DNA of 64,000 nucleotides from Candidatus Nomurabacteria bacterium (GCA_020632135.1 JACKGC010000001.1:52241-116240), one strand, 5' to 3'; positions 1 through 64,000 are shown, counted from the stretch's first letter. Program-made: numbers and translations. Notes: a model not told the origin generated them from the sequence alone.

Positions 1-100
1 TATTTTCTTTTGGTGTTTGCATATGGTTAAGGAGACGTATAAATAAGGGTTTTCTTACCAAGTATAGTATAATCGAACTATCTTGTTAGAAATAATTTGA

Positions 101-337
101 ATGAAACGTATGGGCTCATTTGAAAAACTAGGGAGCACAGACCCGAGCAACGAACGTGTAGCAGAGCACGCCACACGAGAACGATTTGATGAACTGACCA
201 GCGATATTGACCCGACCATCCTCGGAGAGATCCTCACTAGACTCAAAGACGGTGACATTAACGACCTCCCCTCAGACCTCCAAGCCATGGTCGCAAAGAT
301 GAAACGACAAGCCTCAGAGAACGGCCCACTTCACTAA
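101..337 (+). CDS. hypothetical small acidic protein (78 aa)
   Basis: ATG ORF from the track. TATAAT box at 68-73 upstream. No family recognised. Confidence 0.4.
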   Translation: MKRMGSFEKLGSTDPSNERVAEHATRERFDELTSDIDPTILGEILTRLKDGDINDLPSDLQAMVAKMKRQASENGPLH

Positions 338-419
338 CTGGACAAAAGCATAATTTTATGCTATATTGTTCATGCTGAATTCTCAGCAACAACAATGTTC
401 TTAGCTCATACGGGGAGAA

Positions 420-683
420 ATGATGAGCAAAAACTTAGAAAAACTCTGCCGCCAGGCGGACAAAATGATCGGTGCAAGCACGATCCTTTCCGGCAACAGT
501 CGGGTGCTGGAGCTGCAGCAACGTGGCTACACCGACCTCGCAGGTAAACCGGTAGCTAATCCGGTCACACTGCTGGAGGGCTTCCTGCACTCGCTCGAAC
601 GCGAGCAGCAGGAGACTCTTGCAGAGAGGGAGCGTCTGCGGAAAGACGCCGTGGTCACCCACGGCAGGTCGGCCGCCGACTAA
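420..683 (+). CDS. hypothetical protein (87 aa)
   Basis: ATG ORF with GGGGAG Shine-Dalgarno just upstream. Followed by the hairpin terminator at 702-737. Confidence 0.45.
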   Translation: MMSKNLEKLCRQADKMIGASTILSGNSRVLELQQRGYTDLAGKPVANPVTLLEGFLHSLEREQQETLAERERLRKDAVVTHGRSAAD

Positions 684-701
684 CGGCAAAGAGCCCGAAA
701 A

Positions 702-737
702 AACGCCTTGACTTACGAGTCAAGGCGTTGTATTATT
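702..737 (+). terminator. intrinsic terminator
   Basis: 12-bp stem aacgccttgact/agtcaaggcgtt with loop tacg, then a T-rich tail. Confidence 0.6.
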
Positions 738-771
738 TAAGCCGTTTAAGTTTTTTAAAAAGGAATATCCG

Positions 772-1203
772 ATGATGCCGAACCAGTCCCAACCCTCGCC
801 CAGCCACCTCCAACGTATCGTTGGTGGAGCAGACGAAGAGGATCTGATCAAGATGGTTACTGGCAGATTGCTGGATAGCCAAAGCTTCGCGAGCACGCTC
901 GATCAGGCACTGAACATCGAAACTCTGATTCGCGCCCAACGCAAGGCTATCGATGTGGTGCATGAAGCGTTTCCGACGAGCGAGCTCAAGATCTTGTCAA
1001 ATACGTATGAACATTACGATCAGATCTTAATACTACTCGATAGCACCGTCGAAACCTATTGCCTTAAGTGCAACATGACGCGCGCAACCCTGAGTGCAAT
1101 GCAAGACGGTCGACTGACCGTTCGTACCCTGCTCGAGCAACACCCGAGAGTGGCATTGGCGCCACTTCTCAACAGCTTCTTTTCTTCATCGGCCGTCCAC
1201 TAG
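772..1203 (+). CDS. hypothetical protein (143 aa)
   Basis: ATG ORF with AAGGA upstream. Terminator hairpin follows at 1215-1240. Confidence 0.5.
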   Translation: MMPNQSQPSPSHLQRIVGGADEEDLIKMVTGRLLDSQSFASTLDQALNIETLIRAQRKAIDVVHEAFPTSELKILSNTYEHYDQILILLDSTVETYCLKCNMTRATLSAMQDGRLTVRTLLEQHPRVALAPLLNSFFSSSAVH

Positions 1204-1214
1204 GACAGCCCTCA

Positions 1215-1240
1215 AATCGCACCTCCGGGTGCGATTTTTT
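1215..1240 (+). terminator. intrinsic terminator
   Basis: Stem aatcgcacc/ggtgcgatt, loop tccg, then T6. Confidence 0.6.
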
Positions 1241-1404
1241 AATACCATTCTTCTCCATTGCACAACTACTCTTTTCCGCTATACTGTCTAGGCTCATTTC
1301 GAGCTTACAAAAAAGTTCGGTTAACCGAGCTGGTAGCGGTGAAACAGTCTCCCAGACTGCTTCACCCTTTCCATTGTAGGGCTGGACGAGAATAAAAACT
1401 GTGT

Positions 1405-1477
1405 GAGCGATTAGCTCAGCTGGTAGAGCGCTACATTGACATTGTAGAGGTCACAGGTTCAAGTCCTGTATCGCTCA
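1405..1477 (+). tRNA. tRNA-Val (anticodon GAC), no encoded CCA
   Basis: Hand-folded cloverleaf. Acceptor gagcgat/atcgctc, D arm gctc-agctggta-gagc, anticodon arm ctaca-ttGACat-tgtag, T arm acagg-ttcaagt-cctgt. 73 nt. Confidence 0.9.
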
Positions 1478-1515
1478 CACAGTTTTGGTTACAAATTCTA
1501 GTCTTGGTGAACACG

Positions 1516-1549
1516 AAACCGGCGGGCGCTTCGCGCCCGCCGGTTTTTA
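1516..1549. terminator. bidirectional GC-rich terminator
   Basis: Stem ccggcgggcgc/gcgcccgccgg flanked by an A-run and a T-run. Lies between tRNA-Val (+) and the end of the minus-strand gene at 1555. Confidence 0.6.
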
Positions 1550-1554
1550 TCAAC

Positions 1555-2439
1555 TCACTCCGCTTTTCCCAATGCGATTTTCGCCGCTTGCACCGCCGAC
1601 TCCTGTGAACCAGCCACAAAAAGAAACCGTTCTTTATGACAAAAGATCGCGTCTGGAATACCAGAGACACTGGCGAGCTCACCATCGCGCAACCCTGACC
1701 ACTCCGCTGGCAAGTGCGCTCGAGACTCAAACGCAATCTCACCGGTTGGGACCGTAGACGCCTTCCATTTCTGCTTGGTCATATCGGCTGGATACACCAC
1801 CATATGGACGTCTGGGTACTGGATGAACATATGTCGGTCGACTGGATCATCAAATACCAACAGCGACTTATCTTCAGCTGCTCGGTAGCCAGCTTCAGCC
1901 ACTTCTCTAACTGTCTTGGAGGCTTGTGCGTGGGCGATGATGCGAGCCAGTAGTTCTTCAGCAAAATCAACCGCGTCAGCGAACGCGTCGTCATTCTGGT
2001 GCTCACTCCCCCATACCGGCCGGAAGGCACTGATCACACTAAAGAGTTCATACGGTGCGACCTGTAACTCATTGAGCGTATACAAAGAAATACTATTGTC
2101 ACCAGCATCAATTGGCTGGACCAGCTGCGCTTCGATCTGCGCAGCCACATCCGCTGAGCCACAGATAGCTTCGCCATACGATTTCCATACCAACCCAAAC
2201 GCGGCGTACGGTATGTCGTTCTCCCGCGGCGGAAGACCATTTTGGTGGTGATCAAAGCGGCGACGTTCCGGATCGTACTCCTCTCCCACATCAACCGCCC
2301 AATCAGCAGCAATAATGCGCTCCTTATCCCGCGTTCGGATGATCTCGACTGGCTCATCATTAAGAAAAAGTTTGATCGATGCGATCGCTAATACATCATC
2401 AGGATGGAAACTGCCATCGTGGGTCACTACTGTTTGCAT
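1555..2439 (-). CDS. MYG1/UPF0160 family metal-dependent hydrolase
   Basis: N-terminus MQTVVTHDGSFHPDDVLA plus the FDHHQ motif typical of MYG1 (DHH-like). ATG at 2439 preferred over the 2460 start in the track. Confidence 0.8.
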   Translation of the reverse strand: MQTVVTHDGSFHPDDVLAIASIKLFLNDEPVEIIRTRDKERIIAADWAVDVGEEYDPERRRFDHHQNGLPPRENDIPYAAFGLVWKSYGEAICGSADVAAQIEAQLVQPIDAGDNSISLYTLNELQVAPYELFSVISAFRPVWGSEHQNDDAFADAVDFAEELLARIIAHAQASKTVREVAEAGYRAAEDKSLLVFDDPVDRHMFIQYPDVHMVVYPADMTKQKWKASTVPTGEIAFESRAHLPAEWSGLRDGELASVSGIPDAIFCHKERFLFVAGSQESAVQAAKIALGKAE

Positions 2440-2494
2440 GTCGCATACTATACAACACATGGACTAAATTGCATCCATTTCGTATAGTGCTGAC

Positions 2495-3670
2495 ATGTTG
2501 ATAGTGTCGATCGAAACCTCATGTGATGAAACCGCCGTAAGCTTGGTTAAAGCCAAGGGTGTTTTTCCGCATGCGCACTATGAAGTGCTCGGTGATGCGC
2601 TGTGGAGTCAGATCGATATTCACCGTGAGTATGGCGGCGTGTTCCCCGCTTTGGCCAAGCGGGAACACGCCGCCACGATCGTCCCCATGCTCGAAAAGGC
2701 CATTGCAGAAAGTGGCGTGGAGCCGCATGGATTCACCCCCGCCCTAGAGCCAGAAATGGAGGAAAAGATCTGCACCCTTTTAGAGCGCGAACCAGGCTTG
2801 GCCGAGCAGCTCCTCACCTTCCACCGTGAGCATGGTGCGTACGAGGTCGACCTCATTGCCGTCACGAGCGGCCCGGGCCTGGAGCCGGCTTTGTGGGTCG
2901 GGGTGAATTTTGCGAAAGCACTAGCGCTCTTGTGGGATACACCCGTGGTGCCAACTAACCACATGGAAGGACATGTGCTCGCAAGCATCTTTGACGCTGA
3001 TCGTGACGACCAGCTGTCTGACATCACCTTCCCGGCTATTTCACTCCTGATCTCTGGTGGTCACACTGAGCTGATTTTTATGAGTGATTGGGGTCAATAT
3101 GAAAAGATCGGCCAGACCCGTGACGATGCGGTGGGTGAAGCATTTGATAAAGTGGCACGTTTGGTCGGTATTCCGTACCCGGGCGGGCCGGAGATATCGC
3201 GCTTGGCGGCCGAGGCCCGAAAACGAAAACTCCCGGCCTTTGCAGAGCTGCCGACGCCGATGCTCCACTCCGGCGATCTTGATTTTTCGTTTTCGGGCCT
3301 CAAGACCGCCGTACGCTACGCCGTAGCAGACAAAACCCTCACACCCGATGAGATTGCGGCGCTGGCGCGAGATTTTGAGGATGTAGTGGCGGAGGTTTTG
3401 GTGAAGAAAACCTGCGCCGCGATCGAAGATCGCGGCGCCAAGACCCTCATCGTGGGCGGTGGCGTGAGCGCCAACCAATACATCAAACGCCGCATGGAGG
3501 CAGCACTTCTCACTGCACTCCCCGAGGTAATTAGCTACTTTCCACCACCCGGCCTCTCGACCGACAACAGCATTATGATCGCCCTAGCCGGACACTCCAA
3601 GGCGGCGGGCGCTATCGCCCCCGCCGCCACCGAGGTGATCCGTGCCGATGGAAGCAAGAGTTTAGCCTAA
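2495..3670 (+). CDS. tsaD: tRNA N6-adenosine threonylcarbamoyltransferase TsaD (Kae1/OSGEP family)
   Basis: SIETSCDETAVSLV N-terminus, HMEGH motif, GGVSAN motif. Length 391 aa. Confidence 0.92.
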   Translation: MLIVSIETSCDETAVSLVKAKGVFPHAHYEVLGDALWSQIDIHREYGGVFPALAKREHAATIVPMLEKAIAESGVEPHGFTPALEPEMEEKICTLLEREPGLAEQLLTFHREHGAYEVDLIAVTSGPGLEPALWVGVNFAKALALLWDTPVVPTNHMEGHVLASIFDADRDDQLSDITFPAISLLISGGHTELIFMSDWGQYEKIGQTRDDAVGEAFDKVARLVGIPYPGGPEISRLAAEARKRKLPAFAELPTPMLHSGDLDFSFSGLKTAVRYAVADKTLTPDEIAALARDFEDVVAEVLVKKTCAAIEDRGAKTLIVGGGVSANQYIKRRMEAALLTALPEVISYFPPPGLSTDNSIMIALAGHSKAAGAIAPAATEVIRADGSKSLA

Positions 3671-3851
3671 GTCTAGACTTCCTTATTGTTGACACTGGAT
3701 GGAAGTGTTTCGTATCTTATTAGATTTTTTGACAGATCTTATAGGAGGTATATCATTAAGACAACGTTATTTTTAATCTATATCGTTACCCTGTATCCCG
3801 GCTTTTAGAGCGATATGATCTTATCAAAGAGGAATAACAACGCCTTGCTGT

Positions 3852-4400
3852 ATGAAATCTATACTCACATTCTTTAGCTTGCTAGCACTTGTCGCGGTAT
3901 CCGCTCCCGTCGTTTCGGCTGATACTTCTCCAGACCGTAGCCGAACGGTGATCACACGAACCACAGATGTGGTGGACCGAGTTGATCGTGACCGTACGAG
4001 CAATGAAGAGACAGAAGGAACAACTGAAGAAGACAATACTAATGGTTTTGATCTCGAAGCAGAAGATAACGATGTAGATTTAAGTGGTATTGTTCTTGAT
4101 GTGTCTTATGACAGTGATGGTAATCTCCAAGTGAACTTTAACAACGGAAGTAACTCTGGCAATGCTAATATCTCCATTACAATCAATGGTGAGACCATGT
4201 CACACTCTGGCAACCAAACAGACGATCAAGGAAACGAGAGCACTGATGGAGCAGACGGAAATGACGGCCGTGACGGGTCAGTAGACGAAGAGGATGATGA
4301 AGAAGAACCGGAAGAATCTGCACCAGAGGCGGATGAGCCGAACGATCGCTACGATAGTCGAGACGCCCGCGAGACATCAGACCGCAATCCCCGACGCTAA
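3852..4400 (+). CDS. secreted, highly acidic low-complexity protein
   Basis: N-terminal signal peptide MKSILTFFSLLALVAVSAPVVSA. D/E/N/G-rich body. Confidence 0.6.
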   Translation: MKSILTFFSLLALVAVSAPVVSADTSPDRSRTVITRTTDVVDRVDRDRTSNEETEGTTEEDNTNGFDLEAEDNDVDLSGIVLDVSYDSDGNLQVNFNNGSNSGNANISITINGETMSHSGNQTDDQGNESTDGADGNDGRDGSVDEEDDEEEPEESAPEADEPNDRYDSRDARETSDRNPRR

Positions 4401-4440
4401 TTCTTGCCAAAAGAATACCGAGGAGTCGTGTGATCAAAGA

Positions 4441-4480
4441 GGGACAAAAAATGACCACCTAGGTGGTCATTTTTTGTCCC
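4441..4480. terminator. bidirectional terminator (40-bp perfect palindrome)
   Basis: gggacaaaaaatgaccacct/aggtggtcattttttgtccc, between the convergent genes 3852-4400 (+) and 4580-6421 (-). Confidence 0.7.
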
Positions 4481-4579
4481 TCCCCCACACACCGTACGAG
4501 GTTACTCAAGACCATTCCTCGAACAGTCTCTACCACCAACCCATCGCACAGACACTCTCGCTCGAAACGCTGCTTTGTA

Positions 4580-6421
4580 CTATTCAACCTCCTCTTCAGC
4601 TGAGTCCTCAACGACCTCCTCCTCGACCACTGATTCTTCAGTCACACTCTCTTCGACCTCCTCTTCAGCTTGCACTTCTTCCTCTGTCTCGCCGTCGCCT
4701 TCCGCGGCCGCTTCTTCCCCATCAGTCCCCACTTCAGCTTTCTCACCGGCTTCATCAGAAGCACTTTCAGTATCACTCTCTGCTACTCCGTCTGCCGGCT
4801 TGATCTCATCGTCTGTTTCTTCCATTTCCTTGTCCTCCTCCACCGTTTCGGTTGTATCTTCAGCTTCCGCAGCTTCACTTTTTGCGTCTTCTTCTGCCGC
4901 AGTACCACCCTCTTCAGACTCAGTTTCAGGTTCATCACCGGCTTCTTCAGAAGCTTGTTCCTGATCTTCTGGATCGCTAGCTGGACCGCCACCAGAATCA
5001 TCCGGCTGTCCTTCGTCGGCGGCAGGTTGTGATGACTTAGCCTCCTCTTCTATATCTACCACCAAAGCAGACTGCGACAATGGTGCGGGTGATTCATTTT
5101 CAGTACGAAGTAACGTGGTGAAGCTGGTGCTAAAACTGGTCGGGCTACTGAGACTAAAATACAGCGGGACTCGTTCTTCGTCGGAATATCCTTCCCCGCT
5201 CTCTTCGTCGATGTGCCACGCTGACAACACGATCTCCACACGACACGTATCACCATCTACGAGTCCGGACTCATCCGGTAGAGTGAAGCCAACCAACCAA
5301 GGCTGGTCAAATACAATGTCGGTACCACCAAGAGACGTAAGTGAGCCATCAAACAGTACCGGCTCGTCACTACCCACCATTATCGCGTCGCAAAACGGTG
5401 CACTACCTGACACGTACGCAACGCTGACAGTATGGCGGGTGGGATCACTGGCAGGTACCGGCATGACGGTCGTGACCACACTGCCGTCAACATCGTCAAG
5501 CAACTGTCCGTTTAAAAAGGTGAACTGTTCGCCATCAGCCACCGCAGAAAAATCGAGGGCGATCGCCTGCATACTATTATCCTCACTTGTTTCGGTGTCA
5601 GTTAAGTATGAGTACGTACTACCAAGCTGCAGATACTGCGTAGCCAGCACAGCGGTCGTGATACCAAATGCACCAACCATCACCGCCAAGGTACCGGGTG
5701 TAAACAGAGAGAAGTTTTGGGGCGGGAGAGCGAGCTTGGCTCCGCGCAAGTCAAGGGTGTCGTCTAGCTGAAACCGCACCGGCGTCATGATATCCATCAT
5801 CTTTGATGAACTACTGCGGGCAATCTTGATCGATTGTGGTGAGTCTAGTTGCGTGGACAGTACCTCTGTCGGTTCATTCACCGCTTGCACTACCGGAGTG
5901 GGACGACGGCGCAGTTCCTTCCAAATTTTTTCAATTTCACCAACGATCAAGAGCAGGGCCGGAAGCACGATCAGTAACATAAAACCGACTGGTTGCCTCG
6001 CGAAATCGAGCACAAAACCGGCTTTGGGTAGCGAGAAGGCTACCGCTCCGTAAATGTCACCTGTAGCCACCGAAGCATTGTCAGGATCTTCGTTGGCATC
6101 ACCCTGCGTCACAAACCGAGTCACCCCGGCGTCTTCTACTATATCGACGATCCGGTGCGTCGTAGGCACAGCAGCGTTGTGGTCCTCAAACATGATGACG
6201 TCCCCCACCCTGTAGCTGGTTTGTGGCCAAACCAAAATGAGCGAACCGGTGCTGATCGCCGGCTCCATCGAGCCGGATTGCACGATCCGCAACTCAACGT
6301 TGGTATCGATCGGCAGGTACGGTAGCACAAACAGCCCCACCACACTAAGGATCGTGAGAGTGAAAAAAGTTTGTACGATGTATCGAAGAAATTTCATATC
6401 TTTGTGTACTACCGTCGCCAA
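4580..6421 (-). CDS. SipW/ER-type S26 signal peptidase I fused to a TasA-substrate-like module and an acidic tail (613 aa)
   Basis: Catalytic motifs VQSGSMEPAI and TTHRIV in aa 1-170. Second TM at aa 239-262, followed by YLTDTETSEDNSMQAIALDFS. C-terminal ~150 aa are E/D-rich. Confidence 0.8.
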   Translation of the reverse strand: MATVVHKDMKFLRYIVQTFFTLTILSVVGLFVLPYLPIDTNVELRIVQSGSMEPAISTGSLILVWPQTSYRVGDVIMFEDHNAAVPTTHRIVDIVEDAGVTRFVTQGDANEDPDNASVATGDIYGAVAFSLPKAGFVLDFARQPVGFMLLIVLPALLLIVGEIEKIWKELRRRPTPVVQAVNEPTEVLSTQLDSPQSIKIARSSSSKMMDIMTPVRFQLDDTLDLRGAKLALPPQNFSLFTPGTLAVMVGAFGITTAVLATQYLQLGSTYSYLTDTETSEDNSMQAIALDFSAVADGEQFTFLNGQLLDDVDGSVVTTVMPVPASDPTRHTVSVAYVSGSAPFCDAIMVGSDEPVLFDGSLTSLGGTDIVFDQPWLVGFTLPDESGLVDGDTCRVEIVLSAWHIDEESGEGYSDEERVPLYFSLSSPTSFSTSFTTLLRTENESPAPLSQSALVVDIEEEAKSSQPAADEGQPDDSGGGPASDPEDQEQASEEAGDEPETESEEGGTAAEEDAKSEAAEAEDTTETVEEDKEMEETDDEIKPADGVAESDTESASDEAGEKAEVGTDGEEAAAEGDGETEEEVQAEEEVEESVTEESVVEEEVVEDSAEEEVE

Positions 6422-7683
6422 TTACCGAGTGACCAATTACCCCACCGCGTTTCTTCGACCACCCGCCAAGACTGATCTCGACTCTCGCGTGACGGCCGGC
6501 GTGACTCAGGTTGCGGAGCCGGATCATCATCTTTGGTGAGGTCATCAGAGTCACTGTCCTCTAAGTCATCACCATCACTCCCCTCATCGTCGTTGTCGGG
6601 GTCAGACTGATTATCGTCACCTGGCCGATATTGGTTGTCTGCTTCGCAATACAGCGTGCCCCAATCCAAATGACGGTCTTCGATAGTTATCGTTGTCACG
6701 AAACCGTTTCCACTCTCACACTGCCCGTACCAGCCGATGCGCCAGTTAGGTTTCTCGAAGCCCTCAGGTACCAGCTCCTCAATGGTGTATGTTCCCGGCG
6801 AGAGTGGTGTAAAGCTGTCGTGCGGTGCGATGATATCGGTGTCTTCGCCGGTGATCCGGTACGAGAAGTCAGACAGAGCAAAGCCAAGATCCACCCCACT
6901 GATCTGCTTATTGAGGTACAGATCTACCGTCGGTTCCTCACACCGATAATTGGTATAACTCGTCGCTTCAACCGCCCGCAAGGACACATCCACGGTGAAT
7001 GAGTCGGTTTGATATTCATTACCGAGCGTGGTGGCATCACACGCGACAGCGCCCGTCGCCAAGTCAACGTCCAGATCGCCGGCGCACCAGAGCATACCGA
7101 CGTAGTACGTTTCCCCAGGCTGAAATGCTTCTTGCGTGGTGGTGTCAGACAATGGATAGGTAGTGTCGTTAAGGACCACGACGGCCGCTTCCGGCGTCGC
7201 ACCAAACAGCGGCGTTTCACCAACCTCAAAAACATTGTCGCCATCATCATGCCAAGCGAAAAATTCCACGCCACCTGATAACTCCCCTCCCGCTAGCACA
7301 TCAACCAGTGATTCAGGTTCATTAGTTCCATTTTCTTCATCCACTAAATTGAGGAAGTCGAGACAAACGTAGGCTGGGTTTTTTTTCAGATGCACACTGA
7401 TGGTATTAAGACCAGTGTCCCCCGGCTTGATATCGTCAAAGTCGAAGAATTTATCCACCCCCGGGACAAGGTCTTTTAGTTCCCAAGACAGATCGGCTTG
7501 ATGATCGCCGTTGTAGATACTGTAACTGTCTATGGTTAGCTCAATTCCTTCACCACTGGAGTTATTGGCAAAGGTAGCGCCAACCGGTTCTCCCATAAAA
7601 ACCACCACTCCAACCAGCAATACAAAAACCGTGATCAAACCGATTTTTATTGAACGCCGGTGGATAAAACTCATAAGGAACAA
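6409..7683 (-). CDS. secreted TasA/camelysin-related protein with SpaA-like (prealbumin-fold) domain
   Basis: Signal anchor. The segment FFDFDDIKPGDTGLNTISVHLKKNPAYVC is paralogous to the two upstream proteins. Overlaps the next gene by 13 nt. Confidence 0.6.
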   Translation of the reverse strand: MFLMSFIHRRSIKIGLITVFVLLVGVVVFMGEPVGATFANNSSGEGIELTIDSYSIYNGDHQADLSWELKDLVPGVDKFFDFDDIKPGDTGLNTISVHLKKNPAYVCLDFLNLVDEENGTNEPESLVDVLAGGELSGGVEFFAWHDDGDNVFEVGETPLFGATPEAAVVVLNDTTYPLSDTTTQEAFQPGETYYVGMLWCAGDLDVDLATGAVACDATTLGNEYQTDSFTVDVSLRAVEATSYTNYRCEEPTVDLYLNKQISGVDLGFALSDFSYRITGEDTDIIAPHDSFTPLSPGTYTIEELVPEGFEKPNWRIGWYGQCESGNGFVTTITIEDRHLDWGTLYCEADNQYRPGDDNQSDPDNDDEGSDGDDLEDSDSDDLTKDDDPAPQPESRRPSRESRDQSWRVVEETRWGNWSLGNWRR

Positions 7684-7700
7684 TTAGTTATGTGGTGGAT

Positions 7701-9410
7701 TTAGTCTGGTAAGCCAGTACGGTCTGCACAGGTGAGTGCACTGAAGGCGTCGAGATCGTAACCGTCAGCGTCTGGTCGGGTAGTAAAGTCGTCACGGTCA
7801 GAAACGTCAGTGAGACGCACGTAACGCGCCCACGCGAGACCGGAGTTGGCCAGGTCTGCTTCAGCATCGCGGTCCACACTCGATTCCACCTCAAACCAGG
7901 TGCTGTTGTCCTGACTGACTTCGATCTTCAGTTTTTCGAGTGGATACGGACTCGACGCAGAGCCACCGGTTACTTCCCACATCCGTAGGTCATTGCCCGG
8001 ACCGTCGATGAGGAAGTTGTCAACGAACTCAATGACGATCTTTCCGCCATCGAAGTTCACGTTTTGGTCTGGGTTAAATCCGAGACTAAAGAATGAACCC
8101 GCCACAACCGGACTGTCGTACTCATCTCCATTACTCTCGGGCGCGCCGAGCACCTGATTGGGATCAGTGCGGTCGAGATTGATTGCAGTGCCGTTCCAAC
8201 GTACGCCCTGCTCCTCAGACACGACGTTGTCAGCATACTGAAGAAGCGGGTCGACGCACGAGATATAGTTGATGACCGTACACGTCACCTGTGCGCCTTC
8301 CGCTACCGTGACAGTATCCCCTGCTACATCCACCTCACCACCTACACAGTTCCAGAGAGAAGCTTCGTAGCCACCCGGACCAACCTCAGACAGATCATAC
8401 TCGCCCGGGGGCACATCCACGTCAGTGACGTCGTTACTACCGGTTACTCCGGAGATATCAATCGGGCCACTGGCACTCAAAGTCCAGTCGGCTGGGGTGT
8501 TATTTGGACTAAAGAGCTCTTTGACCAAGGTGAGCGTGGTACGCGGTCCTTGCGGTACGTCACATTGGAAACTGTCATTGTGCCTGGCCTGCACCGCTTC
8601 AAACTGCACATCGGCGGTCAGTGAGTCGGTTTGGCTTTCGTTACCAAGGAAGGAGCCGTCGCACGTAATACCACCATCAGTTGGTTGGCCTGGGGTTGGA
8701 TCGCCGTCATCATCATTATCTCCAGCTGGTGTCATGAGATCGTTTTCTCCGTCTTGATCAATAGGAGCAGGAGCGATGTCGCCAAAACACCACGCTTTGG
8801 CGATGTAGAGTGTCTCATTGCCCGGCACCGGACCACCCACCCCGGTCCAGATATTTTCGTCACTGTCAGCGAGTGCCAGCGGATAAGAGTTGCCCACACC
8901 TAGCTGGCCAAAGTTTCCGCTACTAATTACCGTCTCATCGTCCTCAAGCACATTATCTCCATCATCCGCCCACCAAATGAAATTGACCAGGTCGGCCAGC
9001 TCACCCTGCTCTTCACCCGGGTCGCCACACGTCGTATCGGTCCCCTCCGGCAAACCCTCCGGTTCGGTACAACCGTTGTCATTATTGCTCGTCAGGGTCA
9101 CATTGGCACAGAGATAGGCGTCGTTGGTTTCGACGTGGAGGGAAATAGTGTCTTCACCGTAGTCGTTGGGCTTCACGTCATTGAAGTCAAAGAAGCGCTC
9201 CACGGTGAGGTCGGTTTCGCTCCAACTGGTATCCGGGTTCAGGAGGCCGTTGTAGTAGCTTTCGTTGTCGACCTTAAGATCGATCGCTCCGGCCATGAAA
9301 ACATTGGCAGTGGAGGTCTCGGTGTCGGAGAAGAAGGCGTTAGTGGCTCCAAACGTAACGGAACCAATCACCACCCCAATTACCGCCAGACTGAGAATGA
9401 TTCGTTGCAT
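7701..9410 (-). CDS. TasA/camelysin-like secreted protein with SipW-cognate-type signal (569 aa)
   Basis: N-terminus ...GATNAFFSDTETSTANVFMAGAIDLKV matches the Bacillus TasA/SipW-cognate pattern. C-terminal domain is shared with the 814-aa protein. Confidence 0.75.
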   Translation of the reverse strand: MQRIILSLAVIGVVIGSVTFGATNAFFSDTETSTANVFMAGAIDLKVDNESYYNGLLNPDTSWSETDLTVERFFDFNDVKPNDYGEDTISLHVETNDAYLCANVTLTSNNDNGCTEPEGLPEGTDTTCGDPGEEQGELADLVNFIWWADDGDNVLEDDETVISSGNFGQLGVGNSYPLALADSDENIWTGVGGPVPGNETLYIAKAWCFGDIAPAPIDQDGENDLMTPAGDNDDDGDPTPGQPTDGGITCDGSFLGNESQTDSLTADVQFEAVQARHNDSFQCDVPQGPRTTLTLVKELFSPNNTPADWTLSASGPIDISGVTGSNDVTDVDVPPGEYDLSEVGPGGYEASLWNCVGGEVDVAGDTVTVAEGAQVTCTVINYISCVDPLLQYADNVVSEEQGVRWNGTAINLDRTDPNQVLGAPESNGDEYDSPVVAGSFFSLGFNPDQNVNFDGGKIVIEFVDNFLIDGPGNDLRMWEVTGGSASSPYPLEKLKIEVSQDNSTWFEVESSVDRDAEADLANSGLAWARYVRLTDVSDRDDFTTRPDADGYDLDAFSALTCADRTGLPD

Positions 9411-9523
9411 AAGTGAATTTGATTATAAATCGAAAGATAATGTGCTGTTCCCCTCCAGCCCGCAAAGCCCAAACGATTCAGGCTTTGAACGGCTAGTGAG
9501 AACTAGGTACGTTGGTCTCGTTT

Positions 9524-11281
9524 TTAGATAGTACCAACTGAGAGTGAAACATTGTCGAAGAGGAATCCTCCACCAGATGTTCCAGGAGCTGCTGCCCCAC
9601 GTGCTGGGAAGATGAGCGAATCAACCGGGAACAATACATTGCCGTTACCAGTCTGCTCAGCATCATAGCGGTAGTAATCTTCCCAAGTGGTACCAGTGTG
9701 TACCAGTACATTGTCAATGTAGATTTCTACAATGTCATTCGTAGGACCATCAACAAACTCAATCGCGAACTTAATTGTGTGTGAGGTACTTCGGTCAAGT
9801 AGCCCCAAATCTGTCGGGTTGAATGTCGACACCGTAGGAAGTGGACCAGGGTTCGTAACGTCGTAGAATGTCACGCGAACACCACCAGCTTCGTCAGCGA
9901 AGCCGAGGTAGCTCATTCGTGAACCAAGTCCGTCATCAGGCGAAACTGAGAGAGCTAAACCTGGCTGTTCCGCAAGGTCAGTAGTAGAAATCTCAAATTC
10001 AGCCTCGTAGTAATTGTTTGATGCTACACCTGTTTCTCCAGCAGAATCTGCTAGCTCAGGAGCAATTGTCTGGTCACCAAATGAACCACTAGTAACTGCA
10101 TTTGAGATACGTAGTGACTGGAGGTCAGAAATAACCGGATTGTCAACTACCGCTGAATCAAAACCACCCGTCTTGCTCCACCCGTCTTGAGCATCAATGT
10201 CTCCGAGCACATAAGCAAGTGGCTCAAAGCCGACTCCGTAGCTCTCAACGATATCAGGACCAACTACTGGGCGAGTATCCAATACTGGACACTGGAAGCT
10301 TCCGTTGTTTCGATGCTGGGTTGCGGTGAAGATCATGTCTGCTGTCAGTGAGTCTGTCTGCACTTCGTTACCCACATCAGTTGGTATATCCCAGGCCAGA
10401 CCCCAGTAGTAAGTAGCGCTTCCAACAAGACGACCGTCTTCGGCAAGGCCGTGACAATTACCGTACTCGGTATTACCAGTAGCTACAGAACAACCAAAGA
10501 AGCTGTATGCGGCAGCCAAAACGTCACTTTGATTGAATGGACCAGCTGCTACAGCATCCAGGGTTTCATCTTCCCAGAAAAGACCTCCTTCCGTACTTGG
10601 CTGATAAATGTTGTCACCTTCTTGAGGATCTTCATCACAAGGACCTACAGCTGGTGACGCACCTTCATGGTTACACTGGAAACCAGGAATGGTTCCGTGA
10701 TCGAGCCACGCGTCGAAAGTAATTGAGGAACCAAGTTCTCCAAGACCGTTGGCACCAAGTTCAGTGTCAGGGTCTACCACTGAACACTCAGCGTCAGATG
10801 ACTCGGTCTCTGGTTCGGTACAGTCATTATCGTCGTCGGCTACGTTTGCGACGTAGAAACAACCCCAGGCATCGTTGTCAATGACGTGCAGTGAGATGGT
10901 GTTCTCACCAATATCGCCTGGCTTGATGTCATCAAGCGAAAAGAATCGGTTTTCTACACCAAGGTCAGTCTCTTCCCAAGTACCAACACAAGGCATGCCT
11001 GGTTGCGGGTAATTGTCTGCAGGCACGTCATTGTTGGTCGGAAATGTTGTTCCGTCTGCTTGCCACACAAAGACGTCGTCATCGACTTCAGTACAAACAA
11101 GGCCGTTGTAGTGCGCGACACTATCGACCTTAAGGTCGAGAGCGCCAGCTCTGAAAATGTTGCCAGTTGACGTCTCGGTGTCATTGAAGAAAGCGCCGGT
11201 TGCTCCTGCGATAAGCGCGCCGAGAAACACGATCATGCCGAGACTGGTGACGATCCTTGTTACATTAAGTGAACCATTCAT
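9524..11281 (-). CDS. TasA/camelysin-like secreted protein with SipW-cognate-type signal (585 aa)
   Basis: N-terminus ...GATGAFFNDTETSTGNIFRAGALDLKV. The C-terminal half looks like a concanavalin/LamG-like domain. Confidence 0.75.
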   Translation of the reverse strand: MNGSLNVTRIVTSLGMIVFLGALIAGATGAFFNDTETSTGNIFRAGALDLKVDSVAHYNGLVCTEVDDDVFVWQADGTTFPTNNDVPADNYPQPGMPCVGTWEETDLGVENRFFSLDDIKPGDIGENTISLHVIDNDAWGCFYVANVADDDNDCTEPETESSDAECSVVDPDTELGANGLGELGSSITFDAWLDHGTIPGFQCNHEGASPAVGPCDEDPQEGDNIYQPSTEGGLFWEDETLDAVAAGPFNQSDVLAAAYSFFGCSVATGNTEYGNCHGLAEDGRLVGSATYYWGLAWDIPTDVGNEVQTDSLTADMIFTATQHRNNGSFQCPVLDTRPVVGPDIVESYGVGFEPLAYVLGDIDAQDGWSKTGGFDSAVVDNPVISDLQSLRISNAVTSGSFGDQTIAPELADSAGETGVASNNYYEAEFEISTTDLAEQPGLALSVSPDDGLGSRMSYLGFADEAGGVRVTFYDVTNPGPLPTVSTFNPTDLGLLDRSTSHTIKFAIEFVDGPTNDIVEIYIDNVLVHTGTTWEDYYRYDAEQTGNGNVLFPVDSLIFPARGAAAPGTSGGGFLFDNVSLSVGTI

Positions 11282-11741
11282 AAGTTTTACTATTTAATTA
11301 GTTATAAATTAGGTACGTTGGTAAAATTTCGGTTCCGCCATACGCAAAACACACCGACCAGCAAAATAATCAGCGTGTGTACAAGTAGACTCCCCCCACT
11401 TTCATTATGTACCACGCCCATCCCTCGTGGTCTGTCACCTATAAGGGTAGAGCCGGTGTGTGGTGGTGTCAATTTTTGCTGAAACAGGCAGCTTCTAAGA
11501 ATTTCACCGGATCTAAGACTAGAAAACCCTTATTTATAAGGAGTTGTGTATCCACACTGTTGAAAAAGCTGTTGATAAACAGTGCCTAACGAGTGCAATA
11601 GCATGTTACAAATGGTGACTAACTTGTGGAGTCAGCGCATTGCCACACACCTTTGTCCGTTTAGCAACACAAAGCCGAGGACTCCTGAACCAAAAAAGGT
11701 TCCCTCATCAATCTTTTTGTGATAAAACGTGGTCACAAAAT

Positions 11742-12440
11742 ATGTTGTGTATTATAACTGGAATCATTACCTGCCTGGTTTGCTATCTGATAGTGAAGAC
11801 CCAACTACAGCAAAAGGACCCTAATTCCCTCCCCCAGGAGTCGCGGTTTGATATTTCCGATCACCGACGCCTCACCGATCGATACCTGGAGGCGATTCGT
11901 AACAATCGCACATTGCTGCTCGGAACCGAAGACTATGAGCCGGTTTTTGTGCTAATGAACAATTGGTATATCAGACTCTCGGAGATCTATCGACACGATG
12001 AAGATACACTAAAAGGGGTAATTACTGATTGGTTACACTATCTAGACAACACCAACCGAGCAATGGCGGCTCATTGTGCTTGGTTAGAAAATTACGATCG
12101 AGATGAGGAGTATGATAGGAAGCACTCTGCTGAGCAAGAAAAGCTGCACATAGAGTGTGAAGAAATTGAAAATCGTTTTGCCGGTCTGTTGGGGAGAGAA
12201 ACTGAGCTTGAAGGTGGCAGACTACGAGCTGCTATTCAAAATGAGTATTTTGCAGAGTGTGATATTTTTGACGTCTTACTAACAGAGCTCTATGGCACGC
12301 CCAATGAAACGGATATAAAGAGGATGCAGAAGCTGCAAGCAGTGCTAGAAAAAATGCGTAAAAACGGTGAAAAGATCATTTTCAACAAGCGAAATAAGAA
12401 ACTAGCCGGCGTGCTCAAAACCAAGCTGCGGCTTACATGA
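11742..12440 (+). CDS. hypothetical membrane-anchored protein
   Basis: ATG at 11742 followed by the hydrophobic segment MLCIITGIITCLVCYLIV. The 11640 start in the track is a TTG in an untranslated-looking leader. Confidence 0.5.
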   Translation: MLCIITGIITCLVCYLIVKTQLQQKDPNSLPQESRFDISDHRRLTDRYLEAIRNNRTLLLGTEDYEPVFVLMNNWYIRLSEIYRHDEDTLKGVITDWLHYLDNTNRAMAAHCAWLENYDRDEEYDRKHSAEQEKLHIECEEIENRFAGLLGRETELEGGRLRAAIQNEYFAECDIFDVLLTELYGTPNETDIKRMQKLQAVLEKMRKNGEKIIFNKRNKKLAGVLKTKLRLT

Positions 12441-12445
12441 AGTGT

Positions 12446-13129
12446 TTAATCTATGAGGACCGGCGTGCCGGTAGCACTTAGAGCTGGAATGTCTTCTACC
12501 AGCTCCGCGTAGACGATCAAATTGTGTGAATATTCCTGCCGACCGTGATTAAACGTACCGGAACAAGTGATCAATCTCAGTCCGGCGTGATCAATATCGC
12601 CATACACCTCCGCGGTTGGAAAGCCACTTCGGGAATGCTGTTCAAGCCGCGTGACTACAAATACGCCCACCGTGCCATCAGCTCGCTCAATTTCTATCGT
12701 GTCACCCGCTCTGACCTTCTGTAGCGGCCAAAATACGGCCGGGCCTTGATATGAATCAACATGCCCCAAAACAACAGCCGGGCCAAGCTCACCAGGCTTC
12801 GGACCATACCGGTACCAACCCACCTCTTCATACCCGTCAGGCACTTCCACGGTCTGGTCTTCGTTAAGGCCAAGCGGACCAGCAAAAGCGGTGTCTATAC
12901 CAACACTTGGCACCCGCAGCCAAACCGGGTCGGCCACCTCTTTCACTTCACTAACTGTATCAATTGCAGGCGGTTCAAACGTACTCTCTGTTGCCAGCGG
13001 TCGGTCAAAGCTCACGATTGCCAGGTGCGTAATGGCAGCACCTACGACTGCTCCCAAAATGGCAAAAGCCACCACCTTGAGGTGGTGGCTTTTAGTCCAG
13101 AAATTCGTGATCTTATTTCCTTGAGACAT
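12446..13129 (-). CDS. sortase family transpeptidase (class E/F-like)
   Basis: N-terminal TM, GHVD motif, catalytic LRLITCSG (TLxTC-type) and a conserved downstream region. Overlaps the 3' end of its putative substrate gene by 17 nt. Confidence 0.85.
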   Translation of the reverse strand: MSQGNKITNFWTKSHHLKVVAFAILGAVVGAAITHLAIVSFDRPLATESTFEPPAIDTVSEVKEVADPVWLRVPSVGIDTAFAGPLGLNEDQTVEVPDGYEEVGWYRYGPKPGELGPAVVLGHVDSYQGPAVFWPLQKVRAGDTIEIERADGTVGVFVVTRLEQHSRSGFPTAEVYGDIDHAGLRLITCSGTFNHGRQEYSHNLIVYAELVEDIPALSATGTPVLID

Positions 13130-15557
13130 TTCTTGAACGAGACATCAAAGCAGCGACAAAAGGCATGGGAGATGGGATTGAGAGCGGTGCTGCACCGCCG
13201 GCTCCAGTATGAGGAGCGCCAATCGGCACCACGCTCACTTGCTCACCCAAAACCTGCGGCCGTGGCCCTGATCCGCCAGATCCAAAACTTGGTCCTTCAG
13301 AGACCTGACAGGTCTCCTCACGGCTGTATCGCTTGACCGTGAGCTCAAAGTCGGTGTCAGCAAGCACTGCATACAGGAAGCCACCTTCATCGACCTCGTC
13401 TTCATCAGTGGTACGGAAGATCTCTTCTCCATTAGCGGTGATCCACAATTCGCGACCATAGCTGGTCTCCCAGACCAGTTTAGCTGCAGAACCGCTTCCT
13501 TCGATCGAGAATTCACAGCGTGGCGGCCTTGCACCACCACCACCGCAGCCAGCGCAGCCGCCATTTCCATCATCGTCGTCATCTCCACCGCCGGTAAAGA
13601 CATTGCCAAAGTCGTACGAACCATAGGTAGTTGGTGTCTGAGCCAGGGCGACTGCCGGCAAGAACATGTCTAGCAAGCTGGCCAAGAATGAATTGACCGG
13701 AGCCAGAGCGGTTTCAGTTTCACTATCATTTGTCTCATCAATAACTTCAACCACGTGCACTCCAGCATCATTTGGGAATGTCTGTTGCCAGTCTTGCACT
13801 ACGGTTTCGCTGATGGTCCAGATTCCAGCTGGCACATAAAATTCGTAGTAGCCCATTTCGTCAGTCGTGGTTGCGTAAGTCTTTTCACCGTTGGTGATGG
13901 TCACCGTCCAACCGTCAAGGTCGTCTTCAACCGGCGTTTCTTCATCCTCTTCTGACTCTCGACCGTCCCAGATATCATTTTCGTTACTATCATGCCAGAC
14001 ATAACCAAAGACTTTGTAGGTCGGCTCCGGGTCGTCCCCTCCACCGCCGTTATCGTCCGGTTTTTCACAAAGCTCTTGCGTTGCGTCAATGGCGTCGAGA
14101 TCAAAACCGTCAGCGGTTGGTACATGGAGACTACCGTCGGTCGTGTCGGTAACCCGCACGTACTTGATCCAAGCTAAGCCGGTTTCTGAAAAATCGAGCA
14201 ACGTTACTCCCTCGCCACCTTCAGTTTTCTTGTTTGTCGCCTCTTCAGTGAGGGTGGACCAATCAACATTATTTTGACTGACTTCTACCTGCACTTTTTC
14301 TACCGGATATGTATCCCGACCATTAGTGACTTCGTGAATAGAGATATCGTCACCATCAAGGTCTGGCACAAACTTATCGAACTTCATTATCACCCAGCCA
14401 CCAAAACCGAGGCTGAAGAAATCATTGTCTGGCGCACCCGCGATGCTGCTGGTGTCTGAACGACTTACCAACACAGCGTCGCCGTTCTTTTGAGTTCCTT
14501 GATTTGAGTCAATTGGTTCATCTACCCAACCTCCCTGAAGCTCATCGACACACTGACCACCTCCACCGCCGTAGTCACATGAGCCATCATCAGTCGTGGC
14601 TAGTGGATTGTAGTTATTGGCCTGTGGGTCAGTACATCCCGGAGTTTCCTCATCATAGGCACAAGAGCCGTCGTCAGTTGTCGCCGATGAATTATAATTA
14701 TTCGCCTCGGGGTCTGTACAACCTGGGATCGGATCTGGGTCGGCTGTGAATGTATTGGTAATTTCACACTGCACGTTTTCTTGGTTAGCAACCACTCCTT
14801 CACACCGACCGTCTCCATTAGAGTAGGTTGTGGTGAATTCACCTTGCTCGACCTCTTCAATTACATATTCACCAGCTGGCACATCAACGTCTATGGTGCC
14901 ATCGTCTCCAAACACAATTGGTTCGCCACCATTTACCGTGACACTAAAATCTGAAAAGGTTAGTTCTGTTTCTCCCTCGATCACCTTGGTAATTTGTATC
15001 GTACCGGGCTTGTATTGGTTCTCCGCGCTACAGTTCCAAGGATTATCTGGGTTGTTCTTCTCAACCATGGAGGACGTGACTATAAATTTACCAGGGATAC
15101 TAGCCGGTGCATTCTCATCCCCTTCAGACAAAGTGCTTTCACAGTATGGGCCGCCCCACAGCACCGTCCACATGTCTGGTTCAAACTGCTCGGGACCGAG
15201 TTCAAGGATCTCATATTCACCTTCCGGTAGCTCAAACACCTCTTCATGGTCGAAGACGCCGATCACTCCCTCCACATTTGAAACCTGGAAACTAAAATCC
15301 TCTTCTTCAAGCTCACCCAGAAAATCCGCTGGGTCAATCACTTTTCTGATTGAGACTGATGCTGTTGTGTTAGGTTGTTCTATATTTGTGTCGTCAGAAT
15401 TTTGCACCGCTTCAGCCACAAGAAAAGACGAAAGGAAAGTACCTATAACTAACGACATGATAGTTAGTACCGCAAATATGCGGACGCTACGTGTTCCAAA
15501 AAATATTGAATTCATAAATATACAACTAACGCTTTTAAGGAAGTCGGACATCCCCAT
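13113..15557 (-). CDS. 814-aa cell-surface protein with C-terminal sorting signal (APHTG + hydrophobic + basic tail)
   Basis: Signal anchor, SpaA-like and SdrD/Cna-B-like segments, two Cys-bracketed 22-aa repeats. C-terminus GAPHTGAGGAAPLSIPSPMPFVAALMSRSRNVSRK. Confidence 0.8.
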   Translation of the reverse strand: MGMSDFLKSVSCIFMNSIFFGTRSVRIFAVLTIMSLVIGTFLSSFLVAEAVQNSDDTNIEQPNTTASVSIRKVIDPADFLGELEEEDFSFQVSNVEGVIGVFDHEEVFELPEGEYEILELGPEQFEPDMWTVLWGGPYCESTLSEGDENAPASIPGKFIVTSSMVEKNNPDNPWNCSAENQYKPGTIQITKVIEGETELTFSDFSVTVNGGEPIVFGDDGTIDVDVPAGEYVIEEVEQGEFTTTYSNGDGRCEGVVANQENVQCEITNTFTADPDPIPGCTDPEANNYNSSATTDDGSCAYDEETPGCTDPQANNYNPLATTDDGSCDYGGGGGQCVDELQGGWVDEPIDSNQGTQKNGDAVLVSRSDTSSIAGAPDNDFFSLGFGGWVIMKFDKFVPDLDGDDISIHEVTNGRDTYPVEKVQVEVSQNNVDWSTLTEEATNKKTEGGEGVTLLDFSETGLAWIKYVRVTDTTDGSLHVPTADGFDLDAIDATQELCEKPDDNGGGGDDPEPTYKVFGYVWHDSNENDIWDGRESEEDEETPVEDDLDGWTVTITNGEKTYATTTDEMGYYEFYVPAGIWTISETVVQDWQQTFPNDAGVHVVEVIDETNDSETETALAPVNSFLASLLDMFLPAVALAQTPTTYGSYDFGNVFTGGGDDDDDGNGGCAGCGGGGARPPRCEFSIEGSGSAAKLVWETSYGRELWITANGEEIFRTTDEDEVDEGGFLYAVLADTDFELTVKRYSREETCQVSEGPSFGSGGSGPRPQVLGEQVSVVPIGAPHTGAGGAAPLSIPSPMPFVAALMSRSRNVSRK

Positions 15558-15635
15558 ATCCTTCTATAATTGCACTATACACCCGAAAAAATGACTTTTT
15601 ATATAACACAATACTTTTTTTATTGCGCAATATTT

Positions 15636-18600
15636 TTATCGAAACCACCCAAAGACACTCTCTTTGACCTTGTCAAACAAGCCGCTAGGAGTTGGTTCTG
15701 GTTCCGGTGCCGGCTCAGGAACTGGTGTCGGTGCTGGAGTAGAAACTATCTGTGGCTTTGGGGGTGGCGTAACACTGGTAGCTACTACAGACTGGGACAC
15801 TGGTTGGGGAGCCGGAGATTGCGCTGGAACGGTTATGCTACTAACCGCAGTAGCTTGTTGGTCTGGAGTCGAGATCGACGCTCCGGCTACCTGCGGAATC
15901 TGGTTGGCAAGCGTTAACCGACCAAGATACGAAGGGGTACGGAATGTGTACGGGCCCCCAAAAGACTGATACGTACCGTCACTGGCTGACACATGATAGC
16001 TATACGTAGTACCAGGCTGTAGATTGATCAAGACCATCGCGTGATTTATCTTCTTGCCTGGTAAAAGCGCACTGACATACTGATAGCCGAAATTCGGTCG
16101 ACTAATTCGAAATGGCGAAGAGGCGGTTGGGCTGTAGTGCAACCGGGCTTCGCTCGGCTGTGAGGTCTGCCACGTCACGAGTGCTCCAAGACCACCACCG
16201 GGCTGTGGGAAATATGCCACCACGGACACGTTTCCAACTGCGAGGCCCATACCTTTGATCTCAATTTTGTGCACGGCCGGTGCCACCGACAAAGCAGTAG
16301 CGTCCGCCGGTCGGGCACTAGAAGGAGTATTATAAGCAATGAGAGAGGCCGTGTTGGTATACGTTCCGCTCGGGGTCATTTCGTTATACGCGGTTGTGTA
16401 CTCGAGCACGATCTCTTCACCCGGCAAAATAGTGCCCAGCTCCCAGTTGTCGGTATTAAGTATTTCCCCGATCGGGTTTTTGAGGACATCCTTGACTACC
16501 GCATCGTACGCGTAGCCGCCATCATTCGTCACGGTAATGACGTACTCGACAGGAACTCCAGCCTCAATAGTGCCGGCTGCATTTGGAGTCTGCTTGGTGA
16601 TCGACAATTTTGGCGGGGAGTTAGGATCTACCTGAGCTTGTTTTCGCTCGATTTCTGCCTTAGGAGCATCATCGTCATCATCATTTCGAGAGCTGCCACC
16701 GCCACCGGAACTTGCCTTCTTGTAGGTACAAGAGCCATTGTCAATGTTGGCGCTGGCATTGTAGTTTTGAGCGCCACTATCGGTACAACCATATACTGGT
16801 ACCGGGTCGGAATCATCTTCGTCAAATTGGCAACTGCCATCATCTATCGTGGCGCTGGCATCGTAGTTGACAGCAGTACTGTCTGTGCAGCCGCTTATAT
16901 CAGTATCGCCACCATCAGTAGTTTCATAGAATGCAGTCAACCGTGACACTACCTGGTTATCGTCCGGATTAGCATCCCCTTCATCACTTCCCACTGACGC
17001 CACTGCGACAATTTCTTTGGTGGCGGTAGTAGCTGAATCATCCACCAGCGCTGTCATTTCAATCGTCCTACTTTCATTTGGTTGCAGGTTCCCGAGTTCG
17101 TACACCTGTACAGCATGTCCTTCGCTGGTGGCACCACTGAGCGCCTGAGTTACTACCACATTCGTTGCCACCTTGCTGGTAGTGTTGGCAACGGTGTACT
17201 CGAACGTAAGCAGGCTTCCCGGCCCGATCGGTTCAGTATTACTCTCAACCGATCCCGTAAGCGTTAAGTCAGTTCGAGAAAAGGTTACGTTACCATCAAA
17301 ATCACCGAGAATATTAACGATAGCCATCGTCCAGTTGGCGCCAATGACATTGGTATTCGCAATGTTCATAACGTTTGCGCTGGCGAAGGTGTCTCCAGTC
17401 GTGATCGTACCGATCAGCCCACCATGAACTTTGTTACCGCCACTGATCGCATCGATGTAGATATCGTTATCGATGGTGACGTTATTGTAGTTAGTAACGT
17501 TGGCAACATAGGAATCCCGGTCATACCCTAAAAACTCAGACGGTGTCACTTCAGTATCGGCATTGTAAATGATAATACCTTCAGGTCCCCATTCCCAAGC
17601 CAGTCCGTCCGGCAGACCCACTACATCACCACTCCAATATCCGTGGATACGAATCCATAAGTACATCAAGTCGCCACCAAACACATTCTCATTGACTTTG
17701 TTGAGTACGTTTGATTCCGATTCACTGCGACCGGTGGTAATACTTGAATCTATTGCGGTAGCATCATTAAGTCCCGACTCTGCGTACGTATCGAGATTGT
17801 TATTGATTTGCGCCTCATTTTGATTATCGACATTGAGCTCACCATCCTCACCCTCCCCTGCCTGCAGCTGGTTTAACCCATTAGGCATGCCGAAGAACGC
17901 GTCGAACAATTCTTCAGTCGGTAAGATAATGTCTCCGTCCAGATCACCAACCGCATTGAACGTAAGTAGACGGTAGTTCGAGTCAATGATATTTGTATTG
18001 ACGACGTTGACTACGTTTGCCGCTCCATACGCATTGCCGGTAGTGATATCCGATCGATTGGCATACATATCGTTGTCACCGGTATTTGCCTCAAGATACG
18101 CTTGGTTGGTGATTGTCGCGTGATTGGTTTGCGCAAAATTGTATTCGATGTCTTCAGCTAGACATGAGTTTAGATCACAGTTCGAAGCCCCTGCTAGAAG
18201 GCTGTCTTTATCGGGGAAGAAAAAGTCCTGCAGATCGAGAGACATATCTTCTTCCAAGATCATATTTGCCAGATAGAGGTAGCCGTCTGAATTAACAATG
18301 TTGGTGTTAACAACATTGGCAATATTAAAGGTTGCAATAGCATCACCAGTGACAATACTTGCTTCATTGCGAGCATTGGCATAGTTTCGGCCGGTGTAGG
18401 CGTCGGCCGCCACTTCGTTTGTCACCACCGCGTCATTGGGGCTGGATTGGTATAAACGATAGTTATCTAGATCACGATACGACTGCTCGTCGGCAATACT
18501 ACGGATATTATTAGAATTGGCTTTGGTTGTCACTTCACCCTTGGCCGTGGCAACTCCGGTCTTGATTGAGACTACCGCACCGCTCTCGCGTTCTCGACCT

Positions 18601-19370
18601 TGGTCTTCTTCGTTTTCCTCACCGCCAGCTTCCGGTGATGAGTCGCCGATAAGCTCGTCTATCACAAAAGGAATCTCTTCACTAACGTGTTCATGAGTGG
18701 TAGTGGCCGTTTCGTCCGTACCATCGGCTCCGGCATCTCCGGTGACCCCATCAGCGCCACCCGTTTCTTCATCTGTGCCACCGGTACCACCATCGGTTGC
18801 AGGAGGTGTATCAGCTGATGGGTCACCAGTCGCTCCATCAGCACCATCATCAGTACTACCGCCATCTTCTGTAGGATACGTGCAAGAGCCATCATCTACG
18901 GTAGCTTCGGGGTTGTGATTCTCTGCTGTTTCATCGGTACAACCAGACACCTCTTCGTCGGTACCCCCCTCTTCAGTACCAGCAGTGGCTGCTTCGTCCG
19001 TACCATCGGCTCCGGTCTCTCCCGCAACCCCATCAGCGCCACCTGTTTCTTCATCTGTGCCACCGGTACCACCATCGGTTGCAGGAGGTGTATCAGCTGA
19101 TGAATCACCGGTTGCACCATCAGCACCATCAGTGCCGCCACCATCTTCTGTGGGATACGTACAAGAACCATCGTCTATAGTGGCGCTGGCATCAAAATTA
19201 TCAGCCAATTCATCCATACAGCCGGACACTTCAACCGGATCTGAGCTTGGCGCTTCAGCTTCTTGGGCAAGGATTTGGTTGGGTACACCGCCAAAAAGCA
19301 ATGCGACAATAACGATCATCGAAAAGAGTTTTTGCGCTTGTTTTATTTGTTTAGAAAAGTTTTTGAACAT
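15636..19370 (-). CDS. 1244-aa secreted adhesin-like repeat protein (DUF11/CARDB-like and FN3-like segments)
   Basis: Signal peptide. A 93-aa tandem duplication, five ~70-aa TG..A..N..NTN repeats, four Cys-bracketed repeats, and a Pro-rich C-terminus. Confidence 0.8.
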   Translation of the reverse strand: MFKNFSKQIKQAQKLFSMIVIVALLFGGVPNQILAQEAEAPSSDPVEVSGCMDELADNFDASATIDDGSCTYPTEDGGGTDGADGATGDSSADTPPATDGGTGGTDEETGGADGVAGETGADGTDEAATAGTEEGGTDEEVSGCTDETAENHNPEATVDDGSCTYPTEDGGSTDDGADGATGDPSADTPPATDGGTGGTDEETGGADGVTGDAGADGTDETATTTHEHVSEEIPFVIDELIGDSSPEAGGEENEEDQGRERESGAVVSIKTGVATAKGEVTTKANSNNIRSIADEQSYRDLDNYRLYQSSPNDAVVTNEVAADAYTGRNYANARNEASIVTGDAIATFNIANVVNTNIVNSDGYLYLANMILEEDMSLDLQDFFFPDKDSLLAGASNCDLNSCLAEDIEYNFAQTNHATITNQAYLEANTGDNDMYANRSDITTGNAYGAANVVNVVNTNIIDSNYRLLTFNAVGDLDGDIILPTEELFDAFFGMPNGLNQLQAGEGEDGELNVDNQNEAQINNNLDTYAESGLNDATAIDSSITTGRSESESNVLNKVNENVFGGDLMYLWIRIHGYWSGDVVGLPDGLAWEWGPEGIIIYNADTEVTPSEFLGYDRDSYVANVTNYNNVTIDNDIYIDAISGGNKVHGGLIGTITTGDTFASANVMNIANTNVIGANWTMAIVNILGDFDGNVTFSRTDLTLTGSVESNTEPIGPGSLLTFEYTVANTTSKVATNVVVTQALSGATSEGHAVQVYELGNLQPNESRTIEMTALVDDSATTATKEIVAVASVGSDEGDANPDDNQVVSRLTAFYETTDGGDTDISGCTDSTAVNYDASATIDDGSCQFDEDDSDPVPVYGCTDSGAQNYNASANIDNGSCTYKKASSGGGGSSRNDDDDDAPKAEIERKQAQVDPNSPPKLSITKQTPNAAGTIEAGVPVEYVITVTNDGGYAYDAVVKDVLKNPIGEILNTDNWELGTILPGEEIVLEYTTAYNEMTPSGTYTNTASLIAYNTPSSARPADATALSVAPAVHKIEIKGMGLAVGNVSVVAYFPQPGGGLGALVTWQTSQPSEARLHYSPTASSPFRISRPNFGYQYVSALLPGKKINHAMVLINLQPGTTYSYHVSASDGTYQSFGGPYTFRTPSYLGRLTLANQIPQVAGASISTPDQQATAVSSITVPAQSPAPQPVSQSVVATSVTPPPKPQIVSTPAPTPVPEPAPEPEPTPSGLFDKVKESVFGWFR
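18693..19226 (-). repeat. ~280-nt tandem duplication inside the 1244-aa gene
   Basis: aa 49-141 and 142-226 are near-identical (SGC.DE.A.N...A..DDGSCTYPTEDGG...TPPATDGGTGGTDEETGGADGV). Confidence 0.8.
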
Positions 19371-19833
19371 ACGCTGTTAGAGTTTCTTGTAGCAAATGTA
19401 GTAGAGAGAGCAACTGAAGTGCCTGTGATCCTGACGAAGCGTTACTGGTCGGCTTTTGTGCCACTTCGTAGTGGCTTGTTGTTGCCGACACCGTGTTAGC
19501 CGACTGAACAGCAGCGACACCGGACGTCGCGGTTACTATCACTGTGTGACTTTCACTTCCATGTATGTGATTGGTGATCAACACGGCAGCAGAAGATGCT
19601 CCTGACTGACCGGAAGCGCCGTCAGTACCATCCGCACCGTTTCGTCCATCTGAACCATCCTGTCCGTTCTTTCCCGCAGTACCAGATTGACTAATGCCGC
19701 CCGTCTCGGTCGATGCAGACACCGAATTGGTGATCACGGCCGAATCTTCGGCTGAGACTATAACTGGTGCCACTGTACTCCAAAAGAGCATAATTGCAAC
19801 CAGTAGTGGGATTTTGAATTGATCGTTTGACAT
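19351..19833 (-). CDS. small secreted Gly-rich (collagen-like GxxGxx) protein, 160 aa
   Basis: Signal peptide. Segment GKNGQDGSDGRNGADGTDGASGQSG. GAGAGGG SD upstream. Overlaps the next gene start by 20 nt. Confidence 0.6.
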   Translation of the reverse strand: MSNDQFKIPLLVAIMLFWSTVAPVIVSAEDSAVITNSVSASTETGGISQSGTAGKNGQDGSDGRNGADGTDGASGQSGASSAAVLITNHIHGSESHTVIVTATSGVAAVQSANTVSATTSHYEVAQKPTSNASSGSQALQLLSLLHLLQETLTAYVQKLF

Positions 19834-19921
19834 ATTTTCCCTCTCTAAAGCCAGAAGTGAACACTTCCAACTTTAGGAGAAGGGCCCTTCGATATACGAA
19901 GAGCACTTACTCCTTAGTTCA

Positions 19922-21043
19922 TTACTTGCGTACTACGCGAGCAACGTTTCGGTTTACCACGTTGGTTACGCGACTCCATGAGTCAGCTTTACCAGTTTCA
20001 ATGGTACCTCCTTCACCGCCGTCACCGCCGTCACCGCCGTGTCCGCCAGCTCCGGTGTCACCACCTTCGCCGCCATCACCGCTGTTTCCGCCGTCGCCAG
20101 CTGCTCCAGAGTCACCTCCGACAGCACCGTTACCACCGTCGCCAGCAGTTTGGTTGCCGCCACAGTCATTGCAGCCGCTACCATCTACGTCGCCACGGGC
20201 GTTACCGCCTTCACCGCCTTCACCGCCGTCTCCAGCTTCGCCAGAGTCACCGCCTGAAGCCAGGTTGAAGCTCTTACCGCCTTCACCAGCTTCGTCACCT
20301 CCGCGACCACCGTTACCGGCGTCACCAGCGTCAGCTCCTTCTGAGGTGTTTTCACCTGTGTCAGCGTCTGCTGTAGCTCGGTTAGTTAGATCGACATGAT
20401 TGGTAGTATTGACACGAGCTCGGGTCTCATCGAGATCTGAACCACACTGTCCACTACAACCGTCACGAACAACGTCAACATCATTGCTGTTTACGTCGTT
20501 GTCGATTTCAGAGGTTGCGATCGCGTCACCAGTACCGATGTATCCACCGTTACCGCCGTCGCCACCGTTACCGCCTGAACCGCCTGTACCAGTGTCGCCA
20601 CCGTTACCGCCGTCGCCAGAGTCACCACCGTTACCGGCAGCACCTGACCAACCACCAAGACCGCCTTCACCGCCGTCGCCAGCAGTTTGGTTGCCGTCAA
20701 CTTCTGCATCGTCACCGGTTGTTGCATTTCCGCCGTCGCCACCGTTACCGCCGTCGCCAGCTTCGCCAGAGTCACCGCCAAAAGCAATGTTCCAGCTCTT
20801 GCCGCCGTCGCCAGCATTGTCTCCACCGCGACCACCGTTGCCAGCATCGCCACCGCGACCGCCACGTGAAGTGTTGCCGCCCGTAGATGCTGTAGAAACT
20901 GCAGTGTTAGAGATGTTTGCTGTGTTGGTAGTGTTAATTACCACGGTATCATCTTCGTACGCCGCGGCTGGGAGTGCAAAGATACCGAATGCCATAGCCG
21001 GAAGCAATACTGCTGCCGATGCTTGGTACATGATTTTTGTCAT
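19922..21043 (-). CDS. secreted Gly/Asp/Asn-rich protein with twofold internal repeat (373 aa)
   Basis: Signal peptide MTKIMYQASAAVLLPAMAFGIFALPAAA. Two ~160-aa halves full of GGxGG/GDGG runs, bracketed by TG..N and TGxA...N..N motifs. Confidence 0.7.
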   Translation of the reverse strand: MTKIMYQASAAVLLPAMAFGIFALPAAAYEDDTVVINTTNTANISNTAVSTASTGGNTSRGGRGGDAGNGGRGGDNAGDGGKSWNIAFGGDSGEAGDGGNGGDGGNATTGDDAEVDGNQTAGDGGEGGLGGWSGAAGNGGDSGDGGNGGDTGTGGSGGNGGDGGNGGYIGTGDAIATSEIDNDVNSNDVDVVRDGCSGQCGSDLDETRARVNTTNHVDLTNRATADADTGENTSEGADAGDAGNGGRGGDEAGEGGKSFNLASGGDSGEAGDGGEGGEGGNARGDVDGSGCNDCGGNQTAGDGGNGAVGGDSGAAGDGGNSGDGGEGGDTGAGGHGGDGGDGGEGGTIETGKADSWSRVTNVVNRNVARVVRK

Positions 21044-21479
21044 AATCTTAAAACTTTTTATTAACTTCTAATTCTGAATAATGGTGTTTGCATGCGCAAA
21101 TCCCTGGTCCTGTTGCCATGGGCATCATCGACCTATGGACTGTTATGAGCAACAGTCCACGTGGAAGAACATCAATGTTAGAGAACTGAACTGGCGTACT
21201 CTCACGTGAATCGATGATTGAACAACACTTTCCCTATAAACACACACAAAACGCCCACCTTGGCTAACCAATTGCGGGCGTCTTGAAATATATTATAGAG
21301 GTGTGTTGTGTGTTCAATGTGCACATACAAGTAATTGCACATTGTCGCTCCCCCCACTAACAATGTTTCACTATTCTGAGCCTTATACCACATTTAGTCA
21401 AACGTCAGTTACTCTTACGATATAGAAGTTATCTTTGTCAACATTCTGTACTCTCCTATGGGTTAGAATGTGCAGGGTC

Positions 21480-21560
21480 ATGTAAGCAGACAGGATCGAC
21501 CGGACCAGGGGGAGGTGTGACCGAGGTCACACTTGGCCAGTCGATCCTGTCTGCTTACAT
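21480..21560. other. 81-nt near-perfect hairpin in an 860-bp intergenic region
   Basis: Outer 21-bp perfect arms atgtaagcagacaggatcgac / gtcgatcctgtctgcttacat. Inner stem gtgtgacc/ggtcacac. Confidence 0.6.
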
Positions 21561-21907
21561 TCTAGTTTGTCACGTATAAAATATCTGAGTATTAAAAAAG
21601 GCCCCTCTCCATTAAGGACCTTTCTAGCTAGCTCGATTTATAGCCTAATACACACTATTTTGCAAATTAAATTATACGAGCATGAATGTGCACTGCGCTT
21701 TTATGGCTTACTTGTTCATCCAACATTCCCCGTCGACATGCCGCAGAGACAGCGGGGCGGGTGTTCTGAGTGAATAAAAATTTGGGCTTTTCTATGTTAA
21801 TTGGTTGATGATAGTTCTAGTCTGCACAGCGATCGCCGGCCACTTTTTTCTTCCACGCCCCCACATTGTGTGCTACTATCGCCTAATAAATTAAGGCGAT
21901 TTTTGTT

Positions 21908-24124
21908 ATGGCGGAAAACAACCAACCAAACATCCCGGAGGTCTTTCTCTCTCCGTACAACCCAGAGGCACACGAGGATACCCTCTACGCGATGTGGAAC
22001 GACTCGGGCTACTTCAACCCTGACAACTGCGTCAAAGACGGTATTGCTGATCCTGAGGCCGAGCCATTCTCGATCGTCTTGCCACCACCAAACGTCACCG
22101 GCACCCTCCACATGGGCCACGCCGCCATGCTTGCCATCGAAGACATTCTCGTACGCTACCACCGCATGAAGGGTCACCGCACCCTCTGGCTTCCTGGCAC
22201 CGACTCCGCCGCCATCGCCACACAGTCGAAGGTTGAAAAGATCATCCAGAAGGAAGAAAAGAAGAGTCGCCACGACCTCGGTCGCGAGGAGCTTCTGAGG
22301 CGCGTTGACGCCTTTGCCGAGGAAAGCAAGGAGACCATCATCGGCCAGACCGAGAAAATGGGCTCTAGCCTCGACTGGAGCCGCTACGCGTTCACTCTCG
22401 ACGAGCAGCGCTATCACGCCGTGATGACCGCGTTTGTGAACATGTTCAACGACGGCCTGATCTACCGCGGTGACCGCATCGTCAACTGGGACCCGAAAGG
22501 TCAGACCACTATCTCCGACGATGAGATCGTCTACGAGGAACGCCAAGCCAAGTTGTACACCTTCAAGTACAGCCAAGACTTCCCGATCGCCGTCGCCACC
22601 ACCCGGCCTGAAACGAAGGTGGGCGACACCGCCGTGGCAGTGCACCCAGATGATGAGCGATACAAAAAGTACATCGGCCAAACCTTTGACTTCACTTTCT
22701 GTGATGTGCCGGTGAGCGTTCAGATCGTCGCCGACAGTGAGGTGGATCCGGAGTTTGGCACCGGCGCGGTCGGCGTCACCCCTGCGCACAGCAAAACCGA
22801 CTGGGACATCGCCGACCGCGCCGGCATCACCCGCCGACCGCAAATCATTAACGAGTATGCCAAGATGACAGTTGAAGGCCGCCTCAATAATTTGAAGACG
22901 ACTGTGGCTCGCGAAGAAGTGGTGAAATGGCTTGAGGAAGAAGGCCTCCTCAAAAGCGTCGAGGACATCAAACAAAACGTCTCCACCGCGGAACGCACGG
23001 GCGGCATCATCGAACCCCTCCCGAAGCTGCAGTGGTGGATCAACGTCAATAAAAAATTCACGCAGAAGCATTCTGAGATCCCCGGTATTGAAAGTGGCAG
23101 CGACGTGACCCTCAAGGAACTCATGATCGCTGCGGTTGAAAATGATGGCGTTTCTATTCTTCCTGAACGATTTGAACGTGTGTACTACAACTGGATCACC
23201 AATCTCAACGACTGGTGCATCTCTCGTCAGATCTGGTACGGCCACCGCATTCCAGCTTGGTATAAAGGAGACGAGATGAAAGTCCAGATCGAGTCTCCCG
23301 GTGATGATTGGGAACAAGAATCTGATACGCTCGACACTTGGTTCTCCTCAGGCCTATGGACTTTCTCCACCCTCGGCTGGCCAGAGCAAACTGATGACCT
23401 CAAGACCTACCATCCGACCACCGTGCTCGAGACCGGCTACGACATTCTCTTTTTCTGGGTGGCGCGCATGATCCTCATGAGCGGCTACCACCTTGGCCAA
23501 GTGCCGTTTAAGAACGTCTACCTCCACGGCCTCGTCCGTGATAGCCAAAACCGCAAGATGAGCAAGTCGCTTGGCAACACCCTTGACCCACTTGATATGA
23601 TCGCCAAGTACGGTGCTGACGCCACTCGCCTATCCCTCATTGTCGGCGCCGCGCCCGGCAACGACATGCCACTCTCAGAAGATAAGGTGCGCGCGTACAA
23701 GAAGTTTGCCAACAAACTCTGGAACATCAGCCGCTTTGTACTGACCAGTATCGCAGATGCTGACTGGGAACAAGAACTCCAGCTGAGCGAGCGTGACGAG
23801 GAGATCTTGAAGGAACTGCGGATGAAAATTGCTGAAGTGTCTGAAGATATTGAAAAATTCAGCTTGTATCTCGCAGCCGAAAAAGCCTACCACTACGTCT
23901 GGCATGACTTGGCCGATAAGGTGCTTGAGGAATCAAAGCCAATTCTCAATGGTGCAGATACTGCAGTCAGGTTTGCACGGCAATATGTCCTTAAGGAGTG
24001 TCTTGTAGCATCACTCAAGATGCTGCATCCGTTTATGCCGTTCGTAACCGAAACCGTCTGGCAACATGCACCTGAGGCTATTAAAGACCAAAAACTGCTC
24101 ATGGTAGCCAAGTGGCCAAACTAG
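21908..24124 (+). CDS. valS: valine--tRNA ligase (short form lacking the C-terminal coiled coil)
   Basis: PPPNVTGTLHMGHA (HIGH) and KMSKSLGN (KMSKS) motifs. ValRS-type N-terminus and editing domain. Confidence 0.93.
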   Translation: MAENNQPNIPEVFLSPYNPEAHEDTLYAMWNDSGYFNPDNCVKDGIADPEAEPFSIVLPPPNVTGTLHMGHAAMLAIEDILVRYHRMKGHRTLWLPGTDSAAIATQSKVEKIIQKEEKKSRHDLGREELLRRVDAFAEESKETIIGQTEKMGSSLDWSRYAFTLDEQRYHAVMTAFVNMFNDGLIYRGDRIVNWDPKGQTTISDDEIVYEERQAKLYTFKYSQDFPIAVATTRPETKVGDTAVAVHPDDERYKKYIGQTFDFTFCDVPVSVQIVADSEVDPEFGTGAVGVTPAHSKTDWDIADRAGITRRPQIINEYAKMTVEGRLNNLKTTVAREEVVKWLEEEGLLKSVEDIKQNVSTAERTGGIIEPLPKLQWWINVNKKFTQKHSEIPGIESGSDVTLKELMIAAVENDGVSILPERFERVYYNWITNLNDWCISRQIWYGHRIPAWYKGDEMKVQIESPGDDWEQESDTLDTWFSSGLWTFSTLGWPEQTDDLKTYHPTTVLETGYDILFFWVARMILMSGYHLGQVPFKNVYLHGLVRDSQNRKMSKSLGNTLDPLDMIAKYGADATRLSLIVGAAPGNDMPLSEDKVRAYKKFANKLWNISRFVLTSIADADWEQELQLSERDEEILKELRMKIAEVSEDIEKFSLYLAAEKAYHYVWHDLADKVLEESKPILNGADTAVRFARQYVLKECLVASLKMLHPFMPFVTETVWQHAPEAIKDQKLLMVAKWPN

Positions 24125-24197
24125 CAATGGATTCCTCTCCCCGGCTTTGCGGCCGCGCACCCGAAGGGTGCCCGGCCGTTTGCTACAATAAGACCAC

Positions 24198-24902
24198 ATG
24201 CAATCGACTTACTTTGCCATTGCTTTCCTGGCCGGATTGATCCCCGCGCTGTTTTGGGTGTGGTTTTGGCTGCGTGAAGACAGTCGTAAGCCAGAGCCAT
24301 TATTCTTGATTGCCATCTCTTTCATTGCTGGTATGGCAGTCGTGCCAATGGCCTTACCGCTTCAAAAACTCGCTTTGGAGCTCTACTCTGGTGCCAATAT
24401 CATCGTAGTCTGGGTGATCGTTGAGGAGCTTTTGAAGTACGCAGTGGCGCTGACACTCGTATTCTGGAATCGGGACGTTGACGAACCAATTGACATGGTG
24501 ATTTACCTGATTGTGGTTGCACTCGGCTTTGCGGCTCTTGAAAATGCACTCTTTATCTTTAACCCGCTCGTTGTGGGCGACTACTTCAACTCCGCACTGA
24601 CAGGCAGCTTCCGGTTTATGGGTGCCACTTTGCTTCATGTACTTGCCTCTGGCACAGTGGGCGCCTGTCTCGCATTAGCGTACTATCGCTCCAAAGTGAC
24701 CCAAGTACTCGCCGGCACCCTTGGGTTGTCCATTGCCATCGTATTGCATGCCCTATTTAACTTTTTTATAATGGAACGAAGTGGAGAAACGATCCTGACT
24801 GTCTTCCTGTTCGTTTGGATGGGTATCATCATCCTGTTTCTTCTTTTTGAAAAGATCAAGCTCCTCGAGCGCAACCATAACCTGCAGCAACAAGCATCAT
24901 GA
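24198..24902 (+). CDS. PrsW family intramembrane metalloprotease
   Basis: Polytopic membrane protein with EELLKY and HALFN motifs. Confidence 0.8.
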   Translation: MQSTYFAIAFLAGLIPALFWVWFWLREDSRKPEPLFLIAISFIAGMAVVPMALPLQKLALELYSGANIIVVWVIVEELLKYAVALTLVFWNRDVDEPIDMVIYLIVVALGFAALENALFIFNPLVVGDYFNSALTGSFRFMGATLLHVLASGTVGACLALAYYRSKVTQVLAGTLGLSIAIVLHALFNFFIMERSGETILTVFLFVWMGIIILFLLFEKIKLLERNHNLQQQAS

Positions 24903-25408
24903 AAAAACCCTCATTTTTAGAACGACTCACCGGTGGACAACCAGATGAGTACGACCGCATCCTCGACGACGAACACGAATTTGGTGAAGATGATGACCTC
25001 GCGGTTGAGGAAGACTATCCTGAGGATGAGTCGTGGGAGGGAGAAGACAGTGCCGGGAGCCAGCAAGACGGTGAGCTGCCTGTTGATATGTACCAAACCA
25101 ATGATGACATCGTCATTCGTGCCCTCGTTGCAGGCGTGAGTCCAAATGAGCTTGAGATATCCATCACCCGCGACATGGTGACTGTACGCGGTGTTCGAGA
25201 AGAGTACCAGGAGTCGCAGGACGACGGTTACTTCCACCGTGAACTCTTCTGGGGCAGCTTCTCACGCACACTACTCCTGCCTGAAGAGGTTGCTATCGAC
25301 GAGGCAGAAGCGCAGGAGAAGCATGGCCTACTAGAGATCCGGTTACCAAAACTCGACAAGCACCGCAGTACGCAACTGAAGGTACGCACCAACGCTGGTC
25401 ACAAGTAA
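24899..25408 (+). CDS. Hsp20/alpha-crystallin family small heat-shock protein
   Basis: ACD signature (VDMYQTNDDIVIRALVAGV...GSFSRTLLLPEEV...GLLEIRLPK). 4-nt overlap with the PrsW gene. Confidence 0.88.
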   Translation: MKKPSFLERLTGGQPDEYDRILDDEHEFGEDDDLAVEEDYPEDESWEGEDSAGSQQDGELPVDMYQTNDDIVIRALVAGVSPNELEISITRDMVTVRGVREEYQESQDDGYFHRELFWGSFSRTLLLPEEVAIDEAEAQEKHGLLEIRLPKLDKHRSTQLKVRTNAGHK

Positions 25409-25420
25409 CAACATTTGAGA

Positions 25421-25451
25421 AAGCCGGATCCCTTCAGGATCCGGCTTTTTT
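25421..25451. terminator. bidirectional terminator
   Basis: Stem aagccggatcc/ggatccggctt, then T6. Confidence 0.65.
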
Positions 25452-25457
25452 ACACCA

Positions 25458-25658
25458 TCATTTCAGAATAACCTCCGCAAGCACGTAGGCCGTGAGCACG
25501 CCTTCGCCATTAGCTGGCCTGATATCGACCAGTCGTAGCGGGCGGCCGTCTGGCGTTTTGAACGACTCCGCTTGCGGGAGAACATCCACAATCTCTCCTC
25601 GCAAAGGTTCACCTCTCTTATCGCCATTTCGAAAGTACATTTGGATCTCAGTGTGCAC
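25458..25658 (-). CDS. hypothetical 66-aa protein (paralog of the next gene)
   Basis: ORF from the track. Shares Q.Y..NG...GE....PDGR.LR...I with 25648-25848. Confidence 0.4.
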   Translation of the reverse strand: MHTEIQMYFRNGDKRGEPLRGEIVDVLPQAESFKTPDGRPLRLVDIRPANGEGVLTAYVLAEVILK

Positions 25659-25848
25659 TGGTCACCTCCGTCACGTCAACATAGAACAAGTCACAACGGC
25701 TCGACCCTTCCTGAATGTAGATCTGTGCTGCACGTAACACCCGCCCATCAGGCAGCGGCAAGGGGACGCCATACATCTTTCGAAGCTCCCCCGTTACACA
25801 CTCACGAAAGACACCATTTGGGTAGTACGTTTGATACTGCTCTGCCAT
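25648..25848 (-). CDS. hypothetical 66-aa protein (paralog of the previous gene)
   Basis: ORF from the track. 11-nt overlap with its paralog. Confidence 0.4.
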   Translation of the reverse strand: MAEQYQTYYPNGVFRECVTGELRKMYGVPLPLPDGRVLRAAQIYIQEGSSRCDLFYVDVTEVTSAH

Positions 25849-26000
25849 AAAAGAACCTCTGCGTGTTATCTTGCATACTGAGCACCATTAGACCAGAAAT
25901 CAGTAATTTTACAAGTCCGACTGACTGTGTCGTGAGACGGCAAGTGGCCCCGATGGCTTGCGGTCCTCGGCTCCGCCTGCGGACTTCGTCGCAAGCCACT

Positions 26001-26087
26001 TTCGAATCTGCCCCTGAGCTACAAAACGCAACGACCCAGATGCTTTCGCATCTGGGTCGGCGTTTTGTGCTCAGGGGCAGATTCGAA
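26001..26087. repeat. 87-nt palindrome that includes the 3' 19 nt of tRNA-Phe
   Basis: ttcgaatctgcccctgagc (26001-26019) is the reverse complement of 26069-26087. Inner arms acaaaacgc/gcgttttgt and gacccagatgc/gcatctgggtc. Confidence 0.85.
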
Positions 26088-26141
26088 CTGCCGACACCTG
26101 GTTCTTCAGACCAGTGCTCTAACCAACTGAGCTACCTGAGC
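26068..26141 (-). tRNA. tRNA-Phe (anticodon GAA), no encoded CCA
   Basis: Hand-folded. Acceptor gctcagg/cctgagc, D arm gctc-agttggtta-gagc, anticodon arm ctggt-ctGAAga-accag, T arm ggcag-ttcgaat-ctgcc. 74 nt. Confidence 0.92.
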
Positions 26142-26195
26142 GTTCCGTGTATCGAACGTACGCGCTATTGTACTGGTTTTTAAGAGAATTTCAAT

Positions 26196-26525
26196 CTATT
26201 CAACCACAGATCCTGCGCCAGTATTTCCAGCTTCTGCTCCCCCACCGATCGCTTGGTAAAACTGTTTCCAACCTGGCACTTCCTGCAAGCCACTCTGAAA
26301 GATCTGGAAGGAAGAGCCAAGTGAGGTGAAGTACGGCTCAACCACATAGTAGTACACCACAAACGGCGCACCGATGAGTATAAGTGTCCACGCCACCCGA
26401 AACCAGAACGAAATAAGCGATCGTTTATTCATCTTTTTCAAGAGCTGGTTGTTTTCGGTCAGCAACCGCTGGTTCTCCAGGAGCAGCTCGCGCATCTGCT
26501 TATGTTCATCTGTTTCGGGTAGCAT
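26196..26525 (-). CDS. hypothetical membrane protein (coiled-coil N-terminus + TM)
   Basis: ATG ORF with the hydrophobic segment ISFWFRVAWTLILIGAPFVVYYYVV. Confidence 0.5.
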   Translation of the reverse strand: MLPETDEHKQMRELLLENQRLLTENNQLLKKMNKRSLISFWFRVAWTLILIGAPFVVYYYVVEPYFTSLGSSFQIFQSGLQEVPGWKQFYQAIGGGAEAGNTGAGSVVE

Positions 26526-26606
26526 ACGCTTATTATAGCAAAGTGAGGCGTAGAAATGGGCGAATTATGCTACAGTGATGACGCTCGTCCCCTTTGTGTC
26601 GAGCTT

Positions 26607-27048
26607 GCCCTCGTAGTTCAATGGATAGAACGACTCCGTCCTAAGGAGGAAATCTGGGCTGAAACAGTCTGGGGGACTGTTTCAGAAGGTTGACTGGTAT
26701 TTTATGACGCAAGGAAATAAAATACCGACAACCTGTACTGATCCTGTAAGGATCGATTCCTCAGGGATCGAACCCAGCAACATTACAATTTAAGACGTAT
26801 TGCCCTCGTAGTTCAATGGATAGAACGACTCCGTCCTAAGGAGAAAATCTGGGCTGAAACAGTCTGGGGGACTGTTTCAGAAGGTTGACTGGTATTTTAT
26901 GACGCAAGGAAATAAAATACCGACAACCTGTACTGATCCTGTAAGGATCGATTCCTCAGGGATCGAACCCAGCAACATTACAATTTAAGACGTATTGCCC
27001 TCGTAGTTCAATGGATAGAACGACTCCGTCCTAAGGAGAAAATCTGGG
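26607..27048 (+). repeat. 195-bp tandem repeat x2.27; each unit starts with tRNA-Arg positions 1-52
   Basis: Units 26607-26801 and 26802-26996 differ at 1 nt. The third start (26997) is the intact tRNA. Copies diverge exactly after the 5' T-stem strand ctggg. Confidence 0.9.
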
Positions 27049-27071
27049 TTCGATTCCTGGTGAGGGCACCA
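26997..27071 (+). tRNA. tRNA-Arg (anticodon CCU) with encoded CCA
   Basis: Hand-folded. Acceptor gccctcg/tgagggc, D arm gttc-aatggata-gaac, anticodon loop gtCCTaa, T arm ctggg-ttcgatt-cctgg (two G-U pairs), then A-CCA. Confidence 0.85.
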
Positions 27072-28560
27072 TAATCAAACGTTCGGTCTTTGAACCGACA
27101 CTCGCATGGGCGGCGCGAAGCGCCGCCCATGCTGACAGTGGCTCTGCAGAGCCACATTCCAAGGCAGGTGCCACCACCGCGCAGGCGCGGAGGTGGAGGT
27201 TCGAGCCAAAGATTTCTTTGGCGACAACTTTTTTCTCAAAAAGGTTGTCCGCGGTGGCGATTTGCGCAAGGTTTTGCGCCTCGTTTATCCATTTCTCAAA
27301 CGGTTCGAGCCAGTTAAGGTGGGCGCTAGAATAGTTGCTGATTTTAGTTTGGAGCGACTGCTTTTCAGACAGTAGCATAGCTTTCTTTTCAAGATAAGTT
27401 TCTCTTTCAATATCCTGTTCCAAATACCCATCAAGCAGTCGCGACAACTTCTCGTTTACTACCTCAAGTTCCTTTTGTGCAGCGTCCACGCCCACCTTGG
27501 CAGTCTGGGATATATTTTTCTTGTCTTCAGCGAGCATCTGATTCAGTCGCTTGGCCCAGACTGCCGGCAAAGCCATGTCAGAGAGGAGAACCGAAAGTTG
27601 TTCATCAAGTGACTCCTCACGCACGTATGGTTCATGACAGTTCCCACGCTTCTTGGTACAGCGATAGTATGTGTGACCTTTCTGCACTTCAGCGGTGATG
27701 CCCATAGAACACGAACCACACGTGAGTAGTCCACAAAAGGCTTTCGGTTCGTTCTTGGGTTTGCGCTTAGGTTTGCCGCGGTCTTTCAATATCTCTTGGA
27801 CTCTATCAAACAGTGGCTTTGCGATAACTGGCTCGTGCTTGCCTTCGTATAACTCACCTCCATATCTAAACAGCCCAACATAGAACGGATTGGAGAGGAT
27901 AAACGAGATTCTGTCTCGATGGAGACGATTGCCGTGTTTGGTTGTGATACTGTGGGTAGCCAAAAAGTCTGCTATATCTGCCAACCGGCTCTCGTTCTTG
28001 GCGTATAACTCAAACGCTTCGCAAATGATTGGTGCTTTGCGCTTGTCTTGTACCACCGTCTTGGTACGGACATCGTTAATGTATCCGATGGGTGCAAGCG
28101 CCGGATACTCGCCACGGCGGACTTTTTGGCGGAGTCCACGCTTGGTGTTCTCGGCTAAGGAGTCAACGTAGTATTTGCTTTGCCCAAAGGCGATGCTGAG
28201 CATGAATTTTCCTTGAGAAGTGTTCTCAAACCAAAAGGTTGGAAATTTGAGCATCGCCAAACGCCCGCTATCGAGGTGGTATATCACCTGTCCGCCGTCA
28301 ACTGAATTGCGCGCTAGCCGGTCGGGATGCCAGGCCAAAATCCCTTGTGCATCACCAGCCTCCAGACGTTTCATCATCTCACTGAAGATTGGCCGGCCTG
28401 GGGTTTTGGCCGACTTTTTCTCGATAAAGGTATCGACTATCTCTAGTCCTTCATTCCTTGCAAACGAGCGCAATTCAGTGACTTGAGCTTCAATAGAAAG
28501 TACTTGTTTGTCTTCAACGTCGGTACTTTTGCGGGCGTATAAAAAGAATTTGTTTTCCAT
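27031..28560 (-). CDS. large serine recombinase (resolvase N-domain + recombinase domain + zinc ribbon + coiled coil)
   Basis: YARKSTDVEDKQVLSIEAQ catalytic region, HPDRLARN, CGLLTCGSCSMGITAE...YYRC zinc ribbon. The last ~58 codons run through the 138-bp IR and into the tRNA. Confidence 0.88.
   Translation of the reverse strand: MENKFFLYARKSTDVEDKQVLSIEAQVTELRSFARNEGLEIVDTFIEKKSAKTPGRPIFSEMMKRLEAGDAQGILAWHPDRLARNSVDGGQVIYHLDSGRLAMLKFPTFWFENTSQGKFMLSIAFGQSKYYVDSLAENTKRGLRQKVRRGEYPALAPIGYINDVRTKTVVQDKRKAPIICEAFELYAKNESRLADIADFLATHSITTKHGNRLHRDRISFILSNPFYVGLFRYGGELYEGKHEPVIAKPLFDRVQEILKDRGKPKRKPKNEPKAFCGLLTCGSCSMGITAEVQKGHTYYRCTKKRGNCHEPYVREESLDEQLSVLLSDMALPAVWAKRLNQMLAEDKKNISQTAKVGVDAAQKELEVVNEKLSRLLDGYLEQDIERETYLEKKAMLLSEKQSLQTKISNYSSAHLNWLEPFEKWINEAQNLAQIATADNLFEKKVVAKEIFGSNLHLRACAVVAPALECGSAEPLSAWAALRAAHASVGSKTERLIMVPSPGIEPRFSP
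27067..27204. repeat. IR-A left copy (138 bp, perfect)
   Basis: Exact reverse complement of 28750-28887, checked base by base. GC-rich, with nested palindromes (catgggcggcgc..gcgccgcccatg, gtggctctgcagagccac). Confidence 0.95.
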
Positions 28561-28749
28561 GTACTAAAGGAACTTAAAAAGCAGAAGTGGCTATTTTGGT
28601 GTTGAAATCCTAACGTAATGCTAGAAAGCCAAAATAGCCACTTCTGCTCACATTACTAATAACGGATTTCAACAGGTACAGTGTACCACTAAAAAGAATT
28701 TTTAGTGGGCAAAGCAACTACGTCGAGACAGAATAAAATCGCCACCGCG

Positions 28750-28887
28750 TCGAACCTCCACCTCCGCGCCTGCGCGGTGGTGGCACCTGCCTTGGAATGT
28801 GGCTCTGCAGAGCCACTGTCAGCATGGGCGGCGCTTCGCGCCGCCCATGCGAGTGTCGGTTCAAAGACCGAACGTTTGATTATGGTG
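28750..28887. repeat. IR-A right copy (138 bp, perfect)
   Basis: Exact reverse complement of 27067-27204. Confidence 0.95.
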
Positions 28888-29122
28888 TCATTATACAACG
28901 CAGCTCGAACTTACTTCCAAACGAAGTTTGGATGAAACAATCTGCAACGCGCGGAGCGCGTGGTGGCTTGGTACTTCCACGTACGCATTGGGGCGCACAG
29001 TGACGCGCCTCGGGGAGCGCTCGTCCCTCGCGCGCAGCAAACCCAAAAAATTTCCTTACCATTTGAAAAAGCGGAAGGGGGTGCAGGGGGAAGCCGCCAA
29101 AAAGTTGAAAGGAAATTTTTGG
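28881..29122. repeat. IR-B left copy (242 bp, perfect)
   Basis: Exact reverse complement of 33586-33827, checked base by base. Shares the 7-nt tatggtg with IR-A. Confidence 0.95.
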
Positions 29123-29168
29123 GTGTTGTGAATTTTCTGTAAAGATTCTGTTGCTTTGAATTCGAAAT

Positions 29169-29843
29169 TTACTCCTTTGTAATCAAACCATCTTCCATCC
29201 AAAAAACACGATTACAATATTTTGCGTAATCTTGTTCATGAGTAACCATAAGAATGGTCTGTCCTTCGCTGTTAAGCGCACGCAGTACATCTATCACCTC
29301 GTCTGAAGAAGCACCATCCAAGTTAGCGGTCGGTTCGTCAGCAAACAAGACCTCGGGTCCCTTCGCAACTGCGCGCGCTATCGACACACGTTGTTGTTGA
29401 CCACCAGAAAGTTGATTTGGTCGATTTGTGTACTTACCTTCCAATCCAAACTTATCGAGCGTTCTTCGTGCAATCATCTGTGCTTCTGGTTCTTCATAAC
29501 CCAACATCATCAGTGGCAACATAACGTTCTCTTCTGCAGAAAGTTCTGGAACCAGTGCATAATCTTGAAAAATATATCCCAAGTGTTGCAACCGAAAAGA
29601 CACTCGATCTTCCTCGGTCAGCACATCTGTGGGTTGATCAAAAATGAATACTTCACCACTGGTTTGCCGATCGAGCAAACTCATTTGGTAGAAAAGGGTT
29701 GACTTACCAGCTCCAGATTTACCCATCAGTGCGACAAAATCACCCTTGTTAATGGTCAGTGATATTCCCTTAAGCACATCTATCTTAAGCTCATCCCTTC
29801 CAAAGCTCTTTACAATGTTCTGTATTTTAATAATTGGTTCCAT
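29169..29843 (-). CDS. ABC transporter ATP-binding protein (MacB/LolD-type)
   Basis: Walker A GKSGAGKST, signature LSGGQQQRVSIARA, Walker B LFADEPT. Confidence 0.9.
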   Translation of the reverse strand: MEPIIKIQNIVKSFGRDELKIDVLKGISLTINKGDFVALMGKSGAGKSTLFYQMSLLDRQTSGEVFIFDQPTDVLTEEDRVSFRLQHLGYIFQDYALVPELSAEENVMLPLMMLGYEEPEAQMIARRTLDKFGLEGKYTNRPNQLSGGQQQRVSIARAVAKGPEVLFADEPTANLDGASSDEVIDVLRALNSEGQTILMVTHEQDYAKYCNRVFWMEDGLITKE

Positions 29844-29858
29844 ACTGATACAAACAAC

Positions 29859-31199
29859 TTAACGGCCCAAAATTGAATCAAGGGTATTCTGCCTAACAAT
29901 AAGCCATGCCGGAATATATCCCGCAATCGCCGTCACGCTCACCAGCACAAGTGCTCGCAGTGTCGTCCCCCAAAATGTAGCCGCTAAAATACCGTCACTA
30001 ACTGGGAAGTCGATCGGATTTGCATTAAAGTGTGGGATAAAAATGAAAAATATCAGTATGTATCCGATAAGACTACCGACGATCGCATAGAAGAGAGACT
30101 GCATGATGTATGCTCGTTTGATTGCCTCGCCTTTAATCCCGATACCTTTTAAGATACCGATTTGTTTTCGCCTAGTCAGTGCATTGATGTATATCACCAC
30201 AAAGACCGTGATGGCAGAAACCACGACCGCTACCCCTCCTGCAGCATTGCCCAGCAAACCAAACGTCTTACTGAGATCATCAAGCACACTCGGGATCGCT
30301 TCTTCGGCTGTTTCAATTTTCGCGTACCTATCAAGGCCATATGCTTGTAGCTCGCTGACAACAACTTGTGCGTCACTATCTGAAACAAGTGATATTGCAA
30401 ATTCATTCGCCCCATCGACTGCTCCACCCACAAAATGATTCCAATCATCAGTCGTAATGTATGCGCGTTTCGCAACCTGACCGACCTTACTCTCCACAAT
30501 ACCTTTCACAATAAACTCAGTGCTCACTCCAGAACGATCTACGCCACTACCATTATCTCCACCCCCGTGCGGTCCACTTACAGCATTTTCAGCAGCACTA
30601 CCAGAAGAAAAAGAGACTTTTACTCTCGTACCAGGAGTTATGTTTTTGAGAGGTTCGAATGAATCACTAAACTCAGTGTACTCAGCAAGATTGTCTGCAC
30701 CAAGCAGGATGTACCCACTCTCTCCTTCGCGTAAATAGTCACCAACTGTCACTGAGTTGGCTAGTTTCGTTACCTTCGTTTCCGTTGCTGGATCAATGCC
30801 TACTAGTTCCAGCGATACACTATTCTCCTGTGTGTCAAAATCCCAGCGGGTTTGATAGTTGGCTTCTGCAGTCGCCTGCTTCACATACCGGGATGTATAA
30901 GACTTGACCTCAGGATGACTATTGAGTGTGGCCTGTATCGCATACGAGTTTTCGATGATCTCTTTTCCGGTGAGAGCAGAAATGAACACATCGCCGGTGT
31001 ACTGTGAGCGATTGTCCTTAAATATTCCTTCAGTTAGGCCTGTCAAAATGCCAGTGATAAGTACTAGGTTTAGGAACGTAAGTACCATGATGGCTACCGT
31101 TAGGATGTTCATCCAAATACTGGAGCGTTGTATCTGACGGAATGCCAGTTTTCGCGCAACACGCCATGTTGATTGCTTTGTTGACTGCATGGTGATCAA
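29859..31199 (-). CDS. ABC transporter permease, FtsX/MacB-type
   Basis: N-terminal TM, large periplasmic domain, C-terminal FtsX-like 3-TM bundle. Confidence 0.85.
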   Translation of the reverse strand: MITMQSTKQSTWRVARKLAFRQIQRSSIWMNILTVAIMVLTFLNLVLITGILTGLTEGIFKDNRSQYTGDVFISALTGKEIIENSYAIQATLNSHPEVKSYTSRYVKQATAEANYQTRWDFDTQENSVSLELVGIDPATETKVTKLANSVTVGDYLREGESGYILLGADNLAEYTEFSDSFEPLKNITPGTRVKVSFSSGSAAENAVSGPHGGGDNGSGVDRSGVSTEFIVKGIVESKVGQVAKRAYITTDDWNHFVGGAVDGANEFAISLVSDSDAQVVVSELQAYGLDRYAKIETAEEAIPSVLDDLSKTFGLLGNAAGGVAVVVSAITVFVVIYINALTRRKQIGILKGIGIKGEAIKRAYIMQSLFYAIVGSLIGYILIFFIFIPHFNANPIDFPVSDGILAATFWGTTLRALVLVSVTAIAGYIPAWLIVRQNTLDSILGR

Positions 31200-31205
31200 A
31201 TAATA

Positions 31206-32831
31206 TTACTCACGCACAGGTTTAATGATATATTCCCCTGCGACCAATCCGTCCGTAACTGCAAAGTAATTATCAGTACCTCGTAAACCTAGTGTGACCA
31301 CTCGTGACCCCACCTCTTGCTCTCTTTGTACGAAAACCTGCGCGCCTTCTTCCGTATAAAGAACATACGAAGCTGGCACCGCTACCACCTGAGATACCGT
31401 TTCTATATCAATACGTGCTCGTGCACTCATACCAATGCGAATACGTTTATCAGGTTCAGTAAGGGTAATAGTAGTAATGTATACAGGAACCCCGTCCACT
31501 TCTGTGTCCGTCAGCTCAATCTCAGTGACTTTCCCAGACCAAACTACCGTATCACCATACGCGTCAAGACTAATCTTCGCTCCATTACCGATGTCAATCT
31601 TGGCGATATCAATCTCAGGTACATTCATGCGTAACTCATACTCGTCACCAGAAACCAACGTCATGACAGGGGTTGCTGTCGTTATTGTTTCTCCCACAGT
31701 AAGATCAGTACTTGCTACTACTCCTGCAAACGGAGCAATAATAACCGTATCTGACAACTGCGCTTCAACCATAGACACTCGAGCTCGTGCCTGCTGCAAT
31801 GAAGCTTGCGCTTGTAGAAGATTTGCCTTCGCTTCAGCAACCGAGGCTTGGGCTTGTGCCTCCTGTGCAGTGGTGATTGCCGATTGTTCACCGATTGTTT
31901 GTTGTGCTAACAAATTTTCTAAACTCGCTTCCGCCTGTGCTACTAACTGTCTTTCTACCTCTTGCGCTTTTTCATAAGCACTAAGTTTTGTTTGATAGCT
32001 CAGACTACGTGTATTCGGCACTGGTACAACCCATTCTGAAGAGCCGTAAGAGTCTTCTTCTCCACTAACAGGCAGGGTTACAAAAAGACCATGTGTGCCC
32101 AGTTCCACCGGTAAGCCGAAGTCATCAAATGATACCGTGCCATTCTCAAGACCACTGTACCGGATTGAATAACCAGATCTGGCTCCTGATCGATAGAACT
32201 CAATTTTGTATTCACCTGATGCGTCAGAGTGATAGCTTCCTGATACAACAGGTGCTGAGAGTGTACGGTAGGCATCGGTCTGATAGGCCTGCAGGTCGTT
32301 GTTAAGCAACTCCCGATACACATTTGTCACCAAGGTGGTTTGCTCTGTTTTGGTGAGTGAAAGAGCAATGTGAGCTGAGGTAATACTTGCGTCGATTCCT
32401 CGATTTTGTGCCTGAACAAAAGACAGATTCGATTCTGCTTTTTTTAGGGTTGCCTCAGCAGCTGCTATTGTTGCCTGAGCGGCTGCCACACTACCGTTTA
32501 CTTGCGCAAGATCAGCCTCTAGGCGAGCGCTTTCAAGTCGAGCCAACACCTGCCCTGCCTCCACAGTCTCTCCCTGTACCACCTCAATGGTTGCTACTTT
32601 CCCCCCTACAGCAAAAGCAAGCTCAACTTCATCCACCGCAGTTACTTCGCCGGACAATTGAACATACTGCACAACATCCCTTTCAGTAACTAGTAGTGCT
32701 GGCTGATCGGCAACAGACTCATTGAATAATGCAATACTTGCGCCACCCAGTAGTACGATCACAACGGCAATCTTCCATTTATATACTCCTACACGCTTGA
32801 GAAACTGTCTCATAGAACTAACTCTGCTCAT
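31206..32831 (-). CDS. HlyD/MacA-like periplasmic adaptor (membrane fusion protein)
   Basis: Signal anchor, biotinyl-lipoyl-like hairpin, long coiled coil (AQA..EA repeats), beta-barrel C-terminus. Confidence 0.8.
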   Translation of the reverse strand: MSRVSSMRQFLKRVGVYKWKIAVVIVLLGGASIALFNESVADQPALLVTERDVVQYVQLSGEVTAVDEVELAFAVGGKVATIEVVQGETVEAGQVLARLESARLEADLAQVNGSVAAAQATIAAAEATLKKAESNLSFVQAQNRGIDASITSAHIALSLTKTEQTTLVTNVYRELLNNDLQAYQTDAYRTLSAPVVSGSYHSDASGEYKIEFYRSGARSGYSIRYSGLENGTVSFDDFGLPVELGTHGLFVTLPVSGEEDSYGSSEWVVPVPNTRSLSYQTKLSAYEKAQEVERQLVAQAEASLENLLAQQTIGEQSAITTAQEAQAQASVAEAKANLLQAQASLQQARARVSMVEAQLSDTVIIAPFAGVVASTDLTVGETITTATPVMTLVSGDEYELRMNVPEIDIAKIDIGNGAKISLDAYGDTVVWSGKVTEIELTDTEVDGVPVYITTITLTEPDKRIRIGMSARARIDIETVSQVVAVPASYVLYTEEGAQVFVQREQEVGSRVVTLGLRGTDNYFAVTDGLVAGEYIIKPVRE

Positions 32832-33330
32832 TATCTAATAAACTTCGCAATACAGGATTCTTTGATGCCAATAGCGACTCTCGTCGGGGGCTGTGCTGAA
32901 CTAGTATTTGCATCATCTTTTGGAGCCCATTAGAAACTTCTCGTCTGGTGCTTTTAGGTAACTCAGCAAAAACATCTTCCATTCTTTTAATTACTTCGGT
33001 TTGTACCCGAATGACCATTAGCCGGCCTTTGGGAGTAAGGGTTAGAATAGATTTGCGAGCATCACAGGCGTCCTGTTTCTTTACGATTAACTTACGCTCA
33101 ATTAAATCCTGCACTTTTCGACTAACCGATGCTTCTGAGACTAGGTTGAATAGCGCAATATCCTTTTGTGTACAAGTAGTAAGAACCGCAACAGGAAGCA
33201 ATGTTTGAAAGTCAGCCAAAGTAATGTCAAACCCTTTACTGAGCACCTGTTCAATCTCAGTATCAATTTCTGAACGCAATAACATTACAGGCATAATGAT
33301 GTGGGCGATACTGTTTGGGAATAATTTCAT
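32818..33330 (-). CDS. MarR family transcriptional regulator
   Basis: Winged-HTH pattern (TQKDIALFNLVSEASVSRKVQDLIERKLIVKKQDACDARK). 14-nt overlap with the adaptor gene. Confidence 0.8.
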   Translation of the reverse strand: MKLFPNSIAHIIMPVMLLRSEIDTEIEQVLSKGFDITLADFQTLLPVAVLTTCTQKDIALFNLVSEASVSRKVQDLIERKLIVKKQDACDARKSILTLTPKGRLMVIRVQTEVIKRMEDVFAELPKSTRREVSNGLQKMMQILVQHSPRRESLLASKNPVLRSLLDNEQS

Positions 33331-33348
33331 AGGTATAAGACTACCATA

Positions 33349-33372
33349 AGATACTTAACATGTTAAGTATCT
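33349..33372. promoter_or_regulatory. 24-bp perfect palindrome, candidate MarR operator
   Basis: AGATACTTAACATGTTAAGTATCT, 19 nt upstream of the marR-like start codon. Confidence 0.5.
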
Positions 33373-33585
33373 TTCACACAACCTCCACCAAGCAGGCCAC
33401 GCGAACGGATGTGAGCGGCCTGTGCGAGGTGGTGGCGGGTGTGTGGGTGTGGGTAGATATTCACCACTACACTCGAACGCAAAGTGTCTCGGGCACCACA
33501 AGACCGAAGAAAAGTAGGATGAAAAGCCCTCAATTCTAAATGGGGCTTTGAATGAAACTTTTTGGAGGTCGTAGTGGTGAGCAAG

Positions 33586-33827
33586 CCAAAAATTTCCTTT
33601 CAACTTTTTGGCGGCTTCCCCCTGCACCCCCTTCCGCTTTTTCAAATGGTAAGGAAATTTTTTGGGTTTGCTGCGCGCGAGGGACGAGCGCTCCCCGAGG
33701 CGCGTCACTGTGCGCCCCAATGCGTACGTGGAAGTACCAAGCCACCACGCGCTCCGCGCGTTGCAGATTGTTTCATCCAAACTTCGTTTGGAAGTAAGTT
33801 CGAGCTGCGTTGTATAATGACACCATA
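33586..33827. repeat. IR-B right copy (242 bp, perfect)
   Basis: Exact reverse complement of 28881-29122. Confidence 0.95.
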
Positions 33828-33896
33828 TACATATTCTCAAACTCCGGTATACTGCACAGTGGGTACTGACTCCCAGCCACACATTAGGTGACCGCA

Positions 33897-34301
33897 ATGT
33901 TTAAAGATGCACTTACGCAGCTCTTTAATGCTCATGGCCCGCCTGGTTTTACACCAGAAGAATGGCAACTCATGCTGGCTTTGGCCAGTAATCTCTCTGA
34001 GGATCTTCGACCGTATGAACGGCGCGCGTATCATGTACTCGCACCACAGTTCGGCCTGGATCCTAACCATGCCAAACGACTCGAGCGCACCGCCCAACTC
34101 TTCTTCAATCTACTGCGCGATGATGAAGAGACCTGGCGGTCGGTTCGCCTGTTTCGAGAACCGTTTGATTTCCATTCTCCTGAGTGGCTCGCGCAGGACC
34201 TCCTGCGTTACGCCAAAAATAACCGTAAATACCAAGGCGAGGAACTTACATGGGATACCCTCTTCAATCCGAATCCGGCGCAGTCCGGTTCACCTCTCTG
34301 A
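33897..34301 (+). CDS. hypothetical protein
   Basis: ATG at 33897 (GTG at 33888 in the track). Followed by a strong terminator. Confidence 0.5.
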   Translation: MFKDALTQLFNAHGPPGFTPEEWQLMLALASNLSEDLRPYERRAYHVLAPQFGLDPNHAKRLERTAQLFFNLLRDDEETWRSVRLFREPFDFHSPEWLAQDLLRYAKNNRKYQGEELTWDTLFNPNPAQSGSPL

Positions 34302-34341
34302 TCCCTCCCTCGCGACGTCGCAACGACGTCGCTTTTCTATT

Positions 34342-34375
34342 AAAAACAAGCGGCCCCTTCGGGGCCGCTTGTTTT
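34342..34375. terminator. bidirectional terminator
   Basis: aaaacaagcggcccc-ttc-ggggccgcttgtttt. Confidence 0.7.
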
Positions 34376-34388
34376 ACACAACAATACT

Positions 34389-34652
34389 CTAAAGCTTCAG
34401 TAACTCACGCAACTTTGATTCATCAAAACCAATGATGATGTCTTCCTCGATCTTAATGACTGGCACACCCATCTGGCCAGTGAGGTCGATCATTTCCTGG
34501 CGCTTTTCAGCGTCAGCAGCGACATCGTGGTCCACAAAAGCCACGTTGTTCTCAGCAAAGAAATCCTTTGCTGCGTGACAAAAATGACATACCGGAGTGC
34601 TGTAAATAGTAACGGCTGGAGTACCAGCGGTATTGGTTTCTGGGGTATCCAT
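34389..34652 (-). CDS. glutaredoxin-like (NrdH/Grx family) protein
   Basis: CHFC redox motif, GVPVI, thioredoxin-fold length (87 aa). Confidence 0.8.
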   Translation of the reverse strand: MDTPETNTAGTPAVTIYSTPVCHFCHAAKDFFAENNVAFVDHDVAADAEKRQEMIDLTGQMGVPVIKIEEDIIIGFDESKLRELLKL

Positions 34653-34744
34653 ATAACAATAGATAAGAAATTTAAATTAGCTTAATACTCACTAGTATAG
34701 CAGCTTTTTGGCGGGGCGAAAAACCAAAGGTTTTTCGCCCCGGC

Positions 34745-35134
34745 TTACCGCCAAAATTGGTACCATTTCTTTGACGATCCTTTCGGTGTCGTAGAGCTAG
34801 AGAGAGGTAACACTTCCGGCTCGTCATTTTCCTCCTCCACAATAACCACCACCTGCTCCCCTGGCAGCGCCACATCAAACTGCCGACGCATCTCTGCTTC
34901 AATACCTCGCTCACTCGAAAGATACTCCACCTTCGCTTCAAGCGCTGCCTTTCGCGCCTCAAGTGCCATCGCCGCTTGCTCGGCCTCCACCCGCCGTTCG
35001 CGCATCTCCATAGCGATGTCATAGCGCACATACGCACTCCACCCCACGATCAACGCCAACAACGCAATTGCTCCCTGCGTAATGGGCGAATTGATAACGC
35101 TCCGTAATTTTCGTTTTTGATGGAAATCTAGCAC
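34745..35134 (-). CDS. septum formation initiator FtsB/DivIC-like protein
   Basis: N-terminal TM, coiled coil, and C-terminal E..RR.......PGE.VV pattern. Confidence 0.6.
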   Translation of the reverse strand: MLDFHQKRKLRSVINSPITQGAIALLALIVGWSAYVRYDIAMEMRERRVEAEQAAMALEARKAALEAKVEYLSSERGIEAEMRRQFDVALPGEQVVVIVEEENDEPEVLPLSSSTTPKGSSKKWYQFWR

Positions 35135-35185
35135 CAGTCTATTATACCTCTTGCCTCAGCCTCTGCATTAGGTACAATAGTCCTC

Positions 35186-35305
35186 ATGAGTTTTTTGTTT
35201 CACAAGAAGACCAAGACGGCCATTAAGTGGATCTGGGGTACTTTTGCAGTACTCATTATCCTCAGTATGGTGTTTGCCTACTCTGGCGGCGCTGGGTTAT
35301 TTTAA
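35186..35305 (+). CDS. possible 39-aa membrane peptide
   Basis: ATG ORF MSFLFHKKTKTAIKWIWGTFAVLIILSMVFAYSGGAGLF, below the track cutoff. Terminator follows. Confidence 0.3.
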   Translation: MSFLFHKKTKTAIKWIWGTFAVLIILSMVFAYSGGAGLF

Positions 35306-35315
35306 AGGTATACGT

Positions 35316-35352
35316 AAAAAGCGGGCGGCCCCTTTGGGGCCGCCCGCTTTTT
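35316..35352. terminator. bidirectional terminator (AAAAAGCGGGCGG family)
   Basis: aaaaagcgggcggcccc-ttt-ggggccgcccgcttttt. Confidence 0.75.
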
Positions 35353-35356
35353 ACCT

Positions 35357-37138
35357 CTAATCCCCCTTCATCATCTTCATAAATACTTCCTGCGGAATGT
35401 GCACCCGGCCGCGCTCGAGCGCTTTTGCTTTACCCTTCTTCTGCTTCTCACGCAGCTTCATTTTACGGGTGATGTCTCCACCGTAGAGATGCGCCGTGAC
35501 ATCCTTCCGAAGCGCCGATATCTTCTTAGTAGCCGTAACCTTCCCCATCACCCGCGCTTGAATCTTCACTACAAACTGCTGTCGCGGCAGCGTTGTGTAG
35601 AGCTTCTCAGTGATCGACTTGGCTTCTACTTCAGCCCGTATCATACCCACCACTCGCGAGAACGCCGGCACTTCTTCCTCAGCCACTAGCACATCAAGCC
35701 GAGTGACGGTGGCTGGTCGCAACTCAGCAATTTCATATGAAAGCGACGCGTACCCACTACTGGCATTCTTCAGTCGGTCAAAAAAACCACGCATGAGCTC
35801 CCGCAGAGGCATCTCGATCGCCAACAGCGTCCGCCCATCCCCAAACACTTCCGTGTCAATCACACTCGCTTCATGCTCATAGAGGAGTGTCATCACATGC
35901 CCCATGTACTCACCTGGCAGAATGATCTGCCCAAGCACCCACGGCTCACGCACACTCACCTTATCGCCATGGTCAGGAAAGCGATTAGCAGCGTAAATAT
36001 GCTCCACTCTGCCATCGGGCCACGTGACTTCATACGAAATGGACGGTGCGGTAATGATGATGTCGATATTAAATTCACGGCGTAGGCGCTCGGTGATGAT
36101 CTCCATATGGAGCATGCCAAGAAAGCCGCACCGAAAGCCACGCCCCAAAACCCCTGAAGACTCCTCTTCGAAAGAGAGTGAGGAGTCTGATAGTTGCAAC
36201 CGGTCGAGTGCCTGGCGGAGTTGGGTGAAGTCATCTTGATTCTCGGGGAAGATCGACGACCACACCACCGGACGCGCCTGCTGATAGCCTGAGAGTGGCT
36301 CGACCATCTGCTTATCTTTCATGAGCGTATCACCCACCCCAGCCACACCAGGCTCTTTAATGCCAGTCACAATATAACCGATCTCCCCTGCTTCAAGCTG
36401 GGTCACCGGCGTTTCTTCAGGCGTCACCACTCCCACTTCAAGTGCAGTGAAGCTGCGACCGCTGGCAGCAAAGCGCAGTACGTCTCCTTTCTTCACCATA
36501 CCATCAAAGACGCGCATAAAGACAATGATGCCGCGATGGTTAGAGTATTGAAAATCAAAAATGAGCCCACGGTACGCCTCAAGCTGACTCGGTCGTGGTG
36601 CCGGGATGCGCGTGCGAATGGCCTCGAGGAGCTCCGGCACCCCAGCACCGGTTTTACCCGACACCAACATGATCTCCTCACGAGTACAGGCAAGCAGCCG
36701 CATTACCTCCTCCCCCACCTCATCGGGCCGTGAGTGTGGCACATCAGTCTTGGTCAGGACCGGGATGATAGTGAGACCCAGATCTTTCGCCATCTGAAGC
36801 GTAGTGAGAGTTTGTGCTTGCACACCTTGCGTACTGTCGACAAGCAGCAATACCCCTTCCACTGCCTTGAGCGCTCGTGATACTTCGTAGGAGAAATCAA
36901 TGTGCCCTGGCGTATCGATGAGATTGAATTCATACTCCTCACCCGCCTGCATGTAGCGCATACGCACTGGCTGCATCTTAATGGTGATCCCTCGCTCTCG
37001 CTCAAGATCCATTGAGTCAAGCACCTGCTCCTTCATCTTGCGCGCTTCGACAGTTTTGGTCACTTCCAACATGCGGTCAGCGAGCGTAGACTTACCGTGA
37101 TCAATGTGGGCAATAATACTGAAATTACGTATTTGCAT
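35357..37138 (-). CDS. lepA: elongation factor 4 (LepA)
   Basis: IRNFSIIAHIDHGKSTLADR, DTPGHIDF, LepA-specific C-terminal domain. Confidence 0.95.
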   Translation of the reverse strand: MQIRNFSIIAHIDHGKSTLADRMLEVTKTVEARKMKEQVLDSMDLERERGITIKMQPVRMRYMQAGEEYEFNLIDTPGHIDFSYEVSRALKAVEGVLLLVDSTQGVQAQTLTTLQMAKDLGLTIIPVLTKTDVPHSRPDEVGEEVMRLLACTREEIMLVSGKTGAGVPELLEAIRTRIPAPRPSQLEAYRGLIFDFQYSNHRGIIVFMRVFDGMVKKGDVLRFAASGRSFTALEVGVVTPEETPVTQLEAGEIGYIVTGIKEPGVAGVGDTLMKDKQMVEPLSGYQQARPVVWSSIFPENQDDFTQLRQALDRLQLSDSSLSFEEESSGVLGRGFRCGFLGMLHMEIITERLRREFNIDIIITAPSISYEVTWPDGRVEHIYAANRFPDHGDKVSVREPWVLGQIILPGEYMGHVMTLLYEHEASVIDTEVFGDGRTLLAIEMPLRELMRGFFDRLKNASSGYASLSYEIAELRPATVTRLDVLVAEEEVPAFSRVVGMIRAEVEAKSITEKLYTTLPRQQFVVKIQARVMGKVTATKKISALRKDVTAHLYGGDITRKMKLREKQKKGKAKALERGRVHIPQEVFMKMMKGD

Positions 37139-37187
37139 ACTTACTTTGGTCGCCCTACTCTACACTACTTTTAAGAAAAAACGAGTC

Positions 37188-38858
37188 TTATTCATCCTGC
37201 GGCGCAATGATGTCGGTCTTGAGGATCTTAGTCTGGAAGGAGCGATAGATCTCCCGGAGTTCCGGCGCGCCCACCACCGCATACGCCAGAATAATGGCAA
37301 CAAGACCCATCAGCCCTGCCGCAGCACCCTGGATCATGATACCGAGGAAGGTCTCCTGATTAACTCCATCAACCACGAATACAAGTGTCGCGTAGGCAGA
37401 CACCGCCCCTGCCAAACAGGCTACTACAGACTCCGTCACCAGACGCAAGAGCGGGCGGTAGCTGATGGCAAACGATCGCACCGAGACCAACAGCAACACA
37501 AAGAGCTGTATAAACTGCCCGAGCACAAACGCCAGCGCGAGAACCAGCACCTCCGCACCAAGCACATCACGTAAACGCAGAAGGTCGTCGAGATACTGCT
37601 GCAAGGCCAGATTATCTACGTAGAGTATACGCAGCACGTACGCGAGCCCAAGTGATACCGCGCCACTACCGAGCGCTACTACCAGCGGTAAAAAAGTCTT
37701 ACCACGAGCGTAAAACGCACGGATCAAAAGCAGCAAAATGGCTTGTGCCACGAGCGATACCACAAAAATAGCCAACATCGCGGCCGTGAGCCGTGTATCA
37801 CCCCAATCGAACGCGCCGCTTCCGAGAAGGACACGCACGATCTGCGCCCGCAGCACCACTACAAGCCCGATGATCGGCACGGACCAAAATATAATGTGCC
37901 GTAGTGCAGTGAGCAATTGGCGATTGAAACCGTCGTGGTCGCTCTTCGCGAAGAGGTTTGAAAGTGTGGGAAATGCCGCCACCGAGTAACTCATGCCAAT
38001 GATCGCTAATGGAACCGACTGCAGATTAAAGGCAAACTGAAAAACTGATACTGACCCTGCCACCATGACCGACGCCATACCAATGAGTACCAACAGCACG
38101 ATCTGATTGACCGAGAGCGTCAACGCCCGCGGCACTGACACTGTGAGCACTTGTTTCATAAGTGACCAATTGATACGCGGCACCGCCGAAAAGGCATACT
38201 CGCTACGCACCACAAATGGTACCTGAACGAGCAAGTGACCTAACGCGCCAAGCACCACACCAAGCACCAACCCAGCAAGCCCAAGTACTGGATACAAGAA
38301 AACAATACCCACAATAATGCCTACATTATATAAGAGCGGACTGAGCGCATAGAGAATGAACCGGTGGTTCATCTGAGTGACCACTCCACATAGACTCGAA
38401 AGCCCAAGTAAAAACGGCTGCAAGAGAAGGATCTGTAATAGCGTAGCGAGTTCAGCGTGCTGCCCCACAAAGCCAGGAAAAAGCTGTGGTACATACCAGG
38501 GCGCTAGTAACGCCAGCGCGCCAGCCACTATGACATAGAGCCAGACAGACGCCGTGAACACTTCAGACAGCACCCGCCCACCAGCTGGCGCACCTTCCGT
38601 AGCGATCGCTCGGTCGACAAAAGGCAATAGTACGTAGATAGATAACACTGACGCAAAGAGTACAAAGAGTAGGTCGGGAATACGAAATGCCGCGTAGTAG
38701 AGGTCGAGCTCGACTCCAGCACCAAAAGTGTGTGCAAGCAGACGATCACGGATGACCGCGAGGATCTGTGAACCAAACGCGAACAACGCCAAAATGTACG
38801 CGGCCTGATGCAGACCGCGTACTTCTTGGTACACGAAGGTGAAGACACGCTTGACCAT
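37188..38858 (-). CDS. murJ: lipid II flippase MurJ (MviN family)
   Basis: 14-TM MOP-family protein. N-terminal RDRLLAHTFGAG..LDLYYAAFRIPD signature. Confidence 0.9.
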   Translation of the reverse strand: MVKRVFTFVYQEVRGLHQAAYILALFAFGSQILAVIRDRLLAHTFGAGVELDLYYAAFRIPDLLFVLFASVLSIYVLLPFVDRAIATEGAPAGGRVLSEVFTASVWLYVIVAGALALLAPWYVPQLFPGFVGQHAELATLLQILLLQPFLLGLSSLCGVVTQMNHRFILYALSPLLYNVGIIVGIVFLYPVLGLAGLVLGVVLGALGHLLVQVPFVVRSEYAFSAVPRINWSLMKQVLTVSVPRALTLSVNQIVLLVLIGMASVMVAGSVSVFQFAFNLQSVPLAIIGMSYSVAAFPTLSNLFAKSDHDGFNRQLLTALRHIIFWSVPIIGLVVVLRAQIVRVLLGSGAFDWGDTRLTAAMLAIFVVSLVAQAILLLLIRAFYARGKTFLPLVVALGSGAVSLGLAYVLRILYVDNLALQQYLDDLLRLRDVLGAEVLVLALAFVLGQFIQLFVLLLVSVRSFAISYRPLLRLVTESVVACLAGAVSAYATLVFVVDGVNQETFLGIMIQGAAAGLMGLVAIILAYAVVGAPELREIYRSFQTKILKTDIIAPQDE

Positions 38859-38867
38859 ACTAGGCTA

Positions 38868-41465
38868 CTACTCAGTCGGAGCGGTTTCGGTTGCAGTCTC
38901 ACCTTCCCCGATTTCCAGGGCAGACTCGTCAATCACATCCTGCTCCGGAGTATCATCAGTAACCAGATCTTCAGTTTCAATTAACTCAGATATGGTATTG
39001 ACCGGTGTAACCAAATCAGTTTCAGTGGCCGCTTCTGTTGTAATTGTCTCCTCAAAATCCTCCCCTGGCGCAATCTCATTCACCGGCGTCTCAAGGCCTG
39101 TGTTGGTTGGCACTTCATACTGACCTGATTCAACTTGTGCAATCAAATTCAGTAACTCTGCATTGTCTGGATTGGTCTGACGGACCACAATGAGCTGCTC
39201 TAACGCCTTGTCTTGCTCATCACTACCAAGGTACGCCAAGGCTAACAGATAGCGTGCATTAGCGTACTGGGGATCGAGAGCAATAGCAGCACGATACGCC
39301 GCAATGGCTTGCGGTAGATCATTGTTGGCGGTTAGTAACACACCAAGCTGGAAGTATCGGGTTGGATTGGTCGGCTCGAGAGTAATGATGGCTCGAGTCG
39401 TTTCAATGGCAGAATCAGCATTACCTTCAGCAATGTCTAACTGGGCTGAAAGATATAACGCTTGGGTGTAGTTGCGCTTGAGTTGGAGCGCAGCATCGAT
39501 GGCAGCTCGCGCTTCGGTCATGTCACCAATGCGAGCAGCCATTTGTGCCTCAATGAGATGATAGCCTGGATTGAGCGGATCAAGACGCTTTGCTTCAGCC
39601 AATGCTGACTTGGCACGCTCCAAGGCACCATCAACACCTGCCACGGCAAGGTTGATGTAGACACTAGCGAGCACTGCATGGTGATCTGGATTGGTAATAT
39701 CTTCTTGTACTGCCTTCTCGCTGAAGATGAGCGCTTGTTCAGCTGAGCGCAAGAAGCGCTCTTGTTCTGCCTCACTTGGATTGCTTACTCCAAGTAATGT
39801 AGCTAGATCGGCGAGGTATATCTGAGCGCGCGCACTCACAAACCGATCATCTGGATACAGACCGTATGAACGCAGCGCTGCTTGCTCAACCACATCAATC
39901 GAAGCGTTAGTGGAGCGAGTTTCTGAGAAGCTCGCCTGCGCCACATACTGCTTCCCAAACGTAAACAGCGTTCCTACGGTAGTAGTGATGATCACGATAA
40001 CCGCTGCCATAATGAAGAACCCCCGTTGTCGATTGATAGCCAGCGGAACAGTTCGCACGGTGTACGGCAACAGTGCCGCCGCTGCCACAAAGGTGAAACC
40101 TGTAAAAAGGGCCCCTAGGAGCAGGATGCCAGCACCGGGCACATACACATATGACATGCCCCAAATGAACGTCGCGGCCGCAAAGTTTAGTGAGCCAAAG
40201 TAGTACCAGTAGGAATCGCGCTGTGTGCTACGCAGCAACATGCGGTACCCGAGATATAAGAATCCAAGGTGGAACACTAAGACCAATACTCCACCAAGTA
40301 AGCCTGTGGTGACAAAGAGCGTCGGCACGTACCCATTTCCAGCGCTGAAGTCTGTCTCCCAGAAAATGGTCTCATTGATACTAGGATCCTTATATTGACG
40401 CCAAGCATCAGCGAAGCGATTCGGACCAATACCCAGTAGTGCGTTACCATTGTAGACAGCCTGTGCGATGTTCATGGTTGCCTCAAGTGATGGACGAACC
40501 TCAACAAAATCAACTGATGTTAGATCACTCATCCGCTTCCCTGCGTAGTCCCCAGCTACGATGAAGACGATACTCACCAAACACACCAAAGTGGTCACGC
40601 CAATGAGGACTCTGGGATTACTGGATGCACTGGCGCTCGGCCCCTTAAACAGCTTGTCTCGAGAGAGTAAGTACAGCAGGACCAGTAAGGCGAAGAACCC
40701 TACCGCGATCCAGATATTGAAGAAATTGACGATACTTAACAAGACTAGCGCAACCATCACCAAGCCAGCGATAGCGTACTGCAACACGGCCTTGAGCGGC
40801 AGCTGAATAAGTGTCACTAAACCAAGGATGACCATCATGCCAGCGAATATAGCCAGGTCATTGAAACCTCCAAGAGGCGAGACCGTCACCGCATTGAAGG
40901 TGTCAAAACTTAAGAAGTCAGCCCCAAATATGACTCGCAACACATTGTAGGTCAAAAGAAGTGCGCCGGTACAGGTAAAGAACGTAAGCGCCTTGATGGT
41001 CATTAGTTTGGAACCTTGGAACAGAAGCGGGATAGTCATGACAATACCGAGCAAAGCAGTGAAGCTCGCGGTGTGTATCTCAAACGTGCTACCCCGCAGC
41101 GAGTCCTGTGCATCGCCAGACAGTGAGCCTGAGACATAGGCGATCACGACCGCCACCCAAAACAACGCTAATGTAAGTGGCATGATCGTTGCTACCTGTG
41201 ATTTTCGCAGCGCTAAAAGCCCACCCAGGATCATCACGATTCCCACTGCCACTAACGCCAGTACTGATTTATCAAATCCGAGCGAAGCCCAGAGTCCGGG
41301 TGTAAAGAAGACCGGCAACAAACCAAATAAGGCTATGATGATATATTGACTCATTCGATGGAGCAATGAACCAATATCGTCCTTTTCTGTAACCACTGAA
41401 GCGTGCACGGCCGGCTCAGTTTCTTCCTCCTTCTTAAGCTTCGGAATAAAGACGTTTCCAGACAT
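38868..41465 (-). CDS. O-antigen ligase-like polytopic membrane protein with C-terminal TPR repeats
   Basis: More than 10 TMs with a Wzy_C-like core, then TPR repeats (AL.L.P....A...LA). ATG at 41465 preferred because the 41546 start would translate the rnpB terminator. Confidence 0.7.
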   Translation of the reverse strand: MSGNVFIPKLKKEEETEPAVHASVVTEKDDIGSLLHRMSQYIIIALFGLLPVFFTPGLWASLGFDKSVLALVAVGIVMILGGLLALRKSQVATIMPLTLALFWVAVVIAYVSGSLSGDAQDSLRGSTFEIHTASFTALLGIVMTIPLLFQGSKLMTIKALTFFTCTGALLLTYNVLRVIFGADFLSFDTFNAVTVSPLGGFNDLAIFAGMMVILGLVTLIQLPLKAVLQYAIAGLVMVALVLLSIVNFFNIWIAVGFFALLVLLYLLSRDKLFKGPSASASSNPRVLIGVTTLVCLVSIVFIVAGDYAGKRMSDLTSVDFVEVRPSLEATMNIAQAVYNGNALLGIGPNRFADAWRQYKDPSINETIFWETDFSAGNGYVPTLFVTTGLLGGVLVLVFHLGFLYLGYRMLLRSTQRDSYWYYFGSLNFAAATFIWGMSYVYVPGAGILLLGALFTGFTFVAAAALLPYTVRTVPLAINRQRGFFIMAAVIVIITTTVGTLFTFGKQYVAQASFSETRSTNASIDVVEQAALRSYGLYPDDRFVSARAQIYLADLATLLGVSNPSEAEQERFLRSAEQALIFSEKAVQEDITNPDHHAVLASVYINLAVAGVDGALERAKSALAEAKRLDPLNPGYHLIEAQMAARIGDMTEARAAIDAALQLKRNYTQALYLSAQLDIAEGNADSAIETTRAIITLEPTNPTRYFQLGVLLTANNDLPQAIAAYRAAIALDPQYANARYLLALAYLGSDEQDKALEQLIVVRQTNPDNAELLNLIAQVESGQYEVPTNTGLETPVNEIAPGEDFEETITTEAATETDLVTPVNTISELIETEDLVTDDTPEQDVIDESALEIGEGETATETAPTE

Positions 41466-41542
41466 AATAAAAAATATGATCCCACTTGTGAATATACCCG
41501 TAATTGTAGCACAAACAAAAAACACCCGATGGGGTGTTTTTT

Positions 41543-41956
41543 GCACACATAAGCCGGATTCTGTCGAGCAATGCTCGGATGATCATATTCCTAGGATGTG
41601 CATTGCTACACATCTCATGCGACTCTTCCAGCACCACTTTCAATTTGTTCCCCACAAACTGAAAGTGGTGCTGGACACGGTCTTGCACGCAAGTAAGGAT
41701 TTAGCCGTTTCACCCTACACGTCACCATGTAGGCTCGTCTCGCGGGCCGAAGGCCCGCGAGACGCTTCCTGCCTTTCGTTGGAAGCGTCTCTGCTCGCAC
41801 CTCTCTGTTGTTGGCGGCCGCAATTTTGAAGGCTTTCAAAATTGCGGCCGCCAACCCAGCGACGGGTGTTACCCGCTACTCTGCTCCCTGGCAAGCCAGG
41901 GGCGTGTCCGGACTTTCCTCCCTGTTGCAAAACGCAGCAGAGCGATCATCGTGCGC
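41543..41956 (-). ncRNA. rnpB: RNase P RNA (bacterial type A)
   Basis: On the minus strand: GGGAGGAAAGTCCGGAC (plus 41908-41921) and GACAGAATCCGGCTTAT (plus 41549-41564) form P4. Also GGTAACACCC and GGTGAAACGG modules, and P1 pairing GCGCACG/TGTGTGC. Followed by the terminator at 41516-41542. Confidence 0.85.
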
Positions 41957-41993
41957 CGTACATTATGCAATAATATACAAATAATGCAACATT

Positions 41994-42548
41994 CTACGGA
42001 GTTGGTAGGACCACTTCATCCCCCACTGCAATAGTGTTGCTGGCCGCAAAACCTGCATTGGCTTCAACCACGTACCAGGCTGGGGTCGGCGATGCGAACG
42101 ACTGTGGGAAGGTATCTGGTGAGACATTCTCTTCGATGTGCACAATCGTACCTTCCTGATTTACCCACATGATGTCGAGTGGATATTTCATATCCTTCAT
42201 CCAGATCGAATGTTGACCAGCCACTCCAAAGGCAAATAGTTTCACCACGTGCTCGGGCAAAAATGGTGTATCAGACAAGCCTTTGATACGTGACGAGAGC
42301 GTGTCAGCGATTGACGCTTCGACGTGAACTCCGCCGATAGTAATACCAACGGTCCCGGGATAGATCGTCCGCCAGTCTTGTGGGTCCGTTTCTGACACGA
42401 CTTCCACGATCGGCCGCTCATACTCACCGCGAGCTACCGCGTCACGCACCTGTTGTTGCTCATACTGGACTGAAAAATAGATCCACGCTCCGCCGCCCAC
42501 AAAACACAGCAATATAAGCACCATTACAATTCGTTCAGCAATCTTCAT
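41994..42548 (-). CDS. DUF192 domain protein
   Basis: N-terminal TM. GL.....L..........W.M.DM..PLDI.W.......V pattern of COG1430/DUF192. Confidence 0.75.
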   Translation of the reverse strand: MKIAERIVMVLILLCFVGGGAWIYFSVQYEQQQVRDAVARGEYERPIVEVVSETDPQDWRTIYPGTVGITIGGVHVEASIADTLSSRIKGLSDTPFLPEHVVKLFAFGVAGQHSIWMKDMKYPLDIMWVNQEGTIVHIEENVSPDTFPQSFASPTPAWYVVEANAGFAASNTIAVGDEVVLPTP

Positions 42549-42586
42549 GTTGCATAGTGTACCAGACCTAACCTCACCACGTCACC

Positions 42587-43849
42587 CTACATCAACCAGT
42601 CAAGACACAAAGTTGATAGGCCAAGTAAGAACAAAAGGCCAAGCACATCCGTCGCGGTTGTAATGAAAATGGTTGAGGTGGCTGCCGGGTCTTTCCCCAA
42701 GTGCTTCATGAGGAGGGGAATAAAAGAACCGGCAACTGCAGCCACAATATGTGCGCCCACCAATGCCAATCCAACCACTAGACCAAGCTCGGGCGCACCC
42801 TTCCACACCGTCGACACGAGCGCCACGATCGAACCAATAATGATACCGTTGATGAGGCCGGCCCATAATTCACGCCAAATGGCTGGCATAGCGTTCTGAA
42901 TTGAGATCGTACCCAGCGTAATACCGCGCACCATGATGGCAAATGATTGCGTTGCTGCGTTACCACCCATACCCGCAATGATCGGAATGTAGATCGATAG
43001 AATAGTCAGAGTGTTGAGTGTGTCCTGAAACATCAGCACCACCGAACCTGCCAAGAAACAGGTGGCTAAGTTCAATATGAGCCATCGATAACGATTGTTG
43101 ACCTTGCGTGCCACACTATCAAATGGTCGCTCACTATCATCGACGCCAGCAAAATCATAGAGTGATTCTGCGGGCAACTTGCCAAACAACAATCGGGCCG
43201 CATCGGCATAAATGATCCCGAGTACGCTCGTGTCTCGGTCGAGGACAATGACCTTTTTACTATTAGTAGAAACCAATGTCTCGATCACTTCATTGATCTC
43301 GGCTTGGTACGTAATGGTCTGCAAGGGCTGAGCATGTTTCTTGAGTACGCTATTACTTCGTTCCCGCACGATACTCGACAGCGGTACCTCGCCGATCAGT
43401 TCACCTTTATGGTGTACTAGCACTTCAGGATACCGGGCCGTCTCATCATAATATTCACTGATGAGCTCGGCTGCCTCCTTGATGGTCAGCGCGCCATCAA
43501 GGAAGAGGTAGTTGAAATTAATGAGTTGTAGTGTTGCCTTCGGGTGAAACCGCAGGAAGTAGTCCATCTTCTCTTTCACGTCACCCTTGAGGCGCTGCAC
43601 GACCTTTTCGCGACGTTTGGCATCATGCACCCGCGCTAAAACCCGCTCGGCTTGGTGCATATCCATATGATCGAGCAAGTCAACGATCTCGTGGATCTTA
43701 AGCTGCTTGAGTATGGTCTGCTGTACGTATGGAGAAAGCTTCTCAAACGCTGCCGCGCGTTCAGGAATAGTAAGGGCTCGCAAGGTCGCCATCCGTCCAT
43801 TAGGGTGGTAGGTCAGCGCCTTTACGTAGTCAATCTCCTTTTTAGCCAT
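42587..43849 (-). CDS. mgtE: magnesium transporter MgtE
   Basis: MgtE N-domain, CBS pair, 5-TM C-terminal domain ending DVLGLLFLLGL. Confidence 0.9.
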   Translation of the reverse strand: MAKKEIDYVKALTYHPNGRMATLRALTIPERAAAFEKLSPYVQQTILKQLKIHEIVDLLDHMDMHQAERVLARVHDAKRREKVVQRLKGDVKEKMDYFLRFHPKATLQLINFNYLFLDGALTIKEAAELISEYYDETARYPEVLVHHKGELIGEVPLSSIVRERSNSVLKKHAQPLQTITYQAEINEVIETLVSTNSKKVIVLDRDTSVLGIIYADAARLLFGKLPAESLYDFAGVDDSERPFDSVARKVNNRYRWLILNLATCFLAGSVVLMFQDTLNTLTILSIYIPIIAGMGGNAATQSFAIMVRGITLGTISIQNAMPAIWRELWAGLINGIIIGSIVALVSTVWKGAPELGLVVGLALVGAHIVAAVAGSFIPLLMKHLGKDPAATSTIFITTATDVLGLLFLLGLSTLCLDWLM

Positions 43850-43899
43850 GTGCTCATAGTATAGCAGGTGGCCAAATCTCTCTGATGTGGGGGATGTAT

Positions 43900-43937
43900 A
43901 AAAAGCGGGCGTCCCCTTCGGGGACGCCCGCTTTTTT
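43900..43937. terminator. bidirectional terminator (AAAAAGCGGGCG family)
   Basis: aaaaagcgggcgtcccc-ttcg-gggacgcccgctttttt. Confidence 0.75.
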
Positions 43938-43943
43938 ACTCCA

Positions 43944-44738
43944 CTATTCCACCTCGCCCTCCACCTCGATCGCGGCCTCCGCCTTCAACTCATCAATGTA
44001 CTCATCAATGACCGTCTGCTCTTTTGAGGTACGGATCTGTGCAGCCACTTGCTCGCGCACTTCCTCAATCGCTGGCAAACCAGCTTCTTCCCCACCCGCA
44101 CCCTGGTAGACTTCGGCGATCTCCTCTTCCGTTACCTCAACCGCCGCTTCAGCAAAGAGCACCTCAAGCAACTCCTGGATCACGATCTCATCACGGATAT
44201 CAGAGTGAAGCTGTTCAGCATCAATGCCTAATTCCTCCATGCGAGTCACCAACACTTCCTCGCCTCCAAGGTCAGCTGTAATACTGTCTAATCGTTCGGT
44301 CACTTCCTCATCAGTCACGTCGATCCCCCGCTCAGCTGCCGCTTGCTTCAGTAGTGTTGTATTGATCAGTACATCAAGTGCCTGGTCTCTGATGTCAGCC
44401 TGGATCTCCGGACTAGTCACATCAACTCCTTGCGCTGCTGCCACTTGCGTGAACTGATTAATGCTCGTATCAAGCTGTGCATTAATAATATTATCACCAT
44501 TGACCGTAGCCACAATCGCGTTCGCTTCCTGATACTCGATGAAGCCAGCGAAGATGCTCGTTGAAGAGCGCCCCTGCTTCTCGAGCGCATAGAGCACTCC
44601 GAGTATGATCAACGCCACGACCAAGATCGCGGCAATAATACCCTTTTTGCTTTTCTTAGCCGTCGATTGCTCAGCAGCTGGTGCTGACGCCGCTTCAGTG
44701 GTCGATTCGACCTTAGTTTCTGTTTCGTTTTCGCTCAT
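43944..44738 (-). CDS. SurA N-terminal-domain-like secreted chaperone (no PPIase domain seen)
   Basis: Signal anchor IIAAILVVALIILGVLY. VATVNGDNI...QLD pattern and helical acidic body. Confidence 0.55.
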   Translation of the reverse strand: MSENETETKVESTTEAASAPAAEQSTAKKSKKGIIAAILVVALIILGVLYALEKQGRSSTSIFAGFIEYQEANAIVATVNGDNIINAQLDTSINQFTQVAAAQGVDVTSPEIQADIRDQALDVLINTTLLKQAAAERGIDVTDEEVTERLDSITADLGGEEVLVTRMEELGIDAEQLHSDIRDEIVIQELLEVLFAEAAVEVTEEEIAEVYQGAGGEEAGLPAIEEVREQVAAQIRTSKEQTVIDEYIDELKAEAAIEVEGEVE

Positions 44739-44817
44739 GGTTCTTTTTTATATTAAATCATCGCAGCCACCCCACTGGCAGCACAACGTACGTAGCTGCA
44801 ATAGTACCCCAGGATAC

Positions 44818-45570
44818 CTAAGATGACAAAGCGCCTTGGTGTTGAGCACTCCAAGAGGCCAACACGATCGCTGTGGCAGCAGCGGCATTGAGTGATTCAC
44901 ACTGTGGATGGATCGGGATAGAAATAAGATCGTCACAGGCCTCTTTGGTCTTCTCGCGCAAGCCGGAACCTTCATTTCCGAGCACAAAAACTGATGGTTT
45001 AGTGAATGTTTCCGAGACGGTCGAGACAGTGCCATCACCCTCAAGGCCGTAGACCCAAAAGCCCATTTCTTTCAGATCACGAAGGGTGGAGTTCACATTG
45101 CTGATGGTCACGAGCGGGATCTGAAACGCCATGCCGGCTGAGACCTTCACCACCGTGCCAGTGACCGGTGCTTGGTTGTGTGGCGGAATGAGTACACCCT
45201 TAAGCCCAAAGGCAGCCGCTGAGCGGATGACCGCGCCGACGTTATGTGGATCTTGTACTTCACCAAGGACCAGAAGAGCGGCGTCGGGTGTGGCAGTGAG
45301 CGTCTGCTTGAATTCCTTGTACGGGACCGTGAGCTTCTCCGGGAGAATACCAGCCACTATGCCTTGGTGCGCGGCCTTAGACGACACGCCACGCGGCGGA
45401 TTTTTCAGGTTGAGCACTTTGAGATTGACCTTCAGCGAATCAACCAGGTCCAAAATTGACCCACCTGAAAAATCCGCCGCCGCATGCACCTCCACCACCA
45501 CATCCGGCCGCTCCTTTAGCACCTCATGCACGGCATGCTTCCCAAAAATGTATTCGATCTCGGCTTTCAT
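44818..45570 (-). CDS. rlmB: SpoU/TrmH family RNA 2'-O-methyltransferase (RlmB-like)
   Basis: N-terminal substrate-binding domain (FGKHAVHEVL). SpoU motifs LGEVQDPHNVGAVIRSA, LGNEGSGL, IPI....ESLNAA. Confidence 0.85.
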   Translation of the reverse strand: MKAEIEYIFGKHAVHEVLKERPDVVVEVHAAADFSGGSILDLVDSLKVNLKVLNLKNPPRGVSSKAAHQGIVAGILPEKLTVPYKEFKQTLTATPDAALLVLGEVQDPHNVGAVIRSAAAFGLKGVLIPPHNQAPVTGTVVKVSAGMAFQIPLVTISNVNSTLRDLKEMGFWVYGLEGDGTVSTVSETFTKPSVFVLGNEGSGLREKTKEACDDLISIPIHPQCESLNAAAATAIVLASWSAQHQGALSS

Positions 45571-45641
45571 ATTTATGTGCGAATCGTAGCAGAAGCGAGG
45601 GGTAAAAGGAAGCTTAGCGCAGTCGATGCAACCCGAACTCC

Positions 45642-45923
45642 CTATTTGAATAATTGAGCATGGTTGCTGATATTCACTAAAACGAGAATTAGAAGCCCAT
45701 CATCCACCTGGTAGATCAAAAGAATATCGGGCGCTAGGTGACATTCTCTAAACGCTTTCAAGTTACCAGTCAGTTGATGGTCACGAAAATTACTAGGCAG
45801 ATCTTCACCAGCTGATAGCTTCTTGATGACCTCCTTAAGACGTTTTGGCTTAAAACCGGGCAGCTGTCGGACACGTTTGAGCGATCTTTTAAACCTGCTG
45901 GTGTAGTGGACCGTATACCGCAT
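45642..45923 (-). CDS. type II toxin, YafQ/RelE family mRNA interferase
   Basis: MRYTVHYTSRFKRSLKR...DHQLTG..KAFRECHLAPDILLIY...H..LF pattern. The ATG lies 1 nt after the antitoxin stop. Confidence 0.8.
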   Translation of the reverse strand: MRYTVHYTSRFKRSLKRVRQLPGFKPKRLKEVIKKLSAGEDLPSNFRDHQLTGNLKAFRECHLAPDILLIYQVDDGLLILVLVNISNHAQLFK

Positions 45924-45924
45924 A

Positions 45925-46200
45925 CTACAACTCAAGGTCAGCAAATAGGTCGTCGAGGTTATCGAACTGTTTTCCAGACTTTTTTGCGGCTTCTGTTTCA
46001 GTGAGTAGCGCCTGCTCTTGCGCCAGGGTGTACCCATTCTCAGTCTTAAGATCAAATGGTATTCCTTTTCGATTCACCACATTGGTCAAAAACAACTTCA
46101 CCGCACTCGACATATCGAGCCCCAGTTCTTCGAGGGTCTTACGTGCCTCACGCTTGGTCTTTGCATCAATACGAATTTGAATTGTTTCTTGTGCAGCCAT
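45925..46200 (-). CDS. type II antitoxin, DinJ/RelB family
   Basis: IQIRIDAKTKREARKTLEELGLDMSSAVKLFL RHH-type N-terminus. Confidence 0.8.
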   Translation of the reverse strand: MAAQETIQIRIDAKTKREARKTLEELGLDMSSAVKLFLTNVVNRKGIPFDLKTENGYTLAQEQALLTETEAAKKSGKQFDNLDDLFADLEL

Positions 46201-46514
46201 GATACGTACATCATATACCGTGTAGTGACGTTGTCAATACATATCTCTACTCCGCCGGGTAGAGGACGTTCGAACCTGTGTTTGACTCCCCTAGCCTGTT
46301 TTGCTCCGCTTGTGGGATGACATTCGAACTTATTAGACTCAAAATGATATCAATGTGATGATACCAGACCTGCAAAAGGTTGCTGCACAGCATTATGAGT
46401 AAAATCTCTTTGGTATAGTGTAACTATGAAAAAGAAGCTTGGCATAGTGGCTGTTGTGTTGCTGCTCTGCCAACCGAACTTCCTCATAACTACCTCAGCA
46501 CCGTGAACACACTC

Positions 46515-46661
46515 CCAGACGAGGAGCAGCTCGAATCGGTGCGTCGGCGCGTGAACAAAAGCATGCCGTATGGAAGTGACGCGTGGACCGACCATATGGT
46601 GGAGACGTACCACTTGGAAAGTACCGCCCGTTCGCCGGGCAGGACAAGAACACTGATGTGA
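46515..46661 (+). pseudogene. C-terminal relic of a COG1943/Y1 (IS200-like, RAYT-type) transposase
   Basis: Translates to PDEEQLESVRRRVNKSMPYGSDAWTDHMVETYHLESTARSPGRTRTLM*. By recollection this resembles the conserved C-terminal tail (G.P.GS..W.....LGLE.T.R..GRP) of that family. No N-terminal HUH part is present. Confidence 0.4.
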
Positions 46662-46810
46662 TTACACCACACGTTGTGCGAATAGATTGGACGTATTCCC
46701 GTTACCATTTCCGGTAGGTTAGGGTTGCATTGAGCAGTGGGTGCCAGCAGATTTGACAGTATTGCTACACATAAGTAGTATGTGATCGGATTCACTGCGG
46801 AGGAAATCCA

Positions 46811-47257
46811 ATGCAACCACAAGAAGAGCACGTAACAGTCACCGCTTCGTTCACCCAGCTCGATGTTGATCGCATTGACTCCATTATGGTCAACACCGGC
46901 CTCACGACTCCGAGCGAAGCAGTGCAGCTCGCAATATCGACAGCAACGCTCGTGATCAGGCAAATCGAGCTTGGTAGAGATCTGTACATAGAGGAAGACG
47001 GCAAAACAAGTCGGCTTCTCATCGTCGGTTTCAATGATACTTGGCGGCGCAGAGCCAGGCTCAAAACCAAGGCTTGGCTGAGTCGGGTGACATGCTTCTT
47101 AAGCACCCGACACAAAAAACGTGCGTACCACATGGTCGATCGTGGACGATCGTGCCGTGGCGGAAACCCGGTACAGGTATTCGACCGCACCTGGGAGTGC
47201 CCCACCTGTGGCCAAACTGGCATTGACGGCACCTGGACGCAACGATTGGAGCAGTGA
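46811..47257 (+). CDS. hypothetical protein with C-terminal CxxC zinc-ribbon-like motif
   Basis: GGAGGA SD 7 nt upstream of the ATG. Hairpin terminator aaacccctgg..ccaggggtt at 47274-47299. Confidence 0.4.
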   Translation: MQPQEEHVTVTASFTQLDVDRIDSIMVNTGLTTPSEAVQLAISTATLVIRQIELGRDLYIEEDGKTSRLLIVGFNDTWRRRARLKTKAWLSRVTCFLSTRHKKRAYHMVDRGRSCRGGNPVQVFDRTWECPTCGQTGIDGTWTQRLEQ

Positions 47258-47347
47258 CTGCTCGCAAAGACAAACCCCTGGCTTCACGCCAGGGGTTACT
47301 GCTGTCAGTCGGCTTTTGGCAATCTCGTTCATGTGAATGGAAAACGT

Positions 47348-47404
47348 GAAGAAAACGGGGACAGGAAGAAAACGGGGACAGAAGAAAACGGAAAACGGGG
47401 ACAG
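47348..47404. repeat. short tandem repeat GAAGAAAACGGGGACAG x3
   Basis: Three consecutive 16-24-nt units read directly from the sequence. Confidence 0.8.
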
Positions 47405-47557
47405 GTACAATATTCTTGCGTTTTATGTGGTGTAGTTTTGCTCCGCGTGCTGGACGAGTTTCGAACCTTGGATTGGTTGCGTATTGATAAGGAGTTGCGG
47501 TATTTCGAGTTTGCATAAAACAGAATCGCCCAACAAGGTCAGGCGACCTGCTGGGCG

Positions 47558-47857
47558 TTACTTGCACGAGTTGATGTATGCAGCGAGTTGCATCAGGAGG
47601 AACGGACACGTGGTCGGCGTCTCCTTATACTTCACGTCGTGGCCAGGAAGGAAATTGTAACCGACGTTGCCGACAGTCAGGCCGACAAACTCGGCTTGTG
47701 CTTCGTTCAGAACCGCGTCGACGTTGATGATGTCGAGCAACTCGTCACAGAGCCGTGCAGAGAATTCGTAGTTCTGACGCTGGACATCGACGTTCTCGGT
47801 CTCTGAAAGACTCCGAGCCGCGTCACGCTGCCTGACGAGGTAATCAACTGCTTTCAT
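47558..47857 (-). CDS. hypothetical protein (99 aa)
   Basis: GGAGAAG SD upstream of the ATG. Imperfect hairpin after the stop. Confidence 0.45.
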   Translation of the reverse strand: MKAVDYLVRQRDAARSLSETENVDVQRQNYEFSARLCDELLDIINVDAVLNEAQAEFVGLTVGNVGYNFLPGHDVKYKETPTTCPFLLMQLAAYINSCK

Positions 47858-47947
47858 CTCACTTCTCCAATGTACGGTTTGTTTACACCGAACAATAGCA
47901 CATATAATGTGCTATGTCAAGTAATGCTCCGCCGGTAGGATTCGAAC

Positions 47948-49336
47948 TTAGTCAGTATCCTTCGCAATACTCCGCACATATTTAACGATCTGCTTCTGCA
48001 TCTTGAGCGCATCCTTTTTCTTTTTGGCTTCAAACATCATCTTGAGGGCAAACTCGGTCACGCTCGGCTTCACCATTCCCCACACCTCGCCGAAATTAAC
48101 AATGAACCCATCGAACTTTTTGATGCTTTTTGGCTTGAGTGATTGGAGGTACTGTTCCGTTTTTGCGAGCGCCACCTCTTTGCTTTTTACCATCACGATC
48201 GTGTCTTCGGTCTGCTCGTACACCAGGTGCGGCGCTACCATCTCGCTGAAGGTCTTCCCTTCCTTCTTCGCTTCCGCGTACGCATCAAGGACTGCCAGCA
48301 GGGTGAGTGTCACTGAGTCGGTGTAGAAGTAGTCTTTGAAATAGAAGTGGCCGGAGTGCTCGGCGGAGAAGAGTACGTCTTTCTTACGCATATCTGCCTT
48401 AATGAACGCATGACCGACCCGCATCAAGACCGGCTTGCCACCGGCGCGCTTGATCGCTTCTTCATAACTGCGGCTAGTGAGACCAGTGATGCCGATCTTA
48501 GCCTTTGGTTGTCGCTTCAGAAACTGCTCAGCAATGAGACCACCAATGACCGCGCTATTGATGTACTGACCGTTCTCATCAAGAAAGGCGATACGGTCGG
48601 AGTCGCCATCAAAGGCGATGCCAAAATCATACTTGCGCTTTTGGAGTCGCTCGCGCAGTGGCTCCTGATGATCATAGAGCGTTGGGTCTGAACCGCGATT
48701 CGGAAACCGACCATCGAGCTTGCCAAACATCACGTCAAACTGCAGCGGGAGTTTTTCTTGAAGAAGTGGCAAGAGTACCGAAGCCATGCCATTGCCAGCA
48801 TCGGCTGCGACTTTGATCCCTTCAAGCTTCTTGGCTTTATATCCCTTGAGCACAAACCGCTGGTACCCTTTCAGCACGTCTTTCTTAGTGACCTTCCCAG
48901 GCTTCTTTGCATCAACAAACTTCCCCTGCTCGATGCGGCGACGAATGGCGCCGAGCCCCTGCTTTTCCGTGAGCGGAATTGCTTGCGCATGAATGAGCTT
49001 GAGACCGTTGTACTCCCGCGGGCTATGCGAAGCAGTGATCATCACACCCGGTAAGTTCATCGTGCCTGAGGCGAAGTACAGTGCCGGCGTGTGCACCTGC
49101 CCCAGGTCTATGACATCAGCGCCGGAATCGGTTGCCCCCTTAAGAAACGCCGCGTGGAGCGCCGGGGTCGACAGTCGCATATCGCGCGCCACCAAAATTT
49201 TCTTGTATTTGAACTCTTCCACAAATGCCCGTGCTACAAAGTACACGAGCTCGTCGTCAATTTCGGTTGGGTAGATCGCGCGAATGTCAGCGTCTTTAAA
49301 GGCGCGCTTGTAGTCTGCCTGCAGTTTCATGGTCAT
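47948..49336 (-). CDS. phosphomannomutase/phosphoglucomutase (alpha-D-phosphohexomutase family)
   Basis: Active-site loop ITASHSPREYNGLK, metal loop FDGDSDR, sugar-binding GEHSGH-like AEHSGH. Confidence 0.9.
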   Translation of the reverse strand: MTMKLQADYKRAFKDADIRAIYPTEIDDELVYFVARAFVEEFKYKKILVARDMRLSTPALHAAFLKGATDSGADVIDLGQVHTPALYFASGTMNLPGVMITASHSPREYNGLKLIHAQAIPLTEKQGLGAIRRRIEQGKFVDAKKPGKVTKKDVLKGYQRFVLKGYKAKKLEGIKVAADAGNGMASVLLPLLQEKLPLQFDVMFGKLDGRFPNRGSDPTLYDHQEPLRERLQKRKYDFGIAFDGDSDRIAFLDENGQYINSAVIGGLIAEQFLKRQPKAKIGITGLTSRSYEEAIKRAGGKPVLMRVGHAFIKADMRKKDVLFSAEHSGHFYFKDYFYTDSVTLTLLAVLDAYAEAKKEGKTFSEMVAPHLVYEQTEDTIVMVKSKEVALAKTEQYLQSLKPKSIKKFDGFIVNFGEVWGMVKPSVTEFALKMMFEAKKKKDALKMQKQIVKYVRSIAKDTD

Positions 49337-49488
49337 ATAGGAATAGTATAACGCACCTCATGTACTTAGGACGCACAACTAGTATAAGCGACTTGACAAT
49401 ACTTGATCTGAAAGATACTGTAAAAAAACCGTAATGTACTGCAGCAGAAGACGTTCGGTGTTCTTAAGGAAAAAGGGAGAGAAAGCCT

Positions 49489-49800
49489 ATGAAGACAGGC
49501 CGCTTGGCCAAGGTTGCGCTTATCGTACTGTTCATGACGACGGCAACCAGCAATCAAGGTAGCCTTCTCGGCAGTCCAGGAGTCGGACCAACCGACCTTG
49601 CAGCCCTGGTAGCGACGAAGGCTGATGCCAATTGCCTGGCGAACACGGACCAGGAACCCGTCATCAATAACGACAGCATTGCCTTCGGCACTACCCATGG
49701 CTCTACAGTCGAGGTAAATGCTCTCGGTATGAGTAGTATAGTCCCACTCACCAGCTCACCCCAGTCCGGTTACGGAGGCGGCGCTCACAGCCTGGCCTGA
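49489..49800 (+). CDS. possible small secreted protein (103 aa)
   Basis: AAGGGAGAG SD, signal-peptide-like N-terminus, and two hairpins downstream (49804-49828, 49861-49888). Confidence 0.4.
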   Translation: MKTGRLAKVALIVLFMTTATSNQGSLLGSPGVGPTDLAALVATKADANCLANTDQEPVINNDSIAFGTTHGSTVEVNALGMSSIVPLTSSPQSGYGGGAHSLA

Positions 49801-49905
49801 GTAAGCGGCAATCGCAAGATTGCCGCGCTCTAACCAAGAACAACCCCTTTCAACCACCAATGCCCGCAGGCTAACACCCTGCGGGCTAAACATTTTTGAC
49901 ATAAA

Positions 49906-49934
49906 TTGACAAAACATACAAATAGTATTACTAT
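49906..49934 (+). promoter_or_regulatory. sigma70-like promoter for the DEAD-box helicase gene
   Basis: TTGACA, 17-nt spacer, TACTAT. Predicts a ~140-nt 5' UTR. Confidence 0.45.
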
Positions 49935-50072
49935 GCTTGGACGCTTTTGTATCTCGTGTGGGCGCAATCGCGGCAGTTTCGGATGAATTGAAACTCTTAC
50001 GACTGTATTTACCACCGCACGCCCTGAAATGACGCACCGATGTGCGCCCTTTCTATAAAGAAAATAATTTAG

Positions 50073-51368
50073 ATGCCAACTCAAACCTCGCGACGGTCGT
50101 CAGGCCGCCGCCCGTACTCTGGTGCAGCATGCACTGGATCTTCGTTTAATCGTAATCGTCGTCAAGGCGGGAGCAGCCGTAGTGGCGGCGGCCGTTTTGC
50201 TGATCGACGTGGTCGTAGCGGCGCTCGTAGTGGCGGTCGCGCCAGCGGAGGTCGCAAGCAACCATCTTTCGACCCATCACAATTCATTAATAAGAATCCC
50301 GTTGAAGTTGCTGAGGTAACCTTTGCACCAACCCACTCTTTTAGTGACTTTGGCTTCCACCCCCGAATCGCTCAAGCAGTGGCCGAACAAGGCATTGCTA
50401 GCCCGTCCCCGATCCAAGACCAAGTGATCCCACTCATTACTGAAGGCAAAGACATCATTGGTCTCGCGGAGACCGGCACCGGCAAGACCGCTGCATTCCT
50501 TCTGCCGCTCATCCAAAAGACCCTGACCCAAAAAGGCCAGCAGACCCTTATTCTCTGCCCTACCCGTGAGCTTGCTTTGCAGGTAAAAGCAGAATTTGTG
50601 AAGTTTGCCGGCAACTTTAAACTGTGGGCTACTTGCCTCGTCGGTGGAACCAACATCAACCCACAGATCCGTTCACTGAAGCGCCACCAGCACTTCATCA
50701 TCGGAACTCCGGGCCGAGTCCTCGACCTCATCGATCGCGGCAACCTGAAGACGAATCAGATCAATAACATCGTGCTCGACGAAGCTGATCGCATGCTCGA
50801 CATGGGCTTCATCCATGACATGCGCAAGATCCTCAGTCACGTTACAGATGAACGACAGACCCTCTTCTTCTCTGCCACTATGACCAAAGAAGCCGAGGCG
50901 CTCGTGAATGATTTCATGATCGATCCGGTAACCATATCTGTTAAAAAGAAGGATGTGACGAACAGTATCAAGCAGGACGTTGTTCCGTTTGAACACGCCC
51001 ACAAGTTTGATACGCTCTTGGCACTACTTGCCAAAGACGAACTGAAGCGTGTCATTATTTTCGGCGCAATGAAACACAGCGTGGAAAAACTTGCTAAGGA
51101 GCTCTGTACACATGGTGTAAAAGCTGAATCCATCCACGGCAACAAGAGTCACGGACAACGCCAGAACGCACTCCGCACGTTTAAGAGCGGCAACGCACGC
51201 GTGTTGGTTGCAACCGATGTGGCTGCCCGCGGTATCCATGTCGACAACGTCTCGCACGTGATCAACTACGACCTGCCGAACACCTTCGAAGACTACGTGC
51301 ACCGCATTGGCCGCACCGGTCGTGGTAATCTACGTGGTCAAGCACTAACGTTCGTACCAAAGCACTAA
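50073..51368 (+). CDS. DEAD-box ATP-dependent RNA helicase with N-terminal RGG/SR-rich extension
   Basis: Q motif, AETGTGKT, VLDEADRMLDMGF, SAT, HRIGRTGR. Confidence 0.92.
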   Translation: MPTQTSRRSSGRRPYSGAACTGSSFNRNRRQGGSSRSGGGRFADRRGRSGARSGGRASGGRKQPSFDPSQFINKNPVEVAEVTFAPTHSFSDFGFHPRIAQAVAEQGIASPSPIQDQVIPLITEGKDIIGLAETGTGKTAAFLLPLIQKTLTQKGQQTLILCPTRELALQVKAEFVKFAGNFKLWATCLVGGTNINPQIRSLKRHQHFIIGTPGRVLDLIDRGNLKTNQINNIVLDEADRMLDMGFIHDMRKILSHVTDERQTLFFSATMTKEAEALVNDFMIDPVTISVKKKDVTNSIKQDVVPFEHAHKFDTLLALLAKDELKRVIIFGAMKHSVEKLAKELCTHGVKAESIHGNKSHGQRQNALRTFKSGNARVLVATDVAARGIHVDNVSHVINYDLPNTFEDYVHRIGRTGRGNLRGQALTFVPKH

Positions 51369-51387
51369 ATCATACCACACCGATCAA

Positions 51388-51418
51388 ACAACAGCATGCC
51401 CTTGGGGCATGCTGTTGT
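51388..51418 (+). terminator. hairpin terminator after the helicase gene
   Basis: acaacagcatgccc-ttg-gggcatgctgttgt (14-bp stem, weak T tail). Confidence 0.5.
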
Positions 51419-51433
51419 GCTGTACGTATACTC

Positions 51434-51460
51434 ATCTAGGGACCCCGTAAGTCCCTATAT
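51434..51460. repeat. REP-like hairpin copy 1
   Basis: atctagggac-cccgta-agtccctatat. Confidence 0.7.
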
Positions 51461-51971
51461 GAAACGTGAGCGGGAAAGAATCGTGGATATTCATGGGTGG
51501 GTGCTGATGAACAACCACTATCACCTACTCCTCTCCGAACGGGCCGAAGGTGGCATTACTAGTTTCCTGCGGAAGTTAAATGTAGGATACGCAAAATATT
51601 TTAACGAAAAACTTAAGAGGTCGGGTGCCCTCTTTCAGGGTCGGACAAAAAAGATACTGATTGAACGAGACGCACACTTTTTGTACATCCTGCACTACAT
51701 CCACCTCAACCCACTTGATTATCTACAAGGATCAGAGAACTGGCGTGTGAGGAACGAGATGCGTGTATCCAATATTGCTGAAGCACTCACACACCTTGAA
51801 TCGTATCGTTGGGGTAGTTACCTTGACTACGCAGGCAGGCACAACTTCCCTTCTATTTTAACCAAAACACTCTTTCAGGAAGCGCTCGGCGACCCGATCG
51901 CAGCTTTGCATGATTACCTTAAAGGTACCGTCGGGTCTGATGAAACACTCAACAAACTACACCTGGAGTGA
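51459..51971 (+). pseudogene. N-terminally truncated HUH/Y1 transposase (RAYT / IS200-like, COG1943)
   Basis: HUH motif in WVLMNNHYHLLL, Tyr region LHYIHLNPL. The usual ~50-aa N-terminal strand region is missing and a REP-like hairpin sits at the truncation point. The 51396 start in the track lies inside a terminator. Confidence 0.65.
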
Positions 51972-51998
51972 CATCTGCGCCTTTATGCACTGTGAAAA

Positions 51999-52025
51999 AT
52001 CTAGGGACTTCGTAAGTCCCTAGAT
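51999..52025. repeat. REP-like hairpin copy 2
   Basis: atctagggact-tcgta-agtccctagat (perfect 11-bp stem). Confidence 0.8.
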
Positions 52026-52114
52026 ATCCTTGGTGGTGTAGATCCTGGATTTTTTCTTCACTCCGCTTTACTACGCAATTCATCGCAAAGTGGACGGCTT
52101 CGCCGCCCGTCAGG

Positions 52115-52141
52115 ATCTAGGGACTTACGAAGTCCCTAGAT
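52115..52141. repeat. REP-like hairpin copy 3 (inverted relative to copy 2)
   Basis: atctagggact-tacga-agtccctagat. The loop is the reverse complement of the copy 2 loop. Confidence 0.8.
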
Positions 52142-52145
52142 TTTG

Positions 52146-54434
52146 CTAACGGCCGAGATGGTAGAGCATCTGCACCTCCTCAGCTGAGAGCGCGCGGTTG
52201 TAGATACGAAAATCGTCCATGTAGCCCTTATAGCTAAATGCTGTTCCGTATCCCCCAAGTGATAGGTAGTTAGTCACCGGATCGCAATCAACCACTGACA
52301 TGGTTGAGATGTTGGTTGGGGAGCCGGTCGGTACACCATTTACGTACATTTGTGCCTGATCTGAGTCTCTATTGAATACACCCAATGCATGGAACCACTC
52401 CCCCACCTCCCAAGCCTGAGTACCAGAACCAGCAGTGCGGAGTACACCATTATCATCCTGAACTTGTAATTGTATACTTTGGGTAGTTGTTGCTATGTAT
52501 AGAAACATATACGAAGGTGCTGCTGTACAGTACGCCGCTTCAAAAGGCCGCCATTGAGAATCTCCGCCATTGAGAGAATCGACCTTAAACCATCCACCAA
52601 CCGCAAACGAACCTGAGCCAGAATCAAAATCCATTCCCGCAATACTTGAGCCCTGTACATTATTACTAACCCCATCAAACCCCATCCCCTGCCCGAGCAC
52701 GCCTGGGGTGACGGAATCAACATTCATACCACCCTGTGCATCACCGTGGTTGGCGTTGCCACTCACATCTTTGATCTCGCTGGTGGTGTCTTGCCAACGG
52801 ACGTCAGGGCCGTCGAAGGTCCAGTGGCCGACGAGGCCTTGTTCGAGTGGTGAACCGAGGCTTTTGATGGTGGTCGAGATCTTAGTGCCTTCGCCCATTT
52901 TGTAGAGGCGCATCACCTCGTCGGCCGAGAGTGCCCGGTTGTATATGCGGAGGTCGTCGATTGAACCAGCTGAGTACCATGTATTAGAGTCAACATTTGT
53001 AGCTAGGCCGATACGATCACCAGCACTGCCCCTCTGTAGCGCAGTAGCGCCGCTTCCAGCATACGTACCTGTGTGCTCTTCACCATCAACGTATAGGCGG
53101 ATGTCGCTGGATGATACAAAGACAGCAGATACGTGTGACCATGTATTAAGCGGTACTACAGCATCATTTGTTACTTTATTTCTACGACACGTAGAGTTGT
53201 CGAAACTGCATGGGTAATAGTATGCGCCGAGTTTTTGCCCCGTGGAATACAACTTGAACCCCTGACGATCTGAGGAGACTGAAAAATCGTCCGCCGTATA
53301 GATGCCTGCGGTTCCACTGGAAAGTTTTACCCACGCTGATACTGAAAACGGGAAAGCGGAAATTGTATTGTCATTTGGCAATGCGACGTTGTCACTCGTC
53401 CCATCAAACCCCATTCCCTGCCCGAGCACGCCTGGGGTGACGGAATCAACATTCATGCCACCAAGGGCATTACCATGATTCTCATTACCGCTCTTGTCGC
53501 GGATCTCCGCCGTACTACTCCCCCAATCCACATCAGGACCATCAAACGTCCAATGCCCTACTAGGCCATTGTTAAGCGGGTCGTCGCTGCTGTGGGTGGG
53601 GGTAGTAGCGAACTTGGTACCTTCGCCCATTTGATAGATCTGTTCGATCTCAGCTTGGCTTAGGACGCGGTTGTAGATGCGGAAATCGTCAACTAAACCG
53701 TTATAGCGGTTAGTTGCGACATTGCTTGAACCAAGATACAGGTCGGTAGAATCATTAAAATTTTTATCACCAGTACCGCTAGTGATCGGTGTTTCAGATA
53801 GCTGAGTGCCATCTTTGTAAAAATCAATACTGGCACCACTAGCACTGCCGTCCCACGTGACTGCAACATGACACCATTCATTTGTATATATACAACCTAT
53901 CCCACTAAAGGACCATGGGCCACTGGAATCGAACTTTGCTCGGAATTCCAGGCTGGCGCCATAGGCGAACGACCAACCACCACCAACCGGTATTCCCGAA
54001 CCTTTATACGCCAAGAATCCATTACTGCCATTCTTCACCCAGGCAGTGATGGTTATCGGTCCCAGGTCATCGAGTGAGGTGGCGCTTCCAGCGTTAATGT
54101 ACGTAGAAAGAGCGCTGTTAAAGGTGAGTGCTTGGCCGATCTTCCCCACCGCACCGGAAGAGACACTGAAATTAGTGGCATTGCCGTCATTCCCTGCACT
54201 AGAACTATCGAGGATTTCCGCACTAGTAGCACTCCAGTCAATGTCGTTACCGTCGTAGGTGTAGTGGAGGACCAAGCCATCATCAAGCGTGAGATTGGTG
54301 GTGGCGGGGGTACTGGCGAGCTGGAGGGTAGCACTGGCGAGCTGGGAGAAGTATGGGGTGTTTAGAAAATAGATTAGGCCGCCCACCGCGAAGATGATAA
54401 AGAGGAGCTTTGTGGGAGTGAGGCGGGAGAGCAT
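52146..54434 (-). CDS. secreted protein with four LamG/concanavalin-like lectin domains
   Basis: Signal anchor. Repeated module LVGHWTFDG.DV.W......I.D.SGN.NHG...GG...... ending DD[FL]RIYNRALS..E[VI]..[LI]Y.[ML]GEGTK. Confidence 0.8.
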   Translation of the reverse strand: MLSRLTPTKLLFIIFAVGGLIYFLNTPYFSQLASATLQLASTPATTNLTLDDGLVLHYTYDGNDIDWSATSAEILDSSSAGNDGNATNFSVSSGAVGKIGQALTFNSALSTYINAGSATSLDDLGPITITAWVKNGSNGFLAYKGSGIPVGGGWSFAYGASLEFRAKFDSSGPWSFSGIGCIYTNEWCHVAVTWDGSASGASIDFYKDGTQLSETPITSGTGDKNFNDSTDLYLGSSNVATNRYNGLVDDFRIYNRVLSQAEIEQIYQMGEGTKFATTPTHSSDDPLNNGLVGHWTFDGPDVDWGSSTAEIRDKSGNENHGNALGGMNVDSVTPGVLGQGMGFDGTSDNVALPNDNTISAFPFSVSAWVKLSSGTAGIYTADDFSVSSDRQGFKLYSTGQKLGAYYYPCSFDNSTCRRNKVTNDAVVPLNTWSHVSAVFVSSSDIRLYVDGEEHTGTYAGSGATALQRGSAGDRIGLATNVDSNTWYSAGSIDDLRIYNRALSADEVMRLYKMGEGTKISTTIKSLGSPLEQGLVGHWTFDGPDVRWQDTTSEIKDVSGNANHGDAQGGMNVDSVTPGVLGQGMGFDGVSNNVQGSSIAGMDFDSGSGSFAVGGWFKVDSLNGGDSQWRPFEAAYCTAAPSYMFLYIATTTQSIQLQVQDDNGVLRTAGSGTQAWEVGEWFHALGVFNRDSDQAQMYVNGVPTGSPTNISTMSVVDCDPVTNYLSLGGYGTAFSYKGYMDDFRIYNRALSAEEVQMLYHLGR

Positions 54435-54563
54435 TGGGGGTATTATAGCAAAGGTTATGCTGGCGGGTACATTAAAAACGGGCGGCCCTTCGACCTCGTT
54501 TTCAAGGAGACCTTAGTCGACTGTGAAAACGGAAGTACTCTTGTGGTGCGGGGCCGCCCGTTT

Positions 54564-55055
54564 TTATTCATCCAGATAGCTATCGAAGTACACTGCATGA
54601 CAGGTATATCCACCTGGGTTCTTCTCTAGATAATCCTGATGATAGTCTTCTGCCGGCCAAAAGCGAGTCAACGGCTCGAGTGTGGTCACTACTTGGTCAG
54701 ACCAACGGCCGGATTCATTGACGATCTCGATCATTTCCTCGGCGATCTGCTTCTCTTCGTCGGTAGAGTAAAAGATCGCCGACCGATACGATGTCCCATG
54801 GTCATTCCCTTGTTGATTCAGTGTCGTGGGGTTGTGGATCTGAAAAAAGAAATCGAGAATATGTTGGTAGTCGATCTGCTCTGGATCATATTCGATCTCC
54901 ACCGCTTCGGCGTGGCCGGGGTGGTGCTCGTAGGTCGGATTATCGTTTTCACCGCCAGTGTAGCCAGCTTCTGTATCTACAATACCGGGCAGAGTACGGA
55001 TAAGATCTTCTAGTCCCCAGAAACAACCACCTGCGATGACAGCTTTTTTCAACAT
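54564..55055 (-). CDS. msrA: peptide-methionine (S)-S-oxide reductase MsrA
   Basis: AGGCFWG active site, HDPT-like [34 protein letters not shown] upstream. Confidence 0.92.
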
Positions 55056-55063
55056 ATATTTTC

Positions 55064-55201
55064 TTACTCCTTACAGGAGCTGTACACCTTGTCGCTATTT
55101 TGTTTCCTGGCGTCACAAAATAGCTGGCAAGGTCTTGCGAAAGCCTCCCAGGCTTTCTCACCCCAGAAACAACCACCTGCGATGACAGCTTTTTTGGTCA
55201 T
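55064..55201 (-). pseudogene. duplicated msrA 5' fragment fused to unrelated sequence (45-codon ORF)
   Basis: 55161-55195 is identical to 55015-55049 (35 nt). Encodes [14 protein letters not shown] and then diverges. Its stop overlaps the SD of the real msrA. Confidence 0.5.
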
Positions 55202-55264
55202 GTTGGTAAGTATAAATAAAAAGCGGGCGGTTCGCTATGCGAACCGCCCGATCTCTTTGCTTTG

Positions 55265-55810
55265 TCACCTGGTATACAGCTCGGCGACCTCGTAGGCATT
55301 TGGCCAAAGCTGGCTATCTCGGACCACTACCTGCACCGGCAGCTCAGTGTCAATCGCCACATGAGCAGGAAACCCTGCTGCCTCCAGTACCCGCGCACTC
55401 AACAAGACCTCGCGGCCGTTATTGCACAACTCGACACGACCATACCCCCGCGGGTCGTACCACTTCAAGATCGCATCGATCCGACGAGTGGTGAGTTGTG
55501 CATGTCGATCAGGCGCTCGGTCATCCAAATGCTGTGCCGGCGTCTGTCGCGGCAAGACCGGAGCCAACTCGACATCTCGAGCCCAGAGAGCGCCATTGAT
55601 GTAGCGCAGCAAACAGGTAATGTCGAGCCCCGGCATAATGAACCGCACCGCTGATGTGTCCACTACATGTTGGCGCAAGAAGGCATTCTTACCGTTCTCG
55701 AGCTTGAGCAGCCAATATTGTGAGTCAGCATAGTACTGCTTGACTCGAGCCCGTTGTCGCCCACCAACAGAGGTAAAATGAATGTTTCTCGATACCGCAC
55801 CTTCGTGCAT
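55265..55810 (-). CDS. hypothetical protein (possible cold-shock/OB-like C-terminal half)
   Basis: ORF from the track. KWYDPRGYGRVE...G.EVLL resembles a CSD core. Weak. Confidence 0.45.
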   Translation of the reverse strand: MHEGAVSRNIHFTSVGGRQRARVKQYYADSQYWLLKLENGKNAFLRQHVVDTSAVRFIMPGLDITCLLRYINGALWARDVELAPVLPRQTPAQHLDDRAPDRHAQLTTRRIDAILKWYDPRGYGRVELCNNGREVLLSARVLEAAGFPAHVAIDTELPVQVVVRDSQLWPNAYEVAELYTR

Positions 55811-55960
55811 ACTTCCTCTCCTTGCAATTCAAAGAACAACTGATGTCGCAGTTGTTGCTAATATAGGACATCTTCTGGATTAGTCAATAGTTTGCGGGGT
55901 AAAAGCGGGCGGTCCCTTGGGTCCGCCCGCTTTTCACTTCCTTTTGGTCACACTACTTCC

Positions 55961-56353
55961 CTACTCAGTCGTTACCCCATCAAAGTGTACTTCAGCATCA
56001 TCAGCTTTGGTAGCTTGCACCAAACCATCCTTGTGCTCAGCTGGAGAATAGATCGAGTAAAGTTTTACCACCTCGTCACTCTCGTTAATAAAATTATGCT
56101 TCGTACCGGCTGGCACGATAACACACCAGTCATCTTCAAGTTCGTAGACATCGTCCTCATTAAGGACCGCCTTACACTTCCCACTCTCGATACGAATAAA
56201 CTGATCGAGGTGGTGTACCTCCTCACCGATCTCAACACCTGGCTCAAGGCTCATGACCACTAACTGACTGTGTTCACCAGTATAGAGCACTCGCCGGTAA
56301 TCAGTGTTTTCCTTCGTAACTTCTTCAATGTTTGCAACATAACCTTTTTTCAT
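55961..56353 (-). CDS. cupin domain protein
   Basis: G(X)5HxH-like EPGVEIGEEVHHLDQ and G(X)5PxG(X)2H-like VIVPAGTKHNFIN motifs. Confidence 0.8.
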   Translation of the reverse strand: MKKGYVANIEEVTKENTDYRRVLYTGEHSQLVVMSLEPGVEIGEEVHHLDQFIRIESGKCKAVLNEDDVYELEDDWCVIVPAGTKHNFINESDEVVKLYSIYSPAEHKDGLVQATKADDAEVHFDGVTTE

Positions 56354-56430
56354 ATGCTTGTTCCGTTATCGCATTAGTAAAGCCCTCATAGGGTCTCATA
56401 TGAGCTGGCCGCACGCAAATTTGCTTTGCG

Positions 56431-57405
56431 TTACGCCACTTCTACTTTGTTCGGCAACTCGTGTCCGAGGAAAAATTCGTTGATATTGTATCCGACGAGC
56501 TCTGACATCCGTCCGCGTGTTTCTTCACTACCGGAAGCAATATGTGGAGTCAAGATCACGTTCTCAAGCTCGCATAGCCCGGCCGCCAGCGCAGGCTCAT
56601 CTTCAAACACATCGAGGCCGGCCGCTCGGATCGTGCGGTTGGTGAGCGCTTCAACGAGCGCCGCTTCGTCCACCACCGGCCCCCGAGAAGTGTTAACAAG
56701 ATACGCGGTAGGCTTCATCATCGCCAGCCGCTCAGCATTGATGAGGTGCTTGGTCTGGGGCAAGAGTGGCACGTGGATAGACACCACATCTGCGTGTGCC
56801 AGCAACTCATCAAGACTCTCACAGTACTCGCAAGCTACCGCTGCTTCGAGCGCTTCGCTGCGTGCAATATCATAATAGCGCACCCGCATTCCAAAGCCAT
56901 CAGCCAATCGCTTCGCCACTCCTGAGCCAATACGGCCGGCGCCGACAATGCCCAACGTCTTATTTTTAAGATCGCTGCCGAGCAGCAGCTCGGGCGCCCA
57001 ACCTTGGTACTTACCCGCTCGCGTATAACGATCAGCTTCCGGAATACGCTTCGCGACCGCGAGGATCAACGACACCGCGTACTCGGCCACCGTGTCGGTG
57101 AGCACGCCAGGCGTATTAGTGACCACGATACCCTGCTCAGCCAGCTCCTGTACCGCTATATTATTGAAACCCACCGCGTAATTGGCCACGATCTTCACAC
57201 TCGGTGCAACGGAGAGAATGTCCATGTTGATGGTGTCAGTGAGAAGACTCACCACACCATCATACGGCCGAGCTGCGAGCTCTGCCTTTAGCTCATCGGT
57301 GGTCAAGACACCATCCTTCTCACTTACCACCACCTCATGTCCGCCTTCGCGCATCCAGCGCAAGCCAACCTCGGGTATTTTGCGGGTAACAAAGATCAAA
57401 GCCAT
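56431..57405 (-). CDS. D-isomer-specific 2-hydroxyacid dehydrogenase (glyoxylate/hydroxypyruvate reductase-like)
   Basis: NAD fold GIVGAGRIGSGVAKR. Catalytic R..E..H arrangement (NTSRG...D, TPHIAS). Confidence 0.9.
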   Translation of the reverse strand: MALIFVTRKIPEVGLRWMREGGHEVVVSEKDGVLTTDELKAELAARPYDGVVSLLTDTINMDILSVAPSVKIVANYAVGFNNIAVQELAEQGIVVTNTPGVLTDTVAEYAVSLILAVAKRIPEADRYTRAGKYQGWAPELLLGSDLKNKTLGIVGAGRIGSGVAKRLADGFGMRVRYYDIARSEALEAAVACEYCESLDELLAHADVVSIHVPLLPQTKHLINAERLAMMKPTAYLVNTSRGPVVDEAALVEALTNRTIRAAGLDVFEDEPALAAGLCELENVILTPHIASGSEETRGRMSELVGYNINEFFLGHELPNKVEVA

Positions 57406-57448
57406 AGGTAAAGAAACTTATGAATACCTCACTATGGTACCACACAAA

Positions 57449-57838
57449 CTAGGCCGTACCGTAAAACCCTTGGTAGGTTAAGTAGATACCGAACAGTAGC
57501 GCGATCAATAAGACCGGGGTTCGACACCGATCACCGAGCACTTTACCAGCGGTACGCAATAGATACTCCGGAAACGCTACATACATCACTCCTTTTGCGA
57601 GCGCAGCCCAACCAAAGATAGTGATTATCACCCGCCAGCTCATTTCCCACACGTTGTGTGAGAGAATGACCGCCAAGCCACCAATGATGCCAACAAATCC
57701 TGCAATTAGAAGCGGAAAAGAATAGGGTCGAAGGTCACGCAGTGCTGCCTCTAAAAAGACCGGTCGCAACAGCGCGATCAGAATAAAGACCACGAGCGTG
57801 AGTCCAAATAATTGGGCCAGGAACAATGATACTTCCAT
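57449..57838 (-). CDS. hypothetical 4-TM membrane protein
   Basis: ORF from the track with four hydrophobic helices. Confidence 0.55.
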   Translation of the reverse strand: MEVSLFLAQLFGLTLVVFILIALLRPVFLEAALRDLRPYSFPLLIAGFVGIIGGLAVILSHNVWEMSWRVIITIFGWAALAKGVMYVAFPEYLLRTAGKVLGDRCRTPVLLIALLFGIYLTYQGFYGTA

Positions 57839-57911
57839 ATGCCGATAGTGAGTTAGTTGGATAAACCTCCCTCATTATTTAGTATACGCTTTGTACCAGG
57901 ATTTGCTACGC

Positions 57912-58775
57912 TTAAACTGGCCGGATCGCAATAAAACGCTTCTTCCAGGCCCGCTGAAACTTCTCGATGGAAAGACTGTTGCCGCCACTTGCCTCAGCTG
58001 GGTCATTATAAAACACCTTACCATCCTGAACCCCCGTTACCACCACTAGGTGCGGAATCGGGTTGGTCGGCTCGAAGGTGTAGTGCACCGAAGCCATGAC
58101 TGGACCAGTGTGCAATTCCTCTTGTAGCACTGCAAAGGCAGCCTCCATGCTAAGGTCAGCGTAGCTCACACTCTCCCCGGTGAGGCCATACGGCGCTGCG
58201 AGCTGAATGAGTCCCGAGTGGATCCAGCCAGCGTCGCTCAAAAAGGCGTCCGCGGCAATACCCCGAGAAAGGAGGGCATCGACTGATTCCACTCCTTTGG
58301 CGTAGTGATCGATGATCATCGCGAGACTCGCGATACCACACCCCACCTTCTGCCATGAAGCGCTCGAGATATCGGTGAACTGTGAATAAAACGGCACGTT
58401 CGGTATCTCACTCTTCGTGGCCGCAAGCGGCCGGGCCGGAGTGACTGCAGTACTCACTGCTTCTTGCTGGGCTTTTTCTTCAGCTGAAACGCGCTTTACC
58501 GGCACTCGCTGACGCACGGTCTTAGTTTCTGCAGTGCTAGCAGCTGGAGTGATATCAGCAGGACTTGGGGAGACGATCAGCTGCGCCACCTTTGGTGGCG
58601 CAGCTGATTCAACCTCAGCAGACGGAGTCTCATCATCTGGAGTTGCTGCTACGAACGCTGAAACGGCCGTGGTGATACCGTACACCACACCAAGTTCAAC
58701 AATCAGCACAAAGATCGGAAGAAACCACTGTATCAAAACAAGAGTAGTGTATCGCGGACTCCAATCTAGACACAA
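57912..58775 (-). CDS. membrane-anchored peptidase C39-like domain protein
   Basis: VPFYSQFTDISSASWQKVGCGIASLAMII (C39_2-type Cys). The start is unresolved. The track ORF extends to 58973 but its first 166 nt overlap the upstream gene, so TTG at 58775 is proposed. Confidence 0.6.
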   Translation of the reverse strand: MCLDWSPRYTTLVLIQWFLPIFVLIVELGVVYGITTAVSAFVAATPDDETPSAEVESAAPPKVAQLIVSPSPADITPAASTAETKTVRQRVPVKRVSAEEKAQQEAVSTAVTPARPLAATKSEIPNVPFYSQFTDISSASWQKVGCGIASLAMIIDHYAKGVESVDALLSRGIAADAFLSDAGWIHSGLIQLAAPYGLTGESVSYADLSMEAAFAVLQEELHTGPVMASVHYTFEPTNPIPHLVVVTGVQDGKVFYNDPAEASGGNSLSIEKFQRAWKKRFIAIRPV

Positions 58776-58807
58776 GGCAAGGAGTGTAGTCTTATTTTTT
58801 GCACTGC

Positions 58808-59740
58808 CTAATCCTGCACAATGACCGTAGTACCCAGTTCTGCCCACGTATAGAGCACGTGCGCTATACTTGGCGGCAGATTCACACAACCATGCGAGTA
58901 CTGCGAACCAAAGCTGTTGTGCCAGTACGCACCATGGATGACCGCACCACCTTCCGTGAAGTAGAGATTCCACGGCACACCTGGAAGATCGTAGTACTGC
59001 CGGTCAGCCAAATTCGGTAACGGCCCCTGCATATACCGACTCGGAGTTTTTTTATAAATAGTGAACGTACCGCGCGGTGTGGGCGTGAGCTCAAGACCGG
59101 TAGAAATATCTGCTTCTAGGAAGATCTCATTCCCCTCAAAGGCGTAGAGGCGCTGTTCGGATCGATCGACCGTAATACTCTTTTTGCTTGTCGTGGAGTA
59201 CTCATGCTCCCAGACCGTACGTTCACCCTCATCAAGCAAGACGCGTACAAACTCCGCCGCCACGTACCAGTCGCCCTTAACCCGCTCTGGGTAGCGCAGC
59301 CATTCATCAAAGATGATCTTGTACCAAGTGCGACCATCGCGCTCGACTTGCCCGCCCACCTTCAGCACTACGCCGTTACGCAAGCTTTCCAAGACCGGGT
59401 AATCAGTGCCGGGGCCGGAACGCACTCGTAAACACTCCCCTTCAAAGTGGGCACCACAGCTATCGACAATTTCAATAAATTCAAAGAGTACCTTCTCAAC
59501 CGGAAGCAGTACCAGCTCGTCGGTAGTGGAGCTCGTCACTACCACCATCTCTTCATCAGCCAAGAATGGTGACGGTGGAGCTTCAAGATGCTCAAGATCA
59601 ACGATCATAACGTCGCTCATATCTGTCTGCACCGGTCCCGCCGGTGACCAAAAGGCATAAAATATGACCGTCACAAGCACAATAACGAGCACGATAAGTA
59701 GTGCTAATAGTGCATAGATGACTTTCTCACTCTTTGCCAT
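58808..59740 (-). CDS. L,D-transpeptidase (YkuD) with SH3b-like domain
   Basis: YkuD signature HGAYWHNSFGSQYSHGCVNL. ATG at 59740 followed by a TM (VIYALLALLIVLVIVLV). The 59905 start in the track is unlikely. Confidence 0.85.
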   Translation of the reverse strand: MAKSEKVIYALLALLIVLVIVLVTVIFYAFWSPAGPVQTDMSDVMIVDLEHLEAPPSPFLADEEMVVVTSSTTDELVLLPVEKVLFEFIEIVDSCGAHFEGECLRVRSGPGTDYPVLESLRNGVVLKVGGQVERDGRTWYKIIFDEWLRYPERVKGDWYVAAEFVRVLLDEGERTVWEHEYSTTSKKSITVDRSEQRLYAFEGNEIFLEADISTGLELTPTPRGTFTIYKKTPSRYMQGPLPNLADRQYYDLPGVPWNLYFTEGGAVIHGAYWHNSFGSQYSHGCVNLPPSIAHVLYTWAELGTTVIVQD

Positions 59741-59838
59741 AGTACGTATAAGTATAGGTCTCGCATGAAAGAAGCGCAAAGTATAAAAAGAAATAGCCGC
59801 GCCCACTTCGTGGGCGCGGCATAACACACCAATCGAGA

Positions 59839-60462
59839 CTATGTGATCACCAACCGTGTGCGCAGACCCGGTTCTGCTCGCTCTGGAGGACAGCGGTCGA
59901 TGCAAAACTGGCGCTTCTGGCTCTCCCAGTACACCAACGGCACCGTACCGTCAGTAAATACCGAACCAGAACACAGTGTACAACAATCGGCATCGAGGTA
60001 ACGTCCAGTCAACCGAAAGCGCAACCAGGCATGGAGTAGCTGCTCGCGCAACGTCACGCCGGCAATACCTTGTCGGCGTACAACTGCCGCCGACATGTTT
60101 TCATACTCCACATCAGCTTCCACTCGTTGGCGCAAACGAATGGCATAGGCCTGTTCTGGAACGCGATCATCTGTAAGTTCTGTATCCAGTGTCGCCAACC
60201 CATCGCCTGTTACTGGCAGCTCAGCTGACATATGGCGGCAGAGCTGCGCATAACTCAATCCTGCTGGCACCACTACCATCACCGGAAAACGTGGTCCGGC
60301 GTCTGGTATTGCGACCGACTCAACCAAGTCTGATGCGCCGAGTACCCGAAAGATACTCTGCAGCTGTGACCGCTGTACAGCAATTGAATCGGGTTTGGGC
60401 CGGTGCCACCGTCGATGGCGAGCAGGCGATTTTTCTTGATTCATCATCAACTCTTCAGTCAA
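59839..60462 (-). CDS. hypothetical protein (207 aa)
   Basis: ORF from the track, followed by the hairpin gccgcgccc-acttcg-tgggcgcggc at 59797-59821. No family recognised. Confidence 0.5.
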   Translation of the reverse strand: MTEELMMNQEKSPARHRRWHRPKPDSIAVQRSQLQSIFRVLGASDLVESVAIPDAGPRFPVMVVVPAGLSYAQLCRHMSAELPVTGDGLATLDTELTDDRVPEQAYAIRLRQRVEADVEYENMSAAVVRRQGIAGVTLREQLLHAWLRFRLTGRYLDADCCTLCSGSVFTDGTVPLVYWESQKRQFCIDRCPPERAEPGLRTRLVIT

Positions 60463-60921
60463 TGTAATCTCCCCATTTGTGTGGTTAAAAGAACATAAAA
60501 CGCCGGCTTCATGCCGAACGCCTCACTAGACTGCCGCCTAGTCTGACTTTTGTCAACAGAAAAAGCAGGATAAAGGTCTCCTATGGTTGTGGAAAAGCTG
60601 TGGATAGTTTGTGAGTACGTTGTGCACTGTACCCACAATTCCCTTGACAGTTCTTGTTATCAGGAATTAAATGAAAGTGAACGGTAGTTTGGAGGAGCCT
60701 ACCATGTTGATCTTTCCATTTCAGATACCGCCGCGAATGCACAATGCGCTTCAATGCCGCATCTGCCGTTCGGGGCCCTTCCGGGCCGTGTACACCTTGG
60801 TGACACACGACCACACACCGACCGACCAGAAGCTTCTACTCCATTGGACGAGTTGGCCGAAACGACTGAGTTTCGCCGCCATATTTGGATTACTTTTCAA
60901 GATGGGACCGTCTCGATAACG

Positions 60922-60949
60922 AAAAACAGGCCTACGTAGGCCTGTTTTT
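60922..60949. terminator. bidirectional terminator (perfect palindrome)
   Basis: aaaaacaggcctacgtaggcctgttttt. Confidence 0.75.
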
Positions 60950-60970
60950 ATTTGTCTCACCTTTCATGAC

Positions 60971-61897
60971 TTAGTGGTGATGGTGATGCGCCGCCTCAGG
61001 CTGCCAACCGCAGGTGTTATCAGGACACTCACCTACCCGCTCGATCTCAATGGTTGCGTGCACAATATGGTACTGTTGCAGCTGCTCAACCACCTTGGCG
61101 CGCAGAACAGGATACGCTTCAGGCAACACATCTTGTACTACCACATGCCCGGTAAAGACGTTATGCTCGCCATCAAGCGACCACACATGCACATCGTGTA
61201 CTGTTGCGACTTCCGGCAGCGCCACGATAGCCGCCCCGATCGCATCGAGATCTGCGCCACTTGGGGTGCCTTGCAGCAGAATATTCACCACCTCCCGCAA
61301 TCCCCTCACCACATGCCAGAGAATGAACGCCGTGTACCCAATCGTGAGAAGTGGGTCGATCAAGTAGAGATCAGTAAAATAGATAATAACCGCTCCCACC
61401 AGCACCGCTACCCAACCAAGTACATCCTCGAGCAAATGAAGTGAGAGCACTTTTTCATTTGCACTATGACCACCACGAAGGCGCAGGTAGGCGATGTAAT
61501 TGACGACGATCCCAAAAACTGCAATACCGATCATGCCAACGGGCATGACTGGCTCAGGCGCAAAGAGCCGCTGCACTGCTTCGATCAAGATGAAGATCGA
61601 GCCTACCAAGAGCACCACGGCGGTAAAGAGCGCTGAAAAAAGCGACAATCGCTTGTACCCAAAAGTACGCTTCGCATCAGCTGGACGCTCGGCTTGCTTC
61701 TCGGCCACGTAGGCCGTGATGAGCGAGATACTATCGCCGAGGTCGTGGAGTGCATCAGAAAGGATCGCGACACTATTAGTGAGAATACCTCCGATGATCT
61801 CAATGATAGTGAAGCTGATGTTGAGTATACCCGCAAACAAAACCTTCTTGCTGCGCACATCACCGTGATGATGATGGCCATGATGATCGTGTGACAT
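60971..61897 (-). CDS. cation diffusion facilitator (CzcD/ZitB-type) with His-rich termini
   Basis: 6 TM, HDLGD and HLLEDVLG metal sites. N-terminal HDHHGHHHHG and C-terminal HHHHH. Confidence 0.9.
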   Translation of the reverse strand: MSHDHHGHHHHGDVRSKKVLFAGILNISFTIIEIIGGILTNSVAILSDALHDLGDSISLITAYVAEKQAERPADAKRTFGYKRLSLFSALFTAVVLLVGSIFILIEAVQRLFAPEPVMPVGMIGIAVFGIVVNYIAYLRLRGGHSANEKVLSLHLLEDVLGWVAVLVGAVIIYFTDLYLIDPLLTIGYTAFILWHVVRGLREVVNILLQGTPSGADLDAIGAAIVALPEVATVHDVHVWSLDGEHNVFTGHVVVQDVLPEAYPVLRAKVVEQLQQYHIVHATIEIERVGECPDNTCGWQPEAAHHHHH

Positions 61898-61997
61898 ACG
61901 AAAATAAATAAGAAATAAATCTGCTAAGTTTCTTGAGGAGAAGCGCTCACAGGCGCGAGTTCCCCTCTATCGTAGCATGCGTACCTGGTACGGTCTA

Positions 61998-62423
61998 TCA
62001 GCCCTCGTGTTTGCCCGCCACCTTAAAATTCACGTATAGATTCATAAGATAATTCCACACTCCCGCGACCCCAGCCACCACCAAGCGCGCTGCAAATACC
62101 CCGAGCGACGTTTGCTCCACCAGCAGATACATTCCCCCCGTTACAACCACCAATCCCACAGAGGCAATAAGAATGAAATTGGCGTACCCCGCGCGCGCAC
62201 TGCGCAGGCTGTGTTTGAAGACAAACTTCCGCGCGATCAGGTAATTGACCGACACCGATATCAAAAACGCCACCCCCGCTGCTAGCACATACTGCACGCC
62301 CCATACGTCAGTGAAAAGATACAGGAGCGCTAGGTCCAGCGATAGCGTACCCACACCGACCGTGGCGTACTTGAGGAGGCGGGTGAGTGCAGGAGAAAAC
62401 ATTGCTTGTATCATAGCAGACAC
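61998..62423 (-). CDS. GtrA family membrane protein
   Basis: 4 TM, Y..VG......D...L and N[YF]...R.[FW]VF pattern. Confidence 0.8.
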   Translation of the reverse strand: MSAMIQAMFSPALTRLLKYATVGVGTLSLDLALLYLFTDVWGVQYVLAAGVAFLISVSVNYLIARKFVFKHSLRSARAGYANFILIASVGLVVVTGGMYLLVEQTSLGVFAARLVVAGVAGVWNYLMNLYVNFKVAGKHEG

Positions 62424-62630
62424 ACAGGAGCCTACCGAACAGGGACTCGTCCCGCTTTTTCTAATTCGCTACGCTCATAAGAACGCTGGACGCGGCTCGC
62501 CGACAAGCCCTCCCTCTGGTCGTCTTGTGTACCGGCTCCGCCGTTCGAGTCCCTGTCCGCCGAGCAACGGCAAAGGCCGCAAACACTGACGTGTTTGCGG
62601 CCTGCCGATTGCTGGCTGTCTGGGACGGTG

Positions 62631-63146
62631 TTAGAACTTTTTTAACAGGAGATCACTATAAGAAACATCACACTTTTCACACTGATCCAACTCCAACAAA
62701 CCCATGACCTCGTAATGTTCAGCTTGTGCCTCTGGCATAGAGATGTCTCCCACTACCGTCTCAAGTTCAACATATTCTCCCAAGTCAGTAACATCATCTA
62801 GGTGGATTCTAGTATTTTTGTAAATCCAGAGTTCCCTTTCCTTTTCAACAGTGACCAACAACCCATTTGTAGCGCCCAAGACAGACTTGATTTTCTTGGC
62901 TTGAACTTCATCAAACGAAATTATTTCATAGGTTGAAACTTTTGACTCGCTCACATCTGGACGTTCGTAGTAGATGAGTTCAAACTCTTTGGAGTTTATC
63001 TCTCTCAGTTTAAGCCTCCCCTTTTTAATTTGAAAATAGGTGTCAATTTGATGCAAGACACTCTTTTCAGCGACACCTAGAAAAACGAGCCTTTCTCTCA
63101 GTTTGTTTAAAGCGTTAACCTTTGCTTTTAGTTCGATGTTTTTCAT
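62631..63146 (-). CDS. CYTH domain protein (class IV adenylate cyclase / triphosphate tunnel metalloenzyme)
   Basis: N-terminal ExExK motif (NIELKAK). Size and strand pattern of CyaB-like CYTH proteins. Confidence 0.8.
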   Translation of the reverse strand: MKNIELKAKVNALNKLRERLVFLGVAEKSVLHQIDTYFQIKKGRLKLREINSKEFELIYYERPDVSESKVSTYEIISFDEVQAKKIKSVLGATNGLLVTVEKERELWIYKNTRIHLDDVTDLGEYVELETVVGDISMPEAQAEHYEVMGLLELDQCEKCDVSYSDLLLKKF

Positions 63147-63964
63147 GGCCGTCTCAGATGATTAATAGCATCCGCTGCTCCGGTATAAAGTCTTTGTCCA
63201 TGACTTTCAACAATCTCTGCAAGAGTTTCCATCTGTCCCTTTCTCTCTACCTTGAAAAAGATATTCCCTTCAGGCATCCAGTGTGGCTGTACCTCTTCGA
63301 TCATCAGATCCGGTACATTTTGAATTGACGGATGATCTAAACTCTTCAAGTACAAGGGCCCAGAATAGTATCCGTACTGATAATCTTTGGTTTGAAAGAT
63401 AATGTCTTCAAGTTCTTCGTCACTTACTGTTGGTAAAAGTGGCCTTAGTGCCAACAGAGTTTTAATGTCTGATTCATATACTTCTTTCAAGGTATTGATT
63501 CTTTTCTCAGGAGAAGGGACTTTTGGTTCCCAGACAAGAGACGAGTTTATACAAGGAAGAGATACTGAAAATGTAAAAACATTTCCATTCTTGCTTACTT
63601 CGTCAGAAACGTCCCTCATTCTTTGAATGTATTCCTTTGACAACGGCAATTTTGTGACAACTGACAAGTCCCGACCTTGTTCGGCCAAATTTTCAAGTAT
63701 CTGTATGGCCTCTTCTTTTTGCTGAAAAAATTCAGTATCGCAACCAAGCATTATCGTCTTTACTTCCTTAGGCAAACGATTTAATAGGTCATACTGTTCC
63801 TGAGAGAGATAAGCCACTCCTCGTTCTTGATTAAAATTCATATCATCAACAAAACAGTATGTGCAATCAAGTGGACAGCTTAATTTTGAATATGTCAGAA
63901 CTCTATCACCTTCAATCTTCAGTCCTGCATTTTCAAATGGTTTTTTCTCAAACGACATCTTCAA
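63143..63964 (-). CDS. radical SAM protein (SPL/COG1533-like)
   Basis: CPLDCTYC (CX3CX2C) cluster motif near the N-terminus. 4-nt overlap with the CYTH gene. Confidence 0.8.
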   Translation of the reverse strand: MKMSFEKKPFENAGLKIEGDRVLTYSKLSCPLDCTYCFVDDMNFNQERGVAYLSQEQYDLLNRLPKEVKTIMLGCDTEFFQQKEEAIQILENLAEQGRDLSVVTKLPLSKEYIQRMRDVSDEVSKNGNVFTFSVSLPCINSSLVWEPKVPSPEKRINTLKEVYESDIKTLLALRPLLPTVSDEELEDIIFQTKDYQYGYYSGPLYLKSLDHPSIQNVPDLMIEEVQPHWMPEGNIFFKVERKGQMETLAEIVESHGQRLYTGAADAINHLRRP

Positions 63965-64000
63965 AGTATAACAAACCAGGGATTGGAACTAAATCCACGT

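Follow-up and report, generated by a model that had tools for sequence, protein, structure and literature searches.

What occupies the 3' end of a tRNA-Arg gene in a Candidatus Nomurabacteria bacterium, and how does it come to hold two modules that are each enclosed by perfect inverted repeats (IRs)? The window, a stretch of 64,000 nucleotides (GCA_020632135.1 JACKGC010000001.1:52241-116240) to which all coordinates refer, contains at 27067-33827 a 6.76-kb block that an earlier note had read as an insertion at tRNA-Arg driven by a serine recombinase, a reading with which the protein domains, the tRNA gene and the loci of the wider family all agree. The best explanation as a whole, which is probable, takes the block for a small mobile element that a large serine recombinase (LSR) has integrated at the 3' end of tRNA-Arg(CCT), and places it in a very large Patescibacteria family that targets extreme tRNA 3' ends.

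Layout of the tRNA-Arg element

The following features make up the element and its target:

26997-27071, plus strand: tRNA-Arg(CCT), the integration target (ARAGORN; Rfam tRNA, 54 bits)
27031-28560, minus strand: LSR, a 509-aa ORF with Resolvase, Recombinase and Zn_ribbon_recom domains (Pfam PF00239, PF07508, PF13408)
27048-27053: T-loop motif GTTCGA of the tRNA-Arg, 19 nt before the core (spacing analysis)
27067-27073, plus strand: core copy 1, CACCATA, at S1, the attL-type junction of tRNA half-site and arm A half-site
27067-27204: outer arm of IR-A, also the recombinase 3' coding end (about 46 codons), with a P'-type half-site and GC-rich hairpins; its terminus is the invariant GAGGTTCGA (codons FGSNL)
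28580-28648, minus strand: leader inverted repeat, a candidate attenuator or operator, with a 20-bp perfect stem, a 29-nt loop and a T-run
28750-28887: inner arm of IR-A (A'), which repeats the 3' end of the recombinase gene in inverted orientation and lies upstream of its promoter region
28855-28915, minus strand: S2, a complete internal attP-type site, inverted, with core TATGGTG at 28881-28887
28881-29122: inner arm of IR-B (B), a hairpin chain with a GGCGG..CCCCC..CCGCC-type motif near its inner end
28903-28910: motif GCTCGAAC in S2, resembling a zinc-ribbon-domain (ZD) motif and equal to GTTCGAGC on the other strand, starting 23 nt before the core
29169-29843, minus strand: cargo, ABC transporter ATPase (MacB/LolD-like)
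29859-31199, minus strand: cargo, FtsX-type permease
31206-32831, minus strand: cargo, HlyD/RND_mfp periplasmic adaptor
32818-33330, minus strand: cargo, MarR-family regulator, the first gene of the cassette
33586-33827: outer arm of IR-B (B'), with a P-type half-site carrying GTTCGAGC at 33798-33805
33821-33827, plus strand: core copy 3, CACCATA, at S3, the attR-type junction of B' half-site and host flank

The arms of IR-A (138 nt) enclose 1545 nt and those of IR-B (242 nt) enclose 4463 nt. Both pairs are 100% complementary and overlap by the 7 bp at 28881-28887, which read TATGGTG, or CACCATA on the other strand. CACCATA is also the direct repeat that bounds the element at 27067-27073 and 33821-33827, and its first copy covers the last acceptor base, the discriminator and the CCA of tRNA-Arg(CCT). 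The tRNA gene is intact beside the inserted element and ends in the core; the other two tRNA genes of the 64-kb window have no encoded CCA. All genes of the element lie on the minus strand, and the GC content of the cargo is 43-47% versus 49-55% in the flanks. Several claims of the earlier note hold in full, namely that both IRs are perfect and share 7 bp, that each brackets a module, that the element supplies an encoded CCA found on no other tRNA gene of the window, and that the cargo is lower in GC. The generic multicopy repeat that it had named as a competing possibility is ruled out within the window, since no further copies of the IR-A or IR-B arms occur there.

The IR-B of the window is supported by independent assemblies from other samples (MEGAHIT k141, Logan k31), in which the cargo forms a separate unitig with k-length inverted overlaps into IR-B. 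In homologous elements elsewhere the arms are imperfect (83-99% identity), which collapse during assembly cannot produce. Thus, the IRs are not an artefact of one assembly.

The catalytic domain of the LSR matches PF00239 (E = 5e-23, residues 6-151) and contains the motif YARKSTD (R10, S12), which is invariant across 14 homologues, while the C-terminal part matches PF07508 (E = 6e-14) and PF13408 (E = 4e-7). Among known structures, residues 216-439 align with the C-terminal domain of the A118 integrase (4kis) and residues 52-406 with SprA (9dxh), the best PDB match being only distant (E = 3e-10). An assignment to the SCC (Ccr), XisF or IS607 recombinases was rejected, as the NCBIfam scores lie far under the curated cut-offs (CcrB 111.8 versus 900, XisF 74 versus 375, IS607 25 versus 110). 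The LSR ORF extends across arm A and the core onto the antisense strand of the tRNA and has the tail ...LIMV|PSPGIEPRFSP. Throughout the family, the LSR C-termini close with ...LV-PSxGIEP, encoded antisense to the tRNA acceptor and T-arm. The leader repeat ends 18 nt before the recombinase start codon, and leader stems of at least 10 bp are found in 38 of 70 family members versus 5 of 210 shuffles.

The cargo of the window element is a MarR/MacAB-like ABC efflux cassette. Inspection of genes and domains revealed no recognisable candidate for a recombination directionality factor (RDF) in the element, and Rep or partition domains were found neither there nor in 56 cargo proteins of relatives. 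The arms contain no RNA family known to Rfam, and a simple promoter and terminator scan gave background levels. A small divergent ORF reading through A' into B, which would give a free copy of the LSR tail, was considered and rejected: its ATG is present in 8 of 52 loci, a start codon is often absent, and upstream the frame stays open for a median of only 22 codons.

Attachment sites

The three core-containing sites combine a small set of half-sites. S1 joins a tRNA half to an A half (attL type), S2 joins a B' half to an A half (complete attP, inverted) and S3 joins a B' half to the flank (attR type). The core common to all three measures only 3-10 bp across the family and 7 bp in the window element, where it is, as had been claimed, the sole sequence that they share. 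The further claim that the central 373 bp (28750-29122) are the inverse of the joined element ends is likewise correct, and this segment contains a complete attP-type site. The dyad centre of the core is the CA formed by tRNA nt 72 and the discriminator, and as read from the sequence the putative crossover core is at tRNA nt 72/73. The tRNA-Arg attB of the window element can be reconstructed as …GGTGAGGGCACCATATACATATT….

Joined, the A and B half-sites give a dyad-symmetric attP. Each of its arms has an RD-type motif, GTT, at positions 11-13, and a distal motif lies at about positions 17-24. This attP type recurs at tRNA-Gly(CCC), Leu(TAG), Leu(TAA) and Ile(TAT). The distance from the start of GTTCGA to the core is 19 nt in 38/38 tRNA halves and 23 nt in 36/45 attP (B') halves, where the motif mimics the T-loop (GTTCGAGC in the B' half-site of the window). 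Relative to this mimic, the T-loop motif of the tRNA half-site is shifted 4 bp toward the core. For the Listeria integrase, the ZD motif lies nearer the centre in attB than in attP, by 5 bp, and LSR site pairings other than attP x attB do not recombine (PMC3783163). The 4-bp shift fits this attB/attP rule, although the published shift is 5 bp. In relatives, the DNA past the outer B arm begins with a terminator hairpin or the next tRNA gene; the DNA past S3 thus resembles a native region downstream of a tRNA, which argues that the whole block from A to B' is an insertion.

The family in Patescibacteria

The window LSR has 7999 homologues, and 160 loci of such homologues in Patescibacteria were surveyed, drawn from GTDB genomes (set 1) and JGI metagenomes (set 2). 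IR-A surrounds the LSR in 106 of 126 evaluable loci (set 1 55/63; set 2 51/63), and a convergent tRNA gene abuts the LSR 3' end in 92 of 125 (set 1 50/65; set 2 42/60). Some loci, such as L051, L076 and L055, do not lie at a recognisable tRNA. A second IR pair abutting IR-A and bracketing 1.4-8 kb of varied cargo is found in 25 of 44 loci (set 1 19/25; set 2 6/19), in line with the two-module layout proposed from the window, and the overlap of IR-A and IR-B in this recurring arrangement is 3-10 bp across different studies and assemblers.

IR-B was not found in 13 of the 19 set-2 loci for which 3 kb or more of upstream DNA was available. Where a long IR-B is missing, a search for a short B' half-site in inverted orientation gave nothing that exceeds shuffled controls, save in L012, L047 and L051. 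Either IR-B is not shared by the whole family, then, or the cargo of these 13 loci exceeds the available DNA. The arm of L012 adjoins an N gap.

The orientation of the recombinase is uniform. It points toward the tRNA, with the cargo upstream of it, in all 72 evaluable loci, and none of them shows the recombinase segment as a mirror isomer (set 1 0/51; set 2 0/21), a count that takes in loci with imperfect or sub-k arms, in which orientation is resolvable. No tRNA gene abuts the inner A arm in any locus examined, and a capture of tRNA-bearing DNA at the internal attP was accordingly rejected.

Close relatives carry different cargo between homologous arms. An element whose LSR is 91% identical (L007) has the same layout at tRNA-Arg(GCG), with A arms that are 95% complementary, and another (L089, LSR about 90% identical) has homologous B arms (85%) around an unrelated cargo of 1.46 kb. 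Arm identity in the window element and its close relatives is 100, 95 and 99% within an element versus 81-85% between elements, and the identities of IR-A and IR-B covary within elements (rho 0.53, p 0.003, n = 30). Family cargos are diverse and include efflux pumps, restriction-modification systems, aminoacyl-tRNA synthetases and dehydrogenases; genes for replication, transfer or capsids were not found among them. Across elements, cargo genes occur both on the recombinase strand (7374 aa) and on the opposite strand (9576 aa). A phage origin was rejected: viral contigs contain hardly any members of the family, with only three weak matches in IMG/VR.

Among the species-representative genomes, a search for nearly identical elements at different tRNAs found at most 89% identity between elements, too little to demonstrate recent jumps, and a metagenome scan for close relatives of the window element gave at most 67-73% identity. 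Exact-protein look-ups placed neither the LSR, the NCBI version (P0004) nor the right-flank gene on record, and contigs with the left-flank gene end at the tRNA repeat or the IR-A boundary. Protein clusters contained relatives and one truncated variant, with no alternative C-terminal isoform of the LSR. By analogy with its family the window element would be mobile, a view that draws on family comparisons only, since protein look-ups, flank contigs and the metagenome scan yielded neither an unoccupied tRNA-Arg site nor a circular junction or another isomer of this particular element.

Polarity and a possible role of the internal attP

In the proposed mechanism, the LSR would integrate a circular form by recombining its attP with attB, and the T-arm, which is universally conserved, would serve as the ZD motif; this choice of target would explain why the family occurs at nearly all tRNA species. 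Recombination of S1 with S3 would excise a circle with two inverted 373-bp attP regions. The polarity is fixed: integration would in every case split the attP copy that is continuous with the LSR 3' end. Because the LSR ORF crosses attP, integration would also swap the last ~15 LSR codons (antisense of B') for antisense-tRNA codons (PSxGIEP). The arms would stay identical through concerted evolution.

A possible, though doubtful, role of the internal attP is to preserve, intact, the gene end and site of the circle form, and a RecA-type inversion between the >100-bp A arms could reconnect this copy to the LSR. Such an inversion would couple the form and activity of the recombinase to its integration state, and the observed orientation would be the stable one. 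This role leaves the length of the B arms (120-400 bp) unexplained. Furthermore, a double-stranded circle with two identical attP sites should integrate both ways, and the absence of mirror isomers needs an extra assumption, for which selection, the tail switch and a strand-specific intermediate are candidates.

It is unlikely, but would account for both the fixed polarity and the need for two complete inverted attP regions, that a circular single strand of defined polarity folds into a dumbbell whose paired 373-nt copies form the only functional attP. The LSR would recombine this attP with the tRNA attB, and the observed layout would arise on replication and resolution. The model would also explain why the arms are nearly or fully identical in most elements and why the IR pairs decay jointly, and the product derived on paper is exactly T-core-A-R-A'-core'-B-C-B'-core-F. 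However, no cargo contains a rolling-circle Rep, a relaxase or an ssDNA-phage gene, and concerted double-strand breaks would yield loop-capped chromosome ends that then require attL x attR. Use of folded ssDNA is not known for any serine recombinase. The attP of CTX phage and the attC of integrons likewise require two inverted site copies and fix the orientation of integration, but tyrosine recombinases act there on one strand pair of folded ssDNA with short imperfect repeats, whereas the enzyme here is a serine recombinase.

The likeness to the yeast 2-micron plasmid (Flp/FRT) that had been proposed for the locus stands as geometry: on paper, the circle contains a long perfect IR of 373 bp with the site, separating a recombinase arm from a cargo arm as two unique segments. 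A functional equivalence, in which the attP/IR copies are interchangeable, both segments flip freely and either attP integrates, is decidedly unlikely, even though the arms are long enough for homologous recombination and the cargo strand is mixed. The 2-micron plasmid replicates autonomously, uses the tyrosine recombinase Flp and exists as two equimolar isomers, whereas the window element is integrated, has one polarity and encodes a serine enzyme, and no replication origin or Rep genes were found on which amplification could act. An equivalence of the two sites is not supported, and attP x attP or attL x attP recombination is not known for LSRs (PMC3783163). The fixed polarity of the family speaks against the freely inverting recombinase module also put forward for the locus.

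That the IRs flank gene segments next to a serine recombinase could suggest a domesticated inverton- or shufflon-like switch that varies expression and has lost its mobility. This is highly improbable, as the segments contain promoters and whole operons, so that inversion would not switch expression, the recombinase segment is seen in one orientation only, and the family occupies many different tRNAs with unrelated cargo. Hin/Gin invertons and shufflons moreover pair a small serine invertase, or in shufflons a tyrosine recombinase, with short IRs around a promoter or gene fragment, in contrast to a 509-aa LSR with RD, ZD and predicted coiled-coil architecture and 138/242-bp arms around whole genes and their upstream regions. 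Each module does have its own perfect terminal IR with the same 7-bp end, and short-read assemblers can mis-join repeats, but two separate elements lying side by side by chance, or an assembly artefact, are scarcely credible given the abutting layout with 3-10 bp overlap in 25 independent loci, the many imperfect arms and reproduced IR-B, the LSR as the only transposase and the dyad-symmetric attP formed by the A and B half-sites.

With the large serine integrases A118/LI, SPbeta SprA, phiC31 and Bxb1, which belong to phages and integrative elements, the window LSR is predicted to share the architecture of resolvase, recombinase and zinc ribbon/coiled-coil domains; a dyad-symmetric attP, a distal motif nearer the centre in attB and a very short core are common to them as well. 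Unlike these systems, the family targets tRNA 3' ends with the universal T-loop as distal motif, shows a shift of 4 bp and a recombinase ORF across attP, carries a second complete inverted attP with arms of 100-400 bp, and forms elements of 3-10 kb without RDF, phage or conjugation genes. Tn4451/Tn5397 (TnpX/TndX) and SCC (CcrAB/CcrC), which are small to medium in size, are also moved by LSRs without phage functions through a non-replicating excised circle, and CcrB is the best NCBIfam match of the window LSR; their targets are GA dinucleotide sites or rlmH rather than tRNA 3' ends, and they have neither an internal inverted attP nor long IRs around the recombinase. Tycheposons and other islands at tRNA genes resemble the family in being small, cargo-carrying and tRNA-integrating in streamlined genomes, but tyrosine recombinases are found in 910 of 937 tycheposons and cryptic elements, many with replication genes (bioRxiv 10.1101/2020.12.28.424599). 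Tycheposons also duplicate a 3' segment of the tRNA, and the double-IR layout is not described for them. In integration-dependent switches, such as the integration-dependent immunity of mycobacteriophages, attP lies inside a gene and integration changes the C-terminus of the protein; here, by contrast, the ORF across attP is the recombinase itself.

The literature searched gave no description of a layout with an internal inverted attP, and the family is apparently an undescribed, large class of small cargo elements of the ultra-small CPR/Patescibacteria. Its conserved internal inverted attP and its recombinase gene crossing its own site with fixed polarity are not predicted by the current serine-integrase model and suggest either a level of control that has gone unrecognised or an unusual intermediate; if the dumbbell is true, a serine recombinase would here follow a strategy like that of CTX phage. 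Natural LSR/attP/attB triplets number in the hundreds in this family, and their site grammar, with the T-loop as distal motif, is readable; they are of use for retargeting studies of serine integrases and as a source of orthogonal integrases. If the explanation given here is correct, mobile elements of this class would be very abundant in Patescibacteria, their recombinase having thousands of homologues, and would shuttle small cargos between tRNA genes in genomes with few other known vehicles of gene transfer.

The element and the authenticity of its repeats

The element occupies window positions 27067-33827 at the 3' end of tRNA-Arg(CCT) and is composed of two modules, each enclosed by a perfect inverted repeat (IR), as the earlier note had described:

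26997-27071: tRNA-Arg(CCT)
27067-27204 / 28750-28887: IR-A, arms of 138 nt, 1545 nt apart
27031-28560, minus strand: ORF of 509 aa between the A arms, with Resolvase, Recombinase and Zn_ribbon_recom domains
28580-28648: leader IR, perfect 20-bp stem, 29-nt loop and T-run, ending 18 nt before the start codon of this ORF
28881-29122 / 33586-33827: IR-B, arms of 242 nt, 4463 nt apart
Between the B arms, same direction as the ORF: cargo genes for MarR, an HlyD/MFP adaptor, an FtsX permease and an ABC ATPase

IR-A and IR-B overlap by 7 bp, TATGGTG, the complement of which, CACCATA, opens IR-A at 27067 and closes IR-B at 33827. At 27067 it provides the last acceptor base, the discriminator and the CCA of tRNA-Arg(CCT), which, as previously noted, is the only tRNA gene in the window with an encoded CCA, the other two being without it. 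The reported lower GC content of the cargo (43-47% versus 49-55% in the flanks) also holds. No further copies of either arm are present elsewhere in the 64 kb. The empty tRNA-Arg site was reconstructed as …GGTGAGGGCACCATATACATATTCTC…; neither this empty site, nor a circle, nor an alternative isomer of the window element was recovered.

By its domains, the ORF is a large serine recombinase (LSR), with SPbeta SprA and the A118 integrase as the nearest solved structures. NCBIfam matches to Ccr and XisF are sub-threshold only, and the LSR falls outside the Ccr, XisF, TnpX and IS607 groups. Its NCBI entry, MCB9812112.1 (P0004), comprises 390 aa and lacks the catalytic domain; the 509-aa frame is open in the window. 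A 189-aa LSR variant from another sample (P0123) departs after residue 178.

The exact cargo ATPase protein is also found on contigs of other samples, where the cargo forms a separate unitig with k-length inverted overlaps at its ends (141 nt in MEGAHIT, 30 nt in Logan assemblies), a pattern by which independent data show the IR to be genuine. The organism is present in samples SRR14234112/13/16, ERZ27248697, ERZ27309288 and ERZ28655542. An assembly artefact is excluded because the arms are imperfect in many related loci. Many family contigs stop 250-450 nt upstream of the LSR start, the expected breakpoint of short-read assembly at a repeat. In such assemblies, cargo orientation is possibly arbitrary where the B arms are long and perfect.

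Family survey, arms and cargo

At least 7999 LSR homologues were found, nearly all in Patescibacteria. Their C-termini read …WAALRAA…ES(L)ILV-PSxGIEP, in which GIEP is the antisense translation of the tRNA T-arm and LV that of (N)ACCA(G), indicating that the family ORFs as a rule run into a tRNA gene. Two sets of loci were surveyed, 80 from species-representative genomes (set 1) and 80 from JGI metagenomes (set 2). IR-A surrounds the LSR in 55/63 loci of set 1 and 51/63 of set 2 (median 135 nt; median identity 100%, range 83-100%), and a convergent tRNA adjoins the downstream arm in 50/65 and 42/60, respectively. These tRNAs include Tyr, Gly, Leu, Lys, Glu, Val, Arg, Cys, Thr, Ile, Gln, Asn, Asp, His and Ser; L076 and L055 are located at non-tRNA sequences. 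A second IR pair of 123-405 nt adjoins the upstream A arm and encloses 1.4-8 kb in 19/25 loci of set 1 and 6/19 of set 2, mostly overlapping the A arm by 3-10 nt (exceptions L013 and L028). In many set-2 loci IR-B was not detected, and a search there for a short substitute found none.

Two relatives are located at tRNA-Arg(GCG). L007, from a marine metagenome (LSR 91% identical), has the layout B'-CACCATA-A-LSR-A'-tRNA-Arg(GCG), with A arms 95% complementary and a contig that begins exactly at the inner end of B. At the other contig end (7106-7318), 5 kb past the target tRNA and after host genes (RuvX, PilM-like and others), there is a further B-type arm fragment with 89% identity to the first, in direct orientation, which may be the start of another element. 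In L089 (LSR ~90% identical), B arms 85% identical to those of the window enclose an unrelated 1.46-kb cargo. In the window element and L089, ~50 nt in front of the first cargo gene and just within the outer B arm are 92% conserved despite otherwise unrelated cargos (window 33385-33435, L089 197-246); this stretch may be a common promoter or regulatory segment.

Arm identity is 95-100% within and 81-85% between the window element, L007 and L089, pointing to concerted evolution. IR-A and IR-B identities also covary within elements (rho 0.53, p 0.003, n 30), as expected if a joint process creates or maintains the identity of both pairs, which then decay jointly. The 373-nt unit formed by the two adjoining inner arms matches no Rfam family and is predicted to form local hairpins in series (z = -4.9). 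The first A-arm hairpin, GGGCGGCGC-GAAG-GCGCCGCCC, encodes WAALRAA, and 6/6 of its predicted pairs are kept by compensatory changes across 46 aligned A arms. The arm terminus is an invariant GAGGTTCGA, the antisense reading of which is FGSNL, likewise invariant in the LSR. Close to their inner ends, the B arms have in common a palindrome-like, G-rich/C-rich motif (type GGCGG-AAGGGGG-TGTG-GGGGGAA-CCGCC), which occurs in either orientation at window 29060-29110 and 33598-33650, and also in L017, L019, L025, L049, L086 and others.

Among 56 cargo proteins from 21 elements are class II aminoacyl-tRNA synthetases, LeuRS, a HaeII endonuclease with C5 methylase, several dehydrogenases, LemA, DUF2207, reverse transcriptase, rhomboid and radical SAM proteins and others. 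Genes for replication, transfer or capsids do not recur in this census, and viral contigs gave three weak matches only.

Some loci depart from the common plan. In L051 (7433-11550) the cargo is flanked on both sides by a complete attP (A+B, 318 nt, 96.5% identical), and the LSR 3' end adjoins a diverged B'-like half-site in place of a tRNA; this may reflect a nested or tandem insertion, or recombination into the attP of another element. L086 (9645-14325) carries two oppositely oriented LSR genes (74% identical DNA), each with its own IR-A, facing a cluster of tRNA-Gly, Pro and Leu on one strand and Arg on the other; thus, several elements can share one tRNA cluster. Patescibacteria-type LSR/tRNA layouts also occur in MAGs labelled Gammaproteobacteria, Syntrophaceae, Bdellovibrionales, Phycisphaerae or Bacteroidetes (L009, L012, L013, L024, L031, L045, L060 and others), which may be mis-binned or mislabelled small contigs.

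A separate miniature repeat lies upstream of the intact tRNA-Arg (26605-26994): two tandem 195-nt units, each consisting of the first 54 nt of tRNA-Arg and a 141-nt spacer. One unit fewer is present in metagenome contig L091. At 55015-55195, the beginning of an MsrA-like gene (~41 nt, start codon included) is duplicated around a ~111-nt spacer. A ~55-nt hairpin motif, its stem showing compensatory changes, is common to both spacers (TATTTTNTGACGCNAGGAAANAAAATA; 3 matches in the window versus 0 expected). These units resemble a miniature element that generates a duplicate of the target's 5' end; they are unrelated to the LSR arms.

Attachment-site grammar

Alignment of the junctions shows that the tRNA-side site S1 consists of a tRNA half and an A half, the internal site S2 of a B' half and an A half, and the far site S3 of a B' half and host flank. 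By this composition, S1 is an attL-type and S3 an attR-type site. The three share only CAC, CTC or GCC, at times through CCA, in line with the short common core proposed earlier. The S2 consensus is AAAATAgGTTCGAgC-N3-GTtgTA-N|CaCCA-N2-At-N2-aACTtt, with GTT at positions 11-13 of both arms. Its dyad is centred on CA, at the place of tRNA nt 72 and the discriminator.

The distance from the start of the T-loop motif GTTCGA to the core is 19 nt in 38/38 tRNA halves; for its mimic GTTCGAGC it is 23 nt in 36/45 B' halves. In the Listeria integrase system, the zinc-ribbon-domain motif lies at attP positions 16-24 and 5 bp nearer the centre in attB, and other att-site pairings do not recombine (PMC3783163). 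Junction composition and the 19- versus 23-nt offsets identify S2, described in the earlier note as attP-like, as a bona fide attP. The distal motif recognised by the LSR is very probably the universally conserved T-arm, which would account for the spread over many tRNA species. L010, L011, L018, L023 and L052 have a common core-proximal attP and are located at tRNA-Gly(CCC), Leu(TAG), Leu(TAA) and Ile(TAT). The element provides the CCA in several loci, where the native tRNA evidently did not encode it. Past S3 there is often first a terminator hairpin (L011, L028, L031, L043, L049) or the next tRNA gene (L026).

Fixed polarity and the internal attP

An equivalent inverted attP pair on the circle, or a freely inverting LSR segment, predicts two polarities. 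The mirror isomer, with cargo and IR-B downstream of the LSR, was found in 0/72 evaluable loci (51 of set 1, 21 of set 2), and a tRNA adjoined the inner A arm in 0/57 set-2 loci with IR-A. The single polarity extends to loci whose arms are imperfect or short enough for the assembler to resolve. The 2-micron-like equivalence of sites and the inversion of the LSR module suggested earlier are thus not upheld, and the element has the defining features of neither a 2-micron-type plasmid nor an inverton. Its domains and att grammar are those of serine-integrase integrative elements, and it probably works as they do.

Given the single polarity, integration always splits the attP copy that runs on from the LSR 3' end. 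This copy is crossed by the LSR ORF: the ORF's integrated tail is antisense tRNA (…LIMV|PSPGIEPRFSP), and joined to B it would read …LIMV|SLYNAARTYFQTKFG, giving two C-terminal forms, …LIMVPSPGIEPRFSP and …LIMVSLYNAARTYFQTKFG. Polarity could reflect selection or a ratchet tied to this tail switch; the internal attP would then be a stored circle-type end that homologous inversion between the >100-bp A arms could rejoin to the LSR. Of three explanations considered, the tail switch is the most likely, held with low confidence; a strand-specific, single-stranded dumbbell intermediate and some asymmetry between the two attP copies rank below it. A free small ORF encoding the LSR tail was rejected.

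Just before the LSR start codon, 38/70 elements versus 5/210 shuffles have a leader hairpin, with stems of 10-21 bp that differ in sequence and loops of 25-45 nt. It is a possible attenuator or operator and suggests tight control of LSR expression.

In the literature covered, which is incomplete so that an earlier description is possible, neither LSR elements with an internal inverted attP nor T-loop-targeting LSRs in Patescibacteria are described. The interest of the family lies in its size, its readable site code, and its internal attP with fixed polarity.
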